Source: an uncultured virus (IMG/VR IMGVR_UViG_3300029319_000024)
Lineage: Duplodnaviria; Heunggongvirae; Uroviricota; Caudoviricetes
IMG/VR virus record: IMGVR_UViG_3300029319_000024
Coordinates: 1 to 64,000 of that record
Length of the DNA stretch: 64,000 nt
Reading direction: 5' to 3' (one strand)
A model generated the notes under the pieces. The model worked only from the letters and a program-made list of their open reading frames with translations. It made no database searches and was not told where the DNA came from. Numbering within the stretch: position 1 is the stretch's first letter; each line of letters begins with the position of its first letter. Shown here piece by piece: positions 1 through 64,000 of this stretch. The position numbers and the translations under genes were made by a program.

Positions 1-339
1 CAGTATCGTATAGACAATATAACAGTTGCTTTACGTATGGTTTCCATAGCTACAGGAGAAGTATTAATTGATGTTTTAGTAAATAAACAAATTTATAGTT
101 ATGGACAATCACAAGATGTTTTTAGGTTTATTGAAGCAGGTACGGAACTTGTAGAAATAGAAACAGGAGATGCAGAAAACGAGCCTACAACTTTAGCTTT
201 ACAAAAAGCTATAGAAGAAGCAGTTTTGCAAATAGTAAAAATAGGTTATAACAAAGGTTTTTGGGAGAAAAAAAATGAAGCAATTAAAATTGATGAGCCT
301 GATTGTGATGCTGACTGCATTGACAATATACGGGGCTGA
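1..339 (+). CDS. csgG: CsgG-family curli secretion channel, C-terminal part (truncated by window start)
   Basis: Frame open from base 1 (QYRIDNITVALRMVSIATGEVL...NEPTTLALQKAIEEAV); nearly identical to the C-terminus of the full copy at 60543-61412. Confidence 0.9.
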   Translation, partial: QYRIDNITVALRMVSIATGEVLIDVLVNKQIYSYGQSQDVFRFIEAGTELVEIETGDAENEPTTLALQKAIEEAVLQIVKIGYNKGFWEKKNEAIKIDEPDCDADCIDNIRG

Positions 340-991
340 TAACGAAATTTATGTTGACCAATCAGGTGCAACAGCAAATATAGATTTAGAACAACTTGGT
401 TCTGGAAATATTATTGGTGGTCTAAATTCTGTAGCAGGAACTCTTACTGCTTTAGATTTAGATGGTATTACTATGACATTAGATATAAACCAAATAGGTG
501 ATACAAACAAATTTCTTGGTGATATATTAGGAGATTCTGTAACAGGCTTTTTTGAATTTGATGGCGATAGTAATACTTTTACTATTCAAGGCGACCCAAC
601 AAATACTTATGGTATTGATAGTTCAAACTATAATGTTGATGTTACAGGTAGTTCTAATACATTTACTTTAGACCATGGCACAAGTGCATTAGCTGCTACA
701 TTAGATTTAGATTGGATTATACAGGGTGAAAGTAATACATTTGACTTTGATATTAATTATGATGGTGGCACTTCTTATGTTGATGTTGATGGTGATAGCA
801 ACACAATAAACTTTACAGGTTCTGGTTATGCTGGTGGTTATTTTTATTTAGACCAAACAGGCAACAGCAGAACATTTAATATTACACAAGCAAGTACCCA
901 AGATAATGACTGGCTTAAAATTCTATCTATTGGCAATAGTGGTACTGTGTGCGTTATTCAAAACGACCAAGGTACAAGCACAAGCTGCTGA
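275..991 (+). CDS. Secreted curlin-like (CsgA/CsgB-type) beta-repeat protein
   Basis: Signal peptide, then repeats such as DQSG..ANIDLEQLGSGN, INQIGDTN, IQGESNTF, LDQTGNSRTFNITQ; directly follows csgG. Confidence 0.75.
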   Translation: MKQLKLMSLIVMLTALTIYGADNEIYVDQSGATANIDLEQLGSGNIIGGLNSVAGTLTALDLDGITMTLDINQIGDTNKFLGDILGDSVTGFFEFDGDSNTFTIQGDPTNTYGIDSSNYNVDVTGSSNTFTLDHGTSALAATLDLDWIIQGESNTFDFDINYDGGTSYVDVDGDSNTINFTGSGYAGGYFYLDQTGNSRTFNITQASTQDNDWLKILSIGNSGTVCVIQNDQGTSTSC

Positions 992-2021
992 TATTGGAGA
1001 TATATCTGAACTAAATGGTTCAGCACAAATTGTAAGAGATAAACCTTACGAAGCTAATTTAAAGTTTGCTATACAAAGCAACGATGAAGCTATAACTAAA
1101 AATGGTCGTATGGCTATTACTTTTTTAGATGATTCAACTGTAAAGCTAACTGAACATTCACAGCTTTTAATAGATGAATATATCTATGACCCTGACCCAA
1201 GTAAAGCAAAGATGGCTCTTACCTTTGGACTTGGTACAGCAAGGTTTATTACTGGCAATTTAAACCGCATAGATAAGCAAAACATATCTTTAAAAACACC
1301 TACAGCTAATATAGCTATTCGTGGAACTGATTTTACGGCTACAGTTGATGAACTAGGGCGTAGTCTTATAATATTGCTGCCAGATGCTTTAGGGCTTTCT
1401 AGTGGCGAAATAGAGGTAGTTACAGCAACTGGTAGTGTTTTATTAAATAAACCATATGAAGCTACTACTGTAAATGTATTTGAAAGTTCGCCTACTAAAC
1501 CTGTAATATTAGATTTAACATTAGATATTATTGATAATATGTTAATTGTTACGCCACCTAAAGAAGAGGATATTGCACAAGAAGAAACGGCAACAACTAA
1601 AACAGTTAATTTATTAGACTTTAATGATTTAGATGTAGATTATTTAGCTGAGGATTTGCTAGAAGATAATAGTTTAGAGTTTACAGAATTAGATATAAAT
1701 TATTTAGATGTAAACTTTCTTGAAGATTTATTAAATGTTTTAGATGCTTTAGCAATAGAAAAAGAAGAAGATCAATTAGCTTTAGCTACAGGTGTAAACA
1801 TTTCTGGTACTTTAATTGGTCAAGACTCAAACACTCAAATAACTACAATAGTAGCAGGACAAGTTATAAGTTTACGTAGAAAAATTAGTGAATCCGTACA
1901 AGTAGATTTAAACTCAGGGAACGGCTATACAGTGATCTTAATCCAAGATGGAGTATCTAATATAGTAAAAATAAATGGCGGAGGAGATTCTGTTATAACC
2001 ATTAATCAAAGTAGCGGATGA
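906..2021 (+). CDS. FecR-domain periplasmic protein with acidic linker
   Basis: Signal peptide; FecR-type motifs (TKNGRMAITFLDDSTVKLTEHS, LKTPTANIAIRGTDF). Confidence 0.85.
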   Translation: MTGLKFYLLAIVVLCALFKTTKVQAQAADIGDISELNGSAQIVRDKPYEANLKFAIQSNDEAITKNGRMAITFLDDSTVKLTEHSQLLIDEYIYDPDPSKAKMALTFGLGTARFITGNLNRIDKQNISLKTPTANIAIRGTDFTATVDELGRSLIILLPDALGLSSGEIEVVTATGSVLLNKPYEATTVNVFESSPTKPVILDLTLDIIDNMLIVTPPKEEDIAQEETATTKTVNLLDFNDLDVDYLAEDLLEDNSLEFTELDINYLDVNFLEDLLNVLDALAIEKEEDQLALATGVNISGTLIGQDSNTQITTIVAGQVISLRRKISESVQVDLNSGNGYTVILIQDGVSNIVKINGGGDSVITINQSSG

Positions 2022-3781
2022 AGAAACTATTATTGCCTATACTTATAATACTAGCACTACCTCTAGTATTCCAAAGCACGCCTACAGAAATATTAAAACT
2101 TAAAGTGTATGACACTTTTATAAAAATACCAGAAGAATCAGGCAATTTTGTCATACTTAATATTACTGAAGAAGATGTAGAACGAGAAGGTGGTTATCCA
2201 TTACCAAGACAAAGATTAGCTGAAATACAAATAGATTTACTTAATAAAGGTGCAGTAGGTATTGGTTGGGTTATATCTTTTCCACAAGCTGACAGAATGG
2301 GTGGTGATGAAGTATTTGCTGCAGCATTAGAATATGCACCGTCTGTAATAGCTATGTTTGAAGACGGCAAAGGTAATTATCCTGCCTCACCTGGAACTGT
2401 TGTGCTTGGCGAAGATAATGGTGGTATAATAAGTTTGGGAGTGAAGGCGAACCATCCTCTCTTGTCAAATAAAACACTTCAAGGGTTAGCCATTGCTCCC
2501 ACAGATGTAGATCAACTTGTAAGAAGAATACCTCTTTTAGTAAAAACACCTAATAATGAATGGATACCTAGTTTTGGAACACAGATATATAAGGCTTTGT
2601 TTAATGTAAAAACATACATTATAAAAACTAATGATAATGGCATATCAGAAATATCAATTAGAGGAATACCACCTGTAAAAACAGATAGCTTGGGCAGAAA
2701 GTGGATAAGTTGGATCAATACACCACAAACGACATTACAAGAAATGGATGTTGCAGGTAAGTTTGTTTTTATAGGCGTTACTGCAAATGGTGTTATGCCA
2801 CAAATAGCAACACCAGTTGGTTTATTAGAGCCACATAAGATTCAAGCTGCACTTGCAGAGTCTATATTGGTGCAAGATAGTCCATATATTCCTGATTGGT
2901 CTTTAGCTGCTGAATTGGTAATGCTTGTCAGTTTTGTAACATTAGTTTGGTTTGCTTTACATTTACTTGGAATTACTTGGGGTATTACTATTGCTACATT
3001 TTTAATGTTTATAACTGGTGGTTTAGGGTATTACTTTATAAGCAAAGGGTTATTAGTAGATGTATCTTGGACGTTAATATCAGAGTTTATTACAGGATCT
3101 GTAGCATTTTATTTAAGATTTAGACAGCAATATAAACTACGTCAACAAATTAAAAAACAGTTTGAACACTACCTTGATCCACGCCAAGTTAAAAAGTTAC
3201 AAGATAATCCAGATTCTTTAGTTTTAGGTGGTGAGCGTAGGTATTGCACCTTTCTTTTTACTGACGTAAGAGGCTTTACTGCTATGTCTGAAAAATTAGA
3301 ACCAGAAGAAGTTACAGAAATAATGAATAAAGCACTTACTATACAAGCAGATGCAGTAAAAGAGTATGACGGTATGGTTGATAAATACATAGGCGATGCA
3401 ATGATGGCCATATTTAATGCACCTATAGATTTACCAGATCATGAAACTGCTGCTGTATTATGTGCAAAAGAGATACAAGATCAAATAAAACAAGCCAATC
3501 TTGGTGTAGAGATAGGTATAGGAGTTAATAGTGGATATGCTGTTGTAGGCAATATGGGAAGTGAAACTAGGTTTGATTATACTGCTATAGGTGATGCAGT
3601 AAACCTTGCTGCTAGGCTTGAAAGTTCTACTAAGGAAGTTGGAGAAGATATTGTTATAGGTTATGATACTATTCATGTAAAAAACTTTAGTGATCAAATT
3701 ATATTGAGAGAGCTAAAAAGCATATATGTTAAAGGTAAAGAAAAACCAATAAATATTTATACAATAGTAGCAGATGGTTAA
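2018..3781 (+). CDS. CHASE2-domain class III adenylate cyclase
   Basis: N-terminal TM, CHASE2-like region (GGYPLPRQRLA, DVDQLVRRIPL, GKFVFIG), 3 TMs, cyclase motifs FTDVRGFT, VDKYIGDAMMAIF, DYTAIGDAVNLAARLES. Confidence 0.95.
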   Translation: MKKLLLPILIILALPLVFQSTPTEILKLKVYDTFIKIPEESGNFVILNITEEDVEREGGYPLPRQRLAEIQIDLLNKGAVGIGWVISFPQADRMGGDEVFAAALEYAPSVIAMFEDGKGNYPASPGTVVLGEDNGGIISLGVKANHPLLSNKTLQGLAIAPTDVDQLVRRIPLLVKTPNNEWIPSFGTQIYKALFNVKTYIIKTNDNGISEISIRGIPPVKTDSLGRKWISWINTPQTTLQEMDVAGKFVFIGVTANGVMPQIATPVGLLEPHKIQAALAESILVQDSPYIPDWSLAAELVMLVSFVTLVWFALHLLGITWGITIATFLMFITGGLGYYFISKGLLVDVSWTLISEFITGSVAFYLRFRQQYKLRQQIKKQFEHYLDPRQVKKLQDNPDSLVLGGERRYCTFLFTDVRGFTAMSEKLEPEEVTEIMNKALTIQADAVKEYDGMVDKYIGDAMMAIFNAPIDLPDHETAAVLCAKEIQDQIKQANLGVEIGIGVNSGYAVVGNMGSETRFDYTAIGDAVNLAARLESSTKEVGEDIVIGYDTIHVKNFSDQIILRELKSIYVKGKEKPINIYTIVADG

Positions 3782-3989
3782 TAAAAAAATGACAGTAAAC
3801 GATGTAGCAGAAAGGCTTACAAAGTTAGAAACAATATCACATGAGCGTTGGAAAACTGCTTTTAACGAGTTTTCTGATATAAAAGAAGAAATTACCTATA
3901 TTAATTCAACTATGAAAGCAGCAACTTTTGGGGTGTTTGGCTTTCTTGGTGCGATTGGTATAGCTGTATTAACGAGTATATTAGTATGA
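3774..3989 (+). CDS. Small coiled-coil protein with C-terminal TM (lysis-associated?)
   Basis: 71 aa with a C-terminal hydrophobic helix; upstream of holin and lysozyme. Confidence 0.5.
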   Translation: MVNKKMTVNDVAERLTKLETISHERWKTAFNEFSDIKEEITYINSTMKAATFGVFGFLGAIGIAVLTSILV

Positions 3990-4465
3990 AAGGATTATTA
4001 AAAAATATAGTTGGAGCTGTAGCTCCAACATTAGGTTCTGCTATGGGAGGCCCTTTAGGTGGAATGGCTATGGGTAAAATAGCTGAAGTGTTAGGCGTAT
4101 CTAACGATCAAAAATCCATACAACAAGCTATGCAAAATGCAACACCAGAGCAAATGTTAGAACTTAAAAAAGCTGAACAAGAGTTTGAAGTGCAAATGAA
4201 AGAACTTGATGTAGATGTATTTAAGTTAGAAGTAGCAGATAAACAAAATGCTAGAGGTATGTTTAGCAAAGACTGGACTGCAAGAATTATAGGTTTATTT
4301 ACCATAGGTGGTTTCTTAGGCTACATATTTTTAGTAACCCTTCAACCACCAGAACAAAACAGCGAAGCATTAATTAATTTAGTGCTTGGTTATCTTGGAG
4401 GATTAGCAAGTGCGATTATTTCGTTCTATTTTGGAGCATCTCACACCAACGATAAAGGAGAGTAA
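3986..4465 (+). CDS. Putative holin (3TM/GTA-holin-like)
   Basis: VAPTLGSAMGGPLGG N-terminus, two C-terminal TMs ending SFYFGAS; adjacent to lysozyme. Confidence 0.65.
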   Translation: MKGLLKNIVGAVAPTLGSAMGGPLGGMAMGKIAEVLGVSNDQKSIQQAMQNATPEQMLELKKAEQEFEVQMKELDVDVFKLEVADKQNARGMFSKDWTARIIGLFTIGGFLGYIFLVTLQPPEQNSEALINLVLGYLGGLASAIISFYFGASHTNDKGE

Positions 4466-4466
4466 T

Positions 4467-4916
4467 ATGAAGATATCACAAGAGGGTTTATCCCTAATTA
4501 AAAAGTTTGAGGGTTGTGAGCTTGAAGCTTACAAATGTGCAGCAGGAGTTTGGACAATAGGCTATGGATCTACCAAAGGTGTAAAAGAGGGTGATACCAT
4601 TACCCAAGAAGAAGCCGATGAATTGTTATTACACGAAATGGAAGAATACGAAGGTTATATAAATGATTTAGTTGAAACTGATTTAAAACAAAATGAATTT
4701 GACGCTATGGTTTCATGGGTATTTAATCTTGGGCCAGCTAATTTAAAAAGTTCAACTTTATTAAAAGTATTAAATACCTCACACCCAGATTGGAATGATG
4801 TACCAGCACAAATAAAAAGATGGAACAAAGCTGGTGGAAAGGTTTTACAAGGTTTGGTAAGAAGAAGAGAGGCTGAGGCTTTATTATTTGAAGGTAAAGA
4901 ATGGCATGAGGTCTAA
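4467..4916 (+). CDS. Endolysin, GH24 phage lysozyme
   Basis: LIKKFEGCELEAYKCAAGVWTIGYG and GLVRRREAEA; likely start ATG 4467 after AGGAG. Confidence 0.95.
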   Translation: MKISQEGLSLIKKFEGCELEAYKCAAGVWTIGYGSTKGVKEGDTITQEEADELLLHEMEEYEGYINDLVETDLKQNEFDAMVSWVFNLGPANLKSSTLLKVLNTSHPDWNDVPAQIKRWNKAGGKVLQGLVRRREAEALLFEGKEWHEV

Positions 4917-4918
4917 AA

Positions 4919-6805
4919 ATGCCTTTAAGTAAATTACAATTTACACCAGGTATCAATAAAGAGATGACTGATCTTATGAATGAAGGTGGTTGGTCAGATG
5001 GTAATTTAGTTAGGTTTAGAAAAGGATTACCAGAAAAAATAGGTGGCTGGGAAAAAGAAACTACTAATTCTTATTTAGGAACAGGCAGAGCACTTTTAGG
5101 TTGGGTTGCTTTAGATTCAACTAAATATTTAGGTCTTGGAACTACATTCAAATATTACATAAAACAAGGACTTAGCTTTGATGATGTTACTCCAATAAGA
5201 TCAACCACAAGTGCAGGTGATGTAACCTTTGCTAAAGTAGAGGATGGTGACGCAACTATTACTGTTACAGATACGGCTCATGGTGCTGTGCAAAACGATT
5301 TTGTAACATTTAGTGGTGCATCTAGTTTGGGTGGTAACATTACTGCTGCCGTATTAAATCAAGAATATCAAATAGCAACCGTAGTAAATGCAAATAGTTA
5401 TACCATAGAAGCTAAAGATACATCTGGTACAACTGTTTTAGCTAACTCATCTGATAGTGGCAACGGAGGAAGTTCAGTTGTAGGAACATATCAAATCAGT
5501 GTAGGACTAGATGTTTATGTAGCATCAACTGGTTGGGGATCAGGCACATGGGGTGCTGGAACATGGGGGTCAAGCACAGCACTAACAGAAACTGGACAAT
5601 TAAGATTGTGGTCACATGATGCTTTTGGAGAAGATTTAATTATTAATCCAAGAGCAGGTAGTATTTATTATTGGGATGAAACTAATGGAACAAGCACTAG
5701 AGCAGTAGAGTTAAGCAGTTTAAGTGGTGCAAATCTTACACCAACTAAAGGTCTACAAGTTATTGTAAGTGATATTGATAGACACGTTATAGTTTTAGGT
5801 GCTGATCCTATTAGTGGTAGTTCAAGAACAGGAACTATAGATCCCATGCTCATAGCTTTTTCAGATCAAGAGAGTGCAACTAATTGGGAGCCAACTGCTA
5901 CCAACACAGCAGGATCGCTAAGACTATCATCTGGATCACAAATAGTAGGTGGTTTAAGATCAAGACAAGAAATACTTATTTGGACTGATACATCTTTATA
6001 TAGTATGCAGTTTGTAGGTGCACCTTTTACTTTTGGTGTAAATCTTATAAATGAAAACGTAGGACTTATATCTCCTAATGCAGCTATAAACGCACCAGAT
6101 AGCGTGTATTGGATGGCAAGAGATGGATTTTATGCTTATTCAGGATCAGTAAAAAGATTGGTATGTAGTGTGCTAAATTACGTGTTAGATGATTTTAATT
6201 CATCACAATCATTTAAAACTATAGCTTTTACAAATAAAGAGTTTAACGAAGTTGGTTGGTTTTATTGTTCATCTTCTTCAACTGAAATAGATAGATATGT
6301 AACTTATAATTATTTAGAAGGTGCTTGGAGTATAGGTAATTTATCCAGAACAGCTTGGTTAGATGAGGGTGTATTTGAAAAACCAAGAGCAACAGGTAAA
6401 GACAATAGCACAGGATATTTATATATTCATGAAAATTCCGATGATGCTGATGGCTTGCCTATGGACAATGTTTATATAGAATCAGGAGATATAGATATAG
6501 ATGACGGAGATAATTTTGGTTTTGTTAGCAGAATTATTCCTGATGTAAAGTTTTTTGGCTCGTCTGCATCTGGTGGCCAAATAAACTTTGTTCTTAAAAC
6601 TCGTAACTTTCCGGGCGATACTTTAACCACTAACTCAACAAACGATGTTACTAGCTCTACCCAACAAAACTTTACACGTGCTAGAGGTAGACAGTTGGTT
6701 CTTAGAGTTCAGTCTGATGATGACGCAGCTATAGGAGTTAGAACAGGTTTTAAATGGAGACTAGGCTCTAGTAGAATAGATGTTAAAAACGATGGTAGAA
6801 GATAG
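4919..6805 (+). CDS. Tail nozzle / packaged-DNA stabilisation-like protein, copy A
   Basis: 628 aa, beta-rich, upstream of internal virion genes; paralog at 55937-57838. Confidence 0.6.
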   Translation: MPLSKLQFTPGINKEMTDLMNEGGWSDGNLVRFRKGLPEKIGGWEKETTNSYLGTGRALLGWVALDSTKYLGLGTTFKYYIKQGLSFDDVTPIRSTTSAGDVTFAKVEDGDATITVTDTAHGAVQNDFVTFSGASSLGGNITAAVLNQEYQIATVVNANSYTIEAKDTSGTTVLANSSDSGNGGSSVVGTYQISVGLDVYVASTGWGSGTWGAGTWGSSTALTETGQLRLWSHDAFGEDLIINPRAGSIYYWDETNGTSTRAVELSSLSGANLTPTKGLQVIVSDIDRHVIVLGADPISGSSRTGTIDPMLIAFSDQESATNWEPTATNTAGSLRLSSGSQIVGGLRSRQEILIWTDTSLYSMQFVGAPFTFGVNLINENVGLISPNAAINAPDSVYWMARDGFYAYSGSVKRLVCSVLNYVLDDFNSSQSFKTIAFTNKEFNEVGWFYCSSSSTEIDRYVTYNYLEGAWSIGNLSRTAWLDEGVFEKPRATGKDNSTGYLYIHENSDDADGLPMDNVYIESGDIDIDDGDNFGFVSRIIPDVKFFGSSASGGQINFVLKTRNFPGDTLTTNSTNDVTSSTQQNFTRARGRQLVLRVQSDDDAAIGVRTGFKWRLGSSRIDVKNDGRR

Positions 6806-7140
6806 TGGCTAAACTTCTTGAAACAAGATTGCCTCAAGCGAATGGTCAAGTTGAACCAAATACTTTTAACAGATTAATTAGAATACTTGAAATAAACTTA
6901 GGTAGTTTTGATCCAAACTCTACACCACAATTTAACGATTCTCAAATATCATCTTTAAATTTTAACGCTGGTGATGTAATATGGAATACATCTATTGATG
7001 TTTTACAGGTTTATACTGGCAATCAATGGATACAGTTACATACTCCAAGCAGTTCACAAGGCTTTGAGATGGCTGCATCAGTAGGATCACTTTCTGTTAA
7101 AACTAATGGAAACATATCCATCAATATAACTGCAAATTAA
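6805..7140 (+). CDS. Tail-associated protein, copy A
   Basis: Coupled to the nozzle gene; paralog at 57838-58164 (KLLET.LP...TFNRL.R.LE). Confidence 0.55.
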   Translation: MAKLLETRLPQANGQVEPNTFNRLIRILEINLGSFDPNSTPQFNDSQISSLNFNAGDVIWNTSIDVLQVYTGNQWIQLHTPSSSQGFEMAASVGSLSVKTNGNISINITAN

Positions 7141-7142
7141 AT

Positions 7143-8414
7143 ATGAAGAAAATATCAGAAGGTAATAAAGGAATACAGGCACTAGCAAAAGATGGTGGTA
7201 CGCTTATGTACTATCAAAACGGTGGAATGCCTTTTAATACAGAAGCCCTTATGAATCTTGGCAACATAATGCCTCAACCTGGGCCAATGTCACCTGGTTC
7301 TTCTATAGGTTCTGCAAACATAAATGTACCAGATAATATACCAGGCAATCCTAGAGGTTTAGAATCAATTTTATTAGGAGATATGATAGGCGAAGATCTA
7401 TATAATGTAATGGATCCAAACTTTAAGTTTGAGCCAGACTTATCAGTAAAATACGATAAAGACAACCCTTATGATATGGATAAATCTGCTTTTGATAATT
7501 ATATGGAAAACACAAGAACAGTAGAAGATGATGCTAGAGATGACTTAGAACAATCAGTAGAGACAGCTAAACAAGAGGCCAAACAAGACAAAAGAAATAG
7601 AATAATGCAAGGCTTAGGTGCTTTAGGAGATATAGAAAGTATGATGGGCGGTACTCCACAAATGACAGAAGATTTTTCTGGAACTAAAGGTGTTATAGGC
7701 GGAACTAAAGCAACAAAAGTTGGTATACAAAGATTTCAAAGAGGTGGCATGTTAGGTTTTGGTGGAAGATTTATGCAAGATGAATTTATTTTTGATGACT
7801 TTGATATTGATGATTACATAAATGATGTTTTGGGTGGTAAAGTAGGCAAAGGTGGAATAGCAAGTTATGTTCCACCAACAGAAGAAGAAATTGCAGAACA
7901 ACAAGCAAAACTTGCATTGGCTAGATTGGCAAGAGGTTACGGAGGTATTGGTGCAATAGGTCGTAGCAGCTATGGTTCACAAACTCCTGGAGCATCTATA
8001 TCTATTGATGCTAGAGACGAAACACCAGATGCTTACAGATTTTATCCTAGTGAGGTATCAAAACTTTATTCACAAATGAAAGGCACGCCTTTTTCACCAT
8101 TAGTAGCACCTCCTAAAGAAGCTACTTATGTAGATGATCTACAGCCAAGAAGAATAACAAGTCAGCTATACGCAGCTGATGGTGAGTTTGTAGATAGAAG
8201 CAAATTAATTACAGGCCCTGGTGGAGAGCGAGGCGACAAAATACCAGCCATGTTAAGTGATGGTGAATTTGTTGTTAATGCTAAAGCAGTTAGAGGTATG
8301 GGTTTAGCAGCAGGTGCTAACCCACAAGATGAATATGAACAACGCCTAGAGGGTGCACGTCAAATGTATGCTCTACAAAAAGAAGGCGAACAAATGATGA
8401 GGAAATACGGATAA
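7143..8414 (+). CDS. Putative internal virion protein
   Basis: C-terminal GPGGERGDKIPAMLSDGEFVVNAKAV motif; xxGG motifs; position among ejection genes. Confidence 0.55.
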   Translation: MKKISEGNKGIQALAKDGGTLMYYQNGGMPFNTEALMNLGNIMPQPGPMSPGSSIGSANINVPDNIPGNPRGLESILLGDMIGEDLYNVMDPNFKFEPDLSVKYDKDNPYDMDKSAFDNYMENTRTVEDDARDDLEQSVETAKQEAKQDKRNRIMQGLGALGDIESMMGGTPQMTEDFSGTKGVIGGTKATKVGIQRFQRGGMLGFGGRFMQDEFIFDDFDIDDYINDVLGGKVGKGGIASYVPPTEEEIAEQQAKLALARLARGYGGIGAIGRSSYGSQTPGASISIDARDETPDAYRFYPSEVSKLYSQMKGTPFSPLVAPPKEATYVDDLQPRRITSQLYAADGEFVDRSKLITGPGGERGDKIPAMLSDGEFVVNAKAVRGMGLAAGANPQDEYEQRLEGARQMYALQKEGEQMMRKYG

Positions 8415-9676
8415 TGGGAATATTTAGCAGTAAAACTAAACAAGCACCTCCAGCAGATGTAATAACAACTCCAGAAACAGGTTACTCTTTTATATCTCCT
8501 TATATGGAGGACTACTCAAGAAGACTTCTTGCTTCTTACTTTGGCTCTCCTGGTGAATATGAGGGTTTAATATCCAGACCTAGAGATATACCAATAGAAC
8601 AAACAGCAGGCCTTACACCATTACAAATACAAGCAAGACAAGCTTCACAAGGTTTAGGTCAATTTATGCCTTTTGTAGATCAAGCTAGAGGCATGATAGA
8701 AGAAGGTGCTGGAACTGTATCAAGTGGTTTAGGTGCGTTACAAAGAGCAGAACAAAGTGGTATAGGTGCAACTCAAGCGTTTGATCCTAGTAGCGTATCA
8801 TTATTTTATGATCCATACGAAGATCAAGTGGTGCAACAAACATTAGAAGATATAAACAGAGCATCAGCACAACAAGACATAGGGCTACGTGATAGAGCTA
8901 TCAGTCAAGGTGCGTTTGGTGGATCAAGAGGTAGAATAGCCCAAGAAGAATTAGCAAGACAAACAGGCAGAGGTGCAGCAGAGGCTGTAGGTGCTATTAG
9001 AAGTCAAGGTTTTGGTAGAGCACAAGATGCTGCAAGACAATCATTTGAAGCACAACAAGGTAGACAAGCTGGACTTGCAAGCTTACAAGCAGGTTTAGGT
9101 GGGCAACAGGCAGCTTTAGGCGGACAACAAGCAGCATTAGGTCAAGGCATTGCAGGTCTAGGACAGCAAGGACAAGGAATGCTAGGTAATCAAATTAATC
9201 TGTTAAATCAACTTGGTCAACAAGGTCAAGCAACTCAACAAGCTGCACTATCAAGACAGTTTGGTGCAGCACAACAGCTTGCTCAAGAACCATTACAAAG
9301 ATTACAAGTTGGTCAAGCGTTACTTGCTGGATCACCAATGGGAGGAATCTCTGGTGGTACTGGTACAAGTGCTTATCAACGTGGTTCTTATCAAGATCCA
9401 AGCACCTTCTCCAAAGCGGCAGGTGCTGCAGGTACTATAGGAACTTTGATTGGTATGTTCTCTGACTCAGAGTTAAAAACTAATATTACTAAAGTAACAG
9501 ACATTGAGCCTAACATTGGTTGGTATACATGGGATTGGAATGACAAAGCTAAAGAGCTTGGTATAGATTCAGAGCCAACAGAAGGTGTACTAGCTCAAGA
9601 GGTATTAGAAGTTAAACCAGATGCAGTAATAGTTAAAGACGGTTACTACGCTGTTGACTACGCTAAGGTATTGTAA
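8414..9676 (+). CDS. DNA ejection/pilot-like protein with C-terminal auto-chaperone (S74-like) domain
   Basis: Q/A/G-rich helical body; C-terminal SDSELKTNI...GVLAQEV...GYYAVDY. Confidence 0.6.
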   Translation: MGIFSSKTKQAPPADVITTPETGYSFISPYMEDYSRRLLASYFGSPGEYEGLISRPRDIPIEQTAGLTPLQIQARQASQGLGQFMPFVDQARGMIEEGAGTVSSGLGALQRAEQSGIGATQAFDPSSVSLFYDPYEDQVVQQTLEDINRASAQQDIGLRDRAISQGAFGGSRGRIAQEELARQTGRGAAEAVGAIRSQGFGRAQDAARQSFEAQQGRQAGLASLQAGLGGQQAALGGQQAALGQGIAGLGQQGQGMLGNQINLLNQLGQQGQATQQAALSRQFGAAQQLAQEPLQRLQVGQALLAGSPMGGISGGTGTSAYQRGSYQDPSTFSKAAGAAGTIGTLIGMFSDSELKTNITKVTDIEPNIGWYTWDWNDKAKELGIDSEPTEGVLAQEVLEVKPDAVIVKDGYYAVDYAKVL

Positions 9677-11718
9677 TGCAAGGAATAATGTCAGGTATGG
9701 AGCCTGTAAGATTAAAAAAAGGTGGCTTTCCTGATCTAACAGGTGACGGCAAAGTAACTCAAAAAGATATTCTTAGAGGACGTGGCATAGAAGGATTTGC
9801 TAACGGTGGCGATGCTGATAAAAGATTTATGAATCTTCAAAGAACTGCTGAAGGATCAGGTGCAAACCTTAGAGACTTTACTGATCTTGTATTTGATCCA
9901 ACCGATCCTGTTGATTATGCAATAGCAGGTCTTATGGTTTTTCCTCCAGCAGCAATAGCAGCTAAACTTATTAAGTTAGGTGTTAAAGGAAATAAACTTA
10001 AAGATAAAATGAAAAAAGTTGAGACCATAAAAAATGCTCAACGATCAATGGGTACAAAAGCAAAAGATTTATTCACCACTAATCCAATAGATAATATGGC
10101 AGCTGCTAATGGGTTAATTCTTGGTGGTACAAGAGCAACAGCCTTAGGTGCAACAGGACAACTAGCATTAAGAAATGAATTGGCTGACATGGCAACTACA
10201 AACGAAAGAACAATATCAAGAATTGGGCCTGCGGAACTTTATAGCTATGAAGCTAGAGATCAAATTAGAGAAGATCCTTCTCTAGTTAAGAAAGGTGGCA
10301 TAGGTGAATATGTTGAAATAGCTAAAATGGTTCCAGAGTTTTATGATATTGCAAAAGATCCTGAAGGAAGAGAAGCAATGGCTGAGGTAATAAAAGAATC
10401 TTTACCTTCTATGCCTAATGTATTTGGAACAGTTGATAGTGAAATACTTAGTAAAAAAGATGGAGGCATAATTGGATTTGCAAAAGGTGGTGCTGTAAAA
10501 AAAGGTGGTAAAACTTTCCTAGATAAGACTAAAAAGAAAATTAAACTAAAAAAAGATGGCACACCAGATAAAAGATATAAAGTTGAAACTAAAACTCCAG
10601 ACAAACCTAAGTCTAGTGGCACAAAAATTAATGAAAAACTAAAACCAAAAAAACAAACTCCAGCACAAAAGAAAGCAGCGGCAGAAAGAAAAAGAAAAGC
10701 AAATCTTAAAAAAGCTGAGAAGAAAAGACAAGCTGATATAGATGCTAAAGCTAAAGCTGATGCAGCAGCTAGAAGAAAAGCAGATGCAGATGAGTTTAAT
10801 CAAAGCAGACAACAAACTCCTGCTACTAAGTTAGATGATACAACCACAGGTGGTACTCCCAAAACAGGTGGAGGAGTTCCAGAAGGTGATCTACCCAAAC
10901 AAGGATTTTTTCAAAATCCTGTACCTTATCTCAGTCCAAACATATTTAATCCTGCTACAAAAGCCAAGGGAACTAAAGCAATACTTGCTGGTGCTGCTTT
11001 AATACCCGGTATGTTAAGAGATTCTGATGGCTCTGAACAAGATAGACCTATAAAAGATGATGTAATCATAACAGATGATAACATCTTCGACAGCGATACA
11101 GACGCAGTTATTCCTGACAGAGATCCTAGTGCATGGGCAGACATTATGAAAAATAGATTGATTACTGATCAAGGTTTTCAATTAGATGATAAAGGTAATT
11201 TTGTAGACAAACCTAAGTTTAGAAACTATTTAAAATCATTACCTGGTGCATACGCTGACAAAGTACAAAGAGATCCTGACTTTGCTAAGAAGATGATGGC
11301 AGGTTTCTTAAACATGATGAAACCAGTAGAAGGATATGTACCTATTAATCCAGCCGTTGCATTTGGTGAGGGATACTTAGGCGAAGAAACAAGACAAGCT
11401 GACATGCTACCTGCTGATGCTAAGATGCTTCAATTCTTACAAGCTAATCCAGATCTTTATGATAAGTATTTAGAATCTGAATCAGCTAAAGCTGGGGTGT
11501 TATTAGCAGATATAAAAGCAGAACAAGGGACAGCACTCTATAATCAATTAGTAGATACAGCAGCAGTCCTACAAAATATTCCATTAGATCAAATAGCTGC
11601 AGGAAATTATCAGCTTACATACAGAGGAATACCTATTGGGCCTTCTCAAATAACAGCTTTACTTGGTCAAGGTGTAAGCATTGTCGGTAATTCTGACTTT
11701 AAATTAGAAATAAAATAA
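9676..11718 (+). CDS. Putative internal virion protein
   Basis: 680 aa; FPDLTGDGKVTQKDIL motif, K-rich segment, several xxGG motifs. Confidence 0.5.
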   Translation: MQGIMSGMEPVRLKKGGFPDLTGDGKVTQKDILRGRGIEGFANGGDADKRFMNLQRTAEGSGANLRDFTDLVFDPTDPVDYAIAGLMVFPPAAIAAKLIKLGVKGNKLKDKMKKVETIKNAQRSMGTKAKDLFTTNPIDNMAAANGLILGGTRATALGATGQLALRNELADMATTNERTISRIGPAELYSYEARDQIREDPSLVKKGGIGEYVEIAKMVPEFYDIAKDPEGREAMAEVIKESLPSMPNVFGTVDSEILSKKDGGIIGFAKGGAVKKGGKTFLDKTKKKIKLKKDGTPDKRYKVETKTPDKPKSSGTKINEKLKPKKQTPAQKKAAAERKRKANLKKAEKKRQADIDAKAKADAAARRKADADEFNQSRQQTPATKLDDTTTGGTPKTGGGVPEGDLPKQGFFQNPVPYLSPNIFNPATKAKGTKAILAGAALIPGMLRDSDGSEQDRPIKDDVIITDDNIFDSDTDAVIPDRDPSAWADIMKNRLITDQGFQLDDKGNFVDKPKFRNYLKSLPGAYADKVQRDPDFAKKMMAGFLNMMKPVEGYVPINPAVAFGEGYLGEETRQADMLPADAKMLQFLQANPDLYDKYLESESAKAGVLLADIKAEQGTALYNQLVDTAAVLQNIPLDQIAAGNYQLTYRGIPIGPSQITALLGQGVSIVGNSDFKLEIK

Positions 11719-14700
11719 TGCCTACCATTACTTTTGCTGATGGTTCTTCCTCTTACATACCTGATAAAAAACCAGAGACTATAGCTGAAGCTAAAAGACG
11801 TTACGAACTAAGCAAGAAAGGAGAAGTTAGTGTTTTAGGGGATGTAGCTCGTCAAGGTGTAAGAGGTTTACAAAAGATTGGAGAAGGCCTAGCTACTACA
11901 GTAACATCAGGCATTGATCTATTTGCTGACACTGACTTAACTAAAGATGTTACAGAATACTATCAAAGCATTGATCCGGGAGAGGCTGAAACTACAGCAG
12001 GTGAAGTAACAAGATACATGGTGCAGTTTGGATTACCTGGCTTTGGTGTTGCAGGAGTCCTATCAAGATACGGTAAAATGGGCAAAATTAATTCAGCACT
12101 AGCTGGTGGATTAGTTGACGGAGCTGTAGCTACAGATGATGTAGTGACTCTTGCTGATACATTCATAACTAAAAGCGAATCAGATCAAGATAGATTAGCT
12201 AGGCTTGAAGGTGCTGAAGCGGCTCAAGCTAGATTATTAGATAGACTAGAAGTAGCAGGAGAAGGTGCCGCATTTATATTAGGGCTACCACTTGCAGGTA
12301 AACTAGCATTAAGTATAGGAGGCACCGCAATAGATTCATTAGCACCAGCGGCTTCTTATGCAACTAAAGCATTAACATCTGGTAAAAGTGGAGAGCTACA
12401 AAAGACTGCCTTTGATTCTAATACTGGCATGGCTAGTAATCTTAAAAAGTATTTTACCTTTGCATCAGAAAGACCAGATAATTTTACAGCACAAACAATG
12501 GCTACCAAAACATTTCAAGTTAAAGCTGCTCAAGAAGCTGTAGATGCTACCTTTGATACTGTGATCAACACAACTCAAAAAGCTGTTAATCAAGGCACAA
12601 TAAACCAAACCAATGCTTTAGCTCTGTCAAGAAACATAGAAGACTTTATGTTTCCTAGAATAAGAGTTGACTTTCAATCTCCTAACATGAAAACAGCAGA
12701 TAAAATTAAAGAAGCAAGAAAGTTACAGAAACAAGCTGAGCAAAACATTAAAGACTTAGAGAACAGATATATTAATTACAAATCTATGGGTCTTGGAGAA
12801 GGTCTAAAAATATCTACGCTACTAAAAAACAACAGAGATGTGTTTGATACCTACTCTCAAAATGTTTTAAATTACAGTGACGAAGGTGCAGATGGTTTTA
12901 TGCACTTATTTATACCAGAAGAAGTTAGAAATACAATAGTAGCAAATGCAGGTTTGTATGGAACAAGAGCATATAAGGCTATGCTTGATAATACTTTTAC
13001 AATTAATCCAGAGTTTCAAGCTAAGGCTATAAAAGAAATACAAGAAACATTTGACATTAGTAAAGGAGAAGCAGAGAACGCTTTTAGTGGACTATTAAAT
13101 CCTGGGCCTAAAAATAAAAATAGTTTTGCTTTTGAAACAGATCAAATGTTTTTACAAGGATTAAATTCAGACAGTGGTATATTAAAAGGTAGAACTTTAA
13201 CTAATCTCCCAGAAACAAGAAGGGCTTTGGGAGAATCTGCTGGTTACTTAGAGGGTGATTGGAAGTCTGCCTTAAACAATACCAAACTTACTGCTAGTGT
13301 TACATCTCAAAGATTGTCTGCTTTAACAGCCAAGGCAGAAATGTTTAACAGTTTAAAACAATTAGATGATATTGCAGATAAAACAGGTGGAGTTAAATTT
13401 TTAAAACCAAAAGAGTTTGGTATGTCTCAAGATGGAAAGTTTTTAAATGAAGTTCCTGTATCAAATCCTAACAATCCAAAAGAGCAAATAATATTTAAAA
13501 GATTTAACGAAGATGCAGGTGCACTCGCAGGATCTTATGCAAGGGCAGATGTGCACGATGCTTTGATGGACGCTGTATCAGATCAAGTTGGTAATTCAAG
13601 TATTTTAAGAAGATATTACACAGGGTTTTTAGGCATAAAAGCAGCGTCACAGTATGGTAAAACAGTTTTATCTCCAGGTGCACAGGTAAGAAACTTTACG
13701 AGTATTCCATTTTTCTCTTTATTAAATGGTAATCTTGGTAGCACAGGTAGATTTGTAGATGCTGTAGGAACAAGTTTTTCTGGACTGTTTGATCCTAAAA
13801 AAAGAATATTAAAAGCAGATAAGATTAACGAGGTCATAGAAGAGGGCATATTACAAAGAGGTGGTGCAAATCTTGGAGAGATAAAAGAGATAGCAAAATT
13901 AGCAAGTAATGAATTTAAGTTAGCATCACAAATAGGAAAAGCTAAAGACGCTAGCAGTATGAAACTGTTTGAAAAAGCATACGGCATGACTGATGATGCT
14001 GGTCGTGTGTTCGGATACTTAAATGAAAAAGAAAGGTTTTTACAAGCTGTTTTAAAAGAACCAGATTCATTTATTCCCATAGACGCTTCAAAAAATTTAG
14101 TAAAGTTTTCAGATTTAGTTGAAGCTGGTAAAGGTGGAGCAAGAATAAAACCATCTGCGATTATAAATAAATATGGCGAAGAAGGTTTAGAGTCTTTTGT
14201 TAGAGGTGAGATGGGAGAGGTAGCTGCTAACACCATACAGAACTATAAAAGAGTTGTGCCTGGAGTTGGCTCTGTTATAAGAAACTCACCCTTTGGTAAC
14301 TTTGTTGCGTTCCCTGCTGAAATAATAAGAAACACTGGCAATGCTGTATCAAGAAGTATAAGAGAGTTAGCCAGCGACAGCAAAGAATTACAAAAAATAG
14401 GCATGAGAAGACTGACTGGTGCTGTAGCCACAACCACTGCTTTGCCAACTGGATTAGTTGCTCTTGGATCAGCACTAACAGGTGTAACAAAAGAAAAGAT
14501 AGATGCTTATAAAAGATCATTCGCTGCACCTTGGGATAGAACAGCATCGCTTATACCAATAGCATCTGATAAGGACGGCAATCCTACACAGTTTATAAAC
14601 TTTAGTTACATGAACCCATACGACTATCTTAAAAGACCTGTAACAAGAGTAATGCAAGAAGTGGCTAACGGTAATCGTGATGAAGAATCTTTAACAAAAA

Positions 14701-15593
14701 TCATGTTCGATGGAACTAGCGGTATTGTACAAGAAATGTTCCAACCCTTTGTAGAACCAGCGTTTTCTCTACAAGCTTTTAATGATGCCGCAAGAGGAGA
14801 AACATCTACAGGTAAAAAAATATGGGGAGTATCAGATACTTTAGGAGATAAAGTTGCTAAAGGTATGTATCATATTTCAGATCAAGTTTTGCCAACTGTT
14901 ACGCCATTTAGAATACAACCTGATATAACTGGTAAAGGAGCACTTGGAGTATCACCGCCACAGATGGTATCTAAAAACTTTCCACGTGCAGTTTTTGGTA
15001 GCACCAATAAAAAAGGCGAAGATAAAATAATAGATAGAATGGGTAATGTTATAGACGTAGAAGAAACTTTAATGCAAGCCTTTACTGGATTAAAAGTAGT
15101 TAAACCACAAGTAGATAGATCATTACGATACAGAGGCTTTGAGGCTAACGATGCTATAAGAGATGCAACTAATACTTTTAATAGATTACTTAGAAGTAAT
15201 GATCCCAAAACATCAGAACAATTATTGCAAGGATATATGGGACAAAATGAAAATAGATTTAGAGCCTTAAGAGAGTTATACACTGCAATAGAAGATGCAA
15301 GAGCATTAGGAATGTCTGAACAACAGATAAAAGAAAAACTAAAAGATGCTAAGGTTGCTAACTATGAAATGGTTATGAGAGGAATATTTAAACCAATTAC
15401 AGTAAGCCCAGACTTATTAAGAGAAGCACGTATAAAAGGAACACAAGTTAATCCAGCTGTCTTCCCTGTCGCTGAACAAAGACTAAGACAGGATCTTGAA
15501 GGTGCTTTTATAAACCCACTACAAATAGATAGATCAAGAGCAGCTCAAGTTTTAAGGGAAGAAGAAGAAAAAAAACTTACAGGTAGTCCCTAA
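11718..15593 (+). CDS. Large internal virion/ejection protein
   Basis: 1291 aa helical protein, last gene of the structural arm, as in podoviruses. Confidence 0.6.
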   Translation: MPTITFADGSSSYIPDKKPETIAEAKRRYELSKKGEVSVLGDVARQGVRGLQKIGEGLATTVTSGIDLFADTDLTKDVTEYYQSIDPGEAETTAGEVTRYMVQFGLPGFGVAGVLSRYGKMGKINSALAGGLVDGAVATDDVVTLADTFITKSESDQDRLARLEGAEAAQARLLDRLEVAGEGAAFILGLPLAGKLALSIGGTAIDSLAPAASYATKALTSGKSGELQKTAFDSNTGMASNLKKYFTFASERPDNFTAQTMATKTFQVKAAQEAVDATFDTVINTTQKAVNQGTINQTNALALSRNIEDFMFPRIRVDFQSPNMKTADKIKEARKLQKQAEQNIKDLENRYINYKSMGLGEGLKISTLLKNNRDVFDTYSQNVLNYSDEGADGFMHLFIPEEVRNTIVANAGLYGTRAYKAMLDNTFTINPEFQAKAIKEIQETFDISKGEAENAFSGLLNPGPKNKNSFAFETDQMFLQGLNSDSGILKGRTLTNLPETRRALGESAGYLEGDWKSALNNTKLTASVTSQRLSALTAKAEMFNSLKQLDDIADKTGGVKFLKPKEFGMSQDGKFLNEVPVSNPNNPKEQIIFKRFNEDAGALAGSYARADVHDALMDAVSDQVGNSSILRRYYTGFLGIKAASQYGKTVLSPGAQVRNFTSIPFFSLLNGNLGSTGRFVDAVGTSFSGLFDPKKRILKADKINEVIEEGILQRGGANLGEIKEIAKLASNEFKLASQIGKAKDASSMKLFEKAYGMTDDAGRVFGYLNEKERFLQAVLKEPDSFIPIDASKNLVKFSDLVEAGKGGARIKPSAIINKYGEEGLESFVRGEMGEVAANTIQNYKRVVPGVGSVIRNSPFGNFVAFPAEIIRNTGNAVSRSIRELASDSKELQKIGMRRLTGAVATTTALPTGLVALGSALTGVTKEKIDAYKRSFAAPWDRTASLIPIASDKDGNPTQFINFSYMNPYDYLKRPVTRVMQEVANGNRDEESLTKIMFDGTSGIVQEMFQPFVEPAFSLQAFNDAARGETSTGKKIWGVSDTLGDKVAKGMYHISDQVLPTVTPFRIQPDITGKGALGVSPPQMVSKNFPRAVFGSTNKKGEDKIIDRMGNVIDVEETLMQAFTGLKVVKPQVDRSLRYRGFEANDAIRDATNTFNRLLRSNDPKTSEQLLQGYMGQNENRFRALRELYTAIEDARALGMSEQQIKEKLKDAKVANYEMVMRGIFKPITVSPDLLREARIKGTQVNPAVFPVAEQRLRQDLEGAFINPLQIDRSRAAQVLREEEEKKLTGSP

Positions 15594-16669
15594 AAAGGCA
15601 CGCCTGTTTCAACCCAAGGTCTTATACTAGATATTGTTCCATTCAAAAGCTTTCTAACATTCTCACACTGAACGATCAGTTCTTTTGGAAAGTTGCTGTT
15701 GACAATCTCTATCAGCTCCTTGCTAGAATAAAAATTATCTCCTGTAGATTGTTTGTCTTTGGCTACATTAACAAACCTAAAATCATCTTTCTCATAGACT
15801 ACAAAGGTATCATCAACTTGTAATACTTTAGCTGGTATTAGTTCAGGTATGTAGTTGTGGTTTGCACAACCTGTGATTTGTTTTTCCTTGCTTATCACTT
15901 TGTTCTGCGTGGAACAAATCCATTCGCCTGTTTCAATATCTGGATTAGAAAAACGACAAGACCTACAGTGTAGTTTTTCAGGCAAAGATCTACCAAGATA
16001 TGCGGCCTGTTGTTTCTTTGACATATAGCTACGTATTCTATAGTCAGTCAGTGGTATGTTATTCTCTGGTGGTGTCTTGGTCTTCAATATGTTTTCAGCT
16101 TTGTCCATAAACATTTCAAACTTTAAGTAATCAAAGTCTATGATCTCTGTGTATAGAGCAGAGTTGTTCTTGTTATAAACAATAGCTATGCAGTGATCTA
16201 ATTTAAACAAGCCCATATACAAATGGATTTGTGCGTCATACTCCTCTGACCAATTACAATAGCTACCTAGTTTTTCTAGCTTGTTAAAACGATTGTCGTT
16301 AGCTGTCTTGAACTCTAGTAAGTATGGCTTGTTTGGTTTGAGTCCAGGTAAGTTCTTAGCCACACCGTCTATGTGTCCTTTTAAATGGCCACCGAATGCT
16401 TTGGTTTCAAACTGTCTGCCGTCCTTTTGCACATCGTAGATAGTCGCACCTGGTATCTTGCGTAGCTTTTCGATCAAGTGATCTTCTACTACATTACCTA
16501 AGTCTAGCAACCTAAGAACTCTTGGCTCCCATTCATTAGGCATGAGCCAGCGGTATCGCATCCAAAGGAGCCTTTGATTAGGATTACCGATACCACTGAT
16601 ACCCAAATAAAATCTTCGTGGTTGTTTGTTGTTTGTTTCTACTTCATCAAGTAGATGATTGATTGTCAT
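15590..16669 (-). CDS. PD-(D/E)XK (Cas4-like) exonuclease
   Basis: GHIDG...LLEFKT...YDAQIHLYM and C-terminal CRSC..C..C. Confidence 0.85.
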   Translation of the reverse strand: MTINHLLDEVETNNKQPRRFYLGISGIGNPNQRLLWMRYRWLMPNEWEPRVLRLLDLGNVVEDHLIEKLRKIPGATIYDVQKDGRQFETKAFGGHLKGHIDGVAKNLPGLKPNKPYLLEFKTANDNRFNKLEKLGSYCNWSEEYDAQIHLYMGLFKLDHCIAIVYNKNNSALYTEIIDFDYLKFEMFMDKAENILKTKTPPENNIPLTDYRIRSYMSKKQQAAYLGRSLPEKLHCRSCRFSNPDIETGEWICSTQNKVISKEKQITGCANHNYIPELIPAKVLQVDDTFVVYEKDDFRFVNVAKDKQSTGDNFYSSKELIEIVNSNFPKELIVQCENVRKLLNGTISSIRPWVETGVPF

Positions 16670-16672
16670 TAT

Positions 16673-16825
16673 TTACCTGCCTTGTCCTTTATATGCTTTG
16701 TATGATCTTTTTTTTGATTTGTTCATGTGGGATGTAGAAATTTTAATTCTACGGCCTCGCCCACCTGTTCCTTGTGAGGTGCATTTTTTAATATGCTCTA
16801 TGCCTGTAAGTGTTCTAGTTTTCAT
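16673..16825 (-). CDS. Small basic protein
   Basis: MKTRTLTG...KKRSYKAYKGQGR; GGAG upstream of ATG 16825. Confidence 0.6.
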   Translation of the reverse strand: MKTRTLTGIEHIKKCTSQGTGGRGRRIKISTSHMNKSKKRSYKAYKGQGR

Positions 16826-17087
16826 TTTGTTTCTCCAATATATTTTCTTGCATTTGTAACCAATCAGAATCAATTTGTTTCTCTAATATTTTTTCTGCTG
16901 TTTCTACAGATTTTTTAATACTTTTAAAATTTTGATTTGCTAATTTTTGTAATGCTTCCCAATAACAATCGTATTTGTTAGCTAAATATCTACAGGTAGC
17001 AATTTCACCTATACCTTGACTTGTATAAGATTTTATTTCTTCTGCAATAATCTCTCTTGCTTTTTTTATATCGTTAGCATCAATCAC
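16815..17087 (-). CDS. Hypothetical protein
   Basis: Translationally coupled ORF within the operon. Confidence 0.55.
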   Translation of the reverse strand: MIDANDIKKAREIIAEEIKSYTSQGIGEIATCRYLANKYDCYWEALQKLANQNFKSIKKSVETAEKILEKQIDSDWLQMQENILEKQNEN

Positions 17088-18754
17088 AACATTATCTCCT
17101 TGTTTTGTTTTGTCTTGATCCCTATAACATTCTCATACTTGCCCTGCTTTTGTAAGACAATCTCTGATATGTTTTCAAAGGCACCACTATTAATTAATTC
17201 AGCAGCCATCCAGGGTTGCTTAGGAGCACCCCACTTCTCTGCTATCTTTTTCCATCTACGAACAGCCATGTGGTGTGCTTTAGGATGTCCGAACATTAAG
17301 GGCATTTTCTTTGGAAAGAACTCATCCTTAACTGTAAAGATCACTTGACAATACTCACTGCCGTTCATGGATTTGGTCACGGTTGCATAGATGTCAGTAA
17401 CAGGTTTGTATCTTGGCTTGGCTTTCTTTCTCTCATCAGATAAGACAGCTTGCCTTTCTGCTTTAGTTCTTCTAGCAACTTCTTTTTCTTTTTTGGTTTG
17501 TAGTTCTTGAAACTTTTTAGATCCCTCAAACTCTTGTCCACACTCTACACATTTTCTAGCAGAGGGTAAATTGATCGCATTACAACTAGCACATATCTTA
17601 GGATGATATCTGCCCGGTGCTGTACGATCTGGTTGCACCTCATCAAGACAGCCATGCCTTGCTACATTCTCTCCATAGTCTAGTAGCAAACAGTTTTCTT
17701 TATCATCATGCAGTCTCATACCTCTACCACACATTTGCACAAACAAGCCAACGCTTTGTGTTGGTCTAAGCAAAGCTATGCAGTCTGCTCTTGGAGCATC
17801 CCAACCCTCGGTCAAGACACCAACATTACATATAGCATGCACTGAGCCGTTATTAAATTTTTCTAGTATGTCCTCTCGTTTTTCTTTTGGTGTCTCACCT
17901 GTCACACACTCAGCCATGATCCCATAGTTCTGCAAGCATTGAGTCATCTTCTCTGCGTGTAGCACTGACACACAAAAGAATACTGTAGCTGTTCTGCCTT
18001 TGGTGTAGGCGTTGTCAATCCAATCGTTTATAACTTGTAAGATCGTATCATCTACCATAGCTACCTTTTCTAACTCACTCTCTTTGAAGTCTCCGTTCTT
18101 AAACTTTAGTGCTACAGCTCCTGCATCAATGACAGCGTTATCATTTACAGCATAAGCAGATAGCCTGGATAAGAAACCATTACGGATCAGTTCAGGTATT
18201 GATACTGAATAAGCCAAGCCTTTGAAGAAATGATCTTTACGGTTGCCATAGATATAACCTTGTCCCATACGATATGGTGTTGCAGTACAACCCATAACAC
18301 GCATAGGCTTTCTATCAGACAAAGTGCTTATAATTTTTTTGTATCTAGTGTGTGAACTTGGTGGCACATTATGTGCTTCATCTATAATCATGTAATCAAA
18401 ACTACCTACAGCCTCTAATCTTTTGGGTGATGCTAAAGTATCACGACTGGCTATAAGTATTTGTGAATCTATCTCAAAACGTTTCATACCTGCTGCTAAC
18501 ACCCCAACAGGTGCTTCAGGCCATACTGTTTTTAATTTTGTTTCTGCTTGCTCTACCAATTCTTTTCTGTGTGCTAAGACAAGAAACCTGGCATTAGGAT
18601 CTTTAGCAAATATCTCTTTAATAAAATGTGAAAAGATAATAGTCTTACCTGCTGCTGTAGGCAATGCAATTAAAGCGTGATCCTCTGCTGGTTTGGTATC
18701 AAACCATTTGTGCAGAGAATCTATTGCATCTCTTTGGTAGTAGCGTAGTTTCAA
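17084..18754 (-). CDS. SF2 DEAH-box helicase (RadD/YejH-like) with Zn finger
   Basis: PTAAGKT, IIDEAH, TATP, QMCGRGMR, CxxC..CxxC. Confidence 0.92.
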   Translation of the reverse strand: MKLRYYQRDAIDSLHKWFDTKPAEDHALIALPTAAGKTIIFSHFIKEIFAKDPNARFLVLAHRKELVEQAETKLKTVWPEAPVGVLAAGMKRFEIDSQILIASRDTLASPKRLEAVGSFDYMIIDEAHNVPPSSHTRYKKIISTLSDRKPMRVMGCTATPYRMGQGYIYGNRKDHFFKGLAYSVSIPELIRNGFLSRLSAYAVNDNAVIDAGAVALKFKNGDFKESELEKVAMVDDTILQVINDWIDNAYTKGRTATVFFCVSVLHAEKMTQCLQNYGIMAECVTGETPKEKREDILEKFNNGSVHAICNVGVLTEGWDAPRADCIALLRPTQSVGLFVQMCGRGMRLHDDKENCLLLDYGENVARHGCLDEVQPDRTAPGRYHPKICASCNAINLPSARKCVECGQEFEGSKKFQELQTKKEKEVARRTKAERQAVLSDERKKAKPRYKPVTDIYATVTKSMNGSEYCQVIFTVKDEFFPKKMPLMFGHPKAHHMAVRRWKKIAEKWGAPKQPWMAAELINSGAFENISEIVLQKQGKYENVIGIKTKQNKEIML

Positions 18755-18945
18755 TTTAATCCAAGTATTCTATAAATTTTTCTATGTCGATCGGTTCTCG
18801 TATCTACATTTAACAATAACATTTTAGCTTCTTTTACTTTATCGTTTAAATCAGTAGGTAAACTGTCAAAGTTTTGATCTAAAGAGTTTAATAAAGATGT
18901 CATTGATTTAACTAAGGCTCTAGCCTCTCTCTTATCTATATTCAT
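18751..18945 (-). CDS. Hypothetical protein
   Basis: GGAG RBS; overlaps the helicase start. Confidence 0.55.
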   Translation of the reverse strand: MNIDKREARALVKSMTSLLNSLDQNFDSLPTDLNDKVKEAKMLLLNVDTRTDRHRKIYRILGLN

Positions 18946-19068
18946 AATTTCTCCAAAAATTATTTTAGGGTTATACTACCCTTAGGTGCGAGGAGTAGCT
19001 TTATAATATAAACTAGAGGTATAAAGCCACTCACTCGATTTATTTATTTACTCTCTCCTGTAAATAAA

Positions 19069-19563
19069 TTATTTGTCCCAGTCAAAATCATCATCATTAG
19101 AATCAGATTCTGTACTAGAACTTTGCGAAGGAGCTGACACGCCATTGGTCTCGCTTGGAATGAATTTTGCAATTCGATTCTTGTCATCCCACTTCGTTCC
19201 GTCCCCTTTATCTTTACCAACTTCAACATTGACCTTGGCAGTCAAGGGAACATTCAACATGCCTTCAAGCTGTTCTATGCCAAAGGCTTCGACATCAGGA
19301 TCCATCCCCATAGATCTTCTCCAGTCTCTTAACCTGGCAACAGACACATTCAACCCTGCTCCTTCAAGCATAAAAGTTTCCCATATCTTACGACCAGCAT
19401 GTGTAGGCCCAGTAACATCAAAGGTAACAGATAAATACTTATCGCCTTTACCACTGGTTTTATTTTCCCAGCCTGATGCTACAAACTCATAGTCACCGAC
19501 TGGTAACAGATCAAACGATCCACTTTCCTCAACTTCCGTCAAGTTAATTTCAAAATCAGACAT
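19069..19563 (-). CDS. DUF669-like ssDNA-binding protein
   Basis: LLPVGDY...GRKIWE, acidic C-terminal tail DDDFDWDK; follows a Sak4-like gene. Confidence 0.75.
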   Translation of the reverse strand: MSDFEINLTEVEESGSFDLLPVGDYEFVASGWENKTSGKGDKYLSVTFDVTGPTHAGRKIWETFMLEGAGLNVSVARLRDWRRSMGMDPDVEAFGIEQLEGMLNVPLTAKVNVEVGKDKGDGTKWDDKNRIAKFIPSETNGVSAPSQSSSTESDSNDDDFDWDK

Positions 19564-20326
19564 TTTTTTCTCCTTCTTTTTTAGATTTTAAAGATTGTTT
19601 AAATGCAGTCATGAAAGCTGTCCAATCAAGATCCAAAGGTGCTACCCCCAAATCAACACGACTCTTAGCATCAAATGCTGCGGTATATTTATGAAACAAC
19701 TTACGCTTGCCATAAGACACTGCCCGAGTTGTTTCCTTGAAACCCTGTCCACTTGTACGAGTTGATACCTCGTAGTTTGCAAACAAGTTAAAGTCCACCC
19801 ATTCACGGATCATCGCTGACACTTTTTTATGTGTGGACATCTCCCAACGATCATAGGGCTCTCGCTCTGGATCATTAAAAGTTCTAATGCCTACATGTGA
19901 AAGTAAAATGACGTGCATTTTCTTTTTCTGTAGAGCATCAAACATGCGTAGTAATCTGCCAAACAATTCAGCAGACTCTGTAAAACCTTTACCGTATCCT
20001 AATGATTCAATAGATTTAATTGAGTGATTCATACAAACTTTTTGTTGCACTAACTTCTCAGCCCAATCTGTTGTATCAAAGACTACGGTTTTGTAATCAT
20101 GCTTTTCATCATGCAATGTTCTGATCTGATTAACTATATCATCGTAGCTTTCACATAATGGAAAGGATGATGTGTCTACATAGTTAGTCCCGGCTTCTGT
20201 CTTAATAAAGATAGGCTTGGGTGCTTTACTAGCAAAGGTAGTTTTACCTATGCCGTCAGTTCCTGATACGTTTATCTTGATCGCAGGGATTTGTATTCCT
20301 GTGGTCACTTCATTTAATAGACTCAT
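19556..20326 (-). CDS. Sak4-like AAA ATPase (ssDNA annealing)
   Basis: GTDGIGKTTFA, TVVFDTTDW, GYGKGF, FDAKSR. Confidence 0.85.
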   Translation of the reverse strand: MSLLNEVTTGIQIPAIKINVSGTDGIGKTTFASKAPKPIFIKTEAGTNYVDTSSFPLCESYDDIVNQIRTLHDEKHDYKTVVFDTTDWAEKLVQQKVCMNHSIKSIESLGYGKGFTESAELFGRLLRMFDALQKKKMHVILLSHVGIRTFNDPEREPYDRWEMSTHKKVSAMIREWVDFNLFANYEVSTRTSGQGFKETTRAVSYGKRKLFHKYTAAFDAKSRVDLGVAPLDLDWTAFMTAFKQSLKSKKEGEKNV

Positions 20327-20510
20327 TGTTGTCTACCTCCATATCATTCATAGATATTAAACCTTGAGAAGTCATTTCATCTGCAACTGTTTCTACATCA
20401 TCTATTATGGTTAATATTTTATTAACCCAACTAGGATGTAATCCAGGTGCTACCTCTCTTTTTATAGTATCTTTGATTTGCATTATGACTGCACTGTAAT
20501 GTATGTTCAT
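20310..20510 (-). CDS. Hypothetical protein
   Basis: Coupled ORF within the operon. Confidence 0.5.
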   Translation of the reverse strand: MNIHYSAVIMQIKDTIKREVAPGLHPSWVNKILTIIDDVETVADEMTSQGLISMNDMEVDNNESIK

Positions 20511-20965
20511 TATTGTGTCCCCTTTAATGGATCAACAAAAGACACATAAGGCCTTTCGTTAATCTTAGTTTGTAAACCCTCTTGAAACTTATCAAATACA
20601 TCAGGATAGTTTTGCTCTATCATTTTAGATAGTGCAGAGTCCTCAACATACTTAGTTTTAAAAGGAAATAAGTTTTCAGGTATGTCTTGTTTTACTTGTG
20701 ATAAAAAGTTTTGATCCCATGATCTAGTAACTTTATATTGCACTCGTAAATCTTTAGGTATGATACCATTGAGTTGAACCCGAGTAGATCCACCTGAATT
20801 AGAAAGCCGATTGACTTGTCCATGCACCTCAGGATGTGCAGTAATAGCATAGTCAAGCAGTGAGCTTTGTTCTTTAAGTTCAGCTTGCTTTGCTAGATTC
20901 TTTTTCTTTTCTACCAAAAGTTGTGGCAGAGTAAGTTTTGAATAGTCTTTCATTAGTTGCTCCAT
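20510..20965 (-). CDS. Hypothetical protein, first gene of the leftward replication operon
   Basis: 151 aa ORF next to the divergent control region. Confidence 0.65.
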   Translation of the reverse strand: MEQLMKDYSKLTLPQLLVEKKKNLAKQAELKEQSSLLDYAITAHPEVHGQVNRLSNSGGSTRVQLNGIIPKDLRVQYKVTRSWDQNFLSQVKQDIPENLFPFKTKYVEDSALSKMIEQNYPDVFDKFQEGLQTKINERPYVSFVDPLKGTQ

Positions 20966-21157
20966 TTAATAAATACATTGTTTATATTACTCCTATCAAT
21001 TACATTGTCAATAGTTTTGTAAAAAAAAAACTTTACTTATTGTATATAGTCAATTAATATAATATTTGGTGTGGGTAACCCCCTTTATTAATATATAAAA
21101 ATACTCTACTCCCCCTAGCGTATTTAACAAACCCACACCTTTCTATTTAGGAGAACT
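20966..21157. promoter_or_regulatory. Divergent promoter region
   Basis: AT-rich strand switch; minus-strand TTGACA near 21006-21011, plus-strand TATAAT near 21058. Confidence 0.6.
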
Positions 21158-21355
21158 ATGGAACTTAAAGACTACATAAAAAAACGAGGTGAAGAAAACC
21201 TAGCAAAAGATTTAGGAGTTTCAGTTGATACTGTTAAAGCATGGAGATATGGCAACAGGCAACCCTCAGTTAATCAAGCTAAAAAATTAATCAAGATGAC
21301 AGGCTATGCTTTAGGTTGGGAAAACATTTATGGATCAGTAGACGAATGCCAATAG
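21158..21355 (+). CDS. Cro-like HTH regulator
   Basis: LAKDLGVSVDTVKAWRYGNRQPS. Confidence 0.85.
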   Translation: MELKDYIKKRGEENLAKDLGVSVDTVKAWRYGNRQPSVNQAKKLIKMTGYALGWENIYGSVDECQ

Positions 21356-23352
21356 AAATAAAACCAAATTTTGTCGGTCAAGACATTCAAAATGATGAAC
21401 GCAAAGATATGCTCATCTCATATCATGAAAACTTTTTTCACTTAATACCATGTGGATCTACCACAGACATTATTCCAGAATACTTTAAAAGCAGACATCC
21501 ATTTGAAGATGATATTGTTTTACAAAAGCGTTGGTCAAAAACACCAAGAGTTAAGTGGGCTGACTACACAAAGAAACAACCTACACTTAATGAAGTAAAG
21601 CAATGGTATCTACAATACCCAGAATGTAATTGGGCCGCTATCACAGGCATAACATTTGTGGTGCTTGATGCTGACACACAAGAAGCCTGTGAGTTTTGTG
21701 AGTCAGGAAAAATAACAAGAACAATACTAAAACAAAAAACACCTAGAGGTGGCTATCATTATTTCTATGCAATCAATGATGATCTAAAGATTAGAAACAC
21801 CACAGGTAAACTAGATATAAGAGGAGAGGGTGGTTATGTTATGGTCAGCCCTTCTTTTAATTATAAATTTGAAGTAGTTGATGGAGCTGTATTAGATTCG
21901 CTTGACGATTTGCCAACGCTAACAAGTCAAGACATGAATGTTATCTATGACTATAACAACACAGGTAAGATCAATGTAGATAGCAAGACACCACTAACAA
22001 CAGATGGTGTTCAAACAGGAATGCGTAATGATACTCTCGCCAGGCTAGTAGGCAAATGGATACTAGAGGGTTGGGGTATGCGTGAGGTTGTTATTAAAGC
22101 ACTTGATTGGAATCAAACGAATACTCCACCTATGAGTGTGCAAGAAGTCTTAAACACAACCCAAAGTATATGCACAGGACATCTGAAAAGAAATCCTAAC
22201 GAAGAAAGTGGTATACAAAAATGGAATACAAGCCAATGGCAGATACAACTAACAGATGATTTAAAAGAAATCATGGATCAAGAAGATCCTATTGAACAAG
22301 CAAAGAAAGAAAATGTAGTTGACAGTGATCCACTAGGGCTTAGGCCTTTCAATGATCCTTTTTGGGATGCTATGGATTCAGAGAGGATTGAGCAGTATTG
22401 GGGAGATGCTTTTGTATTTGAACAGTCAAGAGTATTGTTGCTTGGTAAACCAAAGATAGGTAAGTCGCATTGGTTGGGTGCTTTTGCAGCAGCAGCCACG
22501 ACAGGCACAGAGTTTATGGGTAGATCTTTCTCAAGACCACTCAAAGTTATGTGGCTACAAGCAGAGATTATCCATGAGTTCTTAAAGAAAAGAATAGAAA
22601 TGTATTATCAACCCTTTCATCATGATCCAGAACTATACAACATAGGCAAGTCAAACCTTATAGCATCAGGTAGATTAAGAAAGAACTTGATGAGGGACAG
22701 TGACATAGATGCTATCGCAGAGAGTATTGAATATCATAAGCCTGACTTGGTTATGATTGATCCTATTATTAATTTTTTTAGTGGCGAAGAAAACTCTAAC
22801 TCAGAGATACACGAAATGTTATCAAGGGTAGATAAACTCATTGAACTATACAAGGTGGCAGTTATCATTGCACACCACACAGGCAAAGAAAGAGCAGATG
22901 ATTTGTCGTTCATGTCAGCTAGAGGTGGTAGTGCCTTTGCAGGTTGGATGGATTCAGGCATCAAGCTGTCAGGCAAAAAGCCAAACATAACTTTATTCTA
23001 TGAAGCTCGTAATGCAAGAGAGCCTGAGCAACACTTAGCATACTTTGATTTTGAAAGAGGACACTTCAGAGTGGTAGATGCACAAGATAGTCCAGACGAA
23101 GTAGAGATTGCAAGAGTAGTAGCATCAGCTATGAGCAAACAAAAATTCTACTCAAGAAAAGAACTAGAACTATTAGCAAGACAAGCACTCAAAGAAAACG
23201 AACTAGCATCAGGCGAAAGGGCTGCTCGTTATGCAGTCAGCTATGTGCAAAAGTATTTAGGCGAGAGGGTCAAGAGTCACAATGTTCCAGGTAAGAACAC
23301 ATGGTATTACTTAGCAGACAATGAAATGAAGAGGCCGTGGGATGAAGATTGA
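21346..23352 (+). CDS. Bifunctional primase-polymerase with PriCT and AAA helicase domain
   Basis: VVLDAD, TPRGGYHYFY, LDIRGEGGYV, GMRNDTLARLVG, GKPKIGKS, IDP, IIAHHTGK. Confidence 0.9.
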   Translation: MPIEIKPNFVGQDIQNDERKDMLISYHENFFHLIPCGSTTDIIPEYFKSRHPFEDDIVLQKRWSKTPRVKWADYTKKQPTLNEVKQWYLQYPECNWAAITGITFVVLDADTQEACEFCESGKITRTILKQKTPRGGYHYFYAINDDLKIRNTTGKLDIRGEGGYVMVSPSFNYKFEVVDGAVLDSLDDLPTLTSQDMNVIYDYNNTGKINVDSKTPLTTDGVQTGMRNDTLARLVGKWILEGWGMREVVIKALDWNQTNTPPMSVQEVLNTTQSICTGHLKRNPNEESGIQKWNTSQWQIQLTDDLKEIMDQEDPIEQAKKENVVDSDPLGLRPFNDPFWDAMDSERIEQYWGDAFVFEQSRVLLLGKPKIGKSHWLGAFAAAATTGTEFMGRSFSRPLKVMWLQAEIIHEFLKKRIEMYYQPFHHDPELYNIGKSNLIASGRLRKNLMRDSDIDAIAESIEYHKPDLVMIDPIINFFSGEENSNSEIHEMLSRVDKLIELYKVAVIIAHHTGKERADDLSFMSARGGSAFAGWMDSGIKLSGKKPNITLFYEARNAREPEQHLAYFDFERGHFRVVDAQDSPDEVEIARVVASAMSKQKFYSRKELELLARQALKENELASGERAARYAVSYVQKYLGERVKSHNVPGKNTWYYLADNEMKRPWDED

Positions 23353-23554
23353 TAAAGACTCTATGGAAGAAGCAGTCAATGATGTTGGCATTGGATTAGT
23401 ATTATCTTTTCCAATCAGCTATGGTTTGCTTAGGTTGTGTAGCTATCTTGAGGTTAGTCTTGTAGCTACATCTGTAATACAAGTATCAGTGTTTACTTTG
23501 GTAGCAGTTGTAAGAAAGTATATGGTAAGAGTTTATTATAAGGAGAGAGGATGA
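23342..23554 (+). CDS. Small two-TM membrane protein
   Basis: Two hydrophobic helices; coupled to neighbours. Confidence 0.55.
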   Translation: MKIDKDSMEEAVNDVGIGLVLSFPISYGLLRLCSYLEVSLVATSVIQVSVFTLVAVVRKYMVRVYYKERG

Positions 23555-24732
23555 AGATAGACATATACGCAGGAGATTGTCTTGATTCATTAAAACAGCT
23601 AGAGGATCAAAGCATAAATACTTGTATAACAAGTCCGCCATACTTTGCACTAAGAGATTATGGTGTTGAAGGACAGCTTGGTTTAGAAGAAACTCCTAAA
23701 GAATTTGTAGATAACTTGGTTAATGTTTTCAAAGAAGTAAAGCGTGTCCTTCGTGATGATGGCACAGTATGGTTGAACATAGGCGATAGTTACGGAGCTC
23801 AAAACGGCAAAGGGTTTAACACCAACGCAAATGTTGGATCAACAAATAGATCAACAGAGATGCAAAAAAAGTATGGCGACATATCAAGTCATAGCACAAT
23901 AAAAGAAAGAACAGGGTTGCCACCTAAAAGTTTACTCGGTATGCCTTGGCGTGTGGCCTTTGCTATGCAAGACGATGGTTGGATACTAAGACAAGATATT
24001 ATTTGGCAAAAACCAAACCCTATGCCTGAAAGTGTAAAAGATAGATGCACTAAAGCACATGAGTATATATTTTTATTTAGTAAAAGCCCTAAGTATTACT
24101 TTGATAATGAAGCAATTAAAGAAGAATCAGTGACAGTCAACTCCAAAGGAGAAAGAGGTAAGCCTAACAGTGCAAAGAATGTAGGTAAATCTGTTGAAGG
24201 CATAGATGGATTTGATGTAAGGGGTGGCTTTAAAAACATGGGTGCTTATGAAAAAAGAAACAAAAGATCAGTATGGACTGTTAATACTAAACCTTTTAAA
24301 GAGGCACACTTTGCTACCTTTCCCCCAGACTTAATAAAGCCATGCGTATTAGCTGGTTGTCCTGAAAAGATATGTGTTGAGTGTGGCAAACCCTATGAAC
24401 GAGTTATGCAAAAGCCAAAGCAATTAGAGGTAGAGAGAAACAAAAGAAGTGGTTTAGATGATAGAAAGGTTGGTGGAGTATTAGATAAATATAATAGAGA
24501 AAATCCACCAATAGATTTAGGCCCACAAAAAAAATGCGATTGCAAAACTGATGAAACAAAACCTGGCACAGTTTTAGATCCGTTTGCTGGTAGTGGCACA
24601 ACAGCAAAGGTATCCGATTCTCATGAAAGGGATACAGTTCTTTGTGAGCTTAGTGATGATTACATAAAGATAGCAGTTAGGAGATTGACAAATGTGTTTA
24701 CAAATATAAATATAATTAGGGAGAAACAATGA
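23551..24732 (+). CDS. N4-cytosine/N6-adenine DNA methyltransferase (beta class)
   Basis: TSPPY motif IV precedes VLDPFAGSGTT motif I; HFATFP. Confidence 0.93.
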   Translation: MKIDIYAGDCLDSLKQLEDQSINTCITSPPYFALRDYGVEGQLGLEETPKEFVDNLVNVFKEVKRVLRDDGTVWLNIGDSYGAQNGKGFNTNANVGSTNRSTEMQKKYGDISSHSTIKERTGLPPKSLLGMPWRVAFAMQDDGWILRQDIIWQKPNPMPESVKDRCTKAHEYIFLFSKSPKYYFDNEAIKEESVTVNSKGERGKPNSAKNVGKSVEGIDGFDVRGGFKNMGAYEKRNKRSVWTVNTKPFKEAHFATFPPDLIKPCVLAGCPEKICVECGKPYERVMQKPKQLEVERNKRSGLDDRKVGGVLDKYNRENPPIDLGPQKKCDCKTDETKPGTVLDPFAGSGTTAKVSDSHERDTVLCELSDDYIKIAVRRLTNVFTNINIIREKQ

Positions 24733-26222
24733 AAGTATTAAGTTTATTTGATGGTATGAGTTGTGGCCGTATCGCCCTTGATCAGCTTGGCATACCTGTA
24801 GAGAAGTATTACGCAAGTGAGATAGATAAGTATGCTATGCAAGTCAGTGCAGCAAACTATCCAGACATAGAACAAGTGGGCGATATATGTAATTTAGATC
24901 CTAAAGATTATAAAGATGTAGACCTCATGCTTGCAGGCAGTCCATGTCAGGGGTTTAGTTTTGCAGGTAAACAGTTGGCCTTTGACGATCCTAGATCAGC
25001 ATTGTTCTTTGAGTTCATACGCTTACTCAAAGCGATTAAACCAAAGTATTTCTTACTAGAGAATGTCAGAATGAAGAAAGAGTTTTTAGAGATCATAACC
25101 CAACAAGTATCAGATTGTTATGAAGCAGATGATGTTGCACCTGAGTTTAAAGACATACTTGATAATGTCATGATTAATCCTCATTTTATAAATAGCTCTT
25201 TACTATCAGCACAGTCAAGGCAAAGATACTATTGGACTAACATACCCGGAATCAAACAGCCAGAAGATAGAGGTATTGTACTTAGGGATATATTGGAAAC
25301 CGAAACAGATGAACGCCCTGTAAAAGATACTGAAAGAAATCAAAGGCACTACAAAAATGAAGATGAAAAGTCTTTGTGTATGACAGCGACTATGTATAAG
25401 GGTGCAGGCAATAATGGTATGACCTTAGTTCCACAGAAACCTATAAACAAAGAGCAGATGATAGAAACTATGACAACAAAAGAAGGTAAATCATTTTGTT
25501 TAACAGCACAATATGATGCAGCTAGACCTAACAGGAGTAGAGATAGAAAAGAAAAAACTATGATACCTGTTGATGATATGAATAATTTACCTGAAGGAAC
25601 AAGATATGTTTATGATGAGAATGATAAGTCCCATAAAATAGAAACAAAGCCCAAACAAGTAGGCGTTGCAGTAGACATCAACGGACATGACATACTCAAA
25701 CGAGTTTATAGTCCAGATGGTAAGTCGCCTACAGTCAACACTTGTCAAGGTGGTAATCGTGAGCCGAAGGTGGCCGTTCAGTCTTACAGAGAGGTGAGAA
25801 CAGATGAGGCTAAAGCAATGCGTAAGATGGTAAGGCAACAAACAGGTAAAGATCATACACCTTTCAGAGCAAAGAAATTAGAGCCTAGAAAGGATGGCAA
25901 GGTCGGAACAGTCACACCTAGTCTTAATAAAGATCATGAGATAAGTATTAAAAACTTACCTGATAAATCACAAACAATTAAGTCGCAGTATTACAAATCA
26001 TCAAGAGCAAACTTTGAAAGGCAAGGCACATTTCATGCTACAGGAGTGCAACAAGAAGACCTTACCTGGAGAAAGCTCACTCCCCTAGAATGTGAACGCT
26101 TGCAGACAGTCCCAGACAATTACACAGATCATGTGAGCAACACTCAAAGATATAAGATGCTTGGCAACGGCTGGACTGTAGAAGTTATAAAGCATATCTT
26201 TCAAAACATGGAGATAGAATGA
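24729..26222 (+). CDS. C5-cytosine DNA methyltransferase with long variable region
   Basis: LSLFDGMSCG, GSPCQGFS, LENV, QSRQRYYW, RKLTPLECERLQ, RYKMLGNGW. Confidence 0.95.
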   Translation: MKVLSLFDGMSCGRIALDQLGIPVEKYYASEIDKYAMQVSAANYPDIEQVGDICNLDPKDYKDVDLMLAGSPCQGFSFAGKQLAFDDPRSALFFEFIRLLKAIKPKYFLLENVRMKKEFLEIITQQVSDCYEADDVAPEFKDILDNVMINPHFINSSLLSAQSRQRYYWTNIPGIKQPEDRGIVLRDILETETDERPVKDTERNQRHYKNEDEKSLCMTATMYKGAGNNGMTLVPQKPINKEQMIETMTTKEGKSFCLTAQYDAARPNRSRDRKEKTMIPVDDMNNLPEGTRYVYDENDKSHKIETKPKQVGVAVDINGHDILKRVYSPDGKSPTVNTCQGGNREPKVAVQSYREVRTDEAKAMRKMVRQQTGKDHTPFRAKKLEPRKDGKVGTVTPSLNKDHEISIKNLPDKSQTIKSQYYKSSRANFERQGTFHATGVQQEDLTWRKLTPLECERLQTVPDNYTDHVSNTQRYKMLGNGWTVEVIKHIFQNMEIE

Positions 26223-26465
26223 ACATACTACAAATGATCAAAGATTATTTAGAAGAATGCGAAAGCAGAAACGAGCTAGTAGATCCTGAGGCATTACTAG
26301 AACAAATAGAGGCATGGCAAAGTGAAGATGACTGAGTGGCATGGTGGCAAAGGCAGTCGTGATCGCACAAAAGATCGTAATAAATTCAATGAAAGTTTTG
26401 AGAAAATATTTGGTAAAAAAAGACACAAAGGAGAGAAAGTGACAACAACAAAACGCAAGGGTGAT

Positions 26466-26730
26466 TGTGCAAAAATTATACAAAAACGGCTGTGCAATGC
26501 AGAAAAGCCCGATTGCACATGCCCTTCTGTATCACGCATTCTTACAGGGTTTAGGTGGTTGTGCAGTTGTGCAGTTGCACATGCCTGCACATACGCACAG
26601 GCACGCTTGAAACCCCCATTCCTACAGGTATGTGCAGTTGTGCGGTTGTGCATCTCTATAGAGAACTATAGAAAGGTGTGTATTAACATACACCTTTACT
26701 TAGGAGAGATAGGTTTCTCTAAGAGAAATA
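26466..26730. repeat. TGTGCA iteron-like cluster plus palindromes (putative replication origin)
   Basis: About 10 TGTGCR/YGCACA copies in both orientations, then tctctatagaga, aaaggtgt..acaccttt and tttctctaagagaaa. Confidence 0.65.
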
Positions 26731-26746
26731 TAGTGAGAATTTAGAC

Positions 26747-27235
26747 ATGGCAGGAAAGAAAAAAATAACAAAGAAACAGGAGAAATTTATTGATCTCATG
26801 GTGTATCAGGATTACAACCAAACGAAGTGTGCTCATCTTGCAGGCTATGAGAATCCGGGAGTTGCTGCGACTAGGTTATTGAGTGAGCCGGGTTATGAAC
26901 ACGTGCAAGAAAAGATTAGAGATTTGAAAGCTATTCAAAGGAAGAAGAATGAAATTACTTTTGAGGGCATAGCGAATAAGTTAGCAGAGATAAGAGATGT
27001 GTCTTTAGCAGATGGGAGTTATGGGCCTGCGGTCACGGCAGAGATTGCGAGGGCAAAACTTGCAGGCCTTATGGTGGATAGAAAGGAGCTGAAGATACAC
27101 AAGATAGATAACATGAGCAGAGAGCAGTTAGAAAGTAGATTGCAAGAGTTAGTCTTGCAGAATCAGATCATACTTGGCACGGCTGAGGAAGTTAAAGATG
27201 ATAAGACTATTGAGGATCAGTCTGATCCAGAATAG
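26747..27235 (+). CDS. terS: Terminase small subunit
   Basis: ITKKQEKFIDL...NQTKCAHLAGY...ATRLL N-terminal HTH pattern. Confidence 0.75.
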   Translation: MAGKKKITKKQEKFIDLMVYQDYNQTKCAHLAGYENPGVAATRLLSEPGYEHVQEKIRDLKAIQRKKNEITFEGIANKLAEIRDVSLADGSYGPAVTAEIARAKLAGLMVDRKELKIHKIDNMSREQLESRLQELVLQNQIILGTAEEVKDDKTIEDQSDPE

Positions 27236-27395
27236 CCTTAACCTTATCTTCTGCGTCCTTTAACTTGCGTTCACAATATTTTGCGACCTTGATACCTTTC
27301 TCAAAGTTTTCTACTGATTGTTCAAGTGATATGTCGTTGCGTTCTAGTTCTTGCACTAGCTTTTGCAACTCCGATAAACCTTTCTCAAACGACAT
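27207..27395 (-). CDS. xseB: Exodeoxyribonuclease VII small subunit
   Basis: SFEKGLSELQKLVQELERNDISLEQSVENFEKGIKVAKYCERKLKDAEDKV fits the family pattern. Confidence 0.9.
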   Translation of the reverse strand: MSFEKGLSELQKLVQELERNDISLEQSVENFEKGIKVAKYCERKLKDAEDKVKAILDQTDPQ

Positions 27396-28408
27396 TACAT
27401 TTCCTGGAACATGGCATAGACCATGAGTAGCACTATACCTACGACTGCGAATAAACTCATGTCCATTAGTCTTGCTCCTTTTTTTGTTGTGTCAAAGAAT
27501 CTTTAATTACATTCTCTGTAAAATCATCATCTAATATTTGTATTAACAGTTCAAAACCACAAGCCATACCTGTAATATTATTTTGGTTATAAGAATCAAA
27601 TTTTTTACAATCTTCTATAACTTGATCTGACATCATTTCTAAATAGTTAATTAAATATTTATGTAATACCACATAATTAATTTTTATTGTTTCTTGTTCT
27701 TGAGGTATTGCCATTATGCTGTCCTCTGAACTGTGTATTTTTTACTGATAGGATCTCTCCAAAAACAGAACTTGCGTTCTTTGAAGTTCTTGGTATAGAA
27801 ATTCATTCGGTACTTGTAGGCCTCTTTTTTAGTAAGACCTGTTATAGCATCTCCGATCTCCAGGCTATTGAGTGCTTGGGTAAATGCGTTCCTGTATTTT
27901 TTCCTGTCGCTTACGATAGGAACATCTTTAGTTATTTTGTAGTTCATTCTCTCTCCTTATGATAAATATTGTTCTAAAATTTCACGATTGTCTGATCGTT
28001 TTATTAACACTTCAAAGAGTGTATGTAATGGTGTTAATTGATTGCTAAATACATCATCTTTAATGGTATCTAGTAATTCATATATCAATTCCTGATCAGA
28101 CATTTCTTTTGGTAATATTATTTTTGCTATTTCTCTACTCATTCTCTCTCCTTTTTTTATCAAATAGTTTCCTTTGGTATTCGTGTTCATCTAATTCCAT
28201 CATGTCCAATAGTTTTTCTGTCGTGTGTGGACTTGGAATCTTTTGTTCATGGTTGGTGTTAGACCATTGGATTAGTTCGCTGTCATCATTGTATTTGACA
28301 TGAAATTTCCAAGGCCGATCCTCGCTTTTGCGTTCATGCAGTATCATCTTAATATCCTTTCTCCACTTCTCCAAGCGAATAAGTTTGCGTTGGTATTCAA
28401 CTTTATCT

Positions 28409-28753
28409 TTATACTGTGTCATTGTTCAGCTCCTCTTCATATTCTTTGCGTTCTTCTTCTGTTAAATTACTGAGCCATAGTTCATAGTATTCATCACTAT
28501 ACTCATCATAGATAGGCACACCCATTTTGAATTGTATGTGTGCGATCATATCCTCAACATCATTTCGGCCATACCTAGTAAAGCCACACACTTTGTTATT
28601 GACTTCGTAAAAGTGTAGCCAATTTCCATCTTTGTGTATGATCTCTCCCCATTTGTTGCATGAGTGTTCATTCTTCACAAATTCAATATCTGTGCATACC
28701 CTTTTCATCTTTTTATAAGATAAATCTTTTAATGGCTCATAATTTGTTGACAT
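28409..28753 (-). CDS. Hypothetical protein, paralog of 28876-29250
   Basis: Shared MST.Y.P, LHF, RYG.N and EY.DEY motifs. Confidence 0.6.
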   Translation of the reverse strand: MSTNYEPLKDLSYKKMKRVCTDIEFVKNEHSCNKWGEIIHKDGNWLHFYEVNNKVCGFTRYGRNDVEDMIAHIQFKMGVPIYDEYSDEYYELWLSNLTEEERKEYEEELNNDTV

Positions 28754-28875
28754 TTTTTCTCTCCTTTTGTTGATCTTTTTCTGCTTTAAGTAGAAATAGA
28801 TGTTGTTGTATTCGGTTTAAATTTTCTTTTGCGAACTCTAGCTCTTGTTCTGCTAGTTTGATTCGCCACTCCAAG

Positions 28876-29250
28876 TTATTTGGTTTTATCATTTTTAATA
28901 TCCTCGCTGTTTGCTGTATCAAATAAATCTCCAACTGCTATGCTTATAACAGGAGTATCAGGATGATCATAGTCTGCATACTCATCCTCGTATTCTGAAA
29001 TGAAAGCTACATTAAATTCTTCTGCAAGAGGATCTAAAATGTAGTCTTCATTGTTGCCACCATAACGGAATAGATCAATGACATTGTCTTGCTTGTCTGT
29101 AGCAAAGTGCAAACAATTTTCTTCACAAATAAAATATCTAGTTCTTTTGCGATCTTTTTCTACAACAGTAAATCCTTGCTCTTGTAAAGATTTATTGTTC
29201 TTTATATCTGCCAAAGGTATTGGCCTTGTTGGTCTGTAATATGTTGACAT
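28876..29250 (-). CDS. Hypothetical protein, paralog of 28409-28753
   Basis: Shared MST.Y.P, LHF, RYG.N and EY.DEY motifs. Confidence 0.6.
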   Translation of the reverse strand: MSTYYRPTRPIPLADIKNNKSLQEQGFTVVEKDRKRTRYFICEENCLHFATDKQDNVIDLFRYGGNNEDYILDPLAEEFNVAFISEYEDEYADYDHPDTPVISIAVGDLFDTANSEDIKNDKTK

Positions 29251-30344
29251 AGTTATTTCCCCCTTATGTTTGTTTCATTTTTATAAATTGTGTATAGCAT
29301 AACTGCACTTATTATTGTGTAGCTAATTATTTCTATTATTGTCATCTGACACCCCCTCTATTACTTCTTCAAATTCAAAACAACTAATATCTCCAAATTT
29401 AACATCAGATGCTAATTGCCTTCGTAATATTTTATAAGCCTCATCTTCTGTTTCAGCTTCTATTTCATCATAATAAGTTATTTTAAATATCATCTGACAC
29501 CCCCTTTATTTGTGCGAAGTCATTACAGTTAAAACAAAAACCATTCCGATTTGCGAAGTCTGTTATTGGACTACCACTTTGATCATGTGTAGCTACATTT
29601 AAAGACTTACACTCCAGGCAATATGGTTTTTGGTTTTTGCGATACATTTCTTTGCGAAAGTATTTTGCGTTCTCATAGTCTTGTTGTGCGTATGCGACTA
29701 TGCTATCAAGCATAGATTCAATTTTTATTTTGTTATTGAGCAGATCAAGTAGCAAATCTATTTCTGCTTCGCTATCAAATTTTTCTACCCAAGATTTAAG
29801 ATCCTCAATGCTAATCATTTGCTTTCTCCTTTAAAATAAATTTCCGTTTTCATCAAACTCCCATTTGTTTGATTCAACATAGTTTAAAAATGTTTCTTTA
29901 GAAAAGTAGTCTTGATTATCTGCAAACCACATTTCAAACATTTTATTTTGTATATCTTGTGCAAAGTCGTTTATTGAATAGTTTTTAGGCCATTCAGATA
30001 TTAATTTATCTGCATAAACTTTTAGATCAGCACAAAAACAATATCCATTACCTTGATAATTTTCTAGTAATAAAGATATATGTTCTGCTCTTTTGTTAGG
30101 TGAAATATAATGATAATTAGAAGTATCTAATTTTATATAACAACTTCTATCTGAATATTCTCCATTAGATAACGAGCAATTAAATTTCATGTTTAAAGTA
30201 TCTGCAAATAATTTAAAACTATCTAGGTTTTCATCTGCCCAAGTATTTATATTATCTCCGTTATCAATCCAGAATTTTTGATATATTTTGTCGCATAGTT
30301 CATCATCTTGTTTTAAATCTTCAAGATCATAAACTGTATATTCT

Positions 30345-30764
30345 TTAGTTATTGTTTTCATTTGCTTTCTCCTCATAACCAAAGACTTCATCATTTACAC
30401 TTCTAATATCTGCGACCATATAGTTGAAGTCATACTCTTGTTGTTCGTATTCAGGAGCAAACTCTCTATCAACTATCTCCCAATTTTCTACGACATAAAC
30501 TCCGTTATCAAAGTTATCAGTATCAAGCTGTTTATAAGTGCCTACTCCAATAGATAGTGTTCCACCGATATAATTTCCCATGATCTGCGATAGCCTTGCG
30601 ATCGCATAACTTGGATCATTTTGACACCTAACTCCATATAATTTGGCTACATGGAGTAAAGGCTCTACTGAATCTCTGCCACCATTCCAATGAAGATATA
30701 GCGACTGCCAATCTTCTTGCGGTGTGTCATTTTCTTTTATTGTTATTACTGCTCTATTACCCAT
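30345..30764 (-). CDS. Conserved-looking phage hypothetical protein
   Basis: MGNRAVIT...LYLHWNGG...DNGVYVV; strong RBS. Confidence 0.6.
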   Translation of the reverse strand: MGNRAVITIKENDTPQEDWQSLYLHWNGGRDSVEPLLHVAKLYGVRCQNDPSYAIARLSQIMGNYIGGTLSIGVGTYKQLDTDNFDNGVYVVENWEIVDREFAPEYEQQEYDFNYMVADIRSVNDEVFGYEEKANENNN

Positions 30765-32685
30765 TTTTATTCTCCTTTATAAATTGGTTAAGTTCTTTAT
30801 CTTCATACAAACCCTCACAAGATACACAAACATTTAAGTCTGCTTGTTCTTGTATGGCTCTCTCATCTTCTTTCTTGCCACATAATTGACAAGATATTTT
30901 TCCGTTCTCCCATGTGGATTTTAATATTTTCATTTCTCCCCCCAAACTTCATCTTCAGGTATTTCAATAGTTTTACCACCATCTAATGCCCATTCAAAAA
31001 GTCTGTCTCCCAACAACTCTTTCATTTTTGGCATATCTTCTGCAATAATTTGACACCAAAAATATTCTGTTGTTGTATATCTAATACCACCCATATTGAT
31101 ATCAGTTCTGTCAAAAGTGACCATACTATAATCTTCAAATGTTTTTACTTTAGTAGATTTTGTATTCATTTCTCCCCCTTAATAAGTGTTTCTATTTCTT
31201 TAGTTATTGCTTTCATTTTTGGCACACCATTTTTAAGTGTGTCGTAAATGTATATATGTCCTTGATCAAAATATTTTTCTTCATTATTTTGTTTATGGAT
31301 TTCTGCTATCTTATCTATGATAGGATCAGAACATTGTTCGTAATACAGATAGAAAGAACATTTTTCATTTTCTTTTATTGGCAATTGTCTTTTTTCTGAC
31401 ATGGAATTTATATACCAAAAAAGATTATCTCCCCATGTATCAGCAATATTTAGATCAAAAACAAAGTGCCTAAAACCACCACCACTATGATAAAAATAAA
31501 TATCATAATCTTGGGTTAGTTTTTCTTGGTTTTTTGTAAGACCATAAATCCTATCTAAATATGCTTGTTCTTGTGGTGTTGCTTTTCTTGTTGTTATGTT
31601 GTTCATTTCTCCCCCTTATTAATTTCTCTTTGTTCAACTCTATCCCAAATATCGCCAAACCTTTCCAACCATTCTTTTTGTTCTTCCGTGTTGTAGTTTC
31701 CACCTATTCTGCTTTCTAAAGCACAACAATGCTCTAGTTCGTTTCTTTCGTAAAAGTCATAAAGAATATCGCACATATAGTTAAACAAACTAAATTTTCT
31801 TTCTTTAAAATGTTTCATTCTTCCCCCACTTGGTTAAAAAAATCTTCAACTTTGTATCGCAAATTAACGAAATCTTTTTGTGTTACTACAAAATCTATAG
31901 CTGATTCATAACATTCTAAATTGTCATTAATTTGGTTTTTAATTGGATTGTGCATTTTCTTGGCTTGAAAATACTCATGGTTTAAGTCTATTAGTTTGCT
32001 AACGATAGCAAGTTCTTTTGTTGATAAGTTCATTATTTAACCCCCATTTTGATACAAAACTCTATTAGTTTGCTTTCTAGTTTAAGTATGGTTTTATTAT
32101 TAATGTTGTAATGGTTTAGTGCCTTGATAATATAATCGTGCATTACTTCTTTAATATCAGGCATATCTAACCATTCGTTAAATTCTAACTCCATGTCTTT
32201 TTTGATTTCTTGTAGTATCAACTTTTGATATTCTTGTTGATAGCGTTTTAGTTCAGATTTGTATGTGGATATATTTCGTTCTAGTTCATTAATCCTTTTT
32301 GCTGTTCTTGAATCTTCTGTTGATTCAGTAAATGTTGTATTCATTCTTCCCCCTTATAAATTCTATCTTCTGTAAATTGAACTAACTCTTTTGTTTGTAT
32401 TAATTCTTCTTTTGTATCTTCATACATTAACGGAAAGTTAATACCAAATTCTTTTTTAAGATATTCAATATCTCCTATAGAAAAATGTTCAAAGAGTTCT
32501 ACAACACCCCATTCATTATTTCCTGTTCCTCTAAAATCATTATATTCTAGGATAGGTTCAGTCCATTTGTTGTTAAATTTACATTTGGTTAATCTCCAAT
32601 CACACCAATCGTTGCCAACAACTTTGGTTAATACTATTTCTTTTTTTGTATTCATATTTGTTCTCCTTTTAATTAAATACAAGGT

Positions 32686-32722
32686 AATTATACTATACTT
32701 TTATACACTTCTCCAACAAATA
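32686..32722 (-). promoter_or_regulatory. Putative sigma70 early promoter
   Basis: Minus strand ttggag-AAGTGTATAAAAGTATAG-TATAAT; shares a spacer motif with the promoter at 35484. Confidence 0.55.
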
Positions 32723-32843
32723 ATAGACAAACTTTAATGATAAGCATAGATAAAACAAACACTCAATAAACACTCTTTTATTGTCTTGATCCACCTCGCC
32801 CACCCAAGACCAAAAATTTTTGAACTATAAAATGTTCGGATTT

Positions 32844-32975
32844 TGCGACCTTTTGCATTTTTTTTTGATCAAAACAAGCACTAGAGTTAATTAAGATCCC
32901 AAACTTGCGACCTTTTGCGTTCTAAATAAAATTTGCGAGCCGTTGCGTTCTAAAAATGTGCGACCCTTTGCGTTT
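32844..32975 (+). repeat. TGCGACC-N3-TGCGT repeat array, left (4 copies)
   Basis: Copies at 32844, 32906, 32934 and 32959. Confidence 0.85.
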
Positions 32976-33109
32976 TAAAAATATATAAAATAAAAAATTC
33001 CTGGAGTTATTAAACTTGTTATAGATATAACAATTAAAAAAACAGATCAAACATGACCTAAAAAATGTTATAATTGCTGCTGTAATTAATTAAAAAGGAG
33101 AACTTAATT

Positions 33110-33451
33110 ATGACAATAAAAACAATATGTATTACAGACTTAAATCGTGGTGGATTGTTTTTCTATAAAGTAGAAATTTCAGACCAACAGGATATTTCTG
33201 AAGTGGTAGCAAATCTTATGATTTTAAAAAACCACAAAGAAAGTGAATGCGATTGGGCTAATTTAGAAATTAAAGATATTGTAGATAATACAGAAACAAT
33301 AATATCTCTTGAACAACTTAACCAAGATGATTATCTTAACCAAGATGATTATCATGNNNNNNNNNNTCATGAAAAGGCTAAAGATATTCTTTGGGAATAT
33401 ATCTCTGATAAAGACATTCAAGAAATAGATGAAAGGTTATCTAAAATATAA
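33110..33451 (+). CDS. Isolated plus-strand hypothetical gene (contains an N gap)
   Basis: AAGGAG RBS, TATAAT upstream, terminator downstream. Confidence 0.6.
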   Translation: MTIKTICITDLNRGGLFFYKVEISDQQDISEVVANLMILKNHKESECDWANLEIKDIVDNTETIISLEQLNQDDYLNQDDYHXXXXHEKAKDILWEYISDKDIQEIDERLSKI

Positions 33452-33467
33452 AACCAAAAAAAAAATT

Positions 33468-33494
33468 TAGGGCAGTTTATCTGCCCTTTTTTTT
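33468..33494. terminator. Intrinsic terminator, probably bidirectional
   Basis: agggcag-tttat-ctgccct followed by a T-run and preceded by an A-run. Confidence 0.8.
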
Positions 33495-33507
33495 GCCTTG
33501 AAAAATG

Positions 33508-33578
33508 TGCGACCTTCTGCGTTCTTATAAGATTTTGCGACCTTGTGCGTGCGATTTGAAATGTGCGACCTTTGGCGT
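33508..33578 (+). repeat. TGCGACC-N3-TGCGT repeat array, right (3 copies, 28-bp period)
   Basis: Copies at 33508, 33536 and 33564. Confidence 0.85.
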
Positions 33579-33628
33579 GGATAAAATAGTTTGGGATCTA
33601 AAAACCCGATCAATAAAACTCCGGGCAT

Positions 33629-33656
33629 AAAAAAAGGGAGCATTTCAGCTCCCTTT
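33629..33656 (-). terminator. Intrinsic terminator for the leftward early genes
   Basis: aaagggagc/gctcccttt stem with an A-run on its left (U-run on the minus strand). Confidence 0.75.
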
Positions 33657-33734
33657 AGTTGTATTTAAGTTTGGAGAACTTAACATCTATAGATATATAG
33701 ATGACCGAATAATACAACTTCGGTAATAGATTGT

Positions 33735-35443
33735 CTACTCAAAATCACTAGCCAACCACTCAACGCGGCCGAAGTCATTGACCAGATCAGCAACTGACCT
33801 ATTCAAATTAAACTTCTTTCTGTTTTCCAAATCACACTTGGCTAGTGCCATATGTAAGTTGTCAACGGCCTTAGCCAAATCGTCGGCTCTTGTTTCCGGG
33901 ATTCCCCGATCAATAAGCTCTTGCTTATAGCTTTTTTCTATCATTCTTTTTCCTCGTAATAAGTCCAATAATATAAATCACTATCTCCGTGATTTTCCCA
34001 TTCTTTTTGTGCTTGTTTAAAAGTTTCTTTTCCTAATATTTGCTTTACGCATTTTTCAGAACATACTGTCTCACTATCTCCAACAACATAAAGGCCCTTG
34101 TTTTGGTCTAGCTTATCAATAGAAGTATTACAAACTTCGCAATTTACAATCCATGTTTCAACACTCATAGCTTACCCCCAAATCTCAGGATTGAAGTCAT
34201 CTTCCTGGAGTTCAGGAAATTTTTTTAATGCTTCTTCTTTACAATAGACATCAAAATCAACGTCAAATATTCCACCATGTCCAACTCTTTGAATAACTCC
34301 ATTTGTGAAAATAGTAGCGTGTTTGTGTTCTAATTTATCATTCTCATGTAAACAGTAATCCAGATCAAGCTCTTGGCCTGTCACATCACAAAAATATTTA
34401 ATACTCATAATTATTTACTCCCATAATCATATTTTAAAATATCGTATATTAATAAATCCCACTCATAGTCATAGCAGTCTTTCCAAAGTTCGTGCTTGTA
34501 TCTGCCACCGTCTACTAATTCCTGATCAATAAAATAATCATAATCAATCTCTCCGTCATCAGACCAATGGCCGTAGGCTTCAAAAGTTCCTACGGCTAAC
34601 TCAATCTTGAATGAAAACTCATAAGCTTCAGTTCTCCAAAGATAATGATTTTTTAAATCTTCTTTTGACATACTCATATCTTCACCCCCAATGATTTAAT
34701 TTCTCTAGTGCCTTTCGGCAATAAAGCTCTTTTGATTAATACATCATCAACATAAAAGCGATACTCCCGATCTCCGTTCTCCAGGATTTTATGAGTCGTT
34801 CTATGATTTAAGAAGTGGTGAGAGTTAGAGCCACTTGTCCCGATCCTGATTTCTACTTCTCCCCTTTCTCTTACTCCATAAGATTTGCTAGCCTTATAAA
34901 TACAGGACGTTATATTATTCCATATTGGATATGATTTACTTGACATCTTTTAGTTCTCCCTTTTATTTTTTCTAATGCTCTTTACTTGCTCTTGGCATTC
35001 TTTAGAACATTCTTCTATTGGTTTGTTAGATAAAAAATACTCCATCAAAGGATATTTTTTATTTTGTTTATTTATTTGCTTTTTGTGATATTCAAATATA
35101 TCTTTCATTTTTTAGTTCTCCCTGATCAGTAATTCCTGATCATAAAATAGGGGGATTGCTCCCCCTGTTAATATTAATATCCTGCCCTTGACAGCATATC
35201 GTTAATTTCCTTTAGTTCTTTCAAAGACAGTTTTTTAAGTGCCTTATCATTAACTAAACTTCCATCTTGCCACGCTTTTAAGTCGTTGGCTTTATTCCAA
35301 TTATCAATATAGGACTTTGGATTTTTAATATATGAAACAAATTCTTTTGCTTCTTTATAAGTTCCAAATTCTTGGATAACTCCGTCATCTTCAACTTGAT
35401 AAACAGTTATGTTATCTTGAATTACTTTTTTTATTTTACTCAT
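33735..35443 (-). other. Second cluster of small early hypothetical genes (about 7 ORFs)
   Basis: Coupled 50-90 aa ORFs; repeated GGGAGAACTAAA RBS; hairpin agggggattgctccccct near 35149-35166. Confidence 0.75.
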
Positions 35444-35483
35444 TATTAAGTTCTCCCGGCTTCCGCCTATTAAATAATAATGT

Positions 35484-35519
35484 CTTATTATAACACTATT
35501 TATACACTTATAGACAAAT
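35484..35519 (-). promoter_or_regulatory. Putative strong early promoter
   Basis: Minus strand ttgtctat-AAGTGTATAAATAG-TGtTATAAT (extended -10). Confidence 0.6.
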
Positions 35520-35754
35520 TAAATTAATTAATTGATTGGGTATTTGATTGGGTCTCTATTGAATCGGAAGCCGTTTTTTTGTGATCAGGAATCGGACACC
35601 CCCACCCCCATATATGCGACCAGGCGTTTTTTCGCGGCAGTATATAAATAACTATCAACAAATATAATTACCCCCAAAACCATTTCACCCCCCCTTGCTT
35701 TAATTAGGTACCATAATGAGGTACCATATTTCACATGGAGAGAAACATTTTAAG

Positions 35755-37227
35755 ATGTCTGACAAAAACACAAAGCTAGAACACGTATCAGACGAGGCTC
35801 TAAAAGAGATGGTCATGATCAAAAATCGTATTGATCAGCTAGACACCAGCAAAGAATCAAAAAAAGACTTCATAGCCTATGTAAAAAATGTATGGGACGG
35901 CTTTATCGAGGGCGAACACCATAGATTGTTTGCCAGAAAGCTAGAAGACGTAGCCAAGGGCAAGACCAAACGCCTAATCGTCAACATGCCACCTCGTCAT
36001 ACCAAGTCTGAGTTTGCGTCCGTGTTCTTTCCTAGCTGGATTATGGGCTTGCACCCTGATATGAAGATCATGCAAACGACTCACACCGCCGAACTATCTG
36101 CAAGGTTTGGTCGTAAGGTTAGAAATCTCATGGATACAGACGAATATAAGCAAATATTCGACAAAGTTAGACTCTCTGCTGACAGCAAATCAGCAGGTAG
36201 ATGGGAAACCAATCACGGTGGCGAGTATTTTGCCGCAGGAGTGGGCGGTGCTATTACAGGTAGGGGTGCGGATCTGCTGATTATTGACGATCCACACTCT
36301 GAACAGGACGCTTTGAGCCCAACTGCCCTAGAATCTGCCTACGAATGGTACACTTCTGGGCCGCGACAGCGTCTGCAACCTGGCGGAATCATAGTTATTG
36401 TCATGACAAGGTGGAGTACGCTTGATCTAACTGAGAAACTTATCAAAAGAATGTCTGAAGACCATGCAGATCAGTGGGATATACTAGAATTACCTGCCAT
36501 TTTGGACAACGGCAAGCCTTTATGGCCTGAGTTTTGGAAAATAGAAGAGCTTGAGTCCGTGAAAGCCTCGATTCCTGTAGCAAAATGGAATGCTCAGTAC
36601 ATGCAGAACCCAACTTCTGAAGAAGGTGCCCTGTTAAAACGAGATTGGTGGCAACAATGGGAGCATGACGATCCACCTAATACAACTTACATATTGCAAT
36701 CTTACGATACCGCCTTTAGTTCTAAAGAAACGGCTGACTACTCTGCGATTACTACGTGGGGAGTGTTTCGACCGAGTGACGGTGCACCAGAATCTATCAT
36801 TTTGCTCGATGCCAAACGAGGTCGGTGGGACTTTCCTGAGTTGAAAGCGACAGCTTACGATGAATTTATGTATTGGCAACCAGACTCAGTGCTGATAGAA
36901 TCACAAGCAAGTGGTACTCCTTTGACGCATGAGTTGAGAATGATGGGGATCCCAGTTGTGAACTATCGTCCAACGAAAGGAAGAGACAAAGTCACTCGAG
37001 TGCATTCGGTATCGCCAGTGTTTGAAGCTGGTATGGTCTGGGCTCCAGACACGATCTTCGCAGAAGAGGTGATAGAAGAATGTGCAGCCTTTCCGTATGG
37101 AGAGAACGATGATTTTGTAGATTCGACAACACAGGCTATACTAAGATTTCGTCAGGGCAACTTCGTAAGACTTGATTCAGATGAGGAAGACGATGAGCCA
37201 GTGCCGAAACAGAGAATATACTATTAG
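35755..37227 (+). CDS. terL: Terminase large subunit
   Basis: MPPRHTKSE, GRGADLLIIDDP, SYDTAF, DYSA, DDFVDSTTQA. Confidence 0.95.
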   Translation: MSDKNTKLEHVSDEALKEMVMIKNRIDQLDTSKESKKDFIAYVKNVWDGFIEGEHHRLFARKLEDVAKGKTKRLIVNMPPRHTKSEFASVFFPSWIMGLHPDMKIMQTTHTAELSARFGRKVRNLMDTDEYKQIFDKVRLSADSKSAGRWETNHGGEYFAAGVGGAITGRGADLLIIDDPHSEQDALSPTALESAYEWYTSGPRQRLQPGGIIVIVMTRWSTLDLTEKLIKRMSEDHADQWDILELPAILDNGKPLWPEFWKIEELESVKASIPVAKWNAQYMQNPTSEEGALLKRDWWQQWEHDDPPNTTYILQSYDTAFSSKETADYSAITTWGVFRPSDGAPESIILLDAKRGRWDFPELKATAYDEFMYWQPDSVLIESQASGTPLTHELRMMGIPVVNYRPTKGRDKVTRVHSVSPVFEAGMVWAPDTIFAEEVIEECAAFPYGENDDFVDSTTQAILRFRQGNFVRLDSDEEDDEPVPKQRIYY

Positions 37228-37235
37228 GAGACATT

Positions 37236-37460
37236 ATGGCAAAAGTAAAACACGTTAGCGTTCCTTTAAAAAAAGTCATGAAAAAAGTTATACGAAAAAA
37301 GGTAGATAACATGGAGAGCAGAATTTACTCAAAAGAAAACAGATTAGATAAAGATGCTCCATACATAAGTAACAAAACTTATAACAAAGATTCTAAAGAA
37401 ATAACTGAAATGAAAAAAGAGTTATTGAAGTTTAAAATAAAACACAACATAAAGGATTAG
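37236..37460 (+). CDS. Small basic hypothetical protein
   Basis: AGGAG RBS; lies between terL and portal. Confidence 0.55.
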   Translation: MAKVKHVSVPLKKVMKKVIRKKVDNMESRIYSKENRLDKDAPYISNKTYNKDSKEITEMKKELLKFKIKHNIKD

Positions 37461-37461
37461 T

Positions 37462-39915
37462 ATGGCAGATGTAGACAAGGCTATTACCTTTGAAGATCAG
37501 GTAGAACTAGGAGTTCGTGATCGTTCAAAGGAAATGGAGATTGAGGTCGAGGAAGAAAATCCTGATCTTGAAGAGTTTGAGCAAATGGAAGACGGTACCA
37601 TTATGTTTGGTGCTCCCACACCGCCTGTAGATGATACTGATTTTTACTCTAACCTAGCAGAACAACTAGATTCCTCTGATCTTAGCACCATTAAAAACGA
37701 CTTAATGACTAATGTTGATTCTGACAAAGACTCAAGATCTGATTGGGAAAAGACTTACAGAGAAGGTCTTGAACAGTTAGGCATGAAGTACGAAGAAAGA
37801 TCCCAACCATTTGAAGGTGCTTCTGGAGTGATGCATCCTTTATTGGCAGAATCCGTTACTCAGTTCCAAGCACAGGCCTACAATGAGTTACTCCCATCTC
37901 AAGGGCCTGTCAAAACTCAAGTCTTGGGTATGACAACGGCTGAATCTGAGCAACAAGCATCGAGAGTTCAGGAGTTTATGAACTATCAGCTTATGCAGGT
38001 TATGAAAGAGTATGACTCTGAAACAGACCAAATGTTATTTTATTTACCATTATCAGGTTCTGCGTTTAGAAAAGTTTATTACGATCAAAACCTAGACAGG
38101 GCTGTATCTAAATTCATACCTAGTGAGGACTTAATTGTGCCTTACTCGGCTACTGACTTGCATAGTGCTACGAGGATTACGCATGTAATTGATATGTCGC
38201 TAAACGATATTAAAAAACTACAACAAGTAGGATTTTATCGTGATGTAGATATATCTATGGGTAATATCATGGCGGATGACTATGATGAGATTCAAGAAGA
38301 AGTAGATGAATTACAAGGTGTCAGCCCTAACTACAACGATACTGATACTTGTAAAGTACACGAAATACATACTGAATTAGATATACCGGGCTTTGAGGAT
38401 TTAGATTCAGAAGGCGAGCCTACTGAGATCAAACTGCCATACATAGTTACCATTGCTAATGATAAGGTTTTATCTATTCGTAGAAACTACAAAGAAACAG
38501 ATCAATTAAAGCAACGTATTAACTACTTTGTGCACTATAAGTTTTTACCAGGTCTAGGATTTTATGGCTTTGGTTTGACGCACATGATAGGTGGCTTGTC
38601 TAAAGCATCTACTTCAATACTAAGACAGTTAATTGATTCAGGTACTTTATCTAACTTACCTGCTGGATTTAAAGCTAGAGGCATACGTATTCGTAACGAT
38701 GATCAGCCATTACAACCTGGTGAGTTTAGAGACATGGATGCTCCTGGCGGAAGTTTGCGAGACGCTTTCGTACCGTTACCTTTTAAGGAGCCAAGTCAAA
38801 CCTTACTCTCTCTCCTAGGTATCTTGGTCGACAGTGGAAGGCGTTTCGCCTCGATAGCCGATACACAAGTAGGAGACAGTAATCAAAATGCACCTGTAGG
38901 TACAACGATTGCGTTGCTAGAGCGTGGTACTAGAGTGATGAGTGCAATTCACAAAAGACTGCACGCATCTCAAAGAATTGAGTTTGAAATACTAGCTAAA
39001 GTATTTAGTGAGTATTTACCACCTGATTATCCTTATCTTACTGCTAACGGCAACCAACTTATTAAGTCGCAAGACTTTGATGACAGAGTTGATGTCTTAC
39101 CAGTTTCAGATCCTAATACCTTCTCTATGAGCCAAAGGGTTATGATGGCTCAAGAAATACTTAGAACCGTACAAAGTAATCCTGAGATACATGGCCCAAC
39201 AGGGTTGCATGAGGCTTATCGAAGAATGTACGGTGCTATGGGTGTGCAGAACATAGAACAGCTTTTGCCACCACCACCTCAACCACAACCTATGGATCCT
39301 GCAAATGAAAATGCAATGTTGATTGCAGGTATGCCTGCTCAAGCTTTTTTAGGTCAAGACCATGATGCCCATATCAATTCGCACATGTCCTTGTATGGAA
39401 CTATGACAGCACAAGCTAATCCTGTAGTGTTATCTTTGATTCAAGCACATATCTATCAACATGTATCTTTTAGGGCTGCTGAAATAGTTGATGAGCAAAA
39501 CGCACAAAACCAAGAGTTCCAACAAATGATGCAACAAATACAACAGTTGCCGCCTGAGGTTGCACAAGGGTATCAACAGCAGATACAAGAAAAAGTGGCT
39601 AAAGATGTTGCTGCGGTGGTATCGCAACTTACTGAACAGATCAATGCTATGTTTATGCCACCACCACCTCCTGTTGATCCATTGGTAGAATTAAGAGATA
39701 AAGAACTAGATATTAAAGCTGATGATGTGCAACGTAAACGTGAAGAATTTGCACAAAGACAAGAGTTTGATGCTATGAAGGCTATGGAAAATAATAAACT
39801 TGCAGAACAAAGATTGGCAATTCAAAGAGAAATAGCTACAATGAAAGATGATATAGCTAGAGAGCGTATGGATCAAGCCGCACAATTTAAAGCTATGGAT
39901 ATAATGCGAGGATAA
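37462..39915 (+). CDS. Portal protein
   Basis: 817 aa after terL; HPLLAESVTQFQA, GSAFRKVYYD, GFYGFGL, C-terminal coiled coil. Confidence 0.88.
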   Translation: MADVDKAITFEDQVELGVRDRSKEMEIEVEEENPDLEEFEQMEDGTIMFGAPTPPVDDTDFYSNLAEQLDSSDLSTIKNDLMTNVDSDKDSRSDWEKTYREGLEQLGMKYEERSQPFEGASGVMHPLLAESVTQFQAQAYNELLPSQGPVKTQVLGMTTAESEQQASRVQEFMNYQLMQVMKEYDSETDQMLFYLPLSGSAFRKVYYDQNLDRAVSKFIPSEDLIVPYSATDLHSATRITHVIDMSLNDIKKLQQVGFYRDVDISMGNIMADDYDEIQEEVDELQGVSPNYNDTDTCKVHEIHTELDIPGFEDLDSEGEPTEIKLPYIVTIANDKVLSIRRNYKETDQLKQRINYFVHYKFLPGLGFYGFGLTHMIGGLSKASTSILRQLIDSGTLSNLPAGFKARGIRIRNDDQPLQPGEFRDMDAPGGSLRDAFVPLPFKEPSQTLLSLLGILVDSGRRFASIADTQVGDSNQNAPVGTTIALLERGTRVMSAIHKRLHASQRIEFEILAKVFSEYLPPDYPYLTANGNQLIKSQDFDDRVDVLPVSDPNTFSMSQRVMMAQEILRTVQSNPEIHGPTGLHEAYRRMYGAMGVQNIEQLLPPPPQPQPMDPANENAMLIAGMPAQAFLGQDHDAHINSHMSLYGTMTAQANPVVLSLIQAHIYQHVSFRAAEIVDEQNAQNQEFQQMMQQIQQLPPEVAQGYQQQIQEKVAKDVAAVVSQLTEQINAMFMPPPPPVDPLVELRDKELDIKADDVQRKREEFAQRQEFDAMKAMENNKLAEQRLAIQREIATMKDDIARERMDQAAQFKAMDIMRG

Positions 39916-39918
39916 TTT

Positions 39919-40155
39919 ATGAGTTCAGTTAGACAAAAAGCACAAGCCATACACAAGGCTATGTTAAAAAAAGAAGAGGAAATACTAAATGGTAATCAAC
40001 CGATCATCAATGAAGATGCAAATAACGAAACCGAAGTCAAAGAGACTAAAGAAAAAACGGTCAAAAAAACTTCGACTAAAGCGAAAACTAAAAAGGTAAC
40101 TAAGTCAGCTCCTAAAAAAAGAGGCAGACCTAAGGGATCTAAAAATAAAAAATAA
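39919..40155 (+). CDS. Small basic protein with AT-hook-like KKRGRPK
   Basis: C-terminal KKRGRPKGSKNKK. Confidence 0.6.
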   Translation: MSSVRQKAQAIHKAMLKKEEEILNGNQPIINEDANNETEVKETKEKTVKKTSTKAKTKKVTKSAPKKRGRPKGSKNKK

Positions 40156-40168
40156 TATAGGAATCACT

Positions 40169-40339
40169 ATGACAAAAGTAAAATCAAGCGTAACTATTAA
40201 AGATCAAGGAGAAGTTAAATACTCTACTCCTGAAAAAATACCTAATGCTTCTGCTCCACAACCTAAAGGCTATGGCGGTGGCAAGTCAAGAGGTGGTCGT
40301 GCTGCACTTAGAGGAACTAAGTTTAAAGGCGTATTTTAA
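40169..40339 (+). CDS. Small basic protein (not in ORF track)
   Basis: MTKVKSSV...RGGRAALRGTKFKGVF; fills the gap and couples to the next ORF. Confidence 0.6.
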   Translation: MTKVKSSVTIKDQGEVKYSTPEKIPNASAPQPKGYGGGKSRGGRAALRGTKFKGVF

Positions 40340-41241
40340 TGGGATTATTTAGTACCAAATTAAGAGACGCTATTAAAGCTAAAAATCAAAGTCAAGGTCA
40401 AGGCTCTATGCCAGCTGTACCTAGACCTAGACCTACCTTAATTCAAGGTGGCCCAGCTTATTTTACTCCTGAGGGGTATGTACCTCCTGTGCAACCAGAA
40501 CAAGCTTTCATGCCTACAGATGTTATGCGTGATCCAATAGCAGATATGTTTGCTGCTCAACCACCATTAACTAGAGGGCCTAGCTTGCCCAAACCTCCGA
40601 TACCTCCTAGAGAAGATCAAATATTTATAGACGATATGCCTCCCTTAAGACAAGAACCTCCTATGATAGTAGAGGAGCCTCCAGTTATTGTAGATGAACC
40701 TCCTATAACTATTGAGGATATAGATGAAATAAGAAGAGGTAGAGGCGGCCCTCGAGGTATGGGTGGCCCTCAAATACAAAGAGCAATAGGTATGGGTGGC
40801 GATATGATGCCACCTACAATTAAAGTGCCACCTAGAGAGTTACCACCAACTAGAGATTTACTTGATTATGGCTATGGCCCAGGAATAATGCCTCCATTGC
40901 CAGATGATTTCTTTATAGAGGAAGATTTACCAAAACCACCACCAACTAGCGAAAAAATATTACAAAAACCAATCATGCCTCCAAGACGTGATGATTTCAT
41001 GTCTATAGATAGATTGATAGATAGGGATCGACCATTACCAAGACTAGATATAATGCCAATTCGTTTGCCTGAGCCTATGCCTATTTTACCTAAGCCTATG
41101 CCTATGAGACCAAGAATGCCGATGCCCGGACCCATAGCAACGCCTATGCCTATGGCACCAATAAATTTACCAAAAATAGAATTACCAAGAACAAACAGAA
41201 TGAATGTAATAGATAGACCGATGCCTATGATGTTAAGATGA
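40339..41241 (+). CDS. Pro/Met-rich low-complexity protein
   Basis: 300 aa ORF with PMP and PP repeats. Confidence 0.65.
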   Translation: MGLFSTKLRDAIKAKNQSQGQGSMPAVPRPRPTLIQGGPAYFTPEGYVPPVQPEQAFMPTDVMRDPIADMFAAQPPLTRGPSLPKPPIPPREDQIFIDDMPPLRQEPPMIVEEPPVIVDEPPITIEDIDEIRRGRGGPRGMGGPQIQRAIGMGGDMMPPTIKVPPRELPPTRDLLDYGYGPGIMPPLPDDFFIEEDLPKPPPTSEKILQKPIMPPRRDDFMSIDRLIDRDRPLPRLDIMPIRLPEPMPILPKPMPMRPRMPMPGPIATPMPMAPINLPKIELPRTNRMNVIDRPMPMMLR

Positions 41242-41280
41242 GAGGAAGAAGTAGATAGTTTAAAATTAGGAGAGAGCTAA

Positions 41281-41475
41281 TTGGACGGAATAAGACTAGC
41301 AGAGTATTTTTTAAAAACTTTGCGAGAAAGAGAGAGAAATGCTGTTGACATTATTGCTAGTGGCAATATAAAATCAATGGAAGATTACAAATATGTTATG
41401 GGAGAGTTATCAGCGATTCGCTCCTTACAACAAGATTTAAGAGAAACGCTGCAAATGGATGACATCGATGATTGA
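41281..41475 (+). CDS. Hypothetical head-region protein
   Basis: TTG start after AGGAG; EDYKYVMGELSA. Confidence 0.6.
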   Translation: MDGIRLAEYFLKTLRERERNAVDIIASGNIKSMEDYKYVMGELSAIRSLQQDLRETLQMDDIDD

Positions 41476-41965
41476 AAAAGTCGCAGAAAAAACACAATTT
41501 GAAAAACATAAAGAACAAATTGCAAAAGAGAAAGCAGAAGAGTCTTCAGAACTAGATAAAGCTTTCATAAATTCACAAGAAAGGGTATTAGATCCTAAAT
41601 TACTAGATAAATCACTACTTGAAAGAATGCCTGATCCTGTTGGATGGCGGATACTTGTATTGCCATACAGAGGCAAAGGTCAGACTGACGGTGGTATTCA
41701 GCTAGTTAAAGAAACCGTAGACAGAGAAGCTTTAGCTACAGTAATCTGCTATGTTTTAAAGGTAGGCCCTTTAGCTTATAAAGATAATAAATTTGGTCAG
41801 CCAAATAAATCTAACACTCCTTGGTGCAAACAAGGTGATTGGATCTTAATTGGCAGATACGCAGGAACTCGTTTTAGATTAGAAGATGAAAACGAAGTTC
41901 GTATTATTAACGATGATGAAGTGATTGCGACAATCCTTGATCCAGATGACATTAAATCTTTATAG
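41468..41965 (+). CDS. GroES/Cpn10-like co-chaperonin
   Basis: PVGWRILV, TDGGIQL, VLKVGP, GDWILIGRYAGT, RIINDDEVIA. Confidence 0.85.
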   Translation: MIEKVAEKTQFEKHKEQIAKEKAEESSELDKAFINSQERVLDPKLLDKSLLERMPDPVGWRILVLPYRGKGQTDGGIQLVKETVDREALATVICYVLKVGPLAYKDNKFGQPNKSNTPWCKQGDWILIGRYAGTRFRLEDENEVRIINDDEVIATILDPDDIKSL

Positions 41966-41974
41966 GAGTAAAGA

Positions 41975-42988
41975 ATGAGTGAAGAAGCATTAAACATAGA
42001 TGAACCACAAAGCATAGATGTTGAAATAACAGATGAAAAAATAGAAAAGGCAGCCCTTCCTGAAAATAGAAGGGTTGAGGAAGAGGTGCAAGAAAACCCT
42101 GTAGAAGTAGAGGTTAGTCAAGAAGTAGCACCTGTATCTGAAGATCAAATACAAGAGGATTTTGAGGCATCGCCTAAAGTAGAAGAAAAAGTAAAAGATC
42201 AATCAGATGTAGAAAAAAGAGCAGCGTTAGCTCAAAACAGAATAAACAAAGCTGTAGCACAAGCTAAAGAGTTTCAAAGAAGAGAGCTCATGGCTGTTCA
42301 ATATGCTAACGAACTTAAAGAACAAAACGAACAATTAAGACAGTCGCAAAAAGTTTTTCAATCTAATTATGGTGATGAGTTTTCAAATAGAGTTGAATCT
42401 CAACTAGCATTATCAAAACAAGCTTTAAAACAAGCTACTGAAGCTGGAGATGCAGAGGCTATAGCAACTGCAACTGAAGCATTAAGCATGGCTACTGCTG
42501 ATAAAGCTAGGCATGAACAATATAAACAACAGCAAAAACAATACGATGCTCAAGAGCAAGCGTATTTAGAACAAGCTCAACAACAACAGACCTATCAGCA
42601 AAATCAACCTGTTGAAAATGAATACAATGAACCATCAGACAAAGCTAGAGAATGGGCAAATAAAAATACTTGGTTTGGAAAAGATCAAGTTGCAACCAGT
42701 GTTGCTTTTGCAATTCATAAACAATTAGAGAACGAAGGCTTTGACACAGAGAGTGATGAGTATTATAGTGAGATAGATAAACGAGTGCGACAAGAGTTGC
42801 CTCAAAGATTTAACGTGGAAGCAGACAAAAAACCCGTCCAAACAGTCGCTTCAGCCACACGCAACACATCGACTGGACGCAAACAAAATCGTATCGAGTT
42901 GACACCGAGCGAACAAGCACTAGCTAAAAAACTTGGAGTGTCATTTAAAGATTACGCAATACAAAAAGCGAGGTTACAAAAATCATGA
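41975..42988 (+). CDS. Putative capsid scaffolding protein
   Basis: Acidic coiled-coil protein upstream of the capsid genes. Confidence 0.65.
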   Translation: MSEEALNIDEPQSIDVEITDEKIEKAALPENRRVEEEVQENPVEVEVSQEVAPVSEDQIQEDFEASPKVEEKVKDQSDVEKRAALAQNRINKAVAQAKEFQRRELMAVQYANELKEQNEQLRQSQKVFQSNYGDEFSNRVESQLALSKQALKQATEAGDAEAIATATEALSMATADKARHEQYKQQQKQYDAQEQAYLEQAQQQQTYQQNQPVENEYNEPSDKAREWANKNTWFGKDQVATSVAFAIHKQLENEGFDTESDEYYSEIDKRVRQELPQRFNVEADKKPVQTVASATRNTSTGRKQNRIELTPSEQALAKKLGVSFKDYAIQKARLQKS

Positions 42989-43485
42989 GCAAAGACATAG
43001 ATAATAAAACTGAAGATAACAGAGCTACTAGAAACTCTGATACTAGAGAAACAAACACTAGGCCAAAAGCCTGGAAGATGCCTTCAGCGTTAGAATTACC
43101 AGAGGAAGCTGTAGAATTAGCTGAATCACAAGGTATTACTTATCGTTGGATCAGAGAGTCTATACTAGGCCAAGATGACAAAACGAATGTCTCAAAAAGA
43201 TTTCGTGAAGGATTCGCGGTTGTTAGACCAGAAGAATTACCTGGCTATCATGATTTACCTACTGTCGATGATGGTCGTCACGCAGGAGTAATTGGAGTTG
43301 GTGGGTTGATACTGTGCAAAATAGATAAAGAAATCGCAGATCAAAGAAATGACTTTTTTGAACAACAAACCAATAATCAAATGTCTGCTGTCGAGAATGA
43401 CCTAATGCGTGAAGAGAATCCTGCGATGCCAATCTCGAAAGAGATTAAGTCAAGGGTGACTTTTGGTGGAGAAAACAAAGCCTAG
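42985..43485 (+). CDS. Head-region hypothetical protein
   Basis: YRWIRES...GVGGLILCKI; coupled to the scaffold gene. Confidence 0.55.
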   Translation: MSKDIDNKTEDNRATRNSDTRETNTRPKAWKMPSALELPEEAVELAESQGITYRWIRESILGQDDKTNVSKRFREGFAVVRPEELPGYHDLPTVDDGRHAGVIGVGGLILCKIDKEIADQRNDFFEQQTNNQMSAVENDLMREENPAMPISKEIKSRVTFGGENKA

Positions 43486-43530
43486 CTTTGTGAACTCTGA
43501 AGTTATAATTATTTTATAGGAGAAACAAAA

Positions 43531-44115
43531 ATGGCAAATCAAGATGCTGCTTTTGGAATGAAGCCTGTAAGAATGATGGGTGGTTCACCTTATACTGGTG
43601 GACAAAGTCGTTATAGAATAGCTGCAAACTACGGAACAAGTATCTTCCAAGGAGATATGGTTGCTCAAGTAACTGGAGGCGGTATTGAAGTACACGCTGA
43701 CGGTGGCACAGTTCCTGTGGTTGGAGTATTCAATGGATGTTCTTACACCGATCCGACTACAAGCGAACAAGTATTTAGTAATTACTATCCTGCAAGCACT
43801 AATGCTTCAGATATAATTGCTTTCGTAATCGATGATCCTAATGTGGTCTTCGAGGTACAAGCAGATGACACTTTCCCAGTGGCTGATCTGTTTGGAAACT
43901 TTGACATTGTTTACACAAGTTCAGGGAGTACCGTCACAGGTATTTCAGGAGCTGAGTTAGATGTCACAACAGGTGCAACTACAACAAATTTACCGCTAAA
44001 AGCGATTGATATTTCAGAAGATCCTGAAAATTCAGACGTTGCTACGGCAAATACAAACGTTTTAGTTGTTATTCAAAATCATATCTGCGGCATAAAAGGT
44101 GCAGGTCTAGCTTAA
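43531..44115 (+). CDS. Capsid decoration/minor capsid protein
   Basis: Beta-rich 194 aa protein directly upstream of the MCP; strong RBS. Confidence 0.6.
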   Translation: MANQDAAFGMKPVRMMGGSPYTGGQSRYRIAANYGTSIFQGDMVAQVTGGGIEVHADGGTVPVVGVFNGCSYTDPTTSEQVFSNYYPASTNASDIIAFVIDDPNVVFEVQADDTFPVADLFGNFDIVYTSSGSTVTGISGAELDVTTGATTTNLPLKAIDISEDPENSDVATANTNVLVVIQNHICGIKGAGLA

Positions 44116-44130
44116 TAAGGAGTATAAATT

Positions 44131-45039
44131 ATGGCTATTTCAAGAGCTCAATTAGCGAAAGAATTAGAGCCTGGGTTGAATGCCTTATTTGGCATGGAAT
44201 ACAACAGGTATGAACAACAACATGCAGAAATCTATGAGACAGAATCATCAGATAGAGCATTTGAAGAAGAAACCTTAATAGTAGGTTTCGGTAACGCAAA
44301 AGTAAAAACTGAAGGACAAGGCGTGGCATTTGACCAAGCTTCTGAAGGTTTTACTGCAAGGTACTCACATGAGACTATTGCGTTAGCATTTGCATTAACT
44401 GAAGAAGCTATCGAAGATAATCTGTATGATAGATTAGGAGCCAGATACACAAAGGCTTTAGCAAGATCAATGGCACACACAAAGCAAGTAAAAGCTGCGT
44501 CTGTGCTTAACAACGCATTCTCATCAAGTTACACTGGAGGAGACGGCAAGGCACTTGTTGCTACTGATCACCCACTAACAGGTGGTGGTACATTTAGTAA
44601 CAGACCAAGCACTTACACTGACTTGAATGAGACTTCATTAGAAGATGCACTTATTTCAGTTTCAACTTTTGTTGATGACAGAAATATGGTTATTGCTTTA
44701 CAAGGGCAAAAATTAATCATTCCACCACAATTACAATTTGTGGCTGATAGATTATTACAATCACCCGGTAGAGTAAGCACATCAGATAATGATATTAATG
44801 CTATTAAAAACATGGGCATGGTACCAGAGGGTTATTCTGTAAATAACTTCTTAACTGATACCGATGCTTGGTATTTAATAACAGATTGTCCTGATGGATT
44901 TAAACACTTCGAGAGATCACCTCTTTCAACTTCTATGGAAGGTGACTTTGATACTGGCAATGTCAGATTCAAAGCTAGAGAAAGATACTCATTTGGATTC
45001 TCAAATCCAAGAGCAGTGTTTGCATCTCAAGGTGCATAA
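44131..45039 (+). CDS. Major capsid protein
   Basis: MAISRAQLAKELEPGLNALFG...GDFDTGNVRFKARERYSFG; followed by a terminator. Confidence 0.88.
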   Translation: MAISRAQLAKELEPGLNALFGMEYNRYEQQHAEIYETESSDRAFEEETLIVGFGNAKVKTEGQGVAFDQASEGFTARYSHETIALAFALTEEAIEDNLYDRLGARYTKALARSMAHTKQVKAASVLNNAFSSSYTGGDGKALVATDHPLTGGGTFSNRPSTYTDLNETSLEDALISVSTFVDDRNMVIALQGQKLIIPPQLQFVADRLLQSPGRVSTSDNDINAIKNMGMVPEGYSVNNFLTDTDAWYLITDCPDGFKHFERSPLSTSMEGDFDTGNVRFKARERYSFGFSNPRAVFASQGA

Positions 45040-45055
45040 TCTTTGTTGATTATTT

Positions 45056-45082
45056 AAGGGAGCTTCGGCTCCCTTTTTTTTT
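45056..45082 (+). terminator. Intrinsic terminator after the MCP
   Basis: aagggagc-TTCG-gctccctt followed by a T-run. Confidence 0.92.
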
Positions 45083-45189
45083 GCACAAAACTAATATACA
45101 ATCAAATATCTAGGGTTTATTAACTTGTTCTACAGACTGACCTAGCAGACTAGCCAAGACAGTAGAACTTATTTTTCGGGAGAAAAATT

Positions 45190-45696
45190 ATGGCAAAAAG
45201 CACTTTTTCAGGCCCAATACAATCTTTAGCAGGATTTATTTCGGCAGGTAATGCAAACGTAGTTAGCTTAACGGCTGATACCACACTAACAGTAGCTTCT
45301 CATGCAGGTAAAATTCTTACTTGTAATGATGCAGATGGTAAATTTACTTTACCTAGTATTGTTGCAACAGATCCTGGTGATAACACTGATCCAAATCAGT
45401 TGAATAATCTAGGAGCTTCTTTCTTTTTTGTTGTAGAAACTGCAGCTACAGATATGGATATTCTTACTGATGGAACTGATAAGTTCGTAGGTGGTCTTTA
45501 TACTGGCGTAGATGATGCAACAGGTAAAACATTTATATCTGGTGCTTCAAATGATGTTATTACTTTGAATGGCTCTACCAAAGGCGGATTAGCTGGTAGT
45601 ATTATCAAAGTAACTGCTATGGCCTCAGCTAAATATGCAGTAGAGGGTATTACACTAGGATCAGGAACTTTAGTAACACCATTTGCTGACGCATAA
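45190..45696 (+). CDS. Virion structural protein
   Basis: MAKSTFSGP; T/G/A-rich beta protein after the MCP. Confidence 0.6.
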   Translation: MAKSTFSGPIQSLAGFISAGNANVVSLTADTTLTVASHAGKILTCNDADGKFTLPSIVATDPGDNTDPNQLNNLGASFFFVVETAATDMDILTDGTDKFVGGLYTGVDDATGKTFISGASNDVITLNGSTKGGLAGSIIKVTAMASAKYAVEGITLGSGTLVTPFADA

Positions 45697-45706
45697 GGAG
45701 TAGCTC

Positions 45707-46108
45707 ATGGCAGATACAGTAACTTCTCAAACTATTCATGATAGTGACAGAGTAGCGATATTAAAGTTTACTAATGAATCTGACGGAACAGGTGAATCTT
45801 CTGTTAAAAAAGTTGATGTTTCAGCTTTAGCTAAAAACAATTTAGGTGAGTCTTGCAGTAGAGTTTCTATATCACGTATATACTGGGCAACCAGAGGTAT
45901 GGGTGTAGATATAGAGTTTGATGCGAGCACTAATGTTTTAGCGATACCATTACCAGCAGATAGCACAGGAGATGAATACTATGATTTATTTTCTGGCATA
46001 CCTAATAACGCAGGATCTGGTATAACTGGAGATATTGACTTTACAACAGTGGGTCATTCAAGTGGTGATGCTTACTCTGTTATTTTAGTTTTGAATAAAA
46101 GCTATTAA
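45707..46108 (+). CDS. Virion structural protein
   Basis: AAGGAG RBS; beta-rich 133 aa. Confidence 0.55.
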   Translation: MADTVTSQTIHDSDRVAILKFTNESDGTGESSVKKVDVSALAKNNLGESCSRVSISRIYWATRGMGVDIEFDASTNVLAIPLPADSTGDEYYDLFSGIPNNAGSGITGDIDFTTVGHSSGDAYSVILVLNKSY

Positions 46109-46111
46109 TGA

Positions 46112-46414
46112 ATGGTTGTAAAAAGAAGAAAAACTAAAAATATACGTAGGACAGTTGGTAAGGGCGGTAACTTCCGCCCTACCAAGTCTGGTGCAGGCAT
46201 GACTAAAAAGGGTGTGCGTGCTTACAGAAAAGCTAATCCTGGTAGTAAACTTAAAACAGCAGTAACAGGTAAAGTTAAAAAAGGTAGCAAAGCTGCAAAA
46301 AGAAGAAAGGCTTATTGTGCTAGATCAGCAGGACAATTAAGACGTAGCTCTGCTAAAACAAGAAACAATCCTAATTCAAGAATTAGGCAAGCAAGAAGAA
46401 GATGGAAGTGTTAA
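46112..46414 (+). CDS. Small highly basic protein, copy A
   Basis: NPGSKLKTAVTGKVKKGSKAAKRRK..CARS; paralog at 58917-59183. Confidence 0.7.
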   Translation: MVVKRRKTKNIRRTVGKGGNFRPTKSGAGMTKKGVRAYRKANPGSKLKTAVTGKVKKGSKAAKRRKAYCARSAGQLRRSSAKTRNNPNSRIRQARRRWKC

Positions 46415-46639
46415 ATGGCTAAAGCAAAAAGTGGCGGCAAAATATGTCCAGCTGGTAAAGCTTGGGCTAAAAGAACTTTTGATACATACCCTTCAGCTTA
46501 TGCAAATATGGCCGCATCTAAATATTGCAAAGATCCTAACTACGCTAAAGGATCAAAAAAGAAAACAAAGAAAATGAAAAACGGTGGACTTGTTGGAATA
46601 AGGGGACAAGGCATTGTTATGAAAGAAAGACTTAGATAA
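46415..46639 (+). CDS. Small basic protein
   Basis: YPSAYANMAASKYCK; MKNGG motif. Confidence 0.65.
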   Translation: MAKAKSGGKICPAGKAWAKRTFDTYPSAYANMAASKYCKDPNYAKGSKKKTKKMKNGGLVGIRGQGIVMKERLR

Positions 46640-46959
46640 TGGGACAATTAGCTGAGTGGAGAAGACAAAACTGGGTGCGTATAGGCACAGATGGTTCTAT
46701 CAAAGGCCCGTGTGGTACAAGTAAAAATAAAAAAAATCCAGATCGTTGTTTACCAAAAGCAAAAGCACAAAGCTTAAGCAAAGCAGAAAGAGCAAAAACT
46801 GCAAGGAAGAAAAAAGCAGCAGGATCAAAAGGAAAGACTGTTGTTGCTAATACTAAAAAAGCTAGAGTATCCATGAAAGACGGTGGAGAAGTTAGAAAAA
46901 TTGCAAGAGGTTGTGGTAAAGTAATGAGCAACAGAAGAAAGAAAACTAAATATTCATAG
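46639..46959 (+). CDS. Small basic protein
   Basis: RCLPKAKAQSLSKAERAKTARKK; MKDGG motif. Confidence 0.65.
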   Translation: MGQLAEWRRQNWVRIGTDGSIKGPCGTSKNKKNPDRCLPKAKAQSLSKAERAKTARKKKAAGSKGKTVVANTKKARVSMKDGGEVRKIARGCGKVMSNRRKKTKYS

Positions 46960-46968
46960 GAGTGAATT

Positions 46969-47157
46969 ATGTTTAAAAAAACTAAAGGCTACGCTAAAGG
47001 TGGAATGGTTAAAGGCACTAAGTATATGGCTAAAGGTGGTGCAGCTAAAGGCACTAAATATATGTCAAAGGGTGGTGCTATGAAAGGTACTAAGTACATG
47101 TCCAAAGGCGGAGCTATGAAAGGTACTAAATATATGGCTAAAGGTGGAAAGGTATAA
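46969..47157 (+). CDS. Small protein made of five 12-aa xxKGTKYMxKGG repeats
   Basis: 36-nt tandem repeats; AGGAG RBS. Confidence 0.75.
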   Translation: MFKKTKGYAKGGMVKGTKYMAKGGAAKGTKYMSKGGAMKGTKYMSKGGAMKGTKYMAKGGKV

Positions 47158-47190
47158 TAATCTTTTTACCAAAACAAAGGAGAGAGCGTT

Positions 47191-47871
47191 TTGTCATATT
47201 TGATTTCAAATATACCTCAGTTTAAATGCTGGGTAAGAAAAGAGTTTACAGCTAATCACAGCAATTATCACGGAGAGTATCTACATGCTCTAGCTATTGC
47301 TGTTAATACTATTCCAGATAGATCATTAAGTTTTCAAGTAGTCTTTACAGGTTGCGAAATAGATAATCAAGAAGATGTACCAAATGTCCACGGTGGTGCT
47401 ATGTGGGCAAGAATGCCGATTCAAGCTTTAGTTGCAGACATACCATTACAAGATTGGCCAACTCCTATGGAAGATCATTTAGCACAACCTTGGGACTGTC
47501 TTAGTCATCATCATTCTGTTGTTACTATGGATAGAGTTAGTTCATCACCTTGGCTTTGTAAGATAGGTGGAGACTTCTATACAGGTAAATATTTGTTTAC
47601 AGTAGATTATACAGAAAATTCAATAGCTGATGATTCTGCTCAACATAAGCAGTCACATGTGTTATATTTAACAGACGCTGGTGAATATACTGGTAACTTT
47701 GTGGCTTTACCCAATAATAGAGTAAGAGCAACAAACCCTGCTTTATGGCGTGTTGGAGAAGGAGCACCAGACTTTATGCCTTCACAATGGATACATTCAG
47801 CAGAACAACATGAGAGTTATATGGATCCGAACATAACATTTAACAATCTATATGCTCCAGAGGAAGATTAA
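47191..47871 (+). CDS. Phage hypothetical protein
   Basis: TTG start after AAGGAG; GAMWARMPIQAL, QPWDC, QHKQSHV, ALPNNRV. Confidence 0.65.
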   Translation: MSYLISNIPQFKCWVRKEFTANHSNYHGEYLHALAIAVNTIPDRSLSFQVVFTGCEIDNQEDVPNVHGGAMWARMPIQALVADIPLQDWPTPMEDHLAQPWDCLSHHHSVVTMDRVSSSPWLCKIGGDFYTGKYLFTVDYTENSIADDSAQHKQSHVLYLTDAGEYTGNFVALPNNRVRATNPALWRVGEGAPDFMPSQWIHSAEQHESYMDPNITFNNLYAPEED

Positions 47872-48546
47872 ATGGCAACATCAAGTAGTACAAATTTTGA
47901 ACCAAATGTAACTGAGTTTGTTGAGGAAGCCTTTGAAAGATGTGGGCTAGAACTCAGAACTGGTTATGATCTTAAAACAGCAAAACGATCTATAAACCTT
48001 ATGTTAGCTGAATGGGCTAATAGAGGATTAAATCAGTGGACTATAGAGCAAGCAACTCAAACTGTAACTAAAAGCACTAATCAATATACATTAAACTCTA
48101 ATGTCATTGATATATTAGATTGTTCGTTAAGAAGAGATACTGACGGTACCGATCTTGATCTGCAAATGACAAAGATTAGCAGAAGTGAATACTTAAATAT
48201 ACCAACTAAAACCACTGAAGCTAGGCCTACTCAATTCTTTTTAGACAAACAAGTAACCCCAGTATTAAATATATGGCCAACACCAGAGAACAGCACTGAT
48301 GTATTAGTCTTTAATAAGTTAGTAAGAATGGACGATGCTGACACAGCTACCAACACTATGGACATGCCGTTTAGATTTTATCCTTGTTTCGCAGCAGGTC
48401 TTGCTTATTATATAGCAATTAAGAAAGCACCAGAAAGAGTAGCTATGTTAAAACAAATGTATGAAGACGAGTTTGAAAGAGCTATGTCTCAAGACGAAGA
48501 TAGTGCTTCTTTTAGAATATCACCTTATTTAAGAAACGGATATTAA
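47872..48546 (+). CDS. Head-to-tail adaptor-like protein
   Basis: EEAFERCG...INLMLAEWANRG; position between head and tail genes. Confidence 0.6.
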   Translation: MATSSSTNFEPNVTEFVEEAFERCGLELRTGYDLKTAKRSINLMLAEWANRGLNQWTIEQATQTVTKSTNQYTLNSNVIDILDCSLRRDTDGTDLDLQMTKISRSEYLNIPTKTTEARPTQFFLDKQVTPVLNIWPTPENSTDVLVFNKLVRMDDADTATNTMDMPFRFYPCFAAGLAYYIAIKKAPERVAMLKQMYEDEFERAMSQDEDSASFRISPYLRNGY

Positions 48547-48547
48547 T

Positions 48548-48880
48548 ATGGCATACGCAACTGGTAAATATGCAATAGCCCTTTGCGACAGGTGTGGGTT
48601 TGAATACAAGTTATCTCAACTAAGAGAGGAATGGAATGGACTAAAAACTTGTAGAGATTGTTTTGATCCTAAACATCCACAACTTGAGCCACTACCACAT
48701 GTTTCTGATCCAGAAGCTTTATATAAACCTAGACCTAACAATGATTTAGAAATAGGAGAAGGAGTAGTTTATACTAATGATAGCAATACTAATTCATCTA
48801 TGACTGCTGATCCTATAGGATCTAAAATATTAGGTTATGAAATGACAGCTTCAGTTGGAAGCGTTACAATAACAGTATGA
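48548..48880 (+). CDS. Zn-ribbon-containing hypothetical protein
   Basis: CDRCG...CRDC. Confidence 0.55.
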   Translation: MAYATGKYAIALCDRCGFEYKLSQLREEWNGLKTCRDCFDPKHPQLEPLPHVSDPEALYKPRPNNDLEIGEGVVYTNDSNTNSSMTADPIGSKILGYEMTASVGSVTITV

Positions 48881-49551
48881 CATTAGCAGAGTTAAAAACA
48901 TTAATACAAAATTACACACAAAATACAGAAACTACTTTTGTAGCAACGCTTGATGACTTTATTAAAAACGCTGAAGAAAGAATATTTGAATTAGTACAGT
49001 TTGATTTCTTTCGTAAAAATGTAACAGGTACATTAACATCAGGTAATACTTACCTTACAACTCCTACAGATTATCAAACAAGTTTTTCTTTAGCAGTTAT
49101 AGACGGCAACGGAGATTATCATTATTTAGATAAAAAACATCCATCATTTATGCGTGAATACTCTGTTGATCCAACTGATTCAACTTTAAGAGGTTTACCA
49201 AAATATTATGGAGAATTTGATAAAGAACTATCTACAGCTTCAAACAATGGCTCTACGATTATTGTAGCTCCAGTACCAGACTCAAACTACAATGTTGAGT
49301 TACATTATCTATACAAACCAAATTCTTTAGTTACAGATACTACAGGCACTTGGGTATCTAAAAATGCTAGAAACGCTTTACTGTATGGAAGTTTAGTTGA
49401 AGCTTACATATTTATGAAAGGTGAAAATGATCTATTACAGCAATACGAGCAACGCTTTGCAGGTGAAATAAATAGATTGAAAAATCTTGCAGAGGCACGT
49501 GGAAGAAGAGATGAATATCGTTACGATTCATTAAGAACTAATGTAACTTAA
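48877..49551 (+). CDS. Tail adaptor-like protein
   Basis: FIKNAEERI...ALLYGSLVEAY. Confidence 0.55.
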   Translation: MTLAELKTLIQNYTQNTETTFVATLDDFIKNAEERIFELVQFDFFRKNVTGTLTSGNTYLTTPTDYQTSFSLAVIDGNGDYHYLDKKHPSFMREYSVDPTDSTLRGLPKYYGEFDKELSTASNNGSTIIVAPVPDSNYNVELHYLYKPNSLVTDTTGTWVSKNARNALLYGSLVEAYIFMKGENDLLQQYEQRFAGEINRLKNLAEARGRRDEYRYDSLRTNVT

Positions 49552-49568
49552 GTTTCAAAAGGAGAGAG

Positions 49569-50300
49569 ATGAAACCTATAAAAAAACTTAATGGTCAAAC
49601 TATAGCTATTGTTGGTCTTGGCAAAAGTTGGTTTGATTATAATTTAGCAAAATCACACAGCGTTCACTTTGATGAAGTGTGGGCTATAAATGCGGTAGCA
49701 TCAGTAATATTTCATGATCGTGTATTTGCAATGGATCCACCTAGTAGATTTTTAGATACGCAAGATGCAGGCGGCCAAACAGATTGTATGAAAGAATTAT
49801 TAATCAATCATGATAAGCCAATATATACATGTCAACTTGATGAAAGGTGTAAAAATTTAGTTGAATATCCTATTAAACAAATAGTTAAAGAAACCAACTG
49901 TCATTATTTAAACAACACAGTAGCTTATGCTATAGCTTTTGCATATTGGAACAATGTGGCTAATATAAAATTATTTGGTATGGATTTTTCTTACAAAAAT
50001 AATTTACACTTTGCAGAGTCAGGCAGAGCTTGTGTTGAATTTTGGTTGGCTAAATGTATGGATAAAGGAATACAAGTAGAGGTAGCATCTAGTAGTTCTT
50101 TACTAGATACAAACATACCAGGACAACAAAGATTGTACGGTTATCATCGTTTAAGTGATCCTTATATTCCTGTTGTAGATCAAAAAGGAATTGAATTAAA
50201 AAAACTTAGTGAACTTAAAGTAGAAAAAAAACAGATATTACCTCAAATAGCTGATAGGTATGATAGTCATTTAAAACCACCTGAGCCAAACAAATGGTAG
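49569..50300 (+). CDS. Rossmann-like, possibly glycosyltransferase-related protein
   Basis: IAIVGLGKS, VWAIN, IKLFGMDFSY. Confidence 0.45.
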   Translation: MKPIKKLNGQTIAIVGLGKSWFDYNLAKSHSVHFDEVWAINAVASVIFHDRVFAMDPPSRFLDTQDAGGQTDCMKELLINHDKPIYTCQLDERCKNLVEYPIKQIVKETNCHYLNNTVAYAIAFAYWNNVANIKLFGMDFSYKNNLHFAESGRACVEFWLAKCMDKGIQVEVASSSSLLDTNIPGQQRLYGYHRLSDPYIPVVDQKGIELKKLSELKVEKKQILPQIADRYDSHLKPPEPNKW

Positions 50301-50593
50301 ATGAAATAACACCAGCAGGTATGCCTGGATTAGGGCTTATAGAGGCTAAAACATCTAATTATGGTGGGCATCCTCCTGAGTTTTGGGCAGAGAGATTAAC
50401 AGAAAAAATAGTAAGCACAAGTGACAGTGAGGATCCATATATTAAAGAACAAGCAAGAGCATATAGAGATATGATTTATAAGGTATGTTTGATTTATATA
50501 GAAAATGCGTTAAAATCTTACAAAGCAACTTTGATACAAGATTTATCAGGTCAAGGTAGCGAAGATATAGCAAAAATAATTAAAGGTATTTAA
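50294..50593 (+). CDS. Hypothetical protein
   Basis: GHPPEFWAE; coupled ORF. Confidence 0.55.
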   Translation: MVDEITPAGMPGLGLIEAKTSNYGGHPPEFWAERLTEKIVSTSDSEDPYIKEQARAYRDMIYKVCLIYIENALKSYKATLIQDLSGQGSEDIAKIIKGI

Positions 50594-50594
50594 T

Positions 50595-51020
50595 ATGGCC
50601 ATTACATCAACATTAACTACAAGTTTTAAAACAGAACTATTAACTGCAACACATAATTTTGCAACAAATGGTAACTCTTTTAAACTTGCTTTATATACAA
50701 GCTCTGCCACTATGGGAGCTACTACAACTGCTTATTCAACCTCACAAGAAGCAAGTGGTACTAACTACACAGCAGGTGGTGCTGCACTAACCAATGTCGC
50801 TCCAACAAGCGGTGGTACTACAGGTTTTACTGATTTTGCAGATTTAACTTTTGGTACAGCTACTATTACTGCAAGAGGTTGTTTGATCTATAACGACACC
50901 AATAGTGATAAATCTGTAGCTACGATCGACTTTGGTGGCGATAAAACATCTACAGCAGGTGATTTCACAATAGTTTTTCCAGCAGCAGCAGCAAGCACAG
51001 CTATTATAAGAATAGCTTAA
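50595..51020 (+). CDS. Tail structural protein
   Basis: SFKTELL...FKLALYTS...DFGGDKTSTAGDFTI. Confidence 0.6.
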   Translation: MAITSTLTTSFKTELLTATHNFATNGNSFKLALYTSSATMGATTTAYSTSQEASGTNYTAGGAALTNVAPTSGGTTGFTDFADLTFGTATITARGCLIYNDTNSDKSVATIDFGGDKTSTAGDFTIVFPAAAASTAIIRIA

Positions 51021-51023
51021 CAA

Positions 51024-51782
51024 ATGGCTGGCTGGGGTCGTGCTGGCTGGGGTATTGGCCCTTGGGGTCAACCCGCAGGCGTATCAGTAGATGTAACAGG
51101 TCAATCAGCTACAAGTGCATTAGGCACTATTTCTGTAGTAGCCAAAGCTGACGTTACTCCCTCATCACAAGTTGGCACAACAGCAGTAGGCACACTTACT
51201 TTTGATTGCGAAGCTAATTTAACTTTAACAGGATTATCAGCTACAAGTGCGTTAGGCACAGTATCAATAGTAGCAAAAGCAAATCAAACACTTTCATCTC
51301 AAGTTGGAACAAGTGCATTAGGCACCACATCCACAGTTGCTAAAGCAAACATAGTACCAACAGGACAATCTGCAACATCAGCCATTGGGGGTGTGGGTGT
51401 AAATGGTGATGCTGTTGCTAATGCACCAGGAGCTGTAGGATCTGTCGGTAGTGTTGGTGTAGATGTAGATGGTGAGGCTAATGTTGTTATATCAGGAGTT
51501 TCAGCTACTTCAGCAGTTGGATCAGTAACTGTTCATCATAACGAAATATTTAATGTTGACGGTGTAAGTAGTACAGGTAGCGTAGGATCTGTAACTTTTA
51601 ATGCTAAAGCAAATATAGTCTTAACTGGTGTTGCAGCCACAGGAGAAATTGGTCCGATCCTTGTTTGGGGATTAATAGATGATACACAAACGAAAAATTA
51701 TGCTAATATAAATACAAATCAAAGTTCATCCTTTGCTGAAATTAATGAAACACAAACACCAAATTGGGAAGAGGTAGCATAA
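51024..51782 (+). CDS. Tail fibre-like repeat protein
   Basis: TGQSATSALG repeats; N-terminal GWG motifs. Confidence 0.6.
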   Translation: MAGWGRAGWGIGPWGQPAGVSVDVTGQSATSALGTISVVAKADVTPSSQVGTTAVGTLTFDCEANLTLTGLSATSALGTVSIVAKANQTLSSQVGTSALGTTSTVAKANIVPTGQSATSAIGGVGVNGDAVANAPGAVGSVGSVGVDVDGEANVVISGVSATSAVGSVTVHHNEIFNVDGVSSTGSVGSVTFNAKANIVLTGVAATGEIGPILVWGLIDDTQTKNYANINTNQSSSFAEINETQTPNWEEVA

Positions 51783-51785
51783 AAT

Positions 51786-54290
51786 ATGGCATCAACATAC
51801 GTAAATGATTTAAGACTTGAGGAGATGGCGACTGGAGATCAGTCGGGATCATGGGGAACCACAACCAATACAAACTTAGAATTAATAGCTGAGGCTTTTA
51901 GTTATGGTACAGAAGCAATTACAACTAACGCTGACACTCACACAACAACAATAGCAGATGGAGGCACTGATCCAGGTAGATCAATATATCTTAAATACAC
52001 AGGCACACTTGATTCAGCTTGTACTATTACTATTGGGCCAAATACCGTATCAAAACTTTGGTTTATAGAAAACGCAACATCAGGCTCACAAAATATAATT
52101 ATTTCACAAGGTAGTGGTGCTAATGTAACCATACCCGCAGGTCATGTAAAAGCTATTTATTCAGACGGAGCAGGATCAGGTGCAGCTATGGTTGATGCTT
52201 TTACTGATTTGAATGTAGCAGGTGATTTTTTTGTTGGTGATGATCTAACTCTTTTATCTGACGCATCAGTATTAGGTTTTGGTGCTGATACAGACACTAC
52301 CCTTACACACGTTGCAGATACAGGCATTTTATTAAATAGCACTAGACAATTACAATTTGGTGATTCTGGTACATATATACACCAATCAGCAGATGGAGTA
52401 TTAGATTTAGTTTCTGATACTGAAATAGAAATCAACGCTACCACTATTGATATGAATGGTGCAGCAGATGTATCAGGAGCTTTAACTGCTGGCACAGTTA
52501 ATGGCGTAGGTATTTCATACAATATTACAAACTTTTCACAAAGTTTACTTATCAGTAATGATGCAGGTACAGGCACTTTATCTTCTGCTTCTGATAACAC
52601 AGGTTTAGGTTTTGAAGTATTTGATGATTTAACAAGTGGTGTAGAAAATACAGCAGTTGGTAGTCAAGCTATGGATGCTAACACCACAGGTGGTTACAAC
52701 ACAGCAGTAGGAGCTGGAGCATTAGGAGCTAATACTACAGCAACTTTTAACACAGCCATAGGCAGAAACGCTTTATTAGCTAATACCACAGGTGCTTCAA
52801 ATGTCGCTGTTGGTGGTCAAGCACTAGATGCTAATACGACTGCTTCAAACAATACAGCAGTAGGAACATCTGCTCTTGGTGCAAATACTACAGGAGCATC
52901 AAACGTATCTGTCGGTACTGATTCATTAGCAGCAAACACCACTGCTTCTAACAACACAGCCGTAGGTAAAGATGCTTTAAAAGCAAATACAACAGGCGAC
53001 CAAAATGTAGCTGTCGGTACTTTTGCACTAGATGCTAATACAACAGGCACAAGAGGTACAGCAGTAGGTGTAGAGGCATTGTCAGCTAATACAGAAGGTG
53101 TTAATAATACAGCAATTGGACATACAGCTTTAGCAGTAAATACCGAAGGTGGATATAATGTAGCAGTTGGATATGCGTCCCTAGATGCTAATACCACAGG
53201 AGGTAGTAATACAGCCGTAGGTTATAATACTTTAAGTGCTAATACCACAGCTGATAACAATGTAGCCATTGGGTCTAACTGCTTAAAATTAAATACCACA
53301 GGGCATAGTAATGTTGGTGTCGGAGTAGCTTGTTTAGATGCTAATACAACAGCTATATATAACACCGCAGTAGGCAGAAATGCTTTAGGTGGAGCAACAA
53401 CTGGTGGATATAATACTGCTGTTGGAGGGTCAGCTCTAGTTACTTGTTCTACAGGAGCTAGAAATACAGCAGTTGGTTATGATGCTCTTGATGCAGTTAC
53501 AACAGGCGATGACAATACAGGAATAGGTACGATTGCAGGAGCTGCAATAACCACAGGTTCTGATAATACAATAGTTGGTGCTTATGCAGCAAACCAAATA
53601 ACAACAGGTAGTACTAATACAGCTATGGGGTATGATGCTTTAACTCGTTGTACTACAGGTGGTGGTAACTCTTGTTTTGGTAAAGATGCAGGAGATAATG
53701 TAACTACTGGAGGTCAAAATGTATGTATCGGTCAAGATGCAGGTACTACTATTGCCCAAGGAGATTATAATATCTGTGTAGGTTCAATAGCTGATGTAAG
53801 TAGTGGAACTAATGCAAATAGTATTACAATAGGTCATAACATTACAGCAACAAGTAGTCAATTTGCTTTTGGTAAAGCAAGTAATGTTGTTAGTAATGAT
53901 TTTGATACTAATGCTTCTTGGTCAAGAAGTTCGGATATTAATAAAAAGACTAATATAAAAAATACAGATTTAGGTTTAAATTTTATTAATGAATTAAGAC
54001 CTGTAACATTTAATTGGAAACCTAATAATGAGTTTCCAAAACATTTTAAAGATTATTCTGAAACAGAAAACCATATGGACACAGAAAAAAATATGTATGG
54101 AATGATTGCACAAGATGTAGAAAAGGCATTAGATAAAGTAGGACATAAAAACTTTGGAGGTTGGTCAGAAGAAGAAGATGGCTCACAAAGACTTTCACAA
54201 GAAATGTTTATTTATCCACTTATTAATGCAGTAAAAGAACTTTCTGCACAAGTAGAAGAATTAAAAGCTAAATTAAACCAAGGAGAATAA
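51786..54290 (+). CDS. Tail fibre/receptor-binding protein with C-terminal S74 chaperone
   Basis: Many 14-aa NTTG..NTAVG..AL beta-roll repeats; SDINKKTNI...LRPVTFNWK...GMIAQDV. Confidence 0.85.
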   Translation: MASTYVNDLRLEEMATGDQSGSWGTTTNTNLELIAEAFSYGTEAITTNADTHTTTIADGGTDPGRSIYLKYTGTLDSACTITIGPNTVSKLWFIENATSGSQNIIISQGSGANVTIPAGHVKAIYSDGAGSGAAMVDAFTDLNVAGDFFVGDDLTLLSDASVLGFGADTDTTLTHVADTGILLNSTRQLQFGDSGTYIHQSADGVLDLVSDTEIEINATTIDMNGAADVSGALTAGTVNGVGISYNITNFSQSLLISNDAGTGTLSSASDNTGLGFEVFDDLTSGVENTAVGSQAMDANTTGGYNTAVGAGALGANTTATFNTAIGRNALLANTTGASNVAVGGQALDANTTASNNTAVGTSALGANTTGASNVSVGTDSLAANTTASNNTAVGKDALKANTTGDQNVAVGTFALDANTTGTRGTAVGVEALSANTEGVNNTAIGHTALAVNTEGGYNVAVGYASLDANTTGGSNTAVGYNTLSANTTADNNVAIGSNCLKLNTTGHSNVGVGVACLDANTTAIYNTAVGRNALGGATTGGYNTAVGGSALVTCSTGARNTAVGYDALDAVTTGDDNTGIGTIAGAAITTGSDNTIVGAYAANQITTGSTNTAMGYDALTRCTTGGGNSCFGKDAGDNVTTGGQNVCIGQDAGTTIAQGDYNICVGSIADVSSGTNANSITIGHNITATSSQFAFGKASNVVSNDFDTNASWSRSSDINKKTNIKNTDLGLNFINELRPVTFNWKPNNEFPKHFKDYSETENHMDTEKNMYGMIAQDVEKALDKVGHKNFGGWSEEEDGSQRLSQEMFIYPLINAVKELSAQVEELKAKLNQGE

Positions 54291-54291
54291 T

Positions 54292-54624
54292 ATGGCAGTA
54301 TCAAAAGCGATAGTTGGTTGTACACCTTATGTAAACTCATCTAATAAAGTAGATAAGTGGACTATAGAAATGAAATATGAAAACGATAGTGAGGGTGATA
54401 GCACTTACTATACTCATACTTTTAACACTACAGTTAAACAACTTGATGATGATGGAAATGCTAACTTTACATTAAAAGCTAAAGGTAGTTGGACTAATGC
54501 TAATTTAGTAGCTATATGTCCTGTATCAGAATGGGATGTAGTTTTTGCTAGTCAAGTAGATAGCGTTATTACTAACCCACCAGCAGTAAGCACACCAGAT
54601 AATAATTTTAACGTACCTAGTTAA
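54292..54624 (+). CDS. Hypothetical protein, tail-fibre associated
   Basis: AAGGAG RBS; follows the fibre gene. Confidence 0.55.
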   Translation: MAVSKAIVGCTPYVNSSNKVDKWTIEMKYENDSEGDSTYYTHTFNTTVKQLDDDGNANFTLKAKGSWTNANLVAICPVSEWDVVFASQVDSVITNPPAVSTPDNNFNVPS

Positions 54625-54626
54625 AT

Positions 54627-55334
54627 ATGACTAAAGGAGAGTTTTTGATGCATACTATGCCTGCGGTATATGTGTTAGAAACACAAATGCCACAGCAAAT
54701 GATTGATGATGTTAATGATTATATGGATGAGTATAGAGAAGATAAAAACAAAGAATCATTAGCAAAAACTTTAGTAGGACAAATAGATAAAGGAGAACAA
54801 TTACTGTTAGACCACAATGATAAAAGAATGGTTGAGTATAATAGTTTTATCTGTCAGCTTGGTGCTGAATATATTAATCATTTTAGTAAGTCAGGGAATC
54901 GTCTTAAAGGTGATAAACAAGTTCAAATAGACGAAACTTGGTCAGTGCATAGTTATGACGGTGATTACAATCCTATACATGACCACGGCACTAAAACATT
55001 AATGGGTATATCTACTACAGCTTGGACTAAAGTACCACCGCAAATAGGTGCTAAAGCTAATGCTAATTCTCCAACTTATTCATTGTATAATGAAAGTGGA
55101 CATTCAGACGGCTGTATAGCGTTTCAATACGGACAAGTTTCAGTTATAGACGCAGAAAGATTAAAACCAGCTCAATCATTTGTTATGACTCCAGAAGTAG
55201 GAAAACTATTAGTGTTCCCTTCTTGGTTACAACACATGGTCTATCCCTTCAAAGGTGAAGGCGAAAGACGAACTATCGCATCCAACTTAAATTGTTGGGA
55301 TGTGCAAACAACTACACCTAAGGAGGTGCAATAA
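54627..55334 (+). CDS. 2OG-Fe(II) oxygenase
   Basis: NPIHDH...FPSWLQHMVYP...RRTIASN; true start may be ATG 54648. Confidence 0.85.
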   Translation: MTKGEFLMHTMPAVYVLETQMPQQMIDDVNDYMDEYREDKNKESLAKTLVGQIDKGEQLLLDHNDKRMVEYNSFICQLGAEYINHFSKSGNRLKGDKQVQIDETWSVHSYDGDYNPIHDHGTKTLMGISTTAWTKVPPQIGAKANANSPTYSLYNESGHSDGCIAFQYGQVSVIDAERLKPAQSFVMTPEVGKLLVFPSWLQHMVYPFKGEGERRTIASNLNCWDVQTTTPKEVQ

Positions 55335-55582
55335 TGCAAAAAGAAGAAAACAAAGCTAAAGTCGGTGATAAGGAAATATTAGAATCTGAAATGACAGATA
55401 AACAAAAATATCTGGCAAATCAAATCACTAATTTAAGAAAGAAAAAAGAACAAATACTTTTTGATTTAGACCAAATAGAAGCGGCTTTAACTGTTTTTCA
55501 AAATTCATTTATAGCTTCAACTCAAGAAGAAGCTGAAGAAATTCTCAAAGAAGATAAAGATATTCCAGAGGAGGAAAAATAA
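55334..55582 (+). CDS. Small coiled-coil protein
   Basis: AGGAGG RBS. Confidence 0.55.
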   Translation: MQKEENKAKVGDKEILESEMTDKQKYLANQITNLRKKKEQILFDLDQIEAALTVFQNSFIASTQEEAEEILKEDKDIPEEEK

Positions 55583-55583
55583 A

Positions 55584-55745
55584 ATGATGTGGTTAAATAT
55601 TATTATGTGGATTACTGCTATAATCTCTATAGCTTCAGTAATAGCGGCAATTACACCAACACCTAAAGATAACCATTGGTTTAAACCAATTTATAAAGTT
55701 ATTGACTGGTGTGCTTTAAACATAGGTAAAGCAAAACAAAAATAA
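55584..55745 (+). CDS. Small holin-like membrane peptide (not in ORF track)
   Basis: MMWLNIIMWITAIISIASVIAAITPTPKDN...LNIGKAKQK. Confidence 0.55.
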   Translation: MMWLNIIMWITAIISIASVIAAITPTPKDNHWFKPIYKVIDWCALNIGKAKQK

Positions 55746-55927
55746 TGGCTACGGTAAAAGAAGCTTTAGCAGAACTTAGTGCACACGAAAGAGAGTGTGC
55801 TATTCGCTATGAATATATTGAAAAAAGATTAGACGAAGGTTCTGCTAAATTTAAAAGATTAGAAATGTTATTATGGGGGGTTTATCCATTTATACTGGGC
55901 TCTATAGTTTTCGCTGCTTTTATATAG
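55745..55927 (+). CDS. Small coiled-coil plus TM protein
   Basis: HERECAIRY...C-terminal TM; same architecture as 3774-3989. Confidence 0.55.
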   Translation: MATVKEALAELSAHERECAIRYEYIEKRLDEGSAKFKRLEMLLWGVYPFILGSIVFAAFI

Positions 55928-55936
55928 GAAAAAATA

Positions 55937-57838
55937 ATGCCTTTACAAAAATTTCTTTTTAAACCAGGAATCAATAAAGAAGCTACCGCTTACGCTAATG
56001 AAGGAGGTTGGTTTGATAGTAATTTAGTTCGTTTCCGTAAAGGTCTCCCAGAAAAAATAGGCGGATGGGCTAAAGCTTCTTCAAACAGTTTTAAATCTTC
56101 AGGAAGGTCTTTACACGCTTGGGTTGATTTAGAAGGAACTAAATATTTAGGGTTAGGAACTACTTGGAAAAACTATATATTAGAAGGAAATTCTTATAAT
56201 GATATAACTCCTTTAAGAAGTACTACTAGTGCAGGCGATGTAACATTTTCTGCAACTAATGGAAGTTCTACTATAACAGTAACGGATTCTTCTCATGGTG
56301 CTGTTATAAATGATTTTGTAACATTTAGTGGTGCAGCTACTTTAGGTGGTTTAATAACTGCTGCTGTACTAAATCAAGAATATCAAATAGTTACAGTACC
56401 TAACGCTAATACTTATACTATAACGGCTAAAGATACTGATGGTGCTGAAGTAACCGCTAATTCAAGTGATAGTGGTAACGGTGGTGGGAGTGTCGTCGGT
56501 GCTTATCAAATAAACGTAGGTTTAGATGTTTACGTTCCCTCAACAGGGTGGGGCTCTGATTATTGGGGCTCAGGTACTTGGGGGAGTGTTGCGGCATTAG
56601 AAACAACAAATCAATTACGTTTATGGTCTCAAGATAATTTTGGTGAAGATTTACTTTTTAATGCTAGAGGAGCAGGAATTTATTATTGGGATACTAGTGC
56701 AAAAACATTAGGTACTGATAGAGGTGTTGCTTTATCTGCTATTTCTGGAGCTAATTTAGCACCTACTAAAGCTTTACAAGTTTTAGTCAGTGATGTAGAC
56801 AGACACGTAATTTGTTTAGGAGCAGACCCATTAAATGATGGAGAAACAGCTAGAACAGGTTCAATAGACCCTATGTTTATTGCATGGTCTGACCAAGAAG
56901 ATGCAGCAGAATGGGAACCTAAATCGACAAATACGGCAGGGTCTTTTAGACTTTCTGCAGGGTCTTCTATAGTTGGAGGAGTTAGAGCAAGACAAGAAAC
57001 ATTAATTTGGACAGATACTTCTTTATATTCTATGACTTTTGTAGGACAGCCTTTTACTTTTTCTTTAAACCTAGTTAACGAAGGAGTTGGATTAGTAGGA
57101 CCTAATGCTATGGTCAATACTCCTAAAGGTGTTTTTTGGATGGATAAAAAAGGTTTTTATAACTATTCAGGACAAATACAACAACTATTATGTACTGTAG
57201 ATGAATATGTTTTTACAGATTTAAACCAAACACAAAGTTATCAAATATTCGGTTTTGTTAATAAAGCTTTTAATGAAGTGGGGTGGTTTTATTGTTCAAA
57301 CGATACTACAGTTATAGATAGATATGTCGTATTTAATTATGAAGAACAAGTATGGTCAATAGGTAAATTATCTAGAACATCTTGGATAGACGAAGGTATT
57401 TTTAGTGACCCTAAAGCTACTTATTCTAGTTCTAATACAGGGTATTGTTACAACCACGAAACTGGACATGACGCAGACGAAACAGCTATGACGGATGTTT
57501 ATATAGAGTCTAGTGATTTTGACATAGACCCAGCAGGAGAAGATTTTCAACATATTAGTAGGATTATTCCTGATGTTAAGTTTAACGGAAACGGTAGTGT
57601 GGGAACTGGGGGACAACAAGTAGATATAGTATTAAAGAAAAGAGATTTTCCAGGAGAATCTTTAACTACCGTTGTTACTGGAGCTTGTTATTCTAATACT
57701 TCTAAAATAGATACTCGTCTTAGAGGTCGTCAAGCAGTTATCCGAGTTCAGTCTAATGATGATGATACTGCTAAATTAGGTATGGGTTTTAGATTAGGTG
57801 CAACTCGTTTGGATATTAAACCTGACGGTAAACGTTAA
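55937..57838 (+). CDS. Tail nozzle / stabilisation-like protein, copy B
   Basis: Full-length paralog of 4919-6805 (NLVRFRKGLPEKIGGW, ITAAVLNQEYQI). Confidence 0.6.
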   Translation: MPLQKFLFKPGINKEATAYANEGGWFDSNLVRFRKGLPEKIGGWAKASSNSFKSSGRSLHAWVDLEGTKYLGLGTTWKNYILEGNSYNDITPLRSTTSAGDVTFSATNGSSTITVTDSSHGAVINDFVTFSGAATLGGLITAAVLNQEYQIVTVPNANTYTITAKDTDGAEVTANSSDSGNGGGSVVGAYQINVGLDVYVPSTGWGSDYWGSGTWGSVAALETTNQLRLWSQDNFGEDLLFNARGAGIYYWDTSAKTLGTDRGVALSAISGANLAPTKALQVLVSDVDRHVICLGADPLNDGETARTGSIDPMFIAWSDQEDAAEWEPKSTNTAGSFRLSAGSSIVGGVRARQETLIWTDTSLYSMTFVGQPFTFSLNLVNEGVGLVGPNAMVNTPKGVFWMDKKGFYNYSGQIQQLLCTVDEYVFTDLNQTQSYQIFGFVNKAFNEVGWFYCSNDTTVIDRYVVFNYEEQVWSIGKLSRTSWIDEGIFSDPKATYSSSNTGYCYNHETGHDADETAMTDVYIESSDFDIDPAGEDFQHISRIIPDVKFNGNGSVGTGGQQVDIVLKKRDFPGESLTTVVTGACYSNTSKIDTRLRGRQAVIRVQSNDDDTAKLGMGFRLGATRLDIKPDGKR

Positions 57839-58164
57839 TGGGTAAGTTATTAGAAACTAAACTTCCCGTAGCGATAGGAGAAGTATCTTCTGAAACATTT
57901 AACCGTTTAGTAAGAGTATTAGAATTAAGTTTAAATACTAAAGATATTAATGCAACCTTAAATGTAAATGAAACAGAAAGAAATAAAAATAAATTCAACA
58001 AAGGAGATATTATTTGGAATCTTTCTACAAACCAACTGCAATTATGGACAGGTGATAAATGGGTAGATATATATTCAGGGACCGAAAAGGGAGTTCAGGG
58101 AACAACGGCACTGGGGAACGTAAGCGTTTCAACTGGTGGAGCAACAACAATAACAATAACGTAG
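57838..58164 (+). CDS. Tail-associated protein, copy B
   Basis: Paralog of 6805-7140. Confidence 0.55.
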   Translation: MGKLLETKLPVAIGEVSSETFNRLVRVLELSLNTKDINATLNVNETERNKNKFNKGDIIWNLSTNQLQLWTGDKWVDIYSGTEKGVQGTTALGNVSVSTGGATTITIT

Positions 58165-58175
58165 AGGATATTAAT

Positions 58176-58622
58176 ATGGATATGCAAAAATTACAAGAAG
58201 AATTAACTTTTGATGAAGGCTGTATAGATAAAATATACTTAGACCATTTAGGTTATCCAACTTTTGGTATAGGTCATTTAATATTAGAAACAGACCCTGA
58301 ACACGGACAAGAAGTAGATACTCCTGTTTCTGAAGAAAGAATAACTGAATGTTTTGAAAAAGACATACAAAACGTTATAAATGATTTAGATAGAAACATG
58401 ACATGGTGGAAAGATTTACCAGAAGATTTACAAAGAGTTATGGCGAATATGTGTTTTAATTTAGGTATAACAAGGTTATTAAAGTTTAAAAAGTTTTTGG
58501 CTGCGATGGAAGAACATAACTGGGATAAAGCTGCAGTTGAAATGTTAGATAGTCGTTGGGCTATACAAGTAGGTCCAAGAGCTATAAGATTAAAAGATAG
58601 AGTTTTAAAACAAGGAGAATAA
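58176..58622 (+). CDS. T4-type lysozyme
   Basis: DEGCIDKIYLDHLGYPTFGIGH, NMCFNLG, AAVEMLDSRWAIQVGPRA. Confidence 0.9.
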   Translation: MDMQKLQEELTFDEGCIDKIYLDHLGYPTFGIGHLILETDPEHGQEVDTPVSEERITECFEKDIQNVINDLDRNMTWWKDLPEDLQRVMANMCFNLGITRLLKFKKFLAAMEEHNWDKAAVEMLDSRWAIQVGPRAIRLKDRVLKQGE

Positions 58623-58623
58623 T

Positions 58624-58719
58624 ATGCCAAAAGTAGGAAAGAAAAAATTTTCATACACTAAAAAAGGAAAAGCAGCAGCTAAAGCCTATAAAAAGAAAAT
58701 GAAGAAAAAGAAAAAATAG
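58624..58719 (+). CDS. Tiny Lys-rich peptide (not in ORF track)
   Basis: MPKVGKKKFSYTKKGKAAAKAYKKKMKKKKK; AGGAG upstream. Confidence 0.55.
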   Translation: MPKVGKKKFSYTKKGKAAAKAYKKKMKKKKK

Positions 58720-58728
58720 GAGAATAAA

Positions 58729-58917
58729 ATGTCTGCAAAGAAAAAATCAAGTAGTAAGTATCATACGACTAAAGATGGCAGACGAGCTAAAAAAGGTTTA
58801 TGGTATAATATAAATAAAAAGCGTAAAGAAGGCAGAAAAATGCGTAAGAAAGGAGCCAAAGGAGCACCTACAGCAGCAGCTTTAAAACGTTCTAGAAAAA
58901 CAAGTAAAAAGAAGTAA
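58729..58917 (+). CDS. Small basic protein
   Basis: KKGLWYNINKKRK...KGAPTAAALK; AGGAG RBS. Confidence 0.65.
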   Translation: MSAKKKSSSKYHTTKDGRRAKKGLWYNINKKRKEGRKMRKKGAKGAPTAAALKRSRKTSKKK

Positions 58918-59183
58918 TGCCTAGAAAAAAGAAAAAGTCTATAAGACGTACTACAAAAGGAAAAGGAGCTAATTACCGACCTACTAAAAAAGGTGCAGGC
59001 ATGACCAAAAAAGGTGTTGCTGCGTATCGTAAGAAAAATCCTGGAAGTAAATTAAAAACAGCTGTCACTGGTAAAGTTAAAAAAGGAAGTAAAGCTGCAA
59101 AAAGAAGAAAGTCTTTTTGTGCTAGGTCTAAGGGTTGGAAGGGTGAAAGAGGTAAAGCAGCTCGTAGAAGGTGGAAGTGTTAA
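58917..59183 (+). CDS. Small highly basic protein, copy B
   Basis: Paralog of 46112-46414. Confidence 0.7.
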   Translation: MPRKKKKSIRRTTKGKGANYRPTKKGAGMTKKGVAAYRKKNPGSKLKTAVTGKVKKGSKAAKRRKSFCARSKGWKGERGKAARRRWKC

Positions 59184-59564
59184 ATGGCTAAAGCACCAGA
59201 TTCATTCGTATATAACGCAACACTAGAACGTATAGTTGATGGCGATACATTTGATTGCACTTTAGATTTAGGCTTTGATGTAAAGTTACATAAACAACGT
59301 GTTAGATTAGCAGGTATAGATACTCCTGAAAGTAGAACTAGAGATTTAGCAGAAAAGAAATTAGGACTTGCTGCTAAAGAAAGACTTAAAGAATTATGTA
59401 TTGGTAAAATACAAGTCAAATCTTTAGGCAAAGGTAAATATGGTAGAATACTTGGTATTCCGTATACAGAAGACGGCAGAGATATCTGTGATGTTTTAAT
59501 AAAAGAAGGTCATGCTGTTGAATATCATGGAGGGAAAAAGGTTAAAGTTTGGGGTGATTATTAA
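59184..59564 (+). CDS. Thermonuclease (SNase-like)
   Basis: IVDGDT, RVRLAGIDTPE, GKYGRILG. Confidence 0.9.
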   Translation: MAKAPDSFVYNATLERIVDGDTFDCTLDLGFDVKLHKQRVRLAGIDTPESRTRDLAEKKLGLAAKERLKELCIGKIQVKSLGKGKYGRILGIPYTEDGRDICDVLIKEGHAVEYHGGKKVKVWGDY

Positions 59565-59919
59565 TGGAATCAGCCGTTACTTTAATTCAAGAAGTTGGAT
59601 TTCCTATTGCAGCCGCACTTGGTCTTGGTTGGTTTATTNNNNNNNNNNGCTTATCATGCGTATTGTGGATGGCATGGAGCAAAAACTAGATGTAGTTGAT
59701 GAAAAAGTAGCTGGTCAAATACAAGCTATTGAAGAAAGATTAGGCACAAAACTTGACTCCCAACACGGAATACTAGTAGCATTAATTGATAGGGTACGTA
59801 GTTTAGATAACGAAATTATAAGACAAGATACTTTAATTAAGACTATTCTTGGCGTACCTAATTTAATAGATAGTAATAAAATCGCTAAGGCTGATAGAAA
59901 TGACCAAAGGATTGATTAA
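59564..59919 (+). CDS. Membrane-anchored coiled-coil protein (interrupted by an N gap)
   Basis: ATG 59564 gives MESAVTLIQEVGFPIAAALGLGWFI; the frame after the gap gives ...LIDRVRSLDNEIIRQD. Confidence 0.55.
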
Positions 59920-60101
59920 TGAAAGTTTTTGCTACAAGATTTGAACACGACGGTAATATATACGATGGACCTTTTATTTATGCAAGAACTTTAGAAGAAG
60001 CAGAAATGGAAGCTATAGTACATGGTGTAAGGATTGTAGGTCAAGTAGAAATAGTTATAAAAGCAGAAGAAGATATAGGAGAAGACAGAGTTTTACATTA
60101 G
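59919..60101 (+). CDS. Hypothetical protein
   Basis: Coupled 60 aa ORF. Confidence 0.5.
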   Translation: MKVFATRFEHDGNIYDGPFIYARTLEEAEMEAIVHGVRIVGQVEIVIKAEEDIGEDRVLH

Positions 60102-60109
60102 AGGCTGTT

Positions 60110-60598
60110 ATGAGTAAAAAAGAAGAATTAGAAAAAATATTCATTTATAGACTTGTTGTTGTTATAGGGTTAATTCTTTTTCTGGGGATATTAGGGATTA
60201 ATCTTAAAGCCGACACTATAACCCATAAATTTAAAAATCCCAGTTTTAATGGGATAGGTACTTCGTCCCATTATCTTACGATTGAAAACCAAGAATTTAA
60301 TCGTAAGATGAGTATAAAAGAAGAAATTAAAGCAATACAAGAACAAATTGAAAGAGATAAAGAAAATACTACATTAGCTAGATTTATTAGGAATCTTGAG
60401 TCACGTATCTATGCACAGTTATCAAGACAGTTGGTAGAAAATTTGTTCGGAGAAACTCCTAGCACTGAAGGAACTTTAACCTTAGAGGGCAACACTATAC
60501 AATATAGTATCAAAGACGGAGTTATAAGTTTAATTATTACCGATGCAGATGGAAATGTCACAGAGATACAGTTGCCTATTGGCGATTTTTCTTTCTAG
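60110..60598 (+). CDS. csgF: CsgF-family curli assembly component
   Basis: Signal peptide followed by DTITHKFKNPSFNG (CsgF N-terminal F.NP.F.G); immediately upstream of csgG. Confidence 0.85.
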   Translation: MSKKEELEKIFIYRLVVVIGLILFLGILGINLKADTITHKFKNPSFNGIGTSSHYLTIENQEFNRKMSIKEEIKAIQEQIERDKENTTLARFIRNLESRIYAQLSRQLVENLFGETPSTEGTLTLEGNTIQYSIKDGVISLIITDADGNVTEIQLPIGDFSF

Positions 60599-61412
60599 TT
60601 GTAGTTTAGCTCCTGTAGATACTAATTTACAACAAGGTAAAACTTTACCTAGTGTATTACAAATACAATCTGAAGAATTATTAAACGCACCACAACCTAA
60701 AGTACCTATCGTTGTAGCAGTATACCCTAATAGTTTTACTGACCAAACAGGACAACGTAAAAGCAATAGTGAGTTTGCTTTATTTAGTACAGCACTAACC
60801 CAAGCTCCTAGTCATTTATTAATTAGAAGTTTAAAACATACAGCTAATGGTAAATTTTTTAGAGTTGCCGAAAGAGTTGGATTAGATAACCTTACAAAAG
60901 AAAGACAACTAATTCGTTCTGCTAGAGAACAAAACGAAGCAACAGATGGACCTAAACCCATTATGCCGTTATTATTTGCAGGTGTTCTTATGGAAGGTGC
61001 CGTAATTGGGTATGACACAAATATTAAAAGCGGTGGTATTGGTGCAAGATATTTAGGTATTGGAATGAGTAAACAGTATCGTATAGACAATATAACAGTT
61101 GCTTTACGTATGGTTTCCATAGCTACAGGAGAAGTATTAATTGATGTTTTGGTGAATAAACAAATTTATAGTTATGGACAATCACAAGATGTTTTTAGGT
61201 TTATTGAAGCAGGTACAGAACTTGTAGAAATAGAAACAGGAGATGCAGAAAACGAGCCTACAACGTTAGCATTACAGAGAGCTATTGAGGCGTCTGTTTT
61301 GCAAATCGTCAAAATAGGGTATGATAAAGGTTTTTGGGAGGAAAAAAATGAAGCAATTAAAATTGATGAGCCTGATTGCGATGCTGAGTGTATTGACAAC
61401 ATACGCGGCTGA
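60543..61412 (+). CDS. csgG: CsgG-family outer-membrane curli secretion lipoprotein
   Basis: Lipobox LSSC; FTDQTGQRK, FSTALTQ, ERVGLDNLTKERQLIR, GGIGARYLGIG; start may be ATG 60555. Confidence 0.95.
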   Translation: MQMEMSQRYSCLLAIFLSSCSLAPVDTNLQQGKTLPSVLQIQSEELLNAPQPKVPIVVAVYPNSFTDQTGQRKSNSEFALFSTALTQAPSHLLIRSLKHTANGKFFRVAERVGLDNLTKERQLIRSAREQNEATDGPKPIMPLLFAGVLMEGAVIGYDTNIKSGGIGARYLGIGMSKQYRIDNITVALRMVSIATGEVLIDVLVNKQIYSYGQSQDVFRFIEAGTELVEIETGDAENEPTTLALQRAIEASVLQIVKIGYDKGFWEEKNEAIKIDEPDCDAECIDNIRG

Positions 61413-62064
61413 TAACGAAATACACGTAGACCAAAGCGGAGCTACAGCTAACATAGATTTAGAACAACTTGGTTCTGGTAACATAATCGGTGGTTTGCAA
61501 TCTACAGCAGGAAGTTTAACCGCTCTTGATTTAGACGGAACTTCGTTAACTCTTGATATTAACCAAATAGGTGATACAAACAAATTTCTTGGTGATATAT
61601 TAGGGGACTCTGTAACAGGCTTTTTTGAATTTGATGGTGATAGTAATACTTTTACTATTCAAGGCGACCCCACTAATACTTATGGTATTGATAATTCAAA
61701 TTATAATGTTGATGTTACAGGCAGTTCTAACACATTCACATTAGACCATGGAACAAGTGCATTAGCTGCTACATTAGATTTAGATTGGATTATACAGGGT
61801 GAAAGTAATACATTTGACTTTGATATAAATTACGACGGTGGTACTTCTTATGTTGATGTTGATGGTGATAGTAATACTTTAAACTTTACAGGCTCTGGTT
61901 ATGCTGGTGGCTATTTTTATTTAGACCAAACAGGTAATTCTAGAACATTTAATATTACACAATCAAGTACATTAGATAATGACTGGCTCAAAATTATATC
62001 TATTGGTAATAGTGGTACTGTTTGCGTCATTCAAAACGACGGCGGAACAAGCACAAGCTGCTGA
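61348..62064 (+). CDS. Curlin-like secreted protein, copy B
   Basis: Close homolog of 275-991; GGAGG RBS before ATG 61348. Confidence 0.75.
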   Translation: MKQLKLMSLIAMLSVLTTYAADNEIHVDQSGATANIDLEQLGSGNIIGGLQSTAGSLTALDLDGTSLTLDINQIGDTNKFLGDILGDSVTGFFEFDGDSNTFTIQGDPTNTYGIDNSNYNVDVTGSSNTFTLDHGTSALAATLDLDWIIQGESNTFDFDINYDGGTSYVDVDGDSNTLNFTGSGYAGGYFYLDQTGNSRTFNITQSSTLDNDWLKIISIGNSGTVCVIQNDGGTSTSC

Positions 62065-63094
62065 TATTGGAGATATATCTGAACTAAACGGCTCTGCTCA
62101 AATTGTAAGAGATAAACCTTACGACGCTAATTTAAAATTTGCTATACAAAGTAATGACGAAGCTATAACTAAAAATGGTCGTATGGCTATTACTTTTCTT
62201 GACGAGTCTGTAGTAAAACTTACCGAACATTCACAACTTCTCATAGATGAATATATTTATGACCCTGACCCCAGTAAAGCCAAAATGGCACTTACCTTTG
62301 GTCTTGGTACAGCAAGGTTTATTACTGGCAATTTAAATCGTATAGATAAACAAAATATACAATTAAAAACTCCTACAGCAAATATAGCTATTCGTGGTAC
62401 TGATTTTACTGCTACGGTTGATGAACTAGGTCGTTCACTTATTATATTATTGCCTGACCCTTTTGGTCTTTCTAGTGGCGAAATAGAGGTAGTTACAGCA
62501 ACTGGTAGTGTTTTATTAAATAAACCTTATCAAGCTACAACTGTTTCTGTGTGGGAAAGCACTCCCACTAAACCTGTAATATTAGATTTAACTTTAGATA
62601 TTATAGATAATATGTTAATTGTTACGCCACCAAAAGAAGACGCTGTTGTACAAGAAGAAGCAACTACAGCTAAAACAGTTAATTTATTAGATTTTAATGA
62701 TTTAGATATAGATTATTTAGCAGAAGATTTTTTAGAAGATAATAGTTTAGAGTTTACAGAATTAGATATTAATTACCTTGATGTTAATTTTTTAGAAGAT
62801 TTATTAAATGTATTAGACGCTCTTGCTATAGAAAAAGAAGAAGACCAATTAGCGTTAGCTACAGGGGTGAATGTTTCTGGTACTTTAATTGGTCAAGACT
62901 CAGATACACAAATAACTACAATAGTAACAGGACAGGTTATAAGTTTACGTAGGAAAGTAAGTGAGTCTGTGCAATTAGATTTAAATTCAGGAAACGGTTA
63001 TACAGTAATTTTGATACAAGACGGAGTATCTAATATAATAAAAATCAATGGTGGAGGAGACTCTGTTATAACGATTAACCAAAGTAGCGGATGA
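61979..63094 (+). CDS. FecR-domain protein, copy B
   Basis: Close homolog of 906-2021. Confidence 0.85.
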   Translation: MTGSKLYLLVIVVLFASFKTTAEQAQAADIGDISELNGSAQIVRDKPYDANLKFAIQSNDEAITKNGRMAITFLDESVVKLTEHSQLLIDEYIYDPDPSKAKMALTFGLGTARFITGNLNRIDKQNIQLKTPTANIAIRGTDFTATVDELGRSLIILLPDPFGLSSGEIEVVTATGSVLLNKPYQATTVSVWESTPTKPVILDLTLDIIDNMLIVTPPKEDAVVQEEATTAKTVNLLDFNDLDIDYLAEDFLEDNSLEFTELDINYLDVNFLEDLLNVLDALAIEKEEDQLALATGVNVSGTLIGQDSDTQITTIVTGQVISLRRKVSESVQLDLNSGNGYTVILIQDGVSNIIKINGGGDSVITINQSSG

Positions 63095-64000
63095 AGAAAC
63101 TTATATTTATATTATTACCTTTATTAGCATTACCTTTATTGTTTCAAAGCACGCCTACAGAAATATTAAAATTAAAAACTTTTGATGCTTTAATAAAAGA
63201 ACAAGAGCCTAGCGGTAATTTTGTAATACTTAATATAACTGAAGAAGATGTAGAGCGGGAAGGTGGTTATCCATTACCTAGGAAAAGATTAGCAGATATA
63301 CAATTAGAAATATTAGGTAAAGGTGCACTTGGGGTTGGTTGGGTTATTAGTTTTCCACAAGCAGATAGACTTATGGGAGATGAAGATTTTGCTAGGTCTT
63401 TAGGATACGCTCCGAGTGTATTAGCTACTTTTGAAGACGGTAATCAAAACTATCCTAAAACAACAGGCACCGTTATTAAAGGTCCTGATGTTAAGGGATT
63501 AGCGTCTACAGGAGTTAAACAAAATTTTTATTTATATGATGATATAGCACAAGGAGTTGCTATAGCCCCCACAGAAGTAGACCAACTTGTTAGGCGTATT
63601 CCTCTATTATTAAAAACGCCTGACGGTTGGGCTCCTTCTTTTGGAGTTCATGTGTTAAAAAATTTAACAGGAGCTCGTACTTATATAATTACTACTAATG
63701 ATAACGGAGTGCAAGAAATAGCTGTTAGGGGAATACCACCAGTTAAAACAGATAGTCTTGGGCGTAAGTGGATTAGTTGGGTAAAAACAGAAGAAACTAA
63801 TTTACAAGAAATGGATGTAAACGGTAAGTTTGTTTTCGTAGGAGTTACAGCAAATGGTGTAATGCCGCAAATTGCAACACCTGTTGGTTTATTAGAACCA
63901 CATAAAATACAAGCAGCGTTATCTGAAAGCGTATTAATACAAAATAGTCCTTATATTCCTGATTACGCTTTAGCTTTAGAACTTTTAATATTTATAGCGT
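63091..64000 (+). CDS. CHASE2 adenylate cyclase, copy B (truncated by window end)
   Basis: ATG 63091 MKKLIFILLP...FQSTPTEILKLK; homolog of 2018-3781. Confidence 0.9.
   Translation, partial: MKKLIFILLPLLALPLLFQSTPTEILKLKTFDALIKEQEPSGNFVILNITEEDVEREGGYPLPRKRLADIQLEILGKGALGVGWVISFPQADRLMGDEDFARSLGYAPSVLATFEDGNQNYPKTTGTVIKGPDVKGLASTGVKQNFYLYDDIAQGVAIAPTEVDQLVRRIPLLLKTPDGWAPSFGVHVLKNLTGARTYIITTNDNGVQEIAVRGIPPVKTDSLGRKWISWVKTEETNLQEMDVNGKFVFVGVTANGVMPQIATPVGLLEPHKIQAALSESVLIQNSPYIPDYALALELLIFIA

Follow-up and report, generated by a model that had tools for sequence, protein, structure and literature searches.

The curli cassette and its two copies

The window, i.e., the whole stretch of 64,000 nucleotides analysed here, is part of a 73,876-base phage contig and carries a curli (T8SS) cassette in the confirmed order csgF, csgG, curlin, FecR, cyclase, parts of which occur twice (Table 1). 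CsgG was identified by profile (PF03783, 161.5 bits against a curated cut-off of 20.8), by comparison of the complete copy with PDB CsgG (E 4e-49) and by a fold Z of 21 (21.2 with rmsd 4.2 over 223 residues aligned to 6L7A; 20-21.6 over the core fold of E. coli CsgG in 4UV3, 6L7A and 7BRM). The lipobox cysteine, C20, is nearly invariant among homologues. The phage is of the marine HTVC023P type: its terminase is 59-62% and its capsid protein 65-70% identical to those of HTVC023P, HTVC027P and 023Pt_psg01. Judged from relatives only, Pelagibacter may be the host; the recorded host of a close relative, DSL-LC04, is Gammaproteobacteria.

Table 1. Features of the curli cassette in the window
Feature	Positions	Strand	Remarks
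csgG copy 1, 3' part	1..339	+	5' end cut by contig start
Putative ribosome-binding site of the curlin gene, GGAG	264..267	+	Within csgG Trp-Glu codons; function suggested by sequence
65-nt dual-coding overlap	275..339	+	csgG tail and curlin signal peptide, frame +1; signal cleavage after residue 20 (by eye)
Conserved tail motif	298..339	+	P-x-C-D-x-x-C-hydrophobic-x-x-hydrophobic-R-G-stop
Cys codons of the tail motif	304-306, 316-318	+	
Curlin-repeat protein copy 1	275..991	+	PF07012, E 3.5e-4 (at cut-off)
FecR-domain protein copy 1	906..2021	+	PF04773
CHASE2 / adenylate-guanylate cyclase copy 1	2018..3781	+	PF05226, PF00211
csgF	60110..60598	+	PF10614; CsgG lipoprotein signal at 3' end, frame +1
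csgG copy 2	60543..61412	+	Complete, 289 aa from first ATG; PF03783, E 2e-47
Second copy of the 65-nt overlap	61348..61412	+	
Curlin-repeat protein copy 2	61348..62064	+	PF07012, just below cut-off
FecR-domain protein copy 2	61979..63094	+	87.5% identity to copy 1
CHASE2 cyclase copy 2	63091..64000	+	Continues beyond window end

Modules of this kind are known. A T8SS/curli module with the same csgF-csgG-curlin-FecR-adenylate cyclase order and no csgE has been published for HTVC023P-type podophages and for pelagimyophages (Wittmers et al. 2022, PMC9599517). CsgE was reported there to be absent from all of these phage cassettes and from similar alphaproteobacterial modules, and the curli and csgG parts of the main text mention no gene overlap, tail or Cys pair. 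The same cassette occurs in HTVC008M and Melnitz (PMC9004378, the main text of which mentions neither cysteine nor disulfide), with CsgG proteins 48% and 40% identical to that of the window. Unlike the window, both lack a Cys-containing tail; csgG and the curlin gene overlap by 17 nt in HTVC008M and not at all in Melnitz.

The earlier note had called the two versions of the csgG/curlin overlap copies. The two cassette stretches are related (csgG copy 1 and copy 2 are 93% identical), but they are probably natural alleles of two genomes joined by assembly rather than paralogues. Contig positions 1-3660 recur at 61074-64727 with 80% identity, a period of 61,073 bases, which is about one HTVC023P-type genome length, and a second, more diverged duplication (68%) links 4915-6553 with 55933-57583. 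Of the related loci, L001 and L002 are closest to copy 2 (97%). L006 matches both 57349-59919 and 1-2775 at 98% and so joins the genes upstream of copy 2 to the copy-1 cassette. Genes for two phage lysozymes and one SNase-like nuclease adjoin the cassettes (4410-4916, 58059-58622, 59184-59564), and N6/N4 and C5 DNA methyltransferase genes lie side by side at 23551-26222. The equal-length ORFs of 1291 aa proved to be unrelated.

The csgG/curlin overlap and selection in its two frames

The last 65 nt of csgG, which encode a short C-terminal tail, double as the curlin signal peptide, whose ATG at 275 lies downstream of the GGAG. The two versions of this overlap differ at 5 of 65 sites (306, 315, 318, 327 and 333), all of them csgG position 3 and curlin position 2. 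In the CsgG frame four of the differences are silent and one exchanges D and E; in the curlin frame they read V/A, T/S, A/V, I/T and G/A. The earlier note had described exactly these five differences and their amino-acid effects, which a recount reproduced, and had taken the pattern as a sign of selection in the CsgG frame. For the pair itself the probability of 5/5 at csgG position 3 is 0.004 under a uniform distribution and about 2e-6 using the share in relatives' non-overlapped signal peptides, but the pair exaggerates what holds for the family. Over 63 pairs of homologues, differences in the last 16 csgG codons fell on CsgG positions 1/2/3 in the proportion 72/25/53, and with a third-position share of only 53/150 the 5/5 of the window pair is not typical.

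The comparison of frame-specific rates over homologues that the note had proposed was carried out with 126 haplotypes from 173 loci, arranged as 63 disjoint pairs, with the silent sites of mature curlin as the neutral rate; the tailed set excluded 13 Cx4C loci, the locus L159 and nine others in which the downstream sequence was too short or bases were ambiguous. Changes affecting only the CsgG tail occurred at 0.34 of the neutral rate (bootstrap 0.27-0.43) and changes affecting only the signal peptide at 0.23 (bootstrap 0.15-0.32), both intervals lying below 0.45. Changes altering both frames ran at 0.13 of neutral, mature curlin itself at 0.11, and the CsgG-only value for the 41 closest pairs was 0.48. 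These rates indicate that the overlap is truly dual-coding, with both frames selected. Selection on the CsgG tail is thus real, as the note had supposed, but it does not act on CsgG alone: the signal peptide is at least as constrained as the tail.

Low rates might also be attributed to a constraint with no role at the protein level, either through the requirements of translation initiation at the 5' end of the curlin gene or through the recent spread of one recombining block. The block is indeed exchanged often, and free (non-overlapped) signals change silently at half the rate of mature curlin (0.068 vs 0.139). A codon-matched test gave 54 observed silent signal-frame changes against 219 expected, and discounting for the slower silent rate of free signals left 54 against 107 (P 1e-8). 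The constraint is also site-specific in the CsgG frame: where the signal peptide permits change, almost none was seen at P, both C, I, R, G or the stop, while D/N and K/E tail sites beside these invariant ones were free to vary (18, 14, 10 and 11 differences). After discount, Pro, Arg, Gly, Asp285 and the stop each gave P<0.005, the two Cys together 0 changes against 6.8 expected (P 1e-3), and each Cys alone P 0.03. The first Cys was constant in 126/126 haplotypes though the signal residues sharing its bases vary (I/S/L/V; V/A), and in this genome of 36% G+C, codons with a final C or G persist precisely where Pro, Arg and Gly are specified.

Short csgG alleles, in which the signal peptide is free of the overlap, served as a control (49 haplotypes from 64 of 66 loci, 24 pairs, five pairs with signals less than 60% identical having been dropped). 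Differences by curlin codon position were 10/1/16 in free signals and 20/51/30 in overlapped ones, so that second-position changes made up 1/27 and 51/101, respectively (P 4e-6); all of these P values are guides only, because recombination weakens the independence of the pairs. The nucleotide-level explanation is already largely refuted by these observations and is regarded as very improbable. The tail-only rate of 0.34, the near-fixed P, C, I, R, G and stop, and the pairing of the two Cys (below) together imply that the tail is under purifying selection at the amino-acid level and is not neutral read-through, which upholds that part of the note's view.

Another idea, that ribosomes shift frame in a programmed way on the A-run preceding the curlin ATG and so yield a CsgG-curlin fusion, was rejected; other clades have no such run, and upstream of the ATG the curlin frame is often not open.

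The long junctions of the cassette share their geometry: csgF/csgG, csgG/curlin and curlin/FecR all overlap in frame +1. Up to 56 nt at the 3' end of csgF also encode the lipoprotein signal of CsgG (60543-60598), and the final 86 nt of the curlin gene also encode the signal-like N-terminus of the FecR-domain protein (906-991 and 61979-62064). The curlin/FecR overlap is a second case of the csgG/curlin pattern, with 6 of 9 differences between copies on curlin third positions.

An optional tail exchanged between phages

Four scans of viral contigs, three of which contributed the best 80 of 186, 231 and 323 matches, gave 261 loci; one ends before the stop, and with the two window copies 262 csgG ends were available. 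Among the matches listed, exactly two Cys were found in the last 20 residues of 196 ends and none in the remaining 66, so that every one of the 262 had either two or none. Spacing among the 196 tailed ends listed was Cx3C in 182, Cx4C in 13 and Cx8C in one; a further protein, P0121, has Cx2C. Distinct junctions among the matches listed numbered 186, 135 tailed and 51 short, with overlaps of mostly 59-68 nt in the tailed class and of 8-20 nt, or none, in the short class. The tailed share by query was 60/80, 80/80, 52/80 and, for a tail-less query, 2/20, and the overall frequency is biased toward tailed alleles because three queries were tailed. The earlier note had held that homologues commonly stopping before the tail would speak against it, and the 66 ends and 51 junctions that do so in these matches lend that objection partial substance.

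The tail is kept on CsgG cores only ~60-65% identical to that of the window and occurs in only two (P0147 and P0121) of 150 distant representatives. Exceptions to pairing were few: of 120 proteins, one tail has three Cys (P0012, at all three positions) and one short allele has a single Cys, which sits at the Trp position; in one locus (L085) the second Cys is lost and a new one lies at -2, although only one contig shows this and an error is possible. A single-query scan of bacterial and archaeal genomes returned 85 pattern matches, 0 confirmed, and an atlas search with residues 262-289 reached a top score of 0.82, below the 0.9 lead level. The idea that the motif is portable to other genes was discarded, since in 79/80 loci listed it follows csgG and the other is a chance match. 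L159, a candidate for a tail freed from the overlap, was also discarded: an unrelated 114-aa gene just after its csgG stop carries the overlapped signal peptide, and its curlin gene sits farther downstream with another signal.

The tail is optional and has switched at least 13-22 times among near-identical CsgG/curlin alleles. On trees of 165 distinct loci and two outgroups, tail state changed 13 times on the CsgG-core tree and 22 times on the mature-curlin tree, of which well-supported branches alone force 5 and 10, and identity between tailed and short alleles reaches 97.7% in the CsgG core and 99.6% in curlin. No column in CsgG or curlin clearly co-varies with the tail. The signal peptides of short alleles are diverse and unlike the tailed one; none in the 66 short loci looks like a nonsense derivative of it (best 9/14 residues, others at most 7). 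Tail and signal are accordingly exchanged together, as a single block.

These alleles bear directly on the note's suggestion that the tail replaces CsgE, in which nine tails would gate the periplasmic mouth of the pore or pass curlin to it. The lack of CsgE in phage cassettes (PMC9599517) is in its favour, as is the position of the tail: the last conserved Trp before it, W265, corresponds in the alignment to W252 of the E. coli precursor (W237 of the mature protein), a residue reported to line the crevice that receives the N-terminus of CsgA outside the periplasmic chamber (PMC6957492), so that the tail begins at the substrate crevice on the periplasmic side. A CsgE-like cap would always accompany its pore, however, and the tail is missing from 66 of the 262 ends listed, on CsgG and curlin proteins nearly identical to tailed ones. 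HTVC008M and Melnitz are likewise tail-less, with no csgE annotated in the stretches examined. The 13-residue acidic motif also differs in size and charge from CsgE, which is described as a folded protein with a basic key surface (PMC6050966). A built-in CsgE substitute is therefore improbable, and that part of the note was not sustained.

The untranslated same frame of the short signals contains at least one Cys in 63/66 loci and two in 39, so that two Cys alone are not evidence of selection; Cys codons arise readily in unrelated signals, which makes an origin by overprinting plausible. The tail is missing from HTVC008M and Melnitz and from the deepest branches of the curlin tree, which favours gain, and gain rather than loss is judged reasonably likely; the counts of change alone cannot separate the two. 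In terminal same-strand overlaps of phages generally, a tolerant partner shares bases with the 3' end of its neighbour. The tolerant partner here is the signal peptide, but the upstream reading differs from the general case in being an optional appendage with an invariant motif of its own, exchanged as an allele.

Structure of the tail and its possible roles

Among 73 distinct tails the first Cys lies at -11 in all 73, Pro at -13 in 70, Arg at -2 in 71 and Gly at -1 in 72, and Asp follows the first Cys in 67; the linker from Trp to the first Cys spans 11-22 residues. The RG terminus was found in 190/194 tails. In six loci the tail also ends in IRG, the stop being TAG and lying at a different offset within a longer signal. 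AlphaFold2 predicted a 7-residue helix following Cys-Asp in each of two models (residues 281-287 and 293-299, pLDDT 63 and 74), preceded by a linker of low confidence in both. Asp as N-cap and Gly as C-cap follow the usual helix rules. Alignments to E. coli CsgG end at about model residue 272 or 277, and in neither model was the tail helix, behind its low-confidence linker, superposed on the E. coli C-terminal segment. The note's term 'extension' holds relative to the short phage alleles; E. coli CsgG, in contrast, runs 25 residues beyond the same Trp, and the window protein 24.

The note had further named a periplasmic disulfide as a possibility. The two tail cysteines occur as a pair, which fits a disulfide. 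The mature CsgG body has no other Cys in 180/180 tailed alleles among the matches listed, and curlin has its Cys pair with either allele, so the pairing is probably internal. A CsgG-curlin intermolecular disulfide is disfavoured, as the curlin pair is present in 240/240 complete curlins whichever csgG allele accompanies them. A literature search for DsbA in Pelagibacter found nothing. Prediction of a complex between two CsgG cores and the 33-residue tail of P0106 scored 0.12 against a mark of 0.32, with controls not folded, and speaks neither for nor against binding.

The reading that we favour, with modest confidence, is that the tail is an optional, tethered micro-module whose disulfide-capped helix docks and tunes the pore but is dispensable. 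A flexible acidic linker would lead from the last conserved Trp to Pro and Cys-Asp-x-x-Cys; the Cys pair would probably close as an intramolecular disulfide in the periplasm and cap a 7-residue amphipathic helix with an invariable Arg-Gly-COOH end. The pore would carry nine such tails on its periplasmic rim, next to the crevice in which E. coli CsgG binds the substrate N-terminus. The helix most likely docks on a protein surface, either the ring itself or a host periplasmic protein, and docking may tune assembly, stability or access of a pore whose cassette persists without it. The helix is a prediction, and its disulfide, location and docking, like the direction of origin, we infer. A single origin is probable, in which the csgG stop was lost and translation continued through the region for the curlin signal peptide, a region in which codons for Cys, Asp and Asn arise readily; the tail would now spread between phages by recombination together with that signal. 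A bolder version, in which a disulfide micro-domain born de novo by overprinting serves as built-in gate or adaptor for CsgE-less pores and is maintained among abundant ocean phages as a balanced, recombining and possibly host-matched two-allele polymorphism, is doubtful.

The tail could instead have been selected merely to be harmless, the disulfide and helix caps keeping a read-through product folded, protease-resistant and non-aggregating with no partner at all. Its optional nature, the lack of co-adapted residues and a composition that follows from the +1 signal frame would all suit this. Yet a change of Ile ATA to ATT, silent in the signal, would restore an early stop and end the burden, and 0/66 short loci resemble such a derivative; moreover, the stop stays exactly in place and the Arg-Gly end is conserved, even though a second stop codon usually follows directly. 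A purely harmless tail is accordingly unlikely.

A metal site, where the Cys pair together with neighbouring Asp/Glu would bind Cu, Zn or Fe and so tie the pore to metal status, is distinctly unlikely. The Cys are paired, the last 15 residues carry a net charge of 0 to -7, and the cassette includes a FecR-domain gene; CxxxC also binds metal in Sco-type proteins. The Sco-type copper site, however, combines fixed Cx3C spacing with a His on a thioredoxin fold, whereas spacing here varies (Cx3C, Cx4C, Cx8C, Cx2C), neither a conserved His nor a thioredoxin fold was found, and the Arg-Gly end would be left unexplained.

The tail is real, if a small detail, and within this known system it seems not to have been published; the open-literature listings and main-text passages searched describe neither tail nor overlap. 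The scope is small, one tail in one known system, but phage curli cassettes are common throughout the ocean, and the natural tailed/short allele pair places a selected 16-residue tail on near-identical pores as a ready comparison, which could help to reveal the function of the pore and its gating in the absence of CsgE. The overlap is also a countable case of a selected peptide motif within the signal sequence of another gene, for which the short alleles provide a natural control. As CsgG is a nanopore scaffold, a native periplasmic appendage is of some engineering interest.

Other cysteines were seen in the same survey. The curlin of copy 1 has a Cys pair at its own C-terminus, and among the matches listed 239 of 240 complete curlins have two terminal Cys and one has three; the curlins of HTVC008M and Melnitz, unlike these, lack the pair. 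In seven loci with the short allele, the mature CsgG body contains two additional Cys; these loci may belong to the L241-L260 group, to judge from the N-terminal insert of P0071-like proteins. Two Cys in the last 20 residues occur in 14/150 distant representatives, and five long CsgG homologues of 410-443 aa (P0151, P0153, P0166, P0188 and P0209) carry a different terminal pair, C-x4-C, possibly a convergent terminal disulfide motif.
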